Source: a virus
Taxonomy: Duplodnaviria > Caudoviricetes
DNA: 40,472 nt
Reading direction: 5' to 3' (one strand)
Virus record (IMG/VR): IMGVR_UViG_3300020044_003857
Coordinates: 1 to 40,472 of that record
Shown here piece after piece: positions 1-40,472 of this stretch. The notes beneath the pieces are model-generated. The model made no database searches, had not been told where the DNA came from, and saw only the letters and a list, made by a program, of their open reading frames with translations. Within the stretch, counting starts at the first letter, position 1; each line of letters begins with the position of its first letter. Made by a program: the position numbers and the translations under genes.

Positions 1-1
1 T

Positions 2-217
2 ATGAAGCTCGACTCGAAACACTGGTTAAATTGGAAGGGAACCCGCGAGGGCAACCAACTTATCTTCGCTCGACCATGGACCCCGGCGGTGCAAGCCACC
101 GACCCCAACTACCTGCGCCGCAGGTTCCAAGAGATCCGCGAGGACCAAGCATGGGCCGCTGCCATGGAACGGCAGTGCAACTATCAACTGTTCTATGAGG
201 ACGAGACTGGAATCTGA
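2..217 (+). CDS. Hypothetical phage protein (possibly 5'-truncated)
   Basis: 71-aa ORF on the strand of the early cluster, ending just before the conserved intergenic repeat at 237. Confidence 0.5.
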   Translation: MKLDSKHWLNWKGTREGNQLIFARPWTPAVQATDPNYLRRRFQEIREDQAWAAAMERQCNYQLFYEDETGI

Positions 218-236
218 ATTTGTACCCGGTAAACTC

Positions 237-269
237 TACTAAACCATCCTTTATTTATTAACTAATTAA
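237..269. repeat. 33-bp direct repeat copy 1, ending in TTAACTAATTAA (258-269)
   Basis: tactaaaccatcctttatttattaactaattaa matches 554-586 at 32/33 nt. Confidence 0.95.
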
Positions 270-279
270 CTTTTTCAAC

Positions 280-287
280 GGAGCTAC
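280..287 (+). promoter_or_regulatory. Extended RBS GGAGCTAC (copy 1 of 5)
   Basis: GGAGCTAC-AT-ATG(290); identical 8-mer precedes starts at 639, 1712, 3050 and 4407. Confidence 0.9.
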
Positions 288-289
288 AT

Positions 290-559
290 ATGAAGATTGT
301 GATTAACCGCTGCTACGGTGCCTATATGCTTAGCCCACGCGCCACTGCCCTGTTCCAGCGGATTGAGAAGTGCGAGCCATGCGAAGCGGGTCGTGACAAC
401 CCCACTCTCGTCAAGATCGTCGAGAAGCTGGGCGAAGCGGCTGGGGATGGCCCCGGTACGAATCTCAAGGTAGTGGAAGTGCCCGACGGGGTGGATTGGT
501 ACATCCAAGAAGATGATGGGATGGAGCGTGTAGCTGAACGCCACCGCTTTTGGTACTAA
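290..559 (+). CDS. Conserved small phage protein of unknown function
   Basis: 89 aa, good RBS; MKIVINRCYG...RDNPTLVKIVEKLG...VVEVPDGVDWYIQEDDG pattern resembles a common phage hypothetical family. Confidence 0.85.
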   Translation: MKIVINRCYGAYMLSPRATALFQRIEKCEPCEAGRDNPTLVKIVEKLGEAAGDGPGTNLKVVEVPDGVDWYIQEDDGMERVAERHRFWY

Positions 560-586
560 ACCATCCTTTATTTATTAACTAGTTAA
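554..586. repeat. 33-bp direct repeat copy 2, ending in perfect palindrome TTAACTAGTTAA (575-586)
   Basis: Direct comparison with 237-269. Confidence 0.95.
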
Positions 587-627
587 TCTTTGTTTCTGTT
601 CTTACCAACAACCAACGGATCTTTTTA

Positions 628-635
628 GGAGCTAC
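628..635 (+). promoter_or_regulatory. Extended RBS GGAGCTAC (copy 2)
   Basis: GGAGCTAC-ACC-ATG(639). Confidence 0.9.
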
Positions 636-638
636 ACC

Positions 639-1604
639 ATGAACGCTATCAACAACGCCAGCAACTTCGCACCCGCCATGACCCCCGAGCGTGTGTCGGA
701 GATCGTTAACCGGATCGCGGGCAATTACGTAATCTTTACCTTCAGCCTCAATGGCTGGGGCGGCACTAAGCAGGACAAGCGTGTGACTCAGGAGACTATC
801 GCCCGTGAGGGCGTGGGTCAGTCGGCTGGTAGCTTTGTTAAGAACTTGCTGGGTGAGTTGTCCCCCGGCATGAAAGAGATTGGCAACAAGACGATGGCTG
901 CTAAGAAGGCCATTGAGTTGAACCGCATTGGCATCCGTAACAAGATCGAGGCTACCCTGCCTCCGGGTGGCGGTGGCTGGAAACTGCGGATGGTTCAGGT
1001 AGAGGAATTTATGAAGGATGTGTGGCGTCCGTTCCTTGCCCGCGATGCGGAACTGGTGGATCAGCTAGTCGCTATCTATCCTGACTTCCTTTCAGCTTAT
1101 GCCTTTACCAACGAGACTGGATTGTTTAAGCGGGAGGACTATCCGACCGTCAACGAGCTTCGGTCCCGGTATCGTGTGAGATACAACATGACCCCCATGC
1201 AGAAGATGACTAGCGTGGATGCAATCTCCGAGCGTGAGGTTGGCAGATTGGTCGCAGATACGATGCTCGCTGAGATGAACGAGCAGATTAAAGAGTCTAT
1301 GCAGTTTGCATGGGACAAGCTTTATGCCTCGCTGGATTGGGCTGCTAAAGCTACGGTCGAGAAGGGTGAGGGTGAGCGCGCCCCGTCTGTACACACAACG
1401 TCCGTACAAAAGATCCTGTCCCTTGTGGACGATCTGAAGCATCTGAATATCGCGGACGATCAGAACATGGAGCTTGCCCGTGTTCAGCTTGAGGAGATGC
1501 TTAAGGGTAAGAGCGTGGACTCCCTCAAAGAGTCCATCAAGAACGATCCCCTTGCCCGTGAGGAGATCCGTGAGCGTGTGTCCCGCATCCGTGGGATGTT
1601 GTAA
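639..1604 (+). CDS. DUF3150-like phage protein
   Basis: 321 aa helical protein; FKREDYPTVNELRSRY motif and position beside an AAA/vWA pair are typical of DUF3150-like proteins. Confidence 0.6.
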   Translation: MNAINNASNFAPAMTPERVSEIVNRIAGNYVIFTFSLNGWGGTKQDKRVTQETIAREGVGQSAGSFVKNLLGELSPGMKEIGNKTMAAKKAIELNRIGIRNKIEATLPPGGGGWKLRMVQVEEFMKDVWRPFLARDAELVDQLVAIYPDFLSAYAFTNETGLFKREDYPTVNELRSRYRVRYNMTPMQKMTSVDAISEREVGRLVADTMLAEMNEQIKESMQFAWDKLYASLDWAAKATVEKGEGERAPSVHTTSVQKILSLVDDLKHLNIADDQNMELARVQLEEMLKGKSVDSLKESIKNDPLAREEIRERVSRIRGML

Positions 1605-1626
1605 GTAGTAGTTAGCAGTGGATCAT

Positions 1627-1656
1627 CTGGCTCACATAAGTGGGCCAGCTTTGTTT
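1627..1656 (+). terminator. Putative intrinsic terminator
   Basis: ctggctcac-ataa-gtgggccag hairpin followed by ctttgttt. Confidence 0.6.
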
Positions 1657-1666
1657 AACTAGTTAA
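1655..1666. promoter_or_regulatory. Palindrome TTAACTAGTTAA (operator-like / six-frame stop)
   Basis: Same 12-mer family at 258, 575, 2855, 4359 and 5888. Confidence 0.8.
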
Positions 1667-1697
1667 TCTTTCTTCTTTTATTTAACCGTTATTATCT

Positions 1698-1708
1698 GGA
1701 GCTACTAA
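1698..1708 (+). promoter_or_regulatory. Extended RBS GGAGCTACTAA (copy 3)
   Basis: Upstream of ATG 1712; 11/11 complementary to 12807-12817. Confidence 0.9.
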
Positions 1709-1711
1709 ATC

Positions 1712-2839
1712 ATGGCCGCTATCAATACCAACTTCGCCCGTGCCCCCCGTGTAACGCTGCGTAGCGCAGCAAAGATGATCGCCCGCTTCGGCACCAAGAA
1801 AGCTTTCCTCCTGCGTGGTGAGCCGGGTATCGGCAAGTCCAGCATCATGGCCGCGCTCAAGGAAACCTTGGGTGACAAGTATGACTTTATCTACATTGAT
1901 TGTCCGACCATGGATGTGCCCGACGTTGGCATGGCTATGCCGGACAAGGAGTCCAAGCAGCTTGAGTTCTTTGTCAATTCCCTGTTCCGCCTGATCGGTG
2001 AAGGTTCGAAGCGTCCTAAAATCATCATGCTCGATGAGTTGGGCAAGTGCATGGGTCCGGTATTGCTGGCGTTTACCCGTCTTATTCTTGAGAAGATCCT
2101 GTGCGGCATCCCCCTGCCCGAGGGTTCGATTGTGTTTGCCACTAGCAACAATGCAGCGGATGGGGTGGGTGATAACTTTGCCGCTCACCTTATCAACCGT
2201 CTGATCCCCATTGATATTAAGAAAGACTTTGACGGATGGGTTGACTGGGCGTTCAACAACAACATCCACCCCGACGTTATCAACTGGACTGAGAAGTTCT
2301 CGGGCGTGTTCAAATCCTACGTGGACTACGAGGGTGTCGATGAGAAGGATCTCAAGGGTGACGACGCGCTGACTTACTCCATGATATTCAACCCCAACAA
2401 ACCCGGCGAGCCGTTCGTGTCCCCTCGCTCGCTTGAAGCGGCTAGCCATATCGCTTACTACCGCAAGGAGTTTATTAAAGACGAGCAACTGGCGATGTTT
2501 GCCGGGGCTTGCGGTATGTCGGCAGCTATGTCGATGTTGTCTTTCTTCGACACTCTCAAAGACTTGGTTCTCTTTGAGTCCATTGTCAAAGATCCTCTCA
2601 ATGCGCCCGTTGCCGATACTGGCGTGGGTCCGATGTTGACGCTCAACAATTGCGTTTCAAGAATCAGTACGTTGCGTGAGCTTGATGCTTGTGTGACGTA
2701 TACGCTTCGGTTCAAGCGTAAGGATTTGCAGATGTCGTTCTTCCGCAAAGTGTGTAAGGCCAAGCATCTTGAGAAGTTTGTCAACGGCCAGCCTGAATGT
2801 GTGACTTGGATGGCACAAAACGGCGACGCACTGCTGTAA
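1712..2839 (+). CDS. MoxR-like AAA+ ATPase
   Basis: Walker A GEPGIGKS, Walker B IIMLDE, sensor ATSN, LINR arginine finger, SPRSLE. Confidence 0.9.
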   Translation: MAAINTNFARAPRVTLRSAAKMIARFGTKKAFLLRGEPGIGKSSIMAALKETLGDKYDFIYIDCPTMDVPDVGMAMPDKESKQLEFFVNSLFRLIGEGSKRPKIIMLDELGKCMGPVLLAFTRLILEKILCGIPLPEGSIVFATSNNAADGVGDNFAAHLINRLIPIDIKKDFDGWVDWAFNNNIHPDVINWTEKFSGVFKSYVDYEGVDEKDLKGDDALTYSMIFNPNKPGEPFVSPRSLEAASHIAYYRKEFIKDEQLAMFAGACGMSAAMSMLSFFDTLKDLVLFESIVKDPLNAPVADTGVGPMLTLNNCVSRISTLRELDACVTYTLRFKRKDLQMSFFRKVCKAKHLEKFVNGQPECVTWMAQNGDALL

Positions 2840-2854
2840 GTTCATCAGTTTTTA

Positions 2855-2866
2855 TTAACTAATTAA
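2855..2866. promoter_or_regulatory. Palindrome-like TTAACTAATTAA
   Basis: Repeat of the early-region 12-mer. Confidence 0.8.
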
Positions 2867-2870
2867 CCAA

Positions 2871-3025
2871 GGCCACCGTGGTTTAACGGGGCCAATCGCA
2901 GACTCGATTACGCGAAGCCTCCTCTATGGGCTTCCTGTATTCCTCGGGGGTGTCCCTTCGGGTCGATGCGGTCGGGTAGGGTGGGGGCTGTCCTCACCCT
3001 ATTCGTTATTTTTATTTTTGTTTTT
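2871..3025 (+). ncRNA. Putative structured small RNA or leader (RNA-1)
   Basis: Consecutive hairpins at 2871-2893, 2894-2909, 2914-2934 (carries CCTCCT) and a cUUCGg hairpin at ~2954-2962, ending in a strong terminator. Confidence 0.6.
2973..3025 (+). terminator. Intrinsic terminator
   Basis: 14-bp stem cgggtagggtgggg/cctcaccctattcg followed by a long T-rich tract. Confidence 0.8.
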
Positions 3026-3037
3026 AACTTAATCTTT

Positions 3038-3045
3038 GGAGCTAC
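3038..3045 (+). promoter_or_regulatory. Extended RBS GGAGCTAC (copy 4)
   Basis: GGAGCTAC-TGTC-ATG(3050); defines the true start of the vWA gene. Confidence 0.9.
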
Positions 3046-3049
3046 TGTC

Positions 3050-4366
3050 ATGACCCCTATCGACGAATACAAGTTCACCCCTTACTCCAACTACGATGAG
3101 TTGGATGCAGCCACCCGCATCTCTCGGGCTATCTCGCAGATCATGAACCACCCTTCGTTCTGCCTTGTCTACTTAGTCTTGCAGATCGGCAAGCTGATGA
3201 TGGTCGCGCTGGGGCACAAGGTTAAGACCGCTGCCACTAACGGGCGGGATATGTTGTTCAACGAGGTGTTCGTCGCAACGCTTGATGAGTATGAGGTTAA
3301 CTTCCTTGTGCTGCATGAGGCTGGGCACATCCTCTTCACACATCTGTCAGGCTACAAATACCTGCGCAAGATCGACCCCGTGCGGGCCAACAAAGCCATG
3401 GACTATGTAGTAAATGGCTGGATCATCGACACCGATCCGACCGGTGCCTTTGCCCGTATGCCCAAGGGCGGACTGTATAACCCCGACTACAGCAACCTGT
3501 CTGCTAAAGAAATCTTTGACTTACTTAGTGAAGAGGCGGGCGATGAGGGTGAAGACGGCGAGCCGTGTGATGACGGTGAGTCCAGTGAGTCCGGTGATGG
3601 TCAGCCCGGTGATGGTCAGCCCGAGGCTGGAAACGGTTCCGGTCAGCCCGACGATGGCGCGGGACTGGATTCACATGATTGGGACGGTGCCGAGTCCATG
3701 ACCCCGGAGGAACAGTCTGCGCTGGCTGATGCTGTGGATCATGCGATCCGTGAGGGTTCGTTATTAGTAGGCAAGGCCAAGGGTAATGTTAACCGTAACG
3801 TTACCGCCGCTCTTATCCCCAAGGTGGACTGGCGTGAGGTTCTGCGTGAGTTCATTACGTCATGCACCAAGGGCAAGGACACATATACGTGGCGTCAGTT
3901 CAATCGTCGCTATGTCATGCAGGATGTTTACCTGCCCACTAGCATTGCACACCGTCCGAAAGAGATTGTTATTGCACAGGACGTATCGGGTTCGATGAGC
4001 GACGACGATCAAGCCGTATGTTTAGCTGAGACTATAAAGATCGCTGAGTCTGTCAAACCTGAAGTTATTCGCATCCTGTGGTGGGACGCTGATGTACAGA
4101 AGGAGCAGATCATCCGCTCCGATAAGTCAAGCACCATCTCCCATATCTCCATCCCCGGTGGTGGCGGTACCCGTATGGGCTGCGTGTCTGACTACATGAT
4201 TGCCAACAAGCTCAAGCCCGATTGCTTGGTGGTGTTCTCGGATGGTGCGGTCGAGTCCCCGGTTAAGTGGAACGTATCCGTGCCGTCTATTTTTGTGATC
4301 GGTGGTGGGTACTGCAATAAGAAGTTCAAAGCACCGGCTGGTAAAGGCCGCGTTATCTTTAACTAA
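3050..4366 (+). CDS. DUF2201-type metallopeptidase + vWA domain protein
   Basis: TAATNG motif, HExxH (LHEAGH), acidic/Gly linker, MIDAS DVSGS, GGGGT, FSDG; start moved from 2966 to ATG 3050 on RBS evidence. Confidence 0.9.
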   Translation: MTPIDEYKFTPYSNYDELDAATRISRAISQIMNHPSFCLVYLVLQIGKLMMVALGHKVKTAATNGRDMLFNEVFVATLDEYEVNFLVLHEAGHILFTHLSGYKYLRKIDPVRANKAMDYVVNGWIIDTDPTGAFARMPKGGLYNPDYSNLSAKEIFDLLSEEAGDEGEDGEPCDDGESSESGDGQPGDGQPEAGNGSGQPDDGAGLDSHDWDGAESMTPEEQSALADAVDHAIREGSLLVGKAKGNVNRNVTAALIPKVDWREVLREFITSCTKGKDTYTWRQFNRRYVMQDVYLPTSIAHRPKEIVIAQDVSGSMSDDDQAVCLAETIKIAESVKPEVIRILWWDADVQKEQIIRSDKSSTISHISIPGGGGTRMGCVSDYMIANKLKPDCLVVFSDGAVESPVKWNVSVPSIFVIGGGYCNKKFKAPAGKGRVIFN

Positions 4367-4370
4367 TTAA
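4359..4370. promoter_or_regulatory. TTAACTAATTAA, supplying the stop codon of the vWA gene
   Basis: TAA 4364-4366 lies within the 12-mer. Confidence 0.8.
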
Positions 4371-4374
4371 CAAC

Positions 4375-4388
4375 GGGGCTTCGGCCCC
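4375..4388 (+). promoter_or_regulatory. cUUCGg hairpin (weak terminator or mRNA stabiliser)
   Basis: ggggc-ttcg-gcccc with no U tract. Confidence 0.5.
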
Positions 4389-4395
4389 TAACCTT

Positions 4396-4403
4396 GGAGC
4401 TAC
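4396..4403 (+). promoter_or_regulatory. Extended RBS GGAGCTAC (copy 5)
   Basis: GGAGCTAC-ATC-ATG(4407). Confidence 0.9.
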
Positions 4404-4406
4404 ATC

Positions 4407-5564
4407 ATGGCTATTACTAAAGCATCGGAAGTTATTCAGCGTCTTAACGACTACTCGCAGATGGTGAGGGATAAGGTGGATGGACACATAGTAATCCCCG
4501 AGTTGCATAGATCCGTCACTACCTTCAGTTCGTTCTCTGACAATCACATGGTTACGCAGTGCCGCAACGCTATGGTCGCGCTGTGGTCTAAGTACGGAAT
4601 GGAGCCTATGGGGGCTTCGGAGGGGGTTGTCGAGTCCAATAATGGCGGGTATGTGTTCGGCAAGGATGGCAAGACCATGGGCGTGGTCTTCCACTATGAG
4701 TCTAGGTCGGGCAAGGAGATCCGCCCCTACATTTGTATCTCAACACCGTTCATTGACAAAGAACGTAAGCCTACTGACTTGTTTAGAAGTAATACCGTCG
4801 AAGGGCTTATGTCTATTCTCAAGTGTGACAACGGTAGCTGGCTGGGTCATGGCATGGACCAATTCGCATCGAAGGCCGCTACGCAAGCTGTCTATAGTAT
4901 TCAGAACAAGATAAGCGTGGGCAGTATGGAGTTTAGTTTTAGCGCCCTCGACAGTGATAAAGCAATCGACCTTGTTAATTTGTTTACGGATTTGGAAGAG
5001 GGTAAATCCTTCTCACCTACCGATAAACTTTCCGCGTGGGTTACCGACACTAGGGAGCGCGCTGCTACGGTCATTAGTAATCGGCGTGAACACTCAATTA
5101 CGATGGGCAACTTTATGAAAGGATCTTTGGTTATCTCGGAGATCCCCTACGTGTGTGAGCATAAGTATCTTGTTCAGGATATAAGCATCGCGGGCAAACC
5201 TGATCTTATGGCGTCGGGGATAAACAAGACTTTCCGTATTAACGAGATCAAGGAACTGGTAACCGAGTACCCGTATGTATTCGGTGTACACAATTTGATT
5301 CGGGCTAAAGGTACTTCATCCAACGAAGGTTTGTTTAGCGGTGATTATTCGTGGGTTCCAACTTATGTCATGGAGAACAATCTAATCCGCATGAAACTTC
5401 ACAACCTTCCGCATATGTTCTATCCCGGTCGGCAGAATTGCGCCCGGAGCATTGTCATCCCCAAGACCCTCCAAACAAGCCATGAGAAAGAGGAGGCGCG
5501 TTCTGATGAGAGCCTTGCTCCGAGTGTGGTAGCTGTGGCCCGCACTAAGTCCGAATTCTTTTGA
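4407..5564 (+). CDS. Hypothetical protein (385 aa)
   Basis: Long ORF with the conserved RBS; no recognised motif. Confidence 0.85.
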   Translation: MAITKASEVIQRLNDYSQMVRDKVDGHIVIPELHRSVTTFSSFSDNHMVTQCRNAMVALWSKYGMEPMGASEGVVESNNGGYVFGKDGKTMGVVFHYESRSGKEIRPYICISTPFIDKERKPTDLFRSNTVEGLMSILKCDNGSWLGHGMDQFASKAATQAVYSIQNKISVGSMEFSFSALDSDKAIDLVNLFTDLEEGKSFSPTDKLSAWVTDTRERAATVISNRREHSITMGNFMKGSLVISEIPYVCEHKYLVQDISIAGKPDLMASGINKTFRINEIKELVTEYPYVFGVHNLIRAKGTSSNEGLFSGDYSWVPTYVMENNLIRMKLHNLPHMFYPGRQNCARSIVIPKTLQTSHEKEEARSDESLAPSVVAVARTKSEFF

Positions 5565-5573
5565 GGAATAGTT

Positions 5574-5891
5574 TTGGAAATCCCATACGCTTCACACATA
5601 CAGATAAAGCTACTGGGTGGGAGCAATGCTTCCATCCGGTTCAACGGCGCACCTAACTTAGTTCGCCGTCCTTTAACAATTGAAACAAAGCTGTCTACCC
5701 TTCCTGTAAATGTGCATGGTAGACTCAACATCCTTCGGCTCAAACAAGACTTCTCCCACACGGAGGGTCTTGGCTACAAGGATGGAATCGGTTTGTATTT
5801 ACTTTACGTTTCACCTGAGGAGCTAAGAGAACTAAGAGAAATCTACGTAGATAAAAGATTTTGGATCAAAGAACCTAAAGTAACTTCTTAA
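5574..5891 (+). CDS. Hypothetical protein
   Basis: TTG start after GAGGA; fills the gap; stop lies inside the inverted 12-mer. Confidence 0.7.
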   Translation: MEIPYASHIQIKLLGGSNASIRFNGAPNLVRRPLTIETKLSTLPVNVHGRLNILRLKQDFSHTEGLGYKDGIGLYLLYVSPEELRELREIYVDKRFWIKEPKVTS

Positions 5892-5899
5892 TTAGTTAA
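5888..5899. promoter_or_regulatory. TTAATTAGTTAA (inverted copy of the early 12-mer)
   Basis: Reverse complement of TTAACTAATTAA; supplies TAA 5889-5891. Confidence 0.75.
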
Positions 5900-5908
5900 G
5901 GAATAGTA

Positions 5909-6250
5909 ATGAACGCGCAAGCTGCGACAGTCACATCAACGAACGAGATCAACGAAATGGTACAGACGCTCAAGGTTGTAAAGGCCACTGCCAAACCCAA
6001 GAAGACAACCAAGGCTAAGGCCAAGTCCAAGACCACCTACAAGCCGCGCACCAAACGGTCATCCGTGCCACGCACTGCCCGTGCCTACATGAAGACACTG
6101 GGCCATACGTTCGACAAAGAGAGCGTAGCGGTTACTGAGCTTATTAAGTTGCACAGTGAATCTAAGAAGCCCGAATCGCAAAAGCCGGCTATTGCGATTA
6201 CGCCCGTCGAAGAACCCAAGTCCCTGTGGCAGCGGCTGTTCGGCAAATGA
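5909..6250 (+). CDS. Basic Lys-rich hypothetical protein
   Basis: AAGGA RBS; K/T/A-rich tract; C-terminal SLWQRLFGK amphipathic helix. Confidence 0.75.
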   Translation: MNAQAATVTSTNEINEMVQTLKVVKATAKPKKTTKAKAKSKTTYKPRTKRSSVPRTARAYMKTLGHTFDKESVAVTELIKLHSESKKPESQKPAIAITPVEEPKSLWQRLFGK

Positions 6251-6456
6251 AGAATCCCGTTGCTGGCATGTGGGTCACGCACTACGGTCGGCACGGGGTC
6301 ATCGAGACAATAGGGGTTGCGGGCTACGCGTTGGTCCGCTTCCCATCGTCCGATGGGTTTCCGTTCCCTTCACAGGAAGTTGTGCGGGTCAATGAACTAA
6401 AGAAGTACAAGAAGAAAGGCGTGGATACCTCAGACCATGAACCCGCGCCGTTCTAA
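6247..6456 (+). CDS. Hypothetical protein (small beta-rich, SH3-like pattern)
   Basis: ATGA overlap with the upstream stop; GMWVTHYGRHGVI pattern. Confidence 0.7.
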   Translation: MKNPVAGMWVTHYGRHGVIETIGVAGYALVRFPSSDGFPFPSQEVVRVNELKKYKKKGVDTSDHEPAPF

Positions 6457-6661
6457 CTTAGACCCAACCAAGATCCTGATCCTACGTGTACTAGAAAAGA
6501 ATGGCACACAGACAGTTCAGCAAGTTAGTGATGAGGTCGGCGTCGGTTATACCGGCGTTGCCCGTGCGCTGCGTAATTTATGGGACCGTAAGTTGGTAAC
6601 CGTGACATACAAAATGGGTGGTAAATCTTACTGGAGGATAAGAGATGAACGACCAAAATAA
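6437..6661 (+). CDS. Winged-helix DNA-binding protein
   Basis: TVQQVSDEVGVGYTGVARALRNL...LV wHTH pattern. Confidence 0.7.
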   Translation: MNPRRSNLDPTKILILRVLEKNGTQTVQQVSDEVGVGYTGVARALRNLWDRKLVTVTYKMGGKSYWRIRDERPK

Positions 6662-6899
6662 AGCACTGCTAGACCGGCTGGAGGTTGTAACGCTGGGCCT
6701 TGATGAAGACTGCGGCGAGCCGGGTTGTCCTGACTGCAAGCCGTGGCGTCCGGTTTGGGACCTCATGAAAGACCTACGCACTGCAATTGACAAACCACCA
6801 GCGCAACTTACTCATGCCGAAGGTTGCTGGAGTTGGGGGCCTGCGCATTACGAATGCGCGTGTCGTGAGCTTGCCAAGGCTAAGGGGTGGGCGAAGTGA
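6645..6899 (+). CDS. Cys/His-rich hypothetical protein
   Basis: CGEPGCPDC and HAEGCWSWGPAHYECA motifs; coupled to neighbours. Confidence 0.7.
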   Translation: MNDQNKALLDRLEVVTLGLDEDCGEPGCPDCKPWRPVWDLMKDLRTAIDKPPAQLTHAEGCWSWGPAHYECACRELAKAKGWAK

Positions 6900-7099
6900 A
6901 CAGAGAAGAGATTATTAAGATAGCGAGGCAGTCAGGTGTGCTGTCGGGATATGAATCTGAGTTGTTTCAACGCTTCGCCAACCTTGTCGCCGCAGCCGAG
7001 CGTGAGGCGTGCGCGAAAGTTGCAGAGAAAATGCTGCGTCACTACACGCAGGCAGTGACCGGGGTGCCAGAAGCCATCCGCGCAAGGGGGGAGAAATGA
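6896..7099 (+). CDS. AEREACAK/AIRARG-family small protein, paralog 1
   Basis: GTG start overlapping the upstream TGA; 67 aa. Confidence 0.8.
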   Translation: MNREEIIKIARQSGVLSGYESELFQRFANLVAAAEREACAKVAEKMLRHYTQAVTGVPEAIRARGEK

Positions 7100-7299
7100 A
7101 AGACTGGATCATGGAAGTGTGCCCCGAGATTGCCGAGTGGCAGGCAGAGGTCATTGCCGTGCAGGTTCGCATCAGTGTAGAGGCCGAGCGTGAGGCGTGT
7201 GCGAAGGCTTGTGAGGATGAGATTAAACGGGTGAAGCCTATTTATTCTGTCACGGCAGAGAACGCGCTCAAAGCCATCCGCGCAAGGGGGGAGGAATGA
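7096..7299 (+). CDS. AEREACAK/AIRARG-family small protein, paralog 2
   Basis: ATGA overlap, GGAG RBS; 67 aa (MKDWIMEV...). Confidence 0.8.
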   Translation: MKDWIMEVCPEIAEWQAEVIAVQVRISVEAEREACAKACEDEIKRVKPIYSVTAENALKAIRARGEE

Positions 7300-7532
7300 A
7301 AGGGCCGGCAACTAAACCCCCCGTGTACACCGGCCCAGTCCTTTCACCCGAGGATCAGCACAAGATTCTTCAGAGTAACTATTACCGGATCACTCCCCTG
7401 TCCCATCATCTCGGGCACCCCATCCACCCCGTTTTCAAAGAGTGCAACCTGCGCGTGGACTTTGGGTTGGACGGTGGGATCTATAAAGTGGAGTGGAGTA
7501 ACGTACCTATTAAAGAGGAGAAGAAGAAATGA
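7296..7532 (+). CDS. Hypothetical protein
   Basis: ATGA overlap, GGAGG RBS. Confidence 0.7.
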   Translation: MKGPATKPPVYTGPVLSPEDQHKILQSNYYRITPLSHHLGHPIHPVFKECNLRVDFGLDGGIYKVEWSNVPIKEEKKK

Positions 7533-7795
7533 TTACCGACGAAACCCGAGACAAGATTATCGAGGACGCAATCAAAAAGAACATGGCAATCACTGACTCT
7601 AAACTTTACGAGGCGGTGTATTCGGTTGCGATGGATGTAGTGGATGATGTGGTGGATTTTGGGTACGAAGATGTAAAGGTTTTAGGTGAAGCACAGATTG
7701 TTTTGCAGGCTATCAAAGACACCGACCCCGGTGTGTACGACGAGATGATCGACAACGTGCTGCGCCTAATAAGCGAAGCACTTCAGCTTAAATGA
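7529..7795 (+). CDS. Acidic hypothetical protein
   Basis: Translational coupling on both sides. Confidence 0.75.
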   Translation: MITDETRDKIIEDAIKKNMAITDSKLYEAVYSVAMDVVDDVVDFGYEDVKVLGEAQIVLQAIKDTDPGVYDEMIDNVLRLISEALQLK

Positions 7796-8061
7796 CCAAG
7801 CTATCCCCGCATCAAATCTTCATGCTGCGGATGTTTGAGAAGGGCTGGGGGTTTAAGATGTTTAACAGTAAGCGTGGTTCGTGGATGACGTACTGGTCGC
7901 TGCGAACCCGAGGACTAATTGGCAATGGCCCCACCATACACCGCGCTGGCAACCTCGTTGCCGTGGACCGACTGACTGATAAAGGAAGAGAGGCACTGAG
8001 AAAATATGACCTACAGCAAGAAACTAGGCAAGCCCAAGCCCCTAAAAGAAACCGTTCTTGA
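7792..8061 (+). CDS. Hypothetical protein (possible wHTH)
   Basis: Coupled ORF; SLRTRGLI...RLTDKGREAL wing motif. Confidence 0.7.
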   Translation: MTKLSPHQIFMLRMFEKGWGFKMFNSKRGSWMTYWSLRTRGLIGNGPTIHRAGNLVAVDRLTDKGREALRKYDLQQETRQAQAPKRNRS

Positions 8062-8293
8062 GATGCTTGCCAAAGAGCCGTTGTCGATTGATTCTGTAGC
8101 GTCTAGGTTATTCACCCCGCGTGAGAAGGTGCGGGTTGCGATGGAGAAGCTGGTCGCAAAAGATTTAGTTATCCATGTAGGTAAGACTGCGGGTAACAGA
8201 TATATCTACAAAGCAGCGGAAACAATTACCCTCCCCCCTAACATTAAGACCGACCCCGCTGCGGCGTGGTTATTTAATAAGGTGATGAGATGA
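8006..8293 (+). CDS. Winged-helix DNA-binding protein
   Basis: PLSIDSVASRLFTPREKVRVAMEKLVAKDLV pattern. Confidence 0.65.
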   Translation: MTYSKKLGKPKPLKETVLEMLAKEPLSIDSVASRLFTPREKVRVAMEKLVAKDLVIHVGKTAGNRYIYKAAETITLPPNIKTDPAAAWLFNKVMR

Positions 8294-8553
8294 ACAAGTT
8301 TAGAGAAGTTACCGGTGGACAAGCTTTCCCTGATGAAGCTAACGATGGTCTGACAATCTTAGATTACTTCGCGGCTAAAGCGATGCAGGCTTTTATCACT
8401 AAGTCGGGAGGAGCAGGGGGAACAGATAAAAAAGTTAATAGCGTAATTGCTGAAATCTCTTATTCCGTGGCTATAGAAATGCTGGAGGCTAAACAGATAA
8501 TAGAAATCTATCTCATGAACAAAGCTAGAGATGAAGCGAAGCGAGACAAATGA
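8290..8553 (+). CDS. Conserved phage protein (GGxAFP...DYFAAKAMQ family)
   Basis: TGGQAFP and GLTILDYFAAKAMQA motifs. Confidence 0.85.
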   Translation: MNKFREVTGGQAFPDEANDGLTILDYFAAKAMQAFITKSGGAGGTDKKVNSVIAEISYSVAIEMLEAKQIIEIYLMNKARDEAKRDK

Positions 8554-8810
8554 AAGACAGCATCAACCCCCAGCACTACCGCAATGGTGAAGTCGAGTGC
8601 ATTGATGCGCTGGCAGCAGCAACAGTAAACAAACCGGGGATACAAGCTATCTGTGTCGCCAATATCATTAAGTACCTTTGGCGGTACGAATCCAAAAATC
8701 GGATTGAGGACGTTCGTAAAGCACAATGGTACTTAAACAAACTTATCGAGGAGATGGAAAAGCATGACGCCCGAATCCAAAGTCAAAAAGAAGGTGACAT
8801 CTATCCTTAA
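8550..8810 (+). CDS. DUF3310 (SaV-like) protein
   Basis: DSINPQHY...ECIDA...NIIKYLWR...EDVRKAQWYL signature. Confidence 0.9.
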   Translation: MKDSINPQHYRNGEVECIDALAAATVNKPGIQAICVANIIKYLWRYESKNRIEDVRKAQWYLNKLIEEMEKHDARIQSQKEGDIYP

Positions 8811-9087
8811 GTCCGTCGGGGCTTATTACTTCTACCCGGTGACGGGTGGGTTCGGGCGTAGCGGAGTGCCGGATATCATCTGTTGCTTGAATGGAAACTT
8901 TATCGGCATCGAGTGCAAGGCTGGGGATAACAAGGCTACTGCACTGCAACTAAAAAATATCCAAGAAATCCAAGAAGCGGGTGGGTTCGCTTTTATCATC
9001 AACGAAGACAACCTCGACAGTCTTGAGCGTGTACTAAAAACAATGGCGGGAGAGGCAATAGATGAGCATCTACACGATCGACCTTGA
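8764..9087 (+). CDS. VRR-NUC domain nuclease
   Basis: TPESKVK, GVPDII, IECKA, LQ...GG PD-(D/E)XK signature. Confidence 0.9.
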   Translation: MTPESKVKKKVTSILKSVGAYYFYPVTGGFGRSGVPDIICCLNGNFIGIECKAGDNKATALQLKNIQEIQEAGGFAFIINEDNLDSLERVLKTMAGEAIDEHLHDRP

Positions 9088-10909
9088 GACTTACTATGCC
9101 AAGGACTATTCCCTGTCTAAGCTGACGACCGAGGAGTACGTTAACGACCCGCGCTTTGAAGTTATCGGGCTGGCTATCAAAAAAGGTGAGGAAGAAACCC
9201 AGTGGTATAGCGGTGATGATGTTGCGGGTTTCCTGAATAAGTTTGACTTCTCTAACTCAATGATCGTGTGTCATAACACGATGTTCGACGCAGCCATCCT
9301 TGGGTGGCGTTACGGGGTTAACCCGAAAGTATGGGCCGACACAATGAGCATGGCCCGGTTTGTTAGAGGGGTGCATGTGCCTGCGTCCCTTGCTTCGTTG
9401 TCTGAGTATTACGCGCTAGGAGTTAAAGGTACTGAGGTTCATGACGCGCTGGGTAAGCGGCGGGCAGACTTCACCGACTGGGAACTGGCGAGGTATGGTG
9501 GCTACTGCGTTAATGACGTAGACCTGACGTATCGGCTGTTCAAGCGTCTATTACCTAAAGTGCCCGCAAAAGAATTAAGACTAATCGACCTTACTCTAAG
9601 GTTCTTCGTAGAGCCTGTGATGCAAGTTGACTCTGCGGTGTTAGAAGCGAGGTTGTCCGCAATCCGTGCGGAGAAAGAGGAAGCCCTGCATAGCCTGCAA
9701 AAGTATCTCTGCGTAAGCACCAATGAAGAAGTCCGTGAATCCCTGTCTTCTAATAAGAAATTTTCGGATCTGTTGAGGGTACGTGGGATCACCGTCCCCA
9801 TGAAAACATCCCCCGCTACGGGCAAGTCCATCCCTGCGTTGGGTAAAAAAGATTCAGGGTTCATCGACCTTCAGAACATGGACGACCCGTTCGTACAGCT
9901 TTTGTGTTCTGTCCGCCTTGGAACTAAATCCACGATGGAGGAGGGCCGGATCGAGAACTTCATCGCCATCGCCCAAAGAAACAAAGGCAAGCTGCCTATC
10001 CCGCTGTTTTACTGTGGGGCGCATACGTCGCGCTGGGGTGGCGGGGATCAGATTAACTTGCAAAATTTACCGAGCCGAGATCCTAAAAAGAAAGCTCTAA
10101 AGAATTCTATGGTGGCACCGCCCGGTCATGTCGTCATTAACTGTGACTCTTCACAGATTGAGGCGCGTGTACTGGCATGGCTTGCAGATCAGAACGACAT
10201 CCTAGAAGCATTTAGAAATAAAGAGGATGTGTATCGTTTAATGGGCAGTAAGATTTACAAGAAAAAACCGGAAGAAATTACAAAGGAAGAACGCTTTCTT
10301 TCCAAGACGGTTGTGCTTGGTTGCGGGTTTGGAACCGGAGCGAAAAAACTTCGCGCTGAGTTGAAGTCTGCTGGCGTTGAGAAGACCGAAGATGATTGCA
10401 TTGAGATCATCAAGGTTTATCGGGAATCAAACTATAAGATCAGAGCGTTTTGGTACGAGGTCCATGAGGCTCTTAAGGCCATGAACAATGAGAAACCGTG
10501 GGGCTTCAGTAACAAGGGGTGTCTACGGTTCTTTGGTACTAATGCTATTGAGTTACCTAGCGGGTACAAGATTAGGTATCCCGGCCTGTCTAGCGTCACG
10601 GAAGCAGATGAAGTTAAGTATTCTTATGTAAGCCGTAAGGGTAAAACCCCCCTGTGGTTCGGCACCATAGTTGAGAATGTGGTGCAGGGGTTGGCACGGT
10701 GCGTGGTTGCTGAACAGATGCTGAAAATCAGTAGGCGGTACCGGGCCGTATTGACCGTGCATGATGCCGTGGTGGTAGTATGCAAGGCCGAAGAACGGGA
10801 AGAAGCCGTGCGATACATCGAAGAGTGTATGTCTACGGCACCTAGTTGGGCAGAGGGTCTGCCCGTAGCTTGTGAATCCGGATGGGGATTGTCTTATGGT
10901 GATACGTGA
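9062..10909 (+). CDS. polA: Family A DNA polymerase with 3'-5' exonuclease domain
   Basis: Exo I IDLET, exo II HNTMFD, exo III YCVNDV; NLQNLP; motif A DSSQIEAR; motif B RFLSKTVVLGCGFG; motif C VHD. Confidence 0.95.
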   Translation: MSIYTIDLETYYAKDYSLSKLTTEEYVNDPRFEVIGLAIKKGEEETQWYSGDDVAGFLNKFDFSNSMIVCHNTMFDAAILGWRYGVNPKVWADTMSMARFVRGVHVPASLASLSEYYALGVKGTEVHDALGKRRADFTDWELARYGGYCVNDVDLTYRLFKRLLPKVPAKELRLIDLTLRFFVEPVMQVDSAVLEARLSAIRAEKEEALHSLQKYLCVSTNEEVRESLSSNKKFSDLLRVRGITVPMKTSPATGKSIPALGKKDSGFIDLQNMDDPFVQLLCSVRLGTKSTMEEGRIENFIAIAQRNKGKLPIPLFYCGAHTSRWGGGDQINLQNLPSRDPKKKALKNSMVAPPGHVVINCDSSQIEARVLAWLADQNDILEAFRNKEDVYRLMGSKIYKKKPEEITKEERFLSKTVVLGCGFGTGAKKLRAELKSAGVEKTEDDCIEIIKVYRESNYKIRAFWYEVHEALKAMNNEKPWGFSNKGCLRFFGTNAIELPSGYKIRYPGLSSVTEADEVKYSYVSRKGKTPLWFGTIVENVVQGLARCVVAEQMLKISRRYRAVLTVHDAVVVVCKAEEREEAVRYIEECMSTAPSWAEGLPVACESGWGLSYGDT

Positions 10910-11117
10910 AACTGAGATCGTAGATTACTCAGAAAGCATCCTAAAGATGCGCCGATATGTAAGAGGGTTTGAGGAAGCTGTGCTTCGTAAAGACTGGGAC
11001 TTTGCAATTGAATTATCTACCCTACTTACGGTAGAATCGAGATTACTCAAACACCAAGTAAAGCTCCTTGCAGAAAATGACGGTATCCCCTATCAAGTGG
11101 AGCTTCAGCAGTCTTAA
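10896..11117 (+). CDS. Hypothetical protein
   Basis: ATG 10896 in frame, overlapping the polymerase end; helical. Confidence 0.6.
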   Translation: MVIRETEIVDYSESILKMRRYVRGFEEAVLRKDWDFAIELSTLLTVESRLLKHQVKLLAENDGIPYQVELQQS

Positions 11118-11754
11118 GCTGTTTGATAACTGCCCGAAGAAATACTATGAGATCCGCATAGCCAAAAACTTTGAGGACTCCCCCGGCGAAGCGGCTCTTT
11201 ACGGAACCGAGTTACATACAGCAGCCGAGGAATATGTGCGCGATGGAAAGCCCCTGCCCAAGGGGTTTTCTTTTATGCAGAGTCAGCTTGATAAGCTGAT
11301 TGATATCGAGGGGGAAAAGCTTTGCGAATACGAGATGGCGCTAAAGGCAGACCTGTCCCCGTGCGCGTTCGATGACCCTGAATATTTTTGTAGAGGGATC
11401 GCGGATCTTGTCGTGCTTAACCGCGACAAGGGAAAAGCATTTATTGTTGATTACAAATCCGGCAAGTCAAGGTATGCTGATACGAGTCAGCTAGCCCTGA
11501 TGGCATTCATGCTGTTTAAGCACTTCCCCGAGATTGATACGGTCAAGGCTGGATTGCTATTCACGGTTGAGCAAAGCTTCATCAAGGCGAAATACGAACG
11601 TGAGGAAATGAAAGAGTTGCCCTCCCGTTTTGTAGAGTCTTTGACCAAGCTTACTAACGCGATGCGTTATGGTGTCTTTAACCCTAAGTCGTCCGGTCTA
11701 TGCGGGTTTTGTCCAGTGGAGAGCTGTGCCTATTGGCGACCCAAAAGACGGTGA
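11077..11754 (+). CDS. PD-(D/E)XK Cas4/RecB-like exonuclease
   Basis: WSFSSL..F..CP, G..LH, RGIADL, VDYKSG, QL; C-terminal CGFCPVESC Fe-S cysteines. Confidence 0.9.
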   Translation: MTVSPIKWSFSSLKLFDNCPKKYYEIRIAKNFEDSPGEAALYGTELHTAAEEYVRDGKPLPKGFSFMQSQLDKLIDIEGEKLCEYEMALKADLSPCAFDDPEYFCRGIADLVVLNRDKGKAFIVDYKSGKSRYADTSQLALMAFMLFKHFPEIDTVKAGLLFTVEQSFIKAKYEREEMKELPSRFVESLTKLTNAMRYGVFNPKSSGLCGFCPVESCAYWRPKRR

Positions 11755-11766
11755 TATCATGCCGCC

Positions 11767-12141
11767 ATGCAGCCGAAAAAGATTCTAACTCCTGAACAGC
11801 AGGCGAAAATGCTGGCCGCTCGCATTGCGGCACCGAAGAAGCGGATGGATATACGGATCAGTCAGGAGTCCAAGGCCGACACGCTTGAGGTTCTTGACGG
11901 GATCAGCGAAGAAATAAAAGAGCAGTTGGAAGTAGTTAAAGATGATGTGGTTACGATTCACAAGATGGTGACCGCACTGGATAGGGCAATCTTCAAAAAC
12001 GATTGGGGAAAAGTTTCGACTATATCCGCAGCAATTCAGGCGTTCTCTTTGAATATATCTAGACGCATTGAATCCTGTTCCACTCAAGCTAGGGTAGCCA
12101 ACAAAATGCTGGCGGCGATAAAGGTTAACGAGGATGCTTAA
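11767..12141 (+). CDS. Hypothetical coiled-coil protein
   Basis: 124-aa ORF in the operon. Confidence 0.7.
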   Translation: MQPKKILTPEQQAKMLAARIAAPKKRMDIRISQESKADTLEVLDGISEEIKEQLEVVKDDVVTIHKMVTALDRAIFKNDWGKVSTISAAIQAFSLNISRRIESCSTQARVANKMLAAIKVNEDA

Positions 12142-12418
12142 GCGTCTGTGTTTCTTAGTTGTATTGGCTGGATGTGGAAGCGATGACCATCAACCCCCCG
12201 TACCCTCTGCGCCCCCTGCGCCTCCGTCAGAACCTGCCCTCGTTGTAGTCTCAGAAAATCCGGTACGGCTCGAAATCGAAACCAAACCCAAACCCGCTAA
12301 AGTAATTACGGGTGTCGAGATTGATCTAAAGAAATATAGGTACAAGTACCGTTACGAAGACGAAGAAGAAGATAAAGAAGACGACGATACTAAGAAGAAT
12401 CTGAACAAGAAAGACTGA
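12134..12418 (+). CDS. Putative lipoprotein
   Basis: MLKR + hydrophobic core + lipobox LAGC; Pro-rich linker; charged tail. Confidence 0.6.
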   Translation: MLKRLCFLVVLAGCGSDDHQPPVPSAPPAPPSEPALVVVSENPVRLEIETKPKPAKVITGVEIDLKKYRYKYRYEDEEEDKEDDDTKKNLNKKD

Positions 12419-12419
12419 C

Positions 12420-12695
12420 ATGCCATACACCAAGTCGCCCCGCCCCTATAAACACGAATGGGAAATGGAGCAAAAGCGGAATGAGAAACCTGCTAGGGCC
12501 GCACGGGCACGGTCACGCAGGGCTATGGATGCGAAAGGCGTTGACAGGGATGGTAAAGTGATCGACCATATCGTCCCACTGAGTAAGGGTGGTAGTAGTG
12601 GCGCGGGTAACTTGCGTTTGACTACACGATCCAAGAATGCGTCTTTCAGTCGCAACAGCGACGGTAGCGTTAAGAAGAATACTCCGAAGAAATAG
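12420..12695 (+). CDS. Small HNH endonuclease
   Basis: IDHIVPLSKGGS...NLR....N motif. Confidence 0.9.
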   Translation: MPYTKSPRPYKHEWEMEQKRNEKPARAARARSRRAMDAKGVDRDGKVIDHIVPLSKGGSSGAGNLRLTTRSKNASFSRNSDGSVKKNTPKK

Positions 12696-12704
12696 TTTTA
12701 TCCA

Positions 12705-12880
12705 TCCGGTACCGTGTTAGGCGGGTAGTGGAAGTACCGGAGCCGCAAGGGCTTTAAACCCCGTCAGTCTAGCGGGTCGCTTTTTGAGTCCTCCTTAGAG
12801 CCTCAATTAGTAGCTCCCGACCGTCAGGCTAGATAGGAAGTAGGGTGAACGCGCAAGTCGTGTTCGCCCTATTAGCCTTT
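12705..12880 (+). ncRNA. Putative trans-acting antisense sRNA (RNA-2)
   Basis: 250-bp ORF-free gap; stems 12705-12712/12734-12741, 12768-12773/12828-12833, 12775-12779/12818-12822, 12784-12788/12802-12806; carries CCTCCTTA and TTAGTAGCTCC; 13-bp 3' hairpin. Confidence 0.7.
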
Positions 12881-12886
12881 GTATTT
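12841..12886 (+). terminator. Terminator-like hairpin ending RNA-2
   Basis: tagggtgaacgcg-caagt-cgtgttcgcccta followed by an imperfect T-rich tail. Confidence 0.55.
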
Positions 12887-12945
12887 GCTTTTAAATAAGC
12901 CCCGGTTTACCTACTAAATACCGACTAACCTAAATAAACTAATCC

Positions 12946-14511
12946 ATGAAAATAGTTAATAACAAGGGGCTTCTGATCCGGACGCATAACCCGGAGAAGA
13001 TCGTATCCACTATCCCGCGAAGTAAGGTGCTGTCAAAACTGGATCACCCGAAAGGACCGATGTACGAGATGCTGGTCTATTGGGGGTATGACGAAGCAAG
13101 GGTATTAAAGAATCTAGGCTACAGCAGAACACCTTCACCCATAGAAGGTAAGTACGAATGGACAGGGTTTCACAAACCCTTCGCCCATCAAAAATCCACA
13201 GCCGCTTTCCTCACCATGCACGATAGATGCTTCGTGTTCAACGAGGCTGGAACGGGTAAGACTTCCGCAGTGATATGGGCAGCGGACTACCTTATGAAGA
13301 TAGGTAAAGTCAGGCGGGTTCTTGTGATATGCCCGTTGTCTATTATGAATTCTGCATGGGCTTCCGACCTATTTAAGGTGGCCATGAACCGCACTGTGCA
13401 GGTGGCCTACGGCGAGGCCAAGACTAGAAAGGCTATCGTCAGCGGAGAAGCTGAGTTCGTAATCATAAATTACGACGGTGTAGAGATTGTCCAAGACGAG
13501 ATCGCTAATGGTGGGTTTGATCTTATCGTCTGTGATGAAGCCACCGCGCTAAAGAATGTATCGACTAGGAGGTGGCGCACGATTGCGGGCATCCTCAAAC
13601 CCCACACAAAACTTTGGCTGTTGACGGGAACCCCCGCTGCACAGACCCCGCTCGATGCGTTCGGTCTAGCTAAACTAATTTCCCCTTCTCGGGTGCCCCG
13701 CACCAAGGGTGCATGGCAGGACATAACCATGCAGAAGATTACGCAGTTTAAATGGATACCCAAACCTCAGTCGCGGGATCTAGTCTATCAGGCGTTACAA
13801 CCCGCTATTCGATTTACAAAGGCGCAGTGCCTAGACCTACCTGAGGTCATGTACCTGATGCGGGATGTTGAACTTACCGCGCAGCAGAAGCGATATTATG
13901 AAACGCTTAAAAGCCAAATGCTCTTTGAGGCTGCGGGTGAGGAGGTGTCCGCAGTGAATGCGGCGGTACAGATTCAGAAGTTGCTACAGATATCGGGTGG
14001 TGCTGTCTACTCCGATGACAGAGAGGTACTGGAATTCGACGTATCAAACCGGCTAAATGCTTTACAGGAGATCCTTAACGAGACAGAAAACAAAGTCCTA
14101 GTGTTCGTGCCATACCGGCACACGATTGATGTGATCGCAAACTATCTTACTAAAAATAAAATTAGCGTCGATGTAATCAACGGAGATGTATCCGTTGGGA
14201 AACGTACCGATATCTTCAATCGGTTTCAGACGCAAGCTGACCCGAAAGTATTAGTGATCCAGCCTCAGTCGGCTTCGCATGGGGTGACCCTGACCGCTGC
14301 GGATACGGTCGTCTTTTGGTCGCCTGTAGTTGCACTGGAAACCTACCTTCAGTGCATCGCTCGCATCGACCGGGTGGGACAGAAGAACAAGATGACCGTG
14401 CATCACATACAGGGATCAGAAGTGGAACGCAAGATTTACCGGGCGCTCATGGACAAGAAGAACCTGCACTCGGAGCTAACTGATATGTATAGAAATCTCA
14501 AAAGTGTATAA
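12946..14511 (+). CDS. SNF2-family (SF2) helicase
   Basis: Q motif PFAHQ, Walker A GTGKT, CDEAT, LTGTP, HGVTL, QCIARIDRVGQ. Confidence 0.95.
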   Translation: MKIVNNKGLLIRTHNPEKIVSTIPRSKVLSKLDHPKGPMYEMLVYWGYDEARVLKNLGYSRTPSPIEGKYEWTGFHKPFAHQKSTAAFLTMHDRCFVFNEAGTGKTSAVIWAADYLMKIGKVRRVLVICPLSIMNSAWASDLFKVAMNRTVQVAYGEAKTRKAIVSGEAEFVIINYDGVEIVQDEIANGGFDLIVCDEATALKNVSTRRWRTIAGILKPHTKLWLLTGTPAAQTPLDAFGLAKLISPSRVPRTKGAWQDITMQKITQFKWIPKPQSRDLVYQALQPAIRFTKAQCLDLPEVMYLMRDVELTAQQKRYYETLKSQMLFEAAGEEVSAVNAAVQIQKLLQISGGAVYSDDREVLEFDVSNRLNALQEILNETENKVLVFVPYRHTIDVIANYLTKNKISVDVINGDVSVGKRTDIFNRFQTQADPKVLVIQPQSASHGVTLTAADTVVFWSPVVALETYLQCIARIDRVGQKNKMTVHHIQGSEVERKIYRALMDKKNLHSELTDMYRNLKSV

Positions 14512-14536
14512 AGCTACAAAACTGAAACACTTAGGT

Positions 14537-14565
14537 TTGACTCTACCCTATTGTCGGGTTACAAT
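14537..14565 (+). promoter_or_regulatory. Sigma70-type promoter
   Basis: TTGACT-N17-TACAAT in the intergenic gap. Confidence 0.75.
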
Positions 14566-14595
14566 GTACATCCTTCAACGCAAACGGAGCTTACA

Positions 14596-15003
14596 GTGGA
14601 GAAAGAAAAAGCAAGCGTGTCAGTAGACAGGCTCATCAAGATTTACCTTAAGATTCGGGACGCCCGTCTTGAGGCGAAGACGAAGTTTGAAGACGAAGAT
14701 GAGAAGCTTGGCAAGCAGTTGATGGTGGTGCAGAACAAGATTCTTGAGTTCTGTAAAGAGAGTGGGCTGGATTCGGTTAAGAGTACGTTCGGTACTGCAT
14801 CACGGACGGTTAAGTCTAAGTATTGGACGAACGATTGGGATTCGTTCCGTAAGTTTGTTAAGGAGAACGACGCGCTGGAATTGTTTGAAAAGCGCATACA
14901 CCAAGGAGCTATGAAGGAGTTTATGGATCAGAACCCGGATGTAATTCCCCCCGGTATTAACGTGTCGCATGAATATGCGGTTGTAGTTAGGAGAGCAAAA
15001 TGA
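14596..15003 (+). CDS. Conserved phage replication-module protein (coiled coil)
   Basis: GTG start after GGAG; YLKIRD...FGT...DWDSF..FV...LFEKR...PPG pattern common in phage replication modules. Confidence 0.8.
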   Translation: MEKEKASVSVDRLIKIYLKIRDARLEAKTKFEDEDEKLGKQLMVVQNKILEFCKESGLDSVKSTFGTASRTVKSKYWTNDWDSFRKFVKENDALELFEKRIHQGAMKEFMDQNPDVIPPGINVSHEYAVVVRRAK

Positions 15004-15248
15004 GTATCAGTGAATACAAGTTGTCTTTCTCTGTAGAACCGGACACATTTGCAGTCAAAGTTTCTGACACAGGTGGCGAAAAATTTAAGGCATTCTCTTT
15101 TGAATATAATGACGACGGGGGAGAATTATTTTTGACTTCAGAGGCAGGATATCTTTGGTTTAATAATCTTGAAGAATTTTCCGAATTCACTGAAGCCATG
15201 ACGACGGCTGCAAAAAACGCTTTCGCACAGAAACAACCCAAGGAATAA
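15000..15248 (+). CDS. Acidic hypothetical protein
   Basis: ATGA overlap; very acidic and aromatic 82 aa. Confidence 0.7.
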   Translation: MSISEYKLSFSVEPDTFAVKVSDTGGEKFKAFSFEYNDDGGELFLTSEAGYLWFNNLEEFSEFTEAMTTAAKNAFAQKQPKE

Positions 15249-15250
15249 TA

Positions 15251-16129
15251 ATGAGCGAAATTACTCTGTTTAAAAATAGCGGAAACCTCCCCGCCTATCT
15301 CAAGAACATTGAGTTGGATGCGGATACCCTTGCCATTGCTGGCGGCGGTAGTAGCTTTAAGCGGATCAGTATCCGTGGTGGTGTGTTCCGTATGGTTGTC
15401 GGTGGCAAAGAGATCGCCACTAAAGAAGGTCGGTCGCTCGACGTTGTGGTGGTTCGCGCAGCGCACAAGCCTAGCCGTACTTTCTACGCTGAGTCGTACC
15501 GTGAAGGCGAGAAGCTTGCCCCGTCCTGCTGGTCTACGGACGGCACTAAACCCGACGAAGGTGTAGCCAACAAACAGTCGTCAACCTGCGCTAACTGTCC
15601 TCAGAACATCAAAGGTTCGGGCAACGGCGAAGGCCGCGCCTGCCGGTTTAGTCGCCGGATGGCAGTGGTACTGGCAGACGATCTGCAAGGGGATATTTAT
15701 CAGTTTGTGATCCCGGCTACTTCTATTTTCGGTGCTGGCGAACCCAACAAGCTGCCGTTCGAAGCTTACGTTCAGTTGCTTAAAGCCCACAACATCCCGC
15801 TGGGTGCCGCAGTTACTGAAGTTCGGTTTGATACGCAGGCTACTGGACAGAAGCTCCTCTTCCGTGCGGTTAAACCGCTTGAGGAAGGTGAACACGAAAT
15901 CATCAAGGCCCGTGGTGAAGATCCCGCCGCGCTGGCAGCGATTCGTATGAGTGTCGCGCAGACGGATAAAGTTCCCGCTGCACCTAAGCAAGGCTCGCTC
16001 TTCTATTCTAAAGAAGAAGATGTGGAAGACGCTCCTGTTAAGAAGCCGTCGAAGCCCGCCGCCCCCGTACCGGCACCGAAAGGGGATAGCGTTGAAGATG
16101 TACTGGACAACTGGGATGACGAAGAATGA
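15251..16129 (+). CDS. ssDNA-binding/annealing protein (putative)
   Basis: RISIRGGVF N-terminus, Cys cluster (CWS, CANCP, CRF), Pro/Lys linker and acidic tail VLDNWDDEE. Confidence 0.7.
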   Translation: MSEITLFKNSGNLPAYLKNIELDADTLAIAGGGSSFKRISIRGGVFRMVVGGKEIATKEGRSLDVVVVRAAHKPSRTFYAESYREGEKLAPSCWSTDGTKPDEGVANKQSSTCANCPQNIKGSGNGEGRACRFSRRMAVVLADDLQGDIYQFVIPATSIFGAGEPNKLPFEAYVQLLKAHNIPLGAAVTEVRFDTQATGQKLLFRAVKPLEEGEHEIIKARGEDPAALAAIRMSVAQTDKVPAAPKQGSLFYSKEEDVEDAPVKKPSKPAAPVPAPKGDSVEDVLDNWDDEE

Positions 16130-16539
16130 AGAACGCTACTTTTGCTAATAAAACCAAGGCCCGGATCGAAGCCCTTCCCGACGTTGCGGAAACCTTCCGG
16201 GCGCAGATCAATATTGATCTTGCTAAGACCGCACTGAAGGCAAACGTGTCACCGGGCAGTCTGTCCAATATCTTGGGCGTGACTAGGGCATCTGTGCATG
16301 GGTGGCTCAACGGCAAAAGGATCGGTCGTTCTAACGCTGTGGACGTTCTGCTTCTGACTATGGCTTTCAAGGAGGATCTTGCGAAGGGTATCCTGCCCAA
16401 GACTTCTAAAGAAGCACGGCAGTCGTATGAGTCGTTTTTTAGTTCGTCGGATTTTTTTGAAAAGACTCTGACTGAGAAGCTAGATATCTTAAAGGTATCT
16501 GACCTCAATTTGGAACGGTGGTTGTTGGGCAGGGACTAA
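16126..16539 (+). CDS. Cro/CI-like HTH protein
   Basis: SPGSLSNILGVTRASVHGWLNG HTH. Confidence 0.7.
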   Translation: MKNATFANKTKARIEALPDVAETFRAQINIDLAKTALKANVSPGSLSNILGVTRASVHGWLNGKRIGRSNAVDVLLLTMAFKEDLAKGILPKTSKEARQSYESFFSSSDFFEKTLTEKLDILKVSDLNLERWLLGRD

Positions 16540-16575
16540 CAATGTAGAGTGGCAATCCAGCCATGTGATCGGTAC

Positions 16576-16608
16576 GGGAGGGCGCAGAAATGTGTCCTCC
16601 CCTTTTTT
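16576..16608 (+). terminator. Intrinsic terminator immediately before the primase-helicase
   Basis: gggagggcgca-gaaa-tgtgtcctccc stem with GNRA loop, then ctttttt. Confidence 0.8.
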
Positions 16609-16619
16609 CGGAGCTAGAG

Positions 16620-19505
16620 GTGCGCGAGTTCTATCAGGCGGTGCTGCCAACGGTAGGGGACTATTTTGTAGTAACAATAGAAAAAGCCAACGGGAAAGGG
16701 ATAACAAGACAGAGGAAGGTTAAGGACGCTGAGGAACTGCTTGCCGCCATCGACGGCAGTAAAGAAAGAAATAACTACAATACTTATTATGCTGTTGGTG
16801 GTTTTGGCGACAAGAAGAAAACCAATTACGCCGGTAAAGAAGTAGACAGTCGGGCCGCAGATAACTGCCTGTATTTCCGTGCCTTCTATCTTGACCTAGA
16901 CTGCAAAGGGGACGACAAGTCCTACGCAGATAAGCAAGCGGCGCTGCTTGCACTCAAAGATTTCGTAAGCAAAACCAATTTACCTAAACCCGTACTTGTA
17001 GATTCAGGTAACGGTATTCACCCCTATTGGCCGCTTGATCGTGATATCGACAAGGCTGAGTGGGTAAGCACGGCTTCGGTGTTTAAGGATCTGTGTTCCA
17101 AGCTGGAATTTACTAATGATCCGACGGTGGTCGCTGATGCTGCCCGCATCATGCGTTGCCCTGATACTAATAACTGGAATACAGAAGATGGTACGCCGCG
17201 CCGCACCAAACTACTGACCCCAATCAAGACATTTAACTACGAGGAAATTAAGCAAAAGATTCTTGACGCCGCTGAACAGGCTGGTGTCAGCAAGCCCGCT
17301 TTCGACTTCACCGGATACATCCGGGTACAGGAAGATGATGAGGAGCTTCAGGAATATGTCCGGGCGAAATACGAAAATTACGAAACTAAATTCCGTAAGA
17401 TCCTCATGCTTAAGGATGAGGGCTGCGCTCAGATAAATCATATTGTGGCTAACCAAGCCACGATGGATGAGCCGAGGTGGCGGGCGGTGCTGTCAATTGC
17501 ACAGGTGTGTGATGACCGCAGTAAAGCGATTCACCTTATCAGTAAGAATCATCCTGAGTATGACTACGACGAAACGGAACGGAAAGCCCATGCCACTAGA
17601 GGCCCCTACCGGTGTGAAACCTTCGAGAGTATCGACGCGGGTAAATGTGAGGGTTGCATCCACAAAGGTCGGTTTTCCAGTCCTATAGAGTTAGGACGGC
17701 AGCTTAAAGAACCGCAGCCGGTAGTAGATGAGCAGGGTCAGGTGGTTAAGGAACGCGAAGCGTTTCCTCCTGAGCTTTACCCGTTTGTCCGTGGTCCCAA
17801 TGGTGGCATCTTCTTTCAGCCTCCCCCTGAGTATGATAAGGATACTAAGAAAAAAATAGCAGCGGAACCTTACCTAGTCTATCCATACGACATTGAAATC
17901 TACGACCGGCTGTACTCTAAACATTCCGGTGAGAACATAGCCCTTAACATCCACCTGCCGCTGGACCCTGTAAGAGAGTTCTATGTTCCGCTGAGTGTGA
18001 CCAATGCCGGCGAAAGATTCAAAGAGGCTATGTCATCCAAAGGTGTGGTGGTTGCTAATAAAAATTACTGGGAACATCTTATGTCTTACACGAACAAATG
18101 GGCTGCGTATTTGCAGTCCGTTAAGAGACTTAGTGTGCTACGTGACCAATTGGGCTGGTCAGAAGACGGCGAGTCTTTTGCTTTGGGGAATACAGAATAC
18201 TTTAGGGACGGGACAGAACGCCCCTGCCCGCCATCCGATAGCACTAGGAAGATTGCTAAATACTTTCACCCCAGTGGCGATTTTAAAACTTGGAAGAAAG
18301 CTTTTAATCAGTTTGCAAAGCCGGGGTTTGAGAACCACGCGATATTCGCATTGTCAGGATTTAACAGCCCGCTGATGCGGTTAGCCAATATTCACGGCAT
18401 CACCCTAGTTGCATACGGTGAGCTTGCTGGTACTGGAAAGACTATCTCCATCAAAGGCGCACTGTCAATTTGGGGTGATCCCACCGAACAGTTAGTTACA
18501 TCGACTACAGAGAACGCCCGTATTCAGAGGATGTCGGTACTCAACTCCCTGCCTTATGGCAGTGACGAACAAACGAACATCATGCCTGAGGCGCTTTCTA
18601 ATTTTATCTATGCCGGCTCTCTTGGGTCGAACAAAGTACGCATGAATGCGTCAAGTAATACGGAGAGGGAGGATCTGCCCATCTTCCATACGCATAGCAT
18701 GATGAGTACGAACGAAGATTTTTATCAGAAGCTTAAGAGTCACCGGGCTGATCCTGAAGGTGAGTTCGCCCGCTGTATTCAGATAGAGTTTCACATGCCT
18801 CCGACCATGAGTACCGATTGGGCTAGGGAACATCTTGAACCCCTCAATGCCAATTGCGGACATGCTGGAATCACTTTTATTAAGTATGTAGTCTGCAATG
18901 TCGAGGCTATTAAAAAGCGTATCGAAGAAAACTGCCGCCGGTTTAGTAAGGACTTCGATGCTCAATCTAAGCACCGCTATTGGGTTAACTGGGTGGGGAC
19001 ATGGTTAACAGGTTCAGAGATATCAAAAATGCTCGGCCTGCATGACTATGACATTGAGCATACGTACCGGTATCTGCTTAAGAAACTTCGGGCTATTGAG
19101 CTTGAGAACGCGGGCAAGATCGGGGAAGCCTCTGATGTTCTTCAGGCATTTATCTACAGCAATACAAGCAACATGCTGGTCGTGGATTCGACCGCAGACT
19201 TGAGGAAGACCCCGAGTTATATCCCGGCTCGTATTCCGCTAAGTTTCAAGGGGCTGGTAATGCGGGTAGAACCTGATGCGGATCGTCTGTATGTTATTCA
19301 GTCCGCGCTGCTTGAATACCTCAAGGAGAAAAAGTTTAGTTCTAAGAGGTTTGAAGAATCCCTGCTTGCCAGTAATACCATGCTAGGTCCACCGAAAAAA
19401 GTACGCATCGCCCGTGCATGGGGTAGCGCCCCTCAGACTCCTGTGACCGCTTATACATTCAATATCAAAGTGGATATAAATAACGTTAACGATGATACGG
19501 AGTGA
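16620..19505 (+). CDS. Primase-helicase (AEP/RepB-like primase + DUF927-type helicase)
   Basis: FYLDLD and VDSGNGIHPYW primase motifs; Cys-rich PriCT/Zn region; Walker A GELAGTGKT; DEQT; start reassigned to GTG 16620 after GGAG. Confidence 0.9.
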   Translation: MREFYQAVLPTVGDYFVVTIEKANGKGITRQRKVKDAEELLAAIDGSKERNNYNTYYAVGGFGDKKKTNYAGKEVDSRAADNCLYFRAFYLDLDCKGDDKSYADKQAALLALKDFVSKTNLPKPVLVDSGNGIHPYWPLDRDIDKAEWVSTASVFKDLCSKLEFTNDPTVVADAARIMRCPDTNNWNTEDGTPRRTKLLTPIKTFNYEEIKQKILDAAEQAGVSKPAFDFTGYIRVQEDDEELQEYVRAKYENYETKFRKILMLKDEGCAQINHIVANQATMDEPRWRAVLSIAQVCDDRSKAIHLISKNHPEYDYDETERKAHATRGPYRCETFESIDAGKCEGCIHKGRFSSPIELGRQLKEPQPVVDEQGQVVKEREAFPPELYPFVRGPNGGIFFQPPPEYDKDTKKKIAAEPYLVYPYDIEIYDRLYSKHSGENIALNIHLPLDPVREFYVPLSVTNAGERFKEAMSSKGVVVANKNYWEHLMSYTNKWAAYLQSVKRLSVLRDQLGWSEDGESFALGNTEYFRDGTERPCPPSDSTRKIAKYFHPSGDFKTWKKAFNQFAKPGFENHAIFALSGFNSPLMRLANIHGITLVAYGELAGTGKTISIKGALSIWGDPTEQLVTSTTENARIQRMSVLNSLPYGSDEQTNIMPEALSNFIYAGSLGSNKVRMNASSNTEREDLPIFHTHSMMSTNEDFYQKLKSHRADPEGEFARCIQIEFHMPPTMSTDWAREHLEPLNANCGHAGITFIKYVVCNVEAIKKRIEENCRRFSKDFDAQSKHRYWVNWVGTWLTGSEISKMLGLHDYDIEHTYRYLLKKLRAIELENAGKIGEASDVLQAFIYSNTSNMLVVDSTADLRKTPSYIPARIPLSFKGLVMRVEPDADRLYVIQSALLEYLKEKKFSSKRFEESLLASNTMLGPPKKVRIARAWGSAPQTPVTAYTFNIKVDINNVNDDTE

Positions 19506-19724
19506 GTGGCTATAATGTTCGCGGAGCCTGAATGGGCATTCCCATTCATGGGAATGGAACCGGGGGATTCTTTTTGTATACCGACCAATAACCCGGACTA
19601 CATGAAGCAAGCAATAAAGAAAGCCGCTAAGAACTATGGCATTGATGTGCTTGTTAGAACACGGGTAGAAGAAGGCGTCCTTGTAGTCCGGTGCTGGTTA
19701 GTAAAGAGTAACGACGATGAATGA
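19506..19724 (+). CDS. Small putative DNA-binding protein
   Basis: FPFMGMEPGDSF...VRCW motif typical of small phage proteins downstream of primases; start may be ATG 19515. Confidence 0.75.
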   Translation: MAIMFAEPEWAFPFMGMEPGDSFCIPTNNPDYMKQAIKKAAKNYGIDVLVRTRVEEGVLVVRCWLVKSNDDE

Positions 19725-19929
19725 ACGAATGCTAGAGCGCGTGGAAGAAAACATGCGCGAGCTTATTGAACAACAAGCGAAAACAATCGGGAGATGGCCG
19801 AGACTGGATCGCTGTGGTAGCTGCCACTATTGCAGTGAGGCGGTCAAAGGCGATAAGTTATTTTGCGGGTCGGATTGCGCGGCTGATTATGAGTACGAAC
19901 AGAAGACCCTTAAAGCACAAGGCCGCTAA
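19717..19929 (+). CDS. Zinc-ribbon protein
   Basis: CHYC...FCGSDC. Confidence 0.8.
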   Translation: MNERMLERVEENMRELIEQQAKTIGRWPRLDRCGSCHYCSEAVKGDKLFCGSDCAADYEYEQKTLKAQGR

Positions 19930-20419
19930 GGTAACTAGCATTGTTAGCAGAGAAGAAGCCAAGGCATTAAAGGTTTCTTATTATTTCACTGGCAAACCTT
20001 GCAACCGGGGGCATCTATCCCCGAGGAATGTCAGTAACCGAGCGTGTGTAGATTGTTTGCTGATATGGAGAAATGCAAACCCGCACGCTCATAGGAAAAG
20101 CTCCGCGAACTGGAAGAAGAACAACGCGGGGCATAACAGTGCGATCATGGCAAAAAGGCGGGCCGATAAACTTCAGCGAACACCCGCTTGGATGACTAAA
20201 GAACAGCTAGCCGCTATCGACAAACTATACAAACAGGCGGTATGGCTGACAAAAATAACCGGGGTTAAGTGGCATGTAGACCATATCGTGCCACTCAAAG
20301 GCAAGAACGTATCCGGACTTCATATCCCCGACAATCTTCAAGTTATCCCGGCATTGGAGAACATAAAGAAGGGGAATAGACTAGCTACTCTCAAGCGGGC
20401 CGCTAGACGTAAGAAGTGA
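19889..20419 (+). CDS. HNH homing endonuclease (start uncertain)
   Basis: YFTGKPC.RGH...R......CVDC Zn module; HVDHIVPL...GLH..NLQ...EN..K HNH. Confidence 0.85.
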   Translation: MSTNRRPLKHKAAKVTSIVSREEAKALKVSYYFTGKPCNRGHLSPRNVSNRACVDCLLIWRNANPHAHRKSSANWKKNNAGHNSAIMAKRRADKLQRTPAWMTKEQLAAIDKLYKQAVWLTKITGVKWHVDHIVPLKGKNVSGLHIPDNLQVIPALENIKKGNRLATLKRAARRKK

Positions 20420-20671
20420 GATGGTCTTCACCATCGACGCTGGAATCTCAGTGACATGGGCATGCGCCCCATCCGTCAGAGTCGTTACTAGCTGGACCCA
20501 CTCTTCATCTTGGTGAACAAGAAAACCCATTGATGCACATAGGTGCAGCCCCTTCTTCTTAGGGGGCATGGGCTTATCTCCGTCCTGCCAATGCGAAGTC
20601 GTGCTAAACGCGGCATCCACCCAAGTGACAAGCACCATCGGGATGTCTTTGCTCTTCCGTCGGATCACCAT
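20381..20671 (-). CDS. Conserved small phage protein
   Basis: V.W.DA...C.S.GFL....IP..MV pattern; last gene of the minus arm. Confidence 0.8.
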   Translation of the reverse strand: MVIRRKSKDIPMVLVTWVDAAFSTTSHWQDGDKPMPPKKKGLHLCASMGFLVHQDEEWVQLVTTLTDGAHAHVTEIPASMVKTISLLTSSGPLESS

Positions 20672-20687
20672 AAACCATCGCTTTTAG

Positions 20688-23600
20688 CTAGTCCGCGAGC
20701 ATCCACTGGGACTCTTCCATTATTGATCGCATTGCTTGTTTTTGACGGATGCGATTGTCGTCAAGCCTCTCTTTACGCGCTCTCTCATTTAGCCCTGATT
20801 TCGGGGATCTAATAAAGTTTGATTCTTTGTAAAGCGGGTCGAGTCTGTTTTTAACTGCGTTGTTATAATATTTTACAGCCGATTCATGGCCCGGATTCTT
20901 TTCTAAATATTGCGCGTAGACTTCGGGATCACGTTTCTTGAACGTGTTAACGGCGTTTTCAATGCGCTTCATCTCGGTTGAAAATTCTTGAAACCGTTTA
21001 TTGTCTTTAGAAGCTTCGGTACCGATAAACCCTTTGACGCCCGGAATGTCTCTTGCAGTAAGTTCCTTATCACCTTTGGCGGTCCTAATCAGACCATCAA
21101 CATCTGACATAACCCCACTGAGTCCGCTAACATAGTTGCTCAGGATGTGGTGAACAAAACGCGGCGACAAGTCTACTTCGTACTTCCGGTACATATCTTT
21201 TGTAAAATCCTCAATCCAGTCGGGGATGTCCCTGCCAGTAACGTAAGCTTGTGCGTAACGGGACGGACCCTCTCTAAAGATAGGCATCTCTAAAGAGTTC
21301 ATATTGAAGGCGGTCTGTCCTATTGGCCTGAGCGTAGAGGGCAAGATACTATCAACTAAGAATGACGCAAAGTTCTTGACACTCTTCAAGGGGTCGATCT
21401 GCGATACGGGCAAGGGCAAGAAAGATTCTCTAAGGATCTTCTGAGTATTGTTAACGTATTCCAACCAAGTTTGCGAACCGCTGGCAGCTTTGGCAGCTTG
21501 ATACCCCACTGCGGCAAAACCACCAATACCGTAACTCCAAGGAATTTGGACTGGGTTTTCCATGCCCGGAATGTAGATACGCAACCTACGGACGGACCTG
21601 TCTCCGTCATCTTCTTGTACTCGGTTACGTCCTTCCTCGTCATCGTCAGAAAGTTCTCTAGTCAAAAAGAACAGGCTAGCGCCCAGTCCTGCTGCAAACA
21701 CAGCGGTTTGTTTTCCATACTTTCCACGGGTGATAGAGTCAATCGCTCTTGTTGCGCCGATTGCACTAGGACGGAAGAATGTATACGCCGCGCCCAGTCC
21801 CCGCCCCCAATCCCCTGATCGTTCAAAGTTAGCAAGTTCTTTTGAATTCACCGCAGCTTTATTTGGCGGGAGGCCCTGTGCTTTAAACACGCGATAGGCG
21901 GCAACCCGAGTGGTGATGTCAAGTGAATCAGTTATCAGACCGATAACATCGTCAATGGCGCGACCCGACACGGTAAGCGGGTTTCTAGACAGGCGGCTTT
22001 CAAGTTGTTCAAGCTGGCTCTTGGAACTAAATCCAGAACTAAAACTAATCTTGCCACCTTGCTCAAGCCATTCCAGTGCATCGGCATACCATGAACCGGG
22101 CTTTTCAGCTAATTTCCGAATCTCATCAATGCGGCCCGTGTTATACAAATGGGCGAGTCTTGCCGACTTAGCAAACCCTTTCGTGGCTACAACGTCATAC
22201 GCCATTCGCCCAATATATTTGGCACCAGCGACAGGGCTGTCGGCGCTAATGTTAAACCAGTTAGTAATAACATCATAAAAGAACCCAACCGGCCACCACG
22301 ATGGGTTATAGCGGGTCATGAACGAACCCTGAAGTCTCGTAGCGGTGCTACTAGCCGAAAGAACACCTTCAACAAACGGGTGCAGTTTTGTATATGTGCC
22401 CCGGATAGACGTAGCTAGTTTAGTATTTTTAATCTCTATCGCATGAAGGTCGCCGTTGTCGGCGTAGTGATAGATGACGTTATCTTCCCGTGGCGGGTTA
22501 GCATCCTTGAGAACACGGTCTTGGTAAGAGATGGTTTTAATATCCCCTTCCACTTGCCCATTCTTCACCAAGTTATACACAGCCTTAGTTACATCCCCCT
22601 GAGGTACACGGGCTGCGGCTTTAACCGATTCGGCAAAAGAACGAAGAAGCACATTTTCAGGAGCGGAGATACGACCCTGCGTGGCTTTCTCTACTTGGGC
22701 CATCTCACCACTGACGTTAGTTACGTCATAATAGTTTGAGGCTTCGTCAGATTTTTCTGACTCCGGAGCGCCACGGAACGGAACATAGTGTTTCCAGCCC
22801 CGAGCATTGATGAGGTTCTGAAGTCCTTGGCTACCGTAGTTAGCCTTACGGTTCAGGTCAATCGTGACTTTGTTCAGTTCCTGCTGGGTCTTCTCAGCAA
22901 GTTTATACAGTTTGGCAAGTTCAGGGTCTTCTTTAAACTGGTCCTTAAACTGCCCAAGGATATTGGCAGCTTCCTCGCTAGACAGCCTACCGTCTACGCC
23001 GTTCTTATCCTTCATACCCGTGACAGAAAATTCGTCACTACTAATATCTTTTTCTTGGGCAACCCTGTCATCGCGGACAAGCTCCACCCACTCATCGTAA
23101 AGCTTACGGGCTTCTTTTACACTAAGCTTGTTATCCTTTGACAACGCCTCACGGATGTTGTACCGACGCACTTCGTTGTGTGGCTCAAGGCTGACGGTGC
23201 GAATAAACTTATCGAGCCTGCGCTCAGGCTCATGCAGAACCGTGAAGTAACTGTTAAGAGAATCGAACACCTGCTTAACGTCGCTACCTTCACGCTTAGC
23301 AATCGCATCGACAATCTTGTACTGAAGGTCTTGTAGAGGCTTGACCCTATCCATAACAAGGAAAGTAGTCCTACCGGAAGACGCAGTAAGCGCAGAATCG
23401 ACCGCGTTGAAAGCCTTGTCAGCAGTGTCAAAAACGAGCTTGCCAGCTTGGGCAAGTTTGTACTCAAGGTCGGTTACGATCCGACGCGAGTCCGCAAGCT
23501 TACGGATGACTAAACCTGTCTTACCCTCGGTAAGATTGATAACATTACTAATAGCAGCTTGCTTTTCTGCGGCTAGTTTTTCTTTCTTCTTTTGCAGACC

Positions 23601-26600
23601 TTCTTGGCGTTTACTCAGCTTCTTAGGTTCACGGACCGGACGCCCAATCTCTATATCCTTTCCAGCAATACGGAAGGTACGCGCCTTTTTCTCAGGTGCG
23701 TAAGAGACTTCTTTACCTTTAACCTTCGCAGTGGGGGTAGAAAGAAGCGACTCAATCTCGCTGACGGATCTGAGGAAGAGGCTGTTTTGTTCAGCGATTG
23801 GGATGTTAAGAAGCTTTGCAACCGTCCGCGCAAAACTACCAAGGAACGTAAACGGCTTCGTCGGAACTTTGACTTGACGCATCTGAGCCTGAAGCTCAGG
23901 GTTACTCATTACCTCAGCAGCAAACTCTTTCAGAGGTCCAATATCAAAGTCCGCACCGAACTTATCAACCGCAAGTTTATGAAGAGCCTTAAGCTCCTCT
24001 AGTGCCCGCTTCTGGTTAGCGTTAAGTTTACCGGGGTTGTCGATGGCGTGGTCAATGTAGGCATGGACTGCCTCATGCAGCAGAACATCTTCAGTAACTT
24101 TATCTTTGTCTAGAGTAATAGTATTAGTCTTCGGGTCGAACTTACCAGCGCGACCATCTTCTACTTTTCCAAACACTACGCGGGGAGGGGTACCAATCCC
24201 TGACAACAACTCCGCAATAGCACCGCGAACGGCTTTACCACCGCTGCGCGTACCTTCATAACTTTCAGAAACACCCTTAAGCATCTCTTGCAAGTTAAGT
24301 TCTGTTTCCGGTTTTACTTCCCGTTCCTCACCCCTACGGGCTTCCAATCCAGCATCAGAGGTTAGGCGTCCCGCTGCTTTATCAGCAGCGGCTACATTTT
24401 CTTTTACCTTACCCACAGCCTCATTGAGCTTTTTAGTGGCATCAGGTCCAAGGGCCTTCTCTACGTAGACCCGTGCAGACTTTGAAAGCTTTTTCTGCTT
24501 AGCGCCAACGGAAGACGGTTGCGCCAACTCATAGGCGAGGTACCGGAAAACATCTTTAATAGTGGCACTAGGATTGACCTTCTGCACACCAGCGGCGTAG
24601 GCATGGATGGCTTGCTCTTCAACGGTTCGTTGCGAACCGGGCTTGCTCATCACATCGTTAAGCTTACGGGTAGCCCTGTAGTAGTCGAGGTCAAGCTCGG
24701 GTACTTGATTGAGGTTTACACCTCGCGCAGACTTAGCCACCTCCTGTGATCCGGCAGAGGGGGCGGATCTAGGAATAGAAAAAGTTTTAAGGGCCTCATC
24801 CGACTCGCGCTGCTCACGCTCTATCCGCTGCGCCTTAGTTTCACGCTTGGGTTTTATAGGAGCGGGTTCGACCGGAGCCTCAACCTTAACTTCAGGAGTA
24901 GGCTCAACTTTCTCTTCAGCAACGGGAGCTTTCTCTTCAACTACGGGAGCCTCTTCGGTCTTAACCTCAGGGGCAGGCTCGACTGGAGCCTCGGCTTTAA
25001 CTTCAGGGGCCTCTTCAACTTTAGCAGCGGGCTGCTCCTGAATTACTCCCTTACCTTCAAAAGCTTGGGCAAAAGCATCAGATGCTTGCTGTTCCGGTGC
25101 CCGTGCGGCAATAATCTTGTCAATAAGACTTCTAGCGCCCATCGCGCCATTTGCCGAATCTGCCCTTGTGCTAGGCGTAAGCCCTTCGTTAATAAAGTTT
25201 AGCGTCTGCGCGTATTCTTCGTTGACAATAGGAACGTCACTACGACCCCGCATGTCCCCCAAAGTTCTGTCAAGTTCTTGGGCAGCTTCTTTAAATTCCG
25301 GTACACCGTAGTAGCTAGCGATCTGTTGCTCAGATCCTTTGTTGATCCAGCCGTCTTCTCCGATTCCAAAGATCGGATACCACTTACCTGCCTCGACGCC
25401 CTTCTTGCCCGCCTGTCCACTACTAAGGTAAAACGGAACTCTTTGTCCGTTAACATCCACAACAGTGATGTAGCGATCATAGTAGTTAACTACGGGTGAT
25501 GCGGTTTCTCCCCAAATAGCATTACCGGATTCATCTTTAGCTACACCGCCATCAGCACCACGGCGAGGACGCAATACTGGAATCGGAAATGCATTCAGTG
25601 AACCAAACTTCGTTCCTTCTCCTGTAGGAGAAACTGCAACATCGCTGACAGGCTGAGCCATTCCAGCGGATGCAGGTGTTTCAACCGCGCTGGCACCGGG
25701 CATCCCCGTGGGGCCTCCAGCCACTGCCACGCTAGACTGATCTCTTCCATCGAGAGGGGCTGATGGTCGGATTCCTGCCGCATCTTGTTCCGCCTTATCT
25801 AGAAAGTCTTTTATTGCTGTGACGCGATCAACGTCAGAACCTTCTTCAGGAGTTATCAGCCCCGTTTTTGCAAGTGTTTCTCCCGGCTTGGGAGCGGGGC
25901 GAGGCTGAATAGTAGGACGCGCAGTGGTTTCGTCAACCCCTTCCTCAGGAGCGCCCCCCTGCGGGATGATTCTATTTACTTCAGCTTCCAGCCCTTCGGC
26001 GGCGGGTCCAGCCCTACCCGGAAATACAGCACCTGCTACTGCACCAGCACCGCCACCAAGGGCAGTAGACTCACCAATCGTGCGACCGACGTTACGGGTA
26101 AGAGGCGCTTCAGCGGCGATATTCTGCCCAACCTGTCCGGTAGTTGCTCCAGCGGTTTCGCCCGCAGCTTCGCCTAAGCCGGTAGTAGCAGCGCTTTTAG
26201 CACGGCCAGCAGGGGCACCGCCGAAGATTGTTTTCTCTATACCCGGAAGAACCTTAGATGCGCCAAAGGTTACCCCCGCCGTAGCACCCGCCACTGCACG
26301 GGCACGGGTGAGAGCAGTTTTCTGAGCTTGGGCTTTAGCTTCGGCTTCTGGTACGCCTGACTTTACGAGTTTTGTAAATTCGTTTTTAAATACTTCGTCG
26401 TAGGTTTCTTTACCCGAAGAAGCGCCTTCTTGTATAGCGCCTTGACCCAAAGCGACATTAGTGCCAACTTTTTGGGCAGAGGCTTTAGCGGCGGCGGTTC
26501 TAGCGGCGGCTTCAGCGCCTTCTTTCGCAGCTTGCTTGCCAACGGCACCGAGTCCAAGTTTCCCTACAAAGGTGGCATATGCCGTAGCGCCACCCGTCAA

Positions 26601-27056
26601 CAGAGCCAAAGCAACATCGGGAGCGAGTTCACCGACCTTCTCAATAAAAATAGAAGGATTGCTTCCGTACTGCTTAAAGACTTCCCCTACTTGGGGGAGG
26701 ATGCCCTGCTTTCCCGCTTCTTCAACCGCCTGATCTATGGTAGCCCGTTGATAAGTAGAAGTAGGGGTTCTTAATTTACCCGCGTATTCTTGAAGATTCT
26801 TTACAGTACCCGCAAGCGGCGGGTTTTCGTAGTCACCAGTAACTACGCTATAAAGATTGGGAATAACACTCAACGTACTAGCAATTCCGCTAGTAAGTGT
26901 CGCCCCAGTCCTAGTACCAATATCCCCGATTTCAGCCGGTAGCTGCCCTTGCGCTACAAGCTTTCCAACAATGGCTCGTTTTGCTTGAGCGACGGGAACG
27001 TCATCAGGAATGTTTCTGATTACATCGCCGTTGGGAAGTGGCAGATCATAGGGCAT
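20688..27056 (-). CDS. Large polyvalent internal virion/ejection protein (2122 aa)
   Basis: Ala/Gly-rich N-terminus, EAPVE linker, zincin HEAVH at 24063-24077, LPD38-like C-terminal region; located at the end of the ejection-gene block. Confidence 0.8.
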   Translation of the reverse strand: MPYDLPLPNGDVIRNIPDDVPVAQAKRAIVGKLVAQGQLPAEIGDIGTRTGATLTSGIASTLSVIPNLYSVVTGDYENPPLAGTVKNLQEYAGKLRTPTSTYQRATIDQAVEEAGKQGILPQVGEVFKQYGSNPSIFIEKVGELAPDVALALLTGGATAYATFVGKLGLGAVGKQAAKEGAEAAARTAAAKASAQKVGTNVALGQGAIQEGASSGKETYDEVFKNEFTKLVKSGVPEAEAKAQAQKTALTRARAVAGATAGVTFGASKVLPGIEKTIFGGAPAGRAKSAATTGLGEAAGETAGATTGQVGQNIAAEAPLTRNVGRTIGESTALGGGAGAVAGAVFPGRAGPAAEGLEAEVNRIIPQGGAPEEGVDETTARPTIQPRPAPKPGETLAKTGLITPEEGSDVDRVTAIKDFLDKAEQDAAGIRPSAPLDGRDQSSVAVAGGPTGMPGASAVETPASAGMAQPVSDVAVSPTGEGTKFGSLNAFPIPVLRPRRGADGGVAKDESGNAIWGETASPVVNYYDRYITVVDVNGQRVPFYLSSGQAGKKGVEAGKWYPIFGIGEDGWINKGSEQQIASYYGVPEFKEAAQELDRTLGDMRGRSDVPIVNEEYAQTLNFINEGLTPSTRADSANGAMGARSLIDKIIAARAPEQQASDAFAQAFEGKGVIQEQPAAKVEEAPEVKAEAPVEPAPEVKTEEAPVVEEKAPVAEEKVEPTPEVKVEAPVEPAPIKPKRETKAQRIEREQRESDEALKTFSIPRSAPSAGSQEVAKSARGVNLNQVPELDLDYYRATRKLNDVMSKPGSQRTVEEQAIHAYAAGVQKVNPSATIKDVFRYLAYELAQPSSVGAKQKKLSKSARVYVEKALGPDATKKLNEAVGKVKENVAAADKAAGRLTSDAGLEARRGEEREVKPETELNLQEMLKGVSESYEGTRSGGKAVRGAIAELLSGIGTPPRVVFGKVEDGRAGKFDPKTNTITLDKDKVTEDVLLHEAVHAYIDHAIDNPGKLNANQKRALEELKALHKLAVDKFGADFDIGPLKEFAAEVMSNPELQAQMRQVKVPTKPFTFLGSFARTVAKLLNIPIAEQNSLFLRSVSEIESLLSTPTAKVKGKEVSYAPEKKARTFRIAGKDIEIGRPVREPKKLSKRQEGLQKKKEKLAAEKQAAISNVINLTEGKTGLVIRKLADSRRIVTDLEYKLAQAGKLVFDTADKAFNAVDSALTASSGRTTFLVMDRVKPLQDLQYKIVDAIAKREGSDVKQVFDSLNSYFTVLHEPERRLDKFIRTVSLEPHNEVRRYNIREALSKDNKLSVKEARKLYDEWVELVRDDRVAQEKDISSDEFSVTGMKDKNGVDGRLSSEEAANILGQFKDQFKEDPELAKLYKLAEKTQQELNKVTIDLNRKANYGSQGLQNLINARGWKHYVPFRGAPESEKSDEASNYYDVTNVSGEMAQVEKATQGRISAPENVLLRSFAESVKAAARVPQGDVTKAVYNLVKNGQVEGDIKTISYQDRVLKDANPPREDNVIYHYADNGDLHAIEIKNTKLATSIRGTYTKLHPFVEGVLSASSTATRLQGSFMTRYNPSWWPVGFFYDVITNWFNISADSPVAGAKYIGRMAYDVVATKGFAKSARLAHLYNTGRIDEIRKLAEKPGSWYADALEWLEQGGKISFSSGFSSKSQLEQLESRLSRNPLTVSGRAIDDVIGLITDSLDITTRVAAYRVFKAQGLPPNKAAVNSKELANFERSGDWGRGLGAAYTFFRPSAIGATRAIDSITRGKYGKQTAVFAAGLGASLFFLTRELSDDDEEGRNRVQEDDGDRSVRRLRIYIPGMENPVQIPWSYGIGGFAAVGYQAAKAASGSQTWLEYVNNTQKILRESFLPLPVSQIDPLKSVKNFASFLVDSILPSTLRPIGQTAFNMNSLEMPIFREGPSRYAQAYVTGRDIPDWIEDFTKDMYRKYEVDLSPRFVHHILSNYVSGLSGVMSDVDGLIRTAKGDKELTARDIPGVKGFIGTEASKDNKRFQEFSTEMKRIENAVNTFKKRDPEVYAQYLEKNPGHESAVKYYNNAVKNRLDPLYKESNFIRSPKSGLNERARKERLDDNRIRQKQAMRSIMEESQWMLAD

Positions 27057-27065
27057 ATATGACTC

Positions 27066-29021
27066 TTAAGGCTGTTTCAACCAATTTTCCCAGTCTTTCG
27101 CCGAGGGCGTAGCCGGTTTAGGGGCAGCGGGAGTAGGGGGAGTAGCAGACGGCGCTCCAGTAGGGGCGGGGCCAATCAGTGATCGTGCCGCTTCCTCCAA
27201 GTAGTCTTCTTTCGCTTGTACAAGCGCATCATCCATAGACATGCCGGGATTTGTTTTTCTTAGTCTAGCCGCCCGAGGGTAAAGAGGCGATTCATCCTGC
27301 ATGAGTCTTGCCACTACATCATCATACTTCTTCTGATCGGCGGCACCACCCCTTGCGCCCACTGCGTCCCTACGCGCAGCATTCATCCTAGCAACATCAA
27401 GCCTTGTCTGGTTGATACCTATTTGACGCGCATCCCTACCTTCTTCCCTGCGATCAAGCCCCAGCATCATAGCTACCTGACGAAGGCCACCGATCTCAGT
27501 ATCGAAACTTCTCCCGGCTTCCCTGCGCTGGGAACGAATATCTTTAATAGTATCAGCCCTAGCTTTTTCCATGGCCTTAGCAATCTCATCGGCCTTTTCG
27601 TAGTTACCTTGAGAAAGCGCGAGGTTTTCTTTCTGGCCAAGATACTCAAGCTTCCTTTGGGCGTCTTCAAGCGAGGTAATTTTATCCAAGCTTTCACGAT
27701 AGGGCTTATTAGCAATATTCATTGCTGGCCCGACGCTCCCCAAAAGACCCCCAAGACCGCGTTGTCTAGAACCCCCTATTGTATTTAAGAAGTCCGTCCA
27801 GCGGCGATCTTTAGCTTCCTTAGCCAATGCCTCCCGATTAGGGGCCATAGCGGTACGAAGTTTAGCAAGCTCTTCTAAGTATGGCTTTTGCAGTTCTTGA
27901 CGGCGCTTATATTCCCTGTCGGTCATAGCGGCCCGCTCGGCTTCCGTCAAAGGAGCGGGAGACTGTCCGATATCCTCCATCGCCTTTTCATAGCGTTTTT
28001 TAACGGCGTCCTGCATTGCTATCAACTGATCCATACGGGACGGTGAGGCAGGTGCCTTCTCCGCTACTTGAGTCGCTGCGGTATTACCTGAACCTGTACT
28101 CGCAAAATCGCCGGAAGGCCGGGGCAAATTACCATCATTGTCCCGATACATATTACCTCGCGGACCGATACTACTGATACCACGGCGAGCTAATTCTATT
28201 GTGCTAGCTACTTTTTCCGGATATGCGCTATCCGTTGCATATCCCGCTGCTTTAATTTCCCTGCCGAATGCAGCGGGGTCATACATAGCCCCACGGGCTT
28301 TAGCATATTTAGGGCTGCTCATAAGCGACGCCCAATCTGACATAGATTCAGCAGGGCTGCTATACGACCTAAAATTGTCATTAACCGGAGTTAGCTTGCC
28401 ACCGATTTCTTCCATCGTGCGGGCGGGGGCAACAGCCCCCTTCCATCCCGCTCCGGGTTTGACACCAAACAAATTATTAGAAGTGGTACCGTCGGGATTG
28501 CGCGGCAAATTGCGACCCCATCCAGTTTCCAGACCCGCTTGTCCAAGAATAACGTGAGAAGGAATTCCGGTTTTCTGCGAAATTTCGCTAGCATAAGGAT
28601 ACATTCTAGCCACGAAATCCTGCACATTGGCAGGTAAGGGCGGCTCTTTCTTTTCCGTGCCTTCTACTTTTTCGCCTTCTTTAAACGAGACAATACCGCC
28701 TTCTGCGGCGCGGAACATATCATCCCTAACAGGCAAAGCACCGATACCAGCCATACTCTCGGAGCGTGGTTGAGGAGTCTCAGACTGGATCTTCTGTTTT
28801 ACCGCTTCTGCAATGCGGTCAACAATAGTCGTCGGCTGATTCGGGTTAGCATTGCCCTGCGCTTTAGCCTGACTCGCCTGAGCGTTAGCCTTTATGCCCG
28901 CTTGGTTCCGAAGTGCTAGTTCAATAGCACCGCGAGGAAACGGGCTGCGATCACCCATCGCTAGATACTTTTTAAGTAACTCTGTCGGGGCTGTAGTAAG
29001 CTCTTCAGGCGTCCTAAACAT
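27066..29021 (-). CDS. Internal virion protein with GH73 (FlgJ-like) peptidoglycan hydrolase domain
   Basis: QAGLETGWG, NNLFGVK, FRSY, GYATDSAY motifs; coiled-coil C-terminus. Confidence 0.85.
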   Translation of the reverse strand: MFRTPEELTTAPTELLKKYLAMGDRSPFPRGAIELALRNQAGIKANAQASQAKAQGNANPNQPTTIVDRIAEAVKQKIQSETPQPRSESMAGIGALPVRDDMFRAAEGGIVSFKEGEKVEGTEKKEPPLPANVQDFVARMYPYASEISQKTGIPSHVILGQAGLETGWGRNLPRNPDGTTSNNLFGVKPGAGWKGAVAPARTMEEIGGKLTPVNDNFRSYSSPAESMSDWASLMSSPKYAKARGAMYDPAAFGREIKAAGYATDSAYPEKVASTIELARRGISSIGPRGNMYRDNDGNLPRPSGDFASTGSGNTAATQVAEKAPASPSRMDQLIAMQDAVKKRYEKAMEDIGQSPAPLTEAERAAMTDREYKRRQELQKPYLEELAKLRTAMAPNREALAKEAKDRRWTDFLNTIGGSRQRGLGGLLGSVGPAMNIANKPYRESLDKITSLEDAQRKLEYLGQKENLALSQGNYEKADEIAKAMEKARADTIKDIRSQRREAGRSFDTEIGGLRQVAMMLGLDRREEGRDARQIGINQTRLDVARMNAARRDAVGARGGAADQKKYDDVVARLMQDESPLYPRAARLRKTNPGMSMDDALVQAKEDYLEEAARSLIGPAPTGAPSATPPTPAAPKPATPSAKDWENWLKQP

Positions 29022-29033
29022 ATCTATCTAACC

Positions 29034-30239
29034 TTACTTAAGAGCATTCTTGAGAAAGTCCAACCCACCAAGCTGGCCGAAAATATTAGCCGAAGCAGCT
29101 AGAGGATTAACAGGCTCATAATTTTGAGATTCTGTAACTGCGCTGTAGGCCGCAGGGGGCAAGGCGCTCATGATGCCCTTCTGGAAATTAAGATTCTCAT
29201 ACGGCTTTTGCTGCTGCATGAGGAATTCTTTGTAGGCGGCATCCAGCCCAGCTTGGTCAAGCGTCCGAGGCAAAGCACCAGCCTGCAATTGCGTACCCAA
29301 AATTCCTAACCCCGACTGATACCCCTGAAGGTTAGCTTGGTTCTGAGCGTACTGTTGTTGGAACGCAGCTTGGTTAGCAGCCTGATTAGCTTGATTCTGA
29401 GCGTACTGTTGCTGGAAATCAAACTGCCCAGCAGCTTGATTAGCTTGGTTCTGAGCTTGCTGAGTCTGCAAACCGAGTTGACCACCGGCAAGATTGGCTT
29501 GGTTTTGAGCCTGCTGTTGCTGAAAATTAAATTGACCGCCAGCAAGATTAGCTTGATTCTGAGCTTGTTGCGTCTGAAAGCCAAGGGCGTTTTCAGTATT
29601 AAACTGACCCATTCCAGCCCCGTAGGCACTCTGAAGACCCTTGGTCTGAATATCGTTCAGTAGTTGGGCGGTGTTCCGTTGCCTTTCAGCTTCGACAAGT
29701 CCATAACGTGAACCACCAAACGCCCCCACGCCCACGGCACCTGCCGCCTCTTTTTGAGCGTCAATGTCTGACTGCCTACGGGCCTCTCGCATCGCAATGT
29801 CTGTAACACCCTGCTGATAGGGCGACATATATTGCTGCATCCTATTAGGATCATTCCACGATTGCTGAGTGAACTGCGAGGGGTTATAGGACGCATTGAA
29901 CTGCGTCGGGTTGTACGTGTTCGAAAACTGCGTCTGGTCGTATGACGCATTAAACTGGGAGGGGGCAAACGAGGTATTAAACTGCGTCGGGTTATACGCT
30001 TGCAGGCTACCGATACCACCAAGGGCCTGTTGCTCAAGCCCACTAAGACCCGCTACTCGATATGGAGTAGTTTGCTGAGCTTGGGCAGCTTGTTCCGCCC
30101 CGTATTGCTGGTACGGGTTTTGTGCTAGTGCAGAGGCATTCTCCAATAGATCCGTTACATACGGCTCCATCGTAGAGGAGATGCCCCCCTGCGTGGTCTT
30201 GGTAAAATCTACTGGCTGTGCGGTTGAGTCGATTGCCAT
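29034..30239 (-). CDS. Gln/Ala-rich ejection (DNA pilot-like) protein
   Basis: YMSPYQQ, GAFGGSR motifs; QQxAQNQAN and xQFN repeats. Confidence 0.75.
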   Translation of the reverse strand: MAIDSTAQPVDFTKTTQGGISSTMEPYVTDLLENASALAQNPYQQYGAEQAAQAQQTTPYRVAGLSGLEQQALGGIGSLQAYNPTQFNTSFAPSQFNASYDQTQFSNTYNPTQFNASYNPSQFTQQSWNDPNRMQQYMSPYQQGVTDIAMREARRQSDIDAQKEAAGAVGVGAFGGSRYGLVEAERQRNTAQLLNDIQTKGLQSAYGAGMGQFNTENALGFQTQQAQNQANLAGGQFNFQQQQAQNQANLAGGQLGLQTQQAQNQANQAAGQFDFQQQYAQNQANQAANQAAFQQQYAQNQANLQGYQSGLGILGTQLQAGALPRTLDQAGLDAAYKEFLMQQQKPYENLNFQKGIMSALPPAAYSAVTESQNYEPVNPLAASANIFGQLGGLDFLKNALK

Positions 30240-30248
30240 GTCTGTTCC

Positions 30249-32045
30249 TTATACCGGAAGGTACTTCTCGGCCTTGATCTGCCGCCCCTGCCGGGGGTTG
30301 CCCGTGCGGGCATGGCGGATGCGATTCATCATGTCGTGGAGTTTCTTGGCACCGGCATTCGATGATCCGTTACCAATGTGGCTGACTACATCCGCAGGGA
30401 TTACAAACTCACCATCTGCAAGGCGAGCTTCCTGAACGCCATCAATATTGGCCTTAATATTATCACTCATACCATCACCGGGGCCACGCAAATATCTGCC
30501 GCCAGCCTTGTACTCATTACGGGGCAACCCTGAGATACCACCGCCAGCAGCGGCTTTATAAATACGCTCGCCGGTAGCAGTGCTGTAGTAGGTCTGAGTC
30601 TTGGGGTCCCACCGCCGCGCTCCGGGGCTAGGGCCTTTACCGCCTACAGGTTTAAGCTCGCCGCGACTAGAACCCCGAGTTGAGGCATAACCAAGACCAC
30701 CAGCAATAGCAAGCCTGAGAAGATCCTTCATCCAATTGGAATCAGTTGAAGTTGACGATCCGGGCGGCTTAGAATCTGAAGGCGGCTTGGAACCCGAAGG
30801 AGGCTTGGCTGAATCGGGCGTAGAAATATCGGGAGGTGGTTCGTTGTATTCCCAGTCTTTAAGGTCTTCCGCAGTTAACTGATCGGTATTGATACCGAGT
30901 TCGCCAAGTCCCCTTAGCGCAGCGGCGGATAACTCCTTAGACCCCGGAGGAAGTTTCGGAGCCGAAGGAGTGGACGGAGCAGAGGGGGCCGCATCGCTAG
31001 GCATATCTGGAAAATCCAACGTATTAGAAGGATCTGCCAAATTACTCGGTTCATAAGCGCCATCCGGCCCAAACAATTCGGAGTCGATTGAATCGTAGTA
31101 GTCCGTGGGGATATCGGGGGCTACGTCAGTGGGGATATCCGCTAGCTCAGCCGTATCTAGGCCGATATCACCTAAATCCGCATACTCATTTCCAAACCAA
31201 TCCGACCCGATATCGGGGGCCGCATCTGAAAGACTAGCGATTCCACCCGTACCGGATATAGTTGATCCAGCAGGGCCATAAATCCCACCAGCGGTGCCGG
31301 GAGTTAACGCTGTGTTAATTCCAAGTTCGCCAAGGGCAGCAAGTTCAGCAGCACCCGCAGCACCGCCATAAATCCCACCAGCGGTGCCGGGAGTTAACGC
31401 TGTGTTAATTCCAAGTTCGCCAAGGGCAGCAAGTTCAGCAGCACTACCCGCAGCACCAGCACCGCTACCCATTGCCCCAAGAGTGCCTAAGCCATAACCC
31501 AGAGTACCAAGTCCTACGATAGAAGAAACAAGAGGTCTAAGTTCTTCCCAAGGACCTCTTTGTCGATTAAATTTTTGGCTTACACTGCCGTCAGGGTTGT
31601 AGACATTAGTGTAATAACCACTAGCTTGAGCCTCTTCATTAAAAGCCCGCTCTGGTTCATTGACGTAAAACTCTCTGATAGATCCATCAGGGTCGCGGAT
31701 ATACCCCTTATCACCCTGATAAATTACGTTTTCTTCATAGGAATACGGGTCAACCTGCCCCGCCCCACCCGTACCGCCACCTTCCGAAGTGGGGTCGGAG
31801 TACCAACCACCGCCTGTAATAGTCGTCGGGCCTTGGGCAGTAATCAGGTCGTTAAGAGACTGATATGTGCTAGGCGTATTTGCAGGGGGCGTAGCGGGAG
31901 CCGGTTGCGGAGCCTGTTGGGGGGCTGGTTGTGGAGCAGGGGCGGTTTTTTGTGCCGCTGCCTGTTGTGCCGCTTCAGCCGCTTGTAACTCAGCAAGGTA
32001 ATCTTGCCAGCTTTGACCGTCGTAACTGCCTTCACCACCACCCAT
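30249..32045 (-). CDS. Low-complexity internal virion protein
   Basis: C-terminal GPGDGMSD.I.A...ARLADGEFVIPADVV..IGNGSS.AGA domain typical of podovirus internal proteins. Confidence 0.8.
   Translation of the reverse strand: MGGGEGSYDGQSWQDYLAELQAAEAAQQAAAQKTAPAPQPAPQQAPQPAPATPPANTPSTYQSLNDLITAQGPTTITGGGWYSDPTSEGGGTGGAGQVDPYSYEENVIYQGDKGYIRDPDGSIREFYVNEPERAFNEEAQASGYYTNVYNPDGSVSQKFNRQRGPWEELRPLVSSIVGLGTLGYGLGTLGAMGSGAGAAGSAAELAALGELGINTALTPGTAGGIYGGAAGAAELAALGELGINTALTPGTAGGIYGPAGSTISGTGGIASLSDAAPDIGSDWFGNEYADLGDIGLDTAELADIPTDVAPDIPTDYYDSIDSELFGPDGAYEPSNLADPSNTLDFPDMPSDAAPSAPSTPSAPKLPPGSKELSAAALRGLGELGINTDQLTAEDLKDWEYNEPPPDISTPDSAKPPSGSKPPSDSKPPGSSTSTDSNWMKDLLRLAIAGGLGYASTRGSSRGELKPVGGKGPSPGARRWDPKTQTYYSTATGERIYKAAAGGGISGLPRNEYKAGGRYLRGPGDGMSDNIKANIDGVQEARLADGEFVIPADVVSHIGNGSSNAGAKKLHDMMNRIRHARTGNPRQGRQIKAEKYLPV
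31275..31444. repeat. Perfect 80-bp direct repeat, 90-bp period (31275-31354, 31365-31444)
   Basis: Both copies encode AAELAALGELGINTALTPGTAGGIYG. Confidence 0.95.
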
Positions 32046-32062
32046 TTTTCACCTCTAAATAT

Positions 32063-32725
32063 TTACGGCAAAGCCGATACAAAACTAAGTGTAGCAATCA
32101 CGGACGCTGTTGAAGGCCGCACCGGACCAGTCTGCGCGTTAAAGTGCTGGAGACTTACAGAAACGTTAGTAGGTGCCCACAATATCTGAATATAGTCTTC
32201 AGCTTGTAGGGACAAAAAATAATTCCACCCAACGATACTATGTCCGCTAACGCCACCATGAGAATTAGGTACAGAGATAAACCCTGTAGACCCCGTAACG
32301 TCTGTAGCTGCGCCAACGCCGTTTCCTTGCCTAAGCCAAATGCTCGCGTCTTGTAACTGTGTATCCGTATTTACAAACTGGCCCGACCACTGCAAGTTGT
32401 AGATGCCGGGATTACTTACTTGGATCTTATTAGTTCCTACAACCGAAACACTATTAGCAAAGTCCGTTGTCTCAAACGCCATGAGCGTGGCAGTGTTAGC
32501 AGTGGCGGTCTGGTCAACGTAACTAGAAAACGCCCCGTAGGGAAATGACAGGAACTTACCCCCGCTAGTATCTAGCAGAGATGCAAAGATGTTATCTAGC
32601 CGTTCAAAGTACAGACGAAGGGCGTTATTTAGCTGATTCTGGTAAACATCATCCCACGATCTAGGCGGAGTGAGAAGCCTCGGAGCGAAGGTGCGCCCTA
32701 GCTTAGTTCTATCAATCGCTGCCAT
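32063..32725 (-). CDS. Virion structural protein (beta-sandwich C-terminus)
   Basis: N-terminal LNNALRLYF helix plus C1q/TNF-like GIYNLQWS region. Confidence 0.7.
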   Translation of the reverse strand: MAAIDRTKLGRTFAPRLLTPPRSWDDVYQNQLNNALRLYFERLDNIFASLLDTSGGKFLSFPYGAFSSYVDQTATANTATLMAFETTDFANSVSVVGTNKIQVSNPGIYNLQWSGQFVNTDTQLQDASIWLRQGNGVGAATDVTGSTGFISVPNSHGGVSGHSIVGWNYFLSLQAEDYIQILWAPTNVSVSLQHFNAQTGPVRPSTASVIATLSFVSALP

Positions 32726-32726
32726 C

Positions 32727-32939
32727 TTAAAACTCTACGCGGTAGGCAAACACGATTAACGCTCCGGCAGTGGTAGCCATTGCATCTCTCGCATCAGGTG
32801 TGTGGGTTTTTCGGTTCCTGTTGTCATATGCCTCTTTAGCTACACCAGCAGCTACAGCCAACAAAAGCGCATGCTCAGGTTTATCCAACGGAACCGCTGC
32901 AATAGCCATACCCACAAGGAAGTGCAGCAGCTTATCCAT
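32727..32939 (-). CDS. Small membrane protein (VanZ/YfiM-like pattern)
   Basis: MDKLLHF...KE.YD...D..AT..G with hydrophobic helices. Confidence 0.7.
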   Translation of the reverse strand: MDKLLHFLVGMAIAAVPLDKPEHALLLAVAAGVAKEAYDNRNRKTHTPDARDAMATTAGALIVFAYRVEF

Positions 32940-34819
32940 TAAGACTTTCTACCATCAGGGCGGATGTCAATACGGGGGTTTCCAAGCTGCCACTGTGACC
33001 CAAGGGTGTTACTTTCGATCCTGAAAGCCATTTGACGGCCACGGAACCGCAAGAAAACCTGTTTTGTATACTGCTCAACAGGACTTGTAACCGCTTGAAT
33101 GACTGACTCAGGAGACTCAGGTTTATAGGCCACACCGGGGTAGTCTCTCGGTTTAACAACGACTGTAACCTGCGGGGAATTTGACGTAGAACCACTAAAG
33201 GTCACATCAGGAATCATACGCCAACAGAAAGTCATCCTGTCGCCGTCACCGTCGAGGTCAAAATCCGCTGATTCGATGAATGCGTTAATAGCGACAGGGG
33301 TGCCTGTCGTATTGTCGTCGTTACCAGTTTCGTGGTAAAGAATGCGGCTGTCTTTAATTGCTATCGGGAACTGTCGAATACCACTGTCTAACCACGCAGT
33401 ACGTTCCATCGTGCCGTAGTACCAAGCACGATCAAGGTGATTAAAGATTACATAGCGATCTGGGGTAGCCGTAGTATTCGAAGCAGAGCAGTAGAACCAC
33501 CAAAGCTCAGTAAACCCCTCGTTTGTACCTGAGATAATCTGATCTTTTTGATCGAAATTGATGTCGTTAAAGATGTACGCCCGCAGGGCGCAGGGGAGCG
33601 TTTCAACCCGCCCGGAGTACATATAGAACTTATCCGCGCCCATCCAGTAGACGATATTGTTCGCTACCACCATAGAATGCGGGGACATAACGGACACGTT
33701 GTCAGCAAGCTGACTCAGATTAAATACGTAAGGCGGTCCGACATACTGCATGGAGTAGACAGACGAATCAGTAAATACAACAATCTCCTGCTTAGTGGAG
33801 ATGGCCGCGATAATTTTAGATCCTGAAGAAAGCCGAATGCTTCCCGCCTGATTAGTAATAGCAGGGGTCCACTGAAGCGGGTCTTCTTGGTCAGACCAGC
33901 GGATCAACAGGGGGTCAAGTGTAGAAGAGCCAATCTCATTCGTCCCAAATGCCAGCACAAACCTAGCCGTATCCGAGATAAGCAGTTCGTTTTGAAACAG
34001 CGGTACGTTAGAAGCGCCAGCAATACTGGAAAGCAATACGCCACGACTGCTGTAATTAGTGGGTAGATTGGAAGCATCCCAAAAATAGATAGCCCCACCG
34101 CGAGGACCGTAAAGCAGGTTCTGCCCGTAGTTATGTGCATTCCAAAGACGCAGTGGAACAGTCACACCTGTCGTAGAAGCTTGACCCCAACCAGAGTTAG
34201 GTGGAGGAAACGTCACCCCACCCCAAGTTCCAGTACCCCACCCGTTATATTGGGTAGCTTGAGCCTCCCCCACGGTAATCTGATACGCAGCGGATACAGA
34301 TGCCCCACCACCGGAACCAGAACCGGAAGGTGTAGTAGATACAACAATACTGTAGGTATTAGCGGTAAGGTAAGTAACCTGAAACTCTTTGTTCAGATCA
34401 CCAGCAGTAAGGCCGTTAAAACCAACAGCACCGGTAAAAGTGACAAAATCACCCGTAATAGCGCCATGAGCCGTGTGTGTAACAGTAACAGTAGTTGTAC
34501 CGTTAGTCGTAAAGGGGTTCGCTGCTAAAGTAGCAGTTGCCCGAAGGGGGGTGATGTCGTAGTAAGCGCCGGCATTCTCAACGTAGTATTTGAGATGGGT
34601 ACCGATACCGATGTTATTGAAACCCGAATTAGTCGTCCAGTTCCACATGGTACGGGCTGTACCAAGAAACGTATTAGACGACAGTGGAATCCAGCCGCCA
34701 ATTTTTTCGGGTTTGGCTGAACGGAACCGCACCTTATCGCAGATGTACCAAGTCCCTTCCGCAGCATAAGAAGTGGACTCTCGATTAACACCCGGATTAA
34801 AGACTAGCTTCTTAAGCAT
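32939..34819 (-). CDS. Tail tube/stabilisation protein (P22 gp10 / T7 gp12-like)
   Basis: 626-aa beta-rich protein; IRWSDQED; C-terminal R.RGRQ...W.LG..R.D..PDG motif. Confidence 0.75.
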   Translation of the reverse strand: MLKKLVFNPGVNRESTSYAAEGTWYICDKVRFRSAKPEKIGGWIPLSSNTFLGTARTMWNWTTNSGFNNIGIGTHLKYYVENAGAYYDITPLRATATLAANPFTTNGTTTVTVTHTAHGAITGDFVTFTGAVGFNGLTAGDLNKEFQVTYLTANTYSIVVSTTPSGSGSGGGASVSAAYQITVGEAQATQYNGWGTGTWGGVTFPPPNSGWGQASTTGVTVPLRLWNAHNYGQNLLYGPRGGAIYFWDASNLPTNYSSRGVLLSSIAGASNVPLFQNELLISDTARFVLAFGTNEIGSSTLDPLLIRWSDQEDPLQWTPAITNQAGSIRLSSGSKIIAAISTKQEIVVFTDSSVYSMQYVGPPYVFNLSQLADNVSVMSPHSMVVANNIVYWMGADKFYMYSGRVETLPCALRAYIFNDINFDQKDQIISGTNEGFTELWWFYCSASNTTATPDRYVIFNHLDRAWYYGTMERTAWLDSGIRQFPIAIKDSRILYHETGNDDNTTGTPVAINAFIESADFDLDGDGDRMTFCWRMIPDVTFSGSTSNSPQVTVVVKPRDYPGVAYKPESPESVIQAVTSPVEQYTKQVFLRFRGRQMAFRIESNTLGSQWQLGNPRIDIRPDGRKS

Positions 34820-34838
34820 AGCAGTTCCGAATCAGGAA

Positions 34839-35012
34839 TTACGCCTTTTTATCAGCGAAGAACACGCCGATGACACCAGAAAGAGCCAGACCAGCAGTAA
34901 TAATCGCCTCGGCTTGGGCGGCTCCGAGCGAAAGACCCAGCGCGGTCAGCATATAAACAAAGCCACGCCAAGTAGAGGCTTCAGCAAGGCGGGCAAGAAA
35001 ATAGTCTTTCAT
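34839..35012 (-). CDS. Putative holin (57 aa, absent from the ORF track)
   Basis: MKDYFLARLAEASTWRGFVYMLTALGLSLGAAQAEAIITAGLALSGVIGVFFADKKA; two hydrophobic segments; ATGA-coupled to the endolysin. Confidence 0.75.
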   Translation of the reverse strand: MKDYFLARLAEASTWRGFVYMLTALGLSLGAAQAEAIITAGLALSGVIGVFFADKKA

Positions 35013-35479
35013 GGTTTTTCCTTTATTAGGGGTTCACTGAACAACTTACGCTCGGCTTTGCGCCGGTTCACTAGGCCGGGAAGGATTCTTCCCGCTGCAT
35101 AGACCCACTTGTCAAACTCAGCCGCTGCGGCTTCATACTCACGCGCATTTAGCTTACGAAGCAAAGAACTCCGTGCCAAGGCTCCAGCACCTAGATTATA
35201 GGTAAAAGATACCAGCGCGTCGAACCTATTCTGATTGAGAGGGACGCTTGCAAGTTGATTAACAGAAGTGGCAAACTTCTTAACATCCTGCTTTAGGTAG
35301 TCAAGCGCCTGCACTTCGGTGATTACATCGCCCTTCTTGACTTTACGCCCGTCGGGATACACGGTCGTCCCGTAGCCAATTGTCCAAGGATCGCCCCCCG
35401 TACCGGGGTCAGGATAGGCTTTGAGTCGCAGACCTTCGAAGTCTGCAATGAGTTTCAGACCTCGGGCAGAGATTTGCAT
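35009..35479 (-). CDS. Endolysin, GH24 lysozyme
   Basis: FEGLRLKAYPDPG...WTIGYG (E-D-T triad), FDALVSFTYNLG, GLVNRR. Confidence 0.95.
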   Translation of the reverse strand: MQISARGLKLIADFEGLRLKAYPDPGTGGDPWTIGYGTTVYPDGRKVKKGDVITEVQALDYLKQDVKKFATSVNQLASVPLNQNRFDALVSFTYNLGAGALARSSLLRKLNAREYEAAAAEFDKWVYAAGRILPGLVNRRKAERKLFSEPLIKEKP

Positions 35480-35485
35480 AACGGA

Positions 35486-35827
35486 TTAGAGAGGATCTAC
35501 AAAGGGAAGCTGTACAACATTAGCACTAGCCAGAGCCTTTTCTCGCTCCATACGCCCCTGATGAAACGCGCTGATTGCCTCCAACCATTCATTCCCACCT
35601 GATTGAGCCAATACCCAAGCTTGAACGATAGGCTTGCTAACCTGTGCCAGCGGAACAAACGACTGTATATCCGCCGTATCTAACGTAGTGTCCCCGGCAT
35701 GGGTAGAGAAAAACCCATCAAGAGAAAACTTCATCGTCCACTCTACAGACACGATTACTTCTTGAAACCCATTAAGGCTAGGGTTTACATACACCTTAGT
35801 AACTCTGAACTCATACGGCAAACTCAT
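35486..35827 (-). CDS. Tail-fibre-associated protein
   Basis: VI.SVEW...F.PL..V....V..WV pattern common downstream of fibre genes. Confidence 0.6.
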   Translation of the reverse strand: MSLPYEFRVTKVYVNPSLNGFQEVIVSVEWTMKFSLDGFFSTHAGDTTLDTADIQSFVPLAQVSKPIVQAWVLAQSGGNEWLEAISAFHQGRMEREKALASANVVQLPFVDPL

Positions 35828-36264
35828 GGCTTTTCTGCCCCCAAAAATTGCGTAAGGATAAGCTGCCCGCTAGTGGGGATACCAGTATTTATATTCTGTG
35901 AATAAGAGCTTGGATATTCTCTATAAATACCGTAATAGTTATCTAAACCCGATGTCGCAAAAAGCGAACCTCGGTAGTATGTGTAGATCCCCGAAGTATA
36001 GGCGGATGTCCCGTATGCTACTTGCGCTATAGTTGTACCCGCCCATACAATATAAGTCGAACTGGTATCAGAATTATCCTCAAACATATAATTGGGGACG
36101 TTTTGATTCTCACCAGACGAAGGCTCCCGTGCTGTAAAGTTTACAGTTTTGGACGCGGGTACATACGATCCGCCACGATAATATTCCTTTAGCCGTCCGG
36201 TTCCACCAAACAAGTTAGTGATATTACGTATGCTAATTGGGGGCGAAGACTGTAGGAAAGGCAT
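35824..36264 (-). CDS. Putative fibre-tip adhesin
   Basis: LQSS.PIS...I...FGG...L.EYYRGG N-terminus and IPTSG.L....F.G C-terminus bracket a Tyr-rich segment; follows the S74-type fibre. Confidence 0.6.
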   Translation of the reverse strand: MPFLQSSPPISIRNITNLFGGTGRLKEYYRGGSYVPASKTVNFTAREPSSGENQNVPNYMFEDNSDTSSTYIVWAGTTIAQVAYGTSAYTSGIYTYYRGSLFATSGLDNYYGIYREYPSSYSQNINTGIPTSGQLILTQFLGAEKP

Positions 36265-36266
36265 GT

Positions 36267-38591
36267 TTATTTTTCCAGAGCTTCAATACGGGCGCGAAGG
36301 CGCTGCACTTCTTTAGCAAGTTCGACACAAGCTACAAGGGCAGCATTACCGTAGGAAACCGCCAAAAATCCGTTTTCACCTTCGTGAACTGCTTCCGGAA
36401 GGACAGACTGCAAGGACTGCGCGGTAACACCAACCTGTCGGGCACCGGAACTGATCTTCGTATAGGTGCCGTACTTAACACCTGCAAGACCCTCTAAAAA
36501 TCCTGCGCCTAAATCGTTCCAGTCTTCCTTAAGACGCTCGTCCGAAGCGGCAACAAAGTCGTTGGCGTAAACGTAATCAATATTAGGATTACAGTAAATA
36601 CCATCAGTATTATAAAGACTGCTACCCGAGTTCCACACCATCCGGTATGTACTAGCGGCGTTGCTATCAGTAACTGTGATGTTGGTTGCGTTTGTTGCGT
36701 TTGTTGCGTTTGTTGCAGTTGTTGCACTACCAGCAGTTGTTGCATAAGTGACGGAAGCCCCGTCAACATATTGTTTAGTAGCCGCGCCTAGCGCAACCGA
36801 AGGGTTTGCATTAAGGATGAGCGCCCCGGTCATCGTGTCCCCGGTTTTATTCACCGGAGTAAAACCAAGAGAGTTCTGTTTTGCGCTGAGGCCTGTATCT
36901 ACATACTGTTTAGTTGCAGCACCGAGGTTAGCAGAGGGATCCGCGTTAAGGACCAGTAGACCGGTCATCGTGTCCCCGGCTTTATTTACTGCTGTAAATC
37001 CTAACGAAGCTTGTTTTGTGGCGAGGCCGGTATCGACGTATTGCTTGGTAGCTGCACCAAGATTAACAGAAGGATCTGCGCTAAGAACAAGCGCCCCGGT
37101 CATTGTGTCACCGGCTTTATTTACTGGGGTATATCCGAGGCCGGTTGAAGCATCTACGTACGCTTTAGTGGCGGCATGCAATGCCGAAGAAGGAGCGCCC
37201 GAGAGGGTCAGAAGACCCGTCATCGTATCTCCAGCTTTATTTACTGGAGTGAACCCTAACGAAGCCTGTTTTGTATTGAGTCCGTTATCTACGTACTGCT
37301 TAGTAGAGGCTTGAAGGTTAGTGGCGGGGTCACCGGATAAAGTAAGTGCGCCGGTCATTGTGTCACCGGCTTTATTTACTGCTGTAAACCCGAGGGACGC
37401 CTGTTTAGTAGCTAATCCAGTATCAACGTAACCTTTAGTTGCCGCTCCAAGCGTAGCAGACGGATCAGCATTGAGGACCAACGAACCCGTCATTGTGTCA
37501 CCGGCTTTATTTACCGGAGTGAACCCTAACGAAGCTTGTTTTGTGGCGAGTCCGTTATCTACATATTGTTTAGTCGCTGCGCCAAGCGTAGCGGAAGGAT
37601 CACCAGACAGAACCAACAGACCTGTCATCGTATCCCCAGCTTTATTCACTGGGGTATAGCCAAGACCCGATTGAGCGTCTACATATGCCTTGGTTGCAGC
37701 GTGAAGAGCAACCGTCGGGGGGCCAGAGAGGGTCAACAGACCCGTCATTGTGTCGCCGGCTTTATTTACAGGGGTATACGCAAGTGTGTTTTGTTTTGTG
37801 CCAAGACCGTTATCAACGTACTGCTTAGTAGCTGCGCCAAGCGCAGCAGAAGGGTCGGCAGACAGAACCAACAGGCCCGTCATTGTGTCACCGGCTTTAT
37901 TCACGGGGGTGAAACCCAGCCCACCAGCAGCAACAGCAGTATCAACGTATCCTTTAGTAGCGGCACCAAGCGTAGCAGACGGAGCGCCAGAAAGAACTAG
38001 CAGACCCGTCATTGTGTCACCGGCCTTATTAACCGGAGTAAATCCTAGATTCGACTGAGCATCAACGTAGGCTTTAGTAGCGGCATGCAGCGCCACCGTT
38101 GGGGGACCAGAAAGAGTCAACAGACCCGTCATCGTGTCTCCAGCTTTATTTACTGGAGTGAACCCAAGCGTAGTTTGCTTACCGCTTACAGCGTCAATTA
38201 CATCTGTTCCGTTACACAGAACTACTGAAGTCAAGCCGTTAGCAATCGTAACCCCCGATCCGGCTGCGGTTTTCAGGACAATACTTTGTCCACCGGTTGT
38301 GGCGTTACGCACCACATAGAGCTTCGAAACACTCGGGCAAACGATGTTACGGGTAGCGGAAAGGGAGACTGATGAAGTGATGTTTAGCGCCATTGACCGG
38401 GCTTGGTCAGTAGCGCCGTTATTAGAGGTCAGCGTGTAATCGGCATTTGTGATACTTACAGTGCTATACCCAGCAATCGCCTGCTCAATCAGCGTACCAA
38501 GGTTGGTATTGGTAGTAACACCCCAAGTACCGGATTGGTCACCAGTACCGATAAGTTCGGTACGGAGGTTTGGTGAGTAAGTCGAAGGCAT
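36267..38591 (-). CDS. Tail fibre with 11 tandem repeats and peptidase S74 chaperone
   Basis: N-terminal adaptor region (MPSTYS...GTWG.TTN.N); repeats LG(F/Y)TPVNKAGDTMTG...AATK.YVD; SDERLKE; terminal coiled coil. Confidence 0.9.
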   Translation of the reverse strand: MPSTYSPNLRTELIGTGDQSGTWGVTTNTNLGTLIEQAIAGYSTVSITNADYTLTSNNGATDQARSMALNITSSVSLSATRNIVCPSVSKLYVVRNATTGGQSIVLKTAAGSGVTIANGLTSVVLCNGTDVIDAVSGKQTTLGFTPVNKAGDTMTGLLTLSGPPTVALHAATKAYVDAQSNLGFTPVNKAGDTMTGLLVLSGAPSATLGAATKGYVDTAVAAGGLGFTPVNKAGDTMTGLLVLSADPSAALGAATKQYVDNGLGTKQNTLAYTPVNKAGDTMTGLLTLSGPPTVALHAATKAYVDAQSGLGYTPVNKAGDTMTGLLVLSGDPSATLGAATKQYVDNGLATKQASLGFTPVNKAGDTMTGSLVLNADPSATLGAATKGYVDTGLATKQASLGFTAVNKAGDTMTGALTLSGDPATNLQASTKQYVDNGLNTKQASLGFTPVNKAGDTMTGLLTLSGAPSSALHAATKAYVDASTGLGYTPVNKAGDTMTGALVLSADPSVNLGAATKQYVDTGLATKQASLGFTAVNKAGDTMTGLLVLNADPSANLGAATKQYVDTGLSAKQNSLGFTPVNKTGDTMTGALILNANPSVALGAATKQYVDGASVTYATTAGSATTATNATNATNATNITVTDSNAASTYRMVWNSGSSLYNTDGIYCNPNIDYVYANDFVAASDERLKEDWNDLGAGFLEGLAGVKYGTYTKISSGARQVGVTAQSLQSVLPEAVHEGENGFLAVSYGNAALVACVELAKEVQRLRARIEALEK
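36762..38170. repeat. 11 degenerate 120-135 bp coding repeats
   Basis: Counted in the translation; units of 40, 43 or 45 aa. Confidence 0.9.
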
Positions 38592-38592
38592 C

Positions 38593-39015
38593 TCAGTTCG
38601 CTCTTAAAATTGCTGTGCCAGCATTGGGGAGGGGCATCTGTATGACGAGGTTGCCGCCACTCATAACCATGTTGGTTCCGAAATCGAAAGCTATAACAGC
38701 GCGATTTGCTTTAGTGACGTTATAAATTAGAGCCTTACCATAGGTCAGCGTCACGGAACTAAACGTCACATCAGCGAAGTCGATAACAACCGTACTTTCG
38801 ACTAGCGTCGGGCTGATGGAGGTAAGAACAACTCCACCTGCGGTGTATCCGGGACCAGTAACTTCACCTGTTGTTGTGTAAGCTGTTGTTGACGCACTGA
38901 TCGTAGACGCTGACGTATAAAGCGCGATTTTAAATGTGTCGCCTGTCGATGCCGTGAAATCATGGATCGCCTTAAAGAGTTCGACTTTGAAGGAGTTACA
39001 GACGACTTGTGGCAT
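38593..39015 (-). CDS. Virion structural protein
   Basis: CNSFK.EL....HDF....GDTFKIALY...YTAGG..L pattern typical of tail-region proteins. Confidence 0.75.
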   Translation of the reverse strand: MPQVVCNSFKVELFKAIHDFTASTGDTFKIALYTSASTISASTTAYTTTGEVTGPGYTAGGVVLTSISPTLVESTVVIDFADVTFSSVTLTYGKALIYNVTKANRAVIAFDFGTNMVMSGGNLVIQMPLPNAGTAILRAN

Positions 39016-39016
39016 A

Positions 39017-39646
39017 TTACTTCACCGGATAACGGACCTGATCGCTGCGGAACGTGTCCTGACGATTCTTGGCATCCGCAAGCTGCTTGAGAAGCGCCGC
39101 TGCTTCTTTGAATTTTGCTTCGTAGACCTGCAACAGATCCGCATCGCCCTTCATAAACGTATAGGCTTCGACTAGAGAGCCATACAGAAGTACAGAACTG
39201 AAGTTTTCTCCAAGCCAACTTGTACCCGCAGGGAGAGTTATCGAGTCCGGATAACCGAAGTAAGCTACGTTTACTGGATAAACTGCGCTCGGGATCGGGG
39301 CGAGTGTAATCTCATACGCTTGAGACAGTGCGTAATACTGCGGCTGACCGGTAGCTGTCGTCGGGAATGCTTCCCGCAAGAACGTAAAGTCCTTGTTCAT
39401 TAGGTAGGCTTGCGTCCCCGAGGGCAACTGAAGCGCGACCGAGAAGGTAGACAGATAGTCAGCAGGTAGCGTAAGCGTAGCTACACCAATACTCGTAGAC
39501 AGAGTTGAATACTTAAAAGACGCGGGAAGCTGTACGGCATTAGCAATCCTTTGCTCTGCCTGCGTAATAAAAGTATTAACGTCAGCCGTAGAGAACGAAT
39601 TCTCCGTATACGACTGAATCTCTGTTACAAGCTCCGAGTAGTTCAT
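39017..39646 (-). CDS. Head-tail adaptor / tail tubular protein A-like
   Basis: MNYSELVTEIQ.Y.E...FI.QAE.RI; G.P.YY; LLYGSL.EA..FMKG. Confidence 0.75.
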   Translation of the reverse strand: MNYSELVTEIQSYTENSFSTADVNTFITQAEQRIANAVQLPASFKYSTLSTSIGVATLTLPADYLSTFSVALQLPSGTQAYLMNKDFTFLREAFPTTATGQPQYYALSQAYEITLAPIPSAVYPVNVAYFGYPDSITLPAGTSWLGENFSSVLLYGSLVEAYTFMKGDADLLQVYEAKFKEAAALLKQLADAKNRQDTFRSDQVRYPVK

Positions 39647-39840
39647 TTGCTAAGCGCGACGTTCTTCAGAAACTTAGTACCCTTGGTGGCGGCACCTGCA
39701 CCACGCATGGTGCTGTACTCTTTCTGACCCACACCGGGGGCAAACTTACCTTTAGTCCACACACCGGCTTTACCGATATCCGTTTGAGGATAGCCAGCAG
39801 TATTGGGCACGGGGACTGACTTGGGTTGAGCGGTCTTCAT
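39643..39840 (-). CDS. Small basic protein
   Basis: RGAGAATKG motif; coupled to neighbours. Confidence 0.75.
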   Translation of the reverse strand: MKTAQPKSVPVPNTAGYPQTDIGKAGVWTKGKFAPGVGQKEYSTMRGAGAATKGTKFLKNVALSK

Positions 39841-39995
39841 TTGGTTTTGCTCCGCTGATTCATGACGCGAGCCATGTTGCGACCGTACTTCTTGGCATCC
39901 ATCGAAGTCACACCACCGGCCTTGAAACCTTTTGGGTGCGCTTTAGCCATAGGAGTCCGCATGTGTGCGGCGAGGGTTTTCTTAATAGAATTCAT
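39837..39995 (-). CDS. Small basic protein (52 aa, absent from the ORF track)
   Basis: MNSIKKTLAAHMRTPMAKAHPKGFKAGGVTSMDAKKYGRNMARVMNQRSKTK; AAGGA RBS; ATGA overlap with the next gene. Confidence 0.75.
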   Translation of the reverse strand: MNSIKKTLAAHMRTPMAKAHPKGFKAGGVTSMDAKKYGRNMARVMNQRSKTK

Positions 39996-40125
39996 ATCAC
40001 ATCCTTTCAATGCAGTCTAGGCTAAAAATTAAACGGTCTTATACTAAGTATAACGGGTCTACAGGGAAATTGAGTACAGATCGACCGCGCTTAAGTCTAA
40101 TTTGTATACTCTAGGTAATAGTTAA

Positions 40126-40472
40126 TCACACTGTTATCGCCTGAAGTTCAGAGTTTGGCAGTCGTATGTTGTAATACTTGATGCGCCGGATGTAACCACA
40201 AAGAAAATTTCCCGCAGCCCCAAAAGCCCCAATGTCAATTCTTGTTGTTGCCGGATAACCAAAGGCGACTGATGCAGTTTGTACTGCGTTGCCTTGCGAG
40301 CAAATAAATCGGTTTGCTATGTTATATGCGGAACACGCCTTTGCAATTGGGCCAGTGATATCGGCAGAAGTACCAGAAATGCTAGTCCCATCATAAGAAG
40401 CAACAACGTCACTGGACGCTCCGATATAAAAATATCGCTTGTTTGATGTCGCATCCCCGCCAAGCACGCCTC
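40126..40472 (-). CDS. C-terminal part of a structural protein (LamG/concanavalin-like end), truncated by the window
   Basis: GYIRRIKYYNIRL.NSELQAIT ending; frame is open to the window edge. Confidence 0.6.
   Translation of the reverse strand, partial: GVLGGDATSNKRYFYIGASSDVVASYDGTSISGTSADITGPIAKACSAYNIANRFICSQGNAVQTASVAFGYPATTRIDIGAFGAAGNFLCGYIRRIKYYNIRLPNSELQAITV

What the first reader, a model, noticed from the sequence alone, without database searches (positions are those of the whole stretch)
12705..12880. Candidate phage sRNA whose seed is antisense to the shared RBS of five early genes
Seen: the ORF-free gap between the HNH and helicase genes folds into nested stems with several G-U pairs and ends in a terminator-like hairpin. 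It leaves TTAGTAGCTCC (12807-12817) unpaired in my by-eye fold. GTAGCTCC is the exact reverse complement of GGAGCTAC, the RBS of genes starting at 290, 639, 1712, 3050 and 4407; the match is 11/11 for the AAA gene. Inference: an RNA made with the replication operon blocks translation of the whole early set in trans, giving a one-seed, many-target temporal switch. Known analogues are P1/P7 C4 RNA and P4 CI RNA, but I do not recognise this structure as either.
Basis: partly seen in the sequence, partly recalled or inferred. Interest (0 to 1): 0.92.

Follow-up and report, generated by a model that had tools for sequence, protein, structure and literature searches.

The report
Phage off-switch RNA shared with hosts
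A group of uncultured phages carries a conserved gene for a predicted knotted small RNA whose variable loop is the mirror image of the ribosome-binding sites of each phage's own early genes, so it likely silences them together, and copies of the same gene sit among anti-phage defence genes of Polynucleobacter bacteria, which may turn it against the phages.

Summary
The sequence match is exact: GGAGCTAC precedes five early genes, and its only antisense copy lies in the HNH-helicase gap. The gap holds one member of an RNA family with no Rfam match (109 distinct phage copies analysed). It has a pseudoknotted 5' scaffold with compensatory changes and a stem carrying a variable loop. In 30 related phage genomes the loop matches the genome's own early ribosome-binding sites better than those of other genomes (z 6.6; z 5.4 on 14 thinned genomes). 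Replication and late genes show no such match. A strict independent-pairs test had only 4 pairs and was not significant. The window's seed is partly paired in the computed fold but open in most homologues. Unexpectedly, at least 12 Polynucleobacter genomes carry the same RNA gene without phage core genes, 9 of them beside defence systems, with a seed that fits a tag common in phage early genes and rare in host genes. Best reading: a trans-acting antisense repressor of early translation, possibly captured by hosts as a defence. Expression, repression and timing are untested. The scan has noted the anti-early-RBS design on other phage DNA several times; my look-ups returned neither this scaffold nor the host copies.

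The parts
12704..12836 (+). Predicted small RNA gene (core: P1, pseudoknot, P2, P3/P4 with variable payload); true ends unknown
   Evidence: CM R1 hit 12701-12841, E 1.2e-8 (the window is in the training set); family analysis
12706..12740 (+). P1 hairpin (12706-12712 / 12734-12740) with the conserved loop
   Evidence: constrained fold; own arms pair better than swapped arms in 106 of 109 copies (-12.3 v -5.9 kcal/mol)
12720..12725 (+). Pseudoknot 5' strand, in the P1 loop
   Evidence: pairs with 12760-12765; pair tallies
12741..12753 (+). P2, short variable hairpin
   Evidence: hairpin of -2 kcal/mol or better in 106 of 109 copies
12760..12765 (+). Pseudoknot 3' strand
12767..12834 (+). P3 (12767-12773 / 12828-12834) and P4 (12775-12779 / 12818-12822) enclosing the payload
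12784..12806 (+). Inserted hairpin in the payload; holds a second anti-SD-like word at 12790-12797, partly paired
   Evidence: same layout in host copies
12807..12817 (+). Seed, antisense to the early RBS tag
12840..12874 (+). 15-bp hairpin: 3' boundary of the RNA or a separate helicase-leader element
   Evidence: not listed as terminator; similar hairpins in RNA-less loci seen by eye
280..287 (+). Target RBS, gene at 290 (89 aa, phrog_16527)
628..635 (+). Target RBS, gene at 639 (321 aa, no family hit)
1698..1708 (+). Target RBS, AAA ATPase at 1712 (11/11 match)
3038..3046 (+). Target RBS, DUF2201 metallopeptidase/vWA gene at 3050 (9-nt match)
4396..4403 (+). Target RBS, gene at 4407 (385 aa, no family hit)
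12420..12695 (+). Small HNH-type gene, upstream neighbour
   Evidence: phrog_4590; weak HNH PHROGs
12946..14511 (+). SNF2 helicase, downstream neighbour

Best explanation
The gap holds a gene for a predicted ~130-nt pseudoknotted RNA whose variable loop is complementary to the ribosome-binding tag shared by the phage's first early genes, and it likely pairs with those mRNAs in trans and blocks their translation once the replication operon is transcribed. Shown: the complementarity, the conserved scaffold, its strand, the loop-RBS co-change across genomes and its confinement to the early block. From established sRNA biology (C4 and sar, as described in PMC5320573 and PMC12197685): pairing over an RBS lowers translation. 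Inferred: release from the polA-exo-HNH transcript (no sigma-70 site found nearby), a protective or protein-binding role for the pseudoknot, and the timing. The copies in Polynucleobacter defence islands are most simply a captured version that would hit phage early mRNAs carrying the GAAAGG tag (inferred, lower odds; see the section on the most novel reading).
For: Own-genome against other-genome match of payload to the 20 nt before the start codon: gene-639 homologue 6.32 v 5.21 nt (n=28, z 4.7), AAA 6.86 v 5.30 (n=29, z 6.7), DUF2201 5.17 v 4.77 (n=30, z 2.4). polA, exo, HNH, the gene-15251 homologue and primase give z -1.7 to 1.6; the same-sense control over the three early genes gives z 0.7. 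The signal holds on thinned sets of 24, 17 and 14 genomes (z 7.0, 6.0, 5.4). In 27 genomes, own matches of 7 nt or more: 22 of 95 (8.4 expected) and 65 of 288 (30.0) in the early block, 23 of 253 (20.4) small genes, 17 of 326 (19.5) replication genes, 27 of 851 (38.0) late genes. The most shared early 6-mer is antisense to the own payload in 17 of 27 genomes, about 6 expected (my sum of the control column). Lineage-private pairs go beyond the generic SD in the window, G017, G008, G032 and G007. Scaffold: 13 of 17 RNAalifold pairs have two-sided changes on an unfitted alignment of 34; one pseudoknot pair is G-C 72 / A-U 37 with no mismatch in 109; G-U 55 and 58 against A-C 0 and 2 at two others. 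The RNA moves away from the helicase in G017 and L388.
Against: No transcript or repression data. The independent-pairs test found only 4 pairs (2.6 same way, 0 opposite, p 0.25). Neighbour swaps gave 8 for, 4 against and 3 ties (p 0.19); only the five most distant pairs all favour the own loop. Several genomes match poorly (G016, G011, G021, G042: 5 nt or fewer), and in 10 of 27 the top early word is not in the loop. The window's seed is partly paired in the computed fold. The RNA is missing in 47 of 70 loci spanning exo to helicase, and three RNA-less, incomplete relatives also show shared early RBS words, so tags can exist without this RNA. Many seeds equal the 16S 3' tail, so generic anti-SD pairing explains part of the match. 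Whole-RNA folding favours + in only 64 of 109. Start codons came from my own loop-blind caller, which makes errors (it missed the helicase start at 12946).
Confidence: 0.68

Rival explanations
1. Same pairing, different job: the RNA excludes superinfecting relatives (or holds a carrier state) rather than timing the phage's own programme, and seed variants are immunity types, as with P1 against P7 C4.
For: Seeds differ by lineage together with targets. C4 specificity changes with 4 nt (PMC5320573 passages). Host copies would be the bacterial version of the same exclusion.
Against: No tyrosine integrase or resolvase in 5 of 5 complete relatives, so classical lysogenic immunity is unlikely. The position inside the replication operon fits mid-infection expression. 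Not exclusive with the best reading.
Confidence: 0.13
2. The loop is a general 16S-tail mimic that dampens strong-SD host mRNAs (host shut-off); the match to early genes is a by-product of their strong SD.
For: 107 of 109 payloads hold an anti-SD-like word and 68 hold CTTTC. The host-copy seed equals the Polynucleobacter 16S 3' end.
Against: Own-genome specificity beyond the SD. The window's seed extends into bases that are not 16S-like. Late genes and the gene-15251 homologue, with good SDs, show no own-genome match. GAAAGGA-N3-10-ATG is near control level in five host genomes.
Confidence: 0.08
3. Cis element of the polA-HNH-helicase transcript (processing signal, leader, riboswitch or self-cleaving RNA); the antisense word is incidental.
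For: It lies directly before the helicase in nearly all phage copies, and the nearly invariant pseudoknot core would suit a ligand-binding or catalytic RNA.
Against: It is relocated in G017 and L388, and host copies have no helicase behind them. The window seed pairs poorly with the helicase start (-4.8 kcal/mol; not tested across genomes). It does not explain the co-change with sites about 10 kb away. The scaffold may still process itself.
Confidence: 0.06
4. The RNA is a guide for a protein effector (the adjacent HNH, the helicase or a host nuclease) that cleaves or remodels early mRNA, or it activates rather than represses.
For: The scaffold-plus-variable-guide layout; HNH is the usual upstream neighbour.
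Against: HNH and helicase occur without the RNA and the RNA occurs without them. The target is always the RBS, as for simple blocking sRNAs.
Confidence: 0.05

Closest known systems
C4 antisense RNA of phages P1/P7 (Rfam RF01695) and C4-like chromosomal sRNAs of Acinetobacter baumannii (PMC5320573, passages read)
   Same: Phage RNA with a conserved scaffold and a variable loop that covers ribosome-binding sites; loop and target change together between phages; homologues occur in host chromosomes, where an anti-phage role was raised as one possibility.
   Different: No Rfam match. C4 has three stem-loops with a' and b' loops, is cut by RNase P, controls an antirepressor locus and serves lysogenic immunity. 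Here there is a pseudoknot, one seed, a block of early genes as targets, and no integrase in 5 complete relatives.
P22 sar, lambda OOP and aQ (review PMC12197685, parts 1-2 of 6 read); P4 CI RNA (recalled, not read)
   Same: Phage RNAs that control the phage's own genes by pairing.
   Different: Those are cis-encoded or single-locus. This one is about 8-12 kb from its targets and fits several genes through a shared tag.
Cuckoo / CCUCCUCCC-loop sRNAs of Alphaproteobacteria (PMC4615179, abstract only)
   Same: An unpaired anti-SD-like word displayed on a stem.
   Different: Cuckoo has 2-4 hairpins with one fixed loop motif. Here there is a single variable seed on a pseudoknot scaffold, matched to each phage genome.
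SviR of the Vibrio cholerae satellite PLE (bioRxiv 10.1101/2022.04.08.487710, abstract and outline only)
   Same: An island-encoded sRNA that lowers translation of phage mRNAs; precedent for the host copies.
   Different: The abstract does not describe SviR as a homologue of a phage RNA. Here host and phage carry the same RNA family, and the islands hold varied defence systems.
Earlier notes of this scan (e1-9722184, e1-6266959, e1-6353638, e1-8235198, e1-6236827, e1-6468113, e1-9772419, e1-6306455, e1-5641824)
   Same: Phage small RNAs antisense to a shared early RBS; co-change reported in several.
   Different: The notes shown mention no pseudoknot and other gene contexts. Sequence look-ups with a phage copy and a host copy returned nothing. 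Whether any is this family could not be told.

Membership tests
C4 antisense RNA (RF01695) | Match to the Rfam model | tested here: not met
   No hit in the window (E<=10 on the gap), in 20 phage loci or in 14 host loci (only a tRNA).
C4 antisense RNA (RF01695) | Three stem-loops with a' and b' target loops | tested here: not met
   The covarying structure is a pseudoknot plus one payload stem.
C4 antisense RNA (RF01695) | Variable loop pairs over an RBS and changes with its target | tested here: met
   (complementarity only).
C4 antisense RNA (RF01695) | RNase P processing | not testable with these tools
   No read data defining the ends.
C4 antisense RNA (RF01695) | Role in lysogenic immunity (antirepressor control) | tested here: inconclusive
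   No PF00589 or PF00239 in 5 of 5 complete relatives; non-integrating carriage is not excluded.
Cuckoo sRNAs | 2-4 hairpins, each with a CCUCCUCCC loop | tested here: not met
   One variable seed; no Rfam hit.
Trans-acting base-pairing sRNA (functional class) | Conserved RNA structure on one strand outside ORFs | tested here: met
Trans-acting base-pairing sRNA (functional class) | Accessible seed complementary to distant targets | tested here: inconclusive
   Open (probability above 0.7) in 74 of 99 phage copies and in most host copies; partly paired in the window.
Trans-acting base-pairing sRNA (functional class) | Discrete transcript; regulation rescued by compensatory mutation | not testable with these tools
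   Needs experiments.
Rfam ribozymes and riboswitches | Match to a curated model | tested here: not met
   Catalysis and ligand binding themselves were not tested.
Candidate viral structured RNAs of PMC10690425 | Listed among that paper's candidates | tested here: inconclusive
   Six core words had 0 hits in the 3 of 6 supplementary files searched; files 1, 2 and 4 were not searched and mmc1-3 could not be read.

The most novel reading that the evidence does not exclude
An RNA-only arms race. Phages use a retargetable pseudoknot RNA to shut off their own early genes. Polynucleobacter defence islands have captured that RNA from one phage sublineage and keep a seed against the GAAAGG tag (in 64 of 383 phage early-gene RBS windows, 7 of 343 island and flank genes), so the host can silence incoming phage early genes with the phage's own switch. 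Lineages with private tags, such as the window's, would escape it.
Probability: 0.33. Interest if true: 0.93.

Novelty: new variant of a known kind. Interest (0 to 1): 0.82.

Why it matters
In the review sections I read, the phage RNAs that control their own genes each act on one locus. This family offers a natural series of seed-target pairs that changed together, so one RNA controlling a whole early gene class becomes directly testable with reporters and compensatory swaps. The scaffold has no Rfam match and carries seeds of many sequences, so it may serve as a programmable silencing chassis. If the Polynucleobacter copies protect their hosts, they would be a protein-free defence derived from a phage regulator, of a kind that protein-model defence finders cannot see, and they could explain why early RBS tags diversify between these phages.

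Tried and rejected
Rfam: no match. blastn of the gap against cultured phages: none; best helicase matches only 36-40% identical, so no cultured model turned up. Expression: no RNA holder listed; two small-share runs only guessed to be RNA gave three short contigs in and beside the gap. They were found with this query and are no evidence either way. Protein-sponge reading (minus-strand RNA carrying the tag in sense): rejected on G-U against A-C counts and a null same-sense control over the three early genes (the gene-639 homologue alone reached z 2.4). A genome-wide SD style as the cause: rejected because late and replication genes show no own-genome signal. Island genes as targets of the host copies: no shared GAAAGG RBS in the conserved island families. 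A replacement antisense element in three RNA-less relatives: a simple word search was read by eye only and gave nothing clear. A per-genome palindrome search was too strict and missed the window's own set. The genome contigs pattern scan was mostly chance: 5 of the 74 loci tested (of 120 returned) matched the model; two of the five (L333, L335) are phage contigs inside unrelated MAG bins. Dropped before counts: 9 of 118 distinct pattern hits (six without clade genes, three probable true copies that failed score cut-offs); near-twin G003; G003, G031, G021 and G046. The model found no copy in five incomplete RNA-less contigs, which does not show absence. Paper searches (listings and abstract starts) showed no description of this RNA; the library lacks most subscription papers.

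Full report
Setting. The window is a 40.5-kb linear fragment (64% complete) of an uncultured tailed phage. The plus arm runs from early genes (unknowns, AAA ATPase, DUF2201) through small genes, polA, exonuclease, HNH and SNF2 helicase to the primase; the minus arm holds the virion and lysis genes. 'Early' is inferred from position. No close cultured relative was found. Complete relatives are 62-65 kb with terminal repeats; five tested carry no integrase or resolvase.

Observation. GGAGCTAC occurs five times on +, each 2-6 nt before an ATG, and once on -, at 12810-12817 (1.30 expected). The AAA match is 11 nt. The five genes are the top five of 48 called genes for pairing with the seed. The gap folds better on + (z -3.04 against -1.60). 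In the minimum-energy fold the seed is partly paired, and the open form costs about 3 kcal/mol. The distal hairpin is not scored as a terminator.

An RNA family. Helicase relatives showed a shared motif in the same gap. A pattern scan of IMG/VR returned 120 stretches, about 400 estimated. Of 118 distinct candidates, 109 passed the structure filters. The layout is P1 with a conserved loop, a variable P2, a strand that pairs back into the P1 loop (pseudoknot), a P3/P4 stem with a 21-76 nt payload, and usually a short 3' hairpin. RNAalifold on the unfitted alignment gives 17 pairs, 13 with two-sided changes. On a model-fitted alignment of 76 copies, 97.6% of cells pair against 77.2% shuffled (this leans towards the model). 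The search pattern fixed part of the pseudoknot but left mismatches possible at two positions. One of them is G-C 72 / A-U 37 with no mismatch; the other is U-G 58, U-A 27, C-G 19, C-A 2. G-U rather than A-C points to the + strand. P1 arms pair better with their own partner in 106 of 109 copies. There is no Rfam match for the window, 20 phage loci or 14 host loci. The RNA is patchy: 47 of 70 loci spanning exo to helicase lack it. It has moved in G017 and L388, which argues against a helicase-leader role.

Seed and targets change together. Of 50 long records, 30 held the AAA gene; these were fetched and start codons chosen without reference to the loop. The payload matched its own genome's early RBS better than other genomes' RBS: z 4.7 (gene-639 homologue), 6.7 (AAA), 2.4 (DUF2201) and 6.6 combined; replication genes gave none. 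Thinning on a protein tree to 24, 17 and 14 genomes kept z at 7.0, 6.0 and 5.4. Genome-wide the excess lies only in the early block (87 of 383 genes against 38 expected); late genes are at 27 of 851 against 38. The top shared early 6-mer is antisense to the own payload in 17 of 27 genomes against about 6. Against this: only 4 independent pairs (2.6 same, 0 opposite, p 0.25); neighbour swaps 8 for, 4 against, 3 ties; several genomes match weakly; and three RNA-less incomplete relatives also share early RBS words. The co-change is therefore strong across lineages but rests on few independent switches.

Host copies. A scan of bacterial genomes found the model in a 1-Mb contig titled Polynucleobacter sp. 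and in a second betaproteobacterial contig, without phage core genes. Genus searches found 10 of 151 and 10 of 101 genomes, 12 distinct. Scoring was lossy (22-32 candidates per genome), so this is a lower bound. An order-wide sample gave 3 of 151. In 11 islands examined there was no polA, exo, HNH, AAA or DUF2201 hit, and a WYL regulator family was present in 9. PADLOC hits lie within about 14 kb in 9 of 12: Mza (G058, G136), Hma (G156), Druantia (G189), Zorya (G073), Dnd/Pbe (G051), HEC-05 and RM (G128), PDC-S37 (G075), PDC-S11 (G115). None was found for G139, G052 or the short G144 contig. No background rate was computed. The seed equals the host 16S 3' tail. Its complement GAAAGG is in 64 of 383 phage early RBS windows, 20 of 851 late, 5 of 326 replication and 7 of 343 island and flank genes, and GAAAGGA before ATG is near control level in five host genomes (12-21 against 8-21). 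Host copies resemble one phage sublineage most (L165, L149, L116, L092), which fits capture from phage but does not prove the direction. The host of the window's phage is not shown.

Mechanism. Most likely the RNA is cut from, or ends, the mid-phase transcript (inferred; no sigma-70 site near it). The pseudoknot would stabilise it or bind a protein (inferred), and the seed would cover the early RBS tag and block ribosome loading on several mRNAs at once (complementarity shown; repression by analogy to C4 and sar). Confidence 0.68. Rivals are superinfection exclusion (0.13), general anti-SD host shut-off (0.08), a cis element (0.06) and a guide for a protein (0.05).

Comparison. It works like C4: variable loop over an RBS, co-changing target and chromosomal homologues (PMC5320573 passages). 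It is not C4 by model or structure. PMC2864571 passages list C4 and Polynucleobacter-1 as Rfam families, neither of which matched. It resembles cuckoo RNAs in showing an anti-SD word (abstract) and, for the host copies, SviR (abstract). Eight paper searches showed no description of it; unread supplements of PMC10690425 could list it. This scan has noted the same design on other phage DNA at least nine times, which is not independent evidence. What this report adds is the pseudoknot scaffold, a 30-genome test with controls, and the defence-island copies.

Verdict. A real structured RNA gene of a family with no Rfam match, and a new variant of RBS-blocking antisense RNA. Function is untested. 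Interest 0.82.

Noticed in passing
window 258-269, 575-586, 1655-1666, 2855-2866, 4359-4370, 5888-5899: A 12-bp near-palindrome (TTAACTARTTAA) lies upstream of each of the five target genes and of gene 5909, and nowhere else (reversed control 0). Likely an operator or promoter element; two winged-helix genes (6437, 8006) are candidate binders. G002, G016, G007 and G036 have other repeated palindromes in the early block.
   Followed up: partly
window 12840-12874; e.g. L003, L005, L006, L011, L017, L032, L050, L052, L075 before the helicase start: A long hairpin precedes the SNF2 helicase start in many relatives, including those without the pseudoknot RNA (seen by eye); possibly a separate translational operator or processing site.
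   Followed up: no
window 2868-3005: Structured-looking stretch between the palindrome and the DUF2201 start, ending in a 15-bp terminator-like hairpin with a U-tail (2973-3005); a possible attenuator or second small RNA.
   Followed up: no
window 12790-12797: A second anti-SD-like word in the payload's inserted hairpin, partly paired; it could widen the target set to ordinary strong RBSs.
   Followed up: no
L411-L422, L428-L445 (Polynucleobacter islands): A recurrent island with a WYL/WCX regulator, a MerR plus VIT/vWA pair or an unknown gene pair just upstream of the RNA, a DUF3857 transglutaminase and several unknown families, flanked by different defence systems in each genome; the unknown genes are defence candidates.
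   Followed up: partly
L447:1073-1190 (G313): A divergent copy of the RNA (E 5e-9) in a 4.9-Mb genome of the same order, about 400 nt from a tRNA gene.
   Followed up: no
L135 (G016): This genome's loop does not fit its early RBSs but matches 8 nt before its primase start (read by eye); a possible retargeting.
   Followed up: no
window 7071-7102 / 7271-7302 and 6995-7017 / 7183-7205: Near-identical repeats among the small genes, suggesting a local duplication of short ORF cassettes.
   Followed up: no
L333, L335: Phage contigs of this clade binned into Methanoregula and Anaerolinea MAGs, probably misbinned.
   Followed up: no
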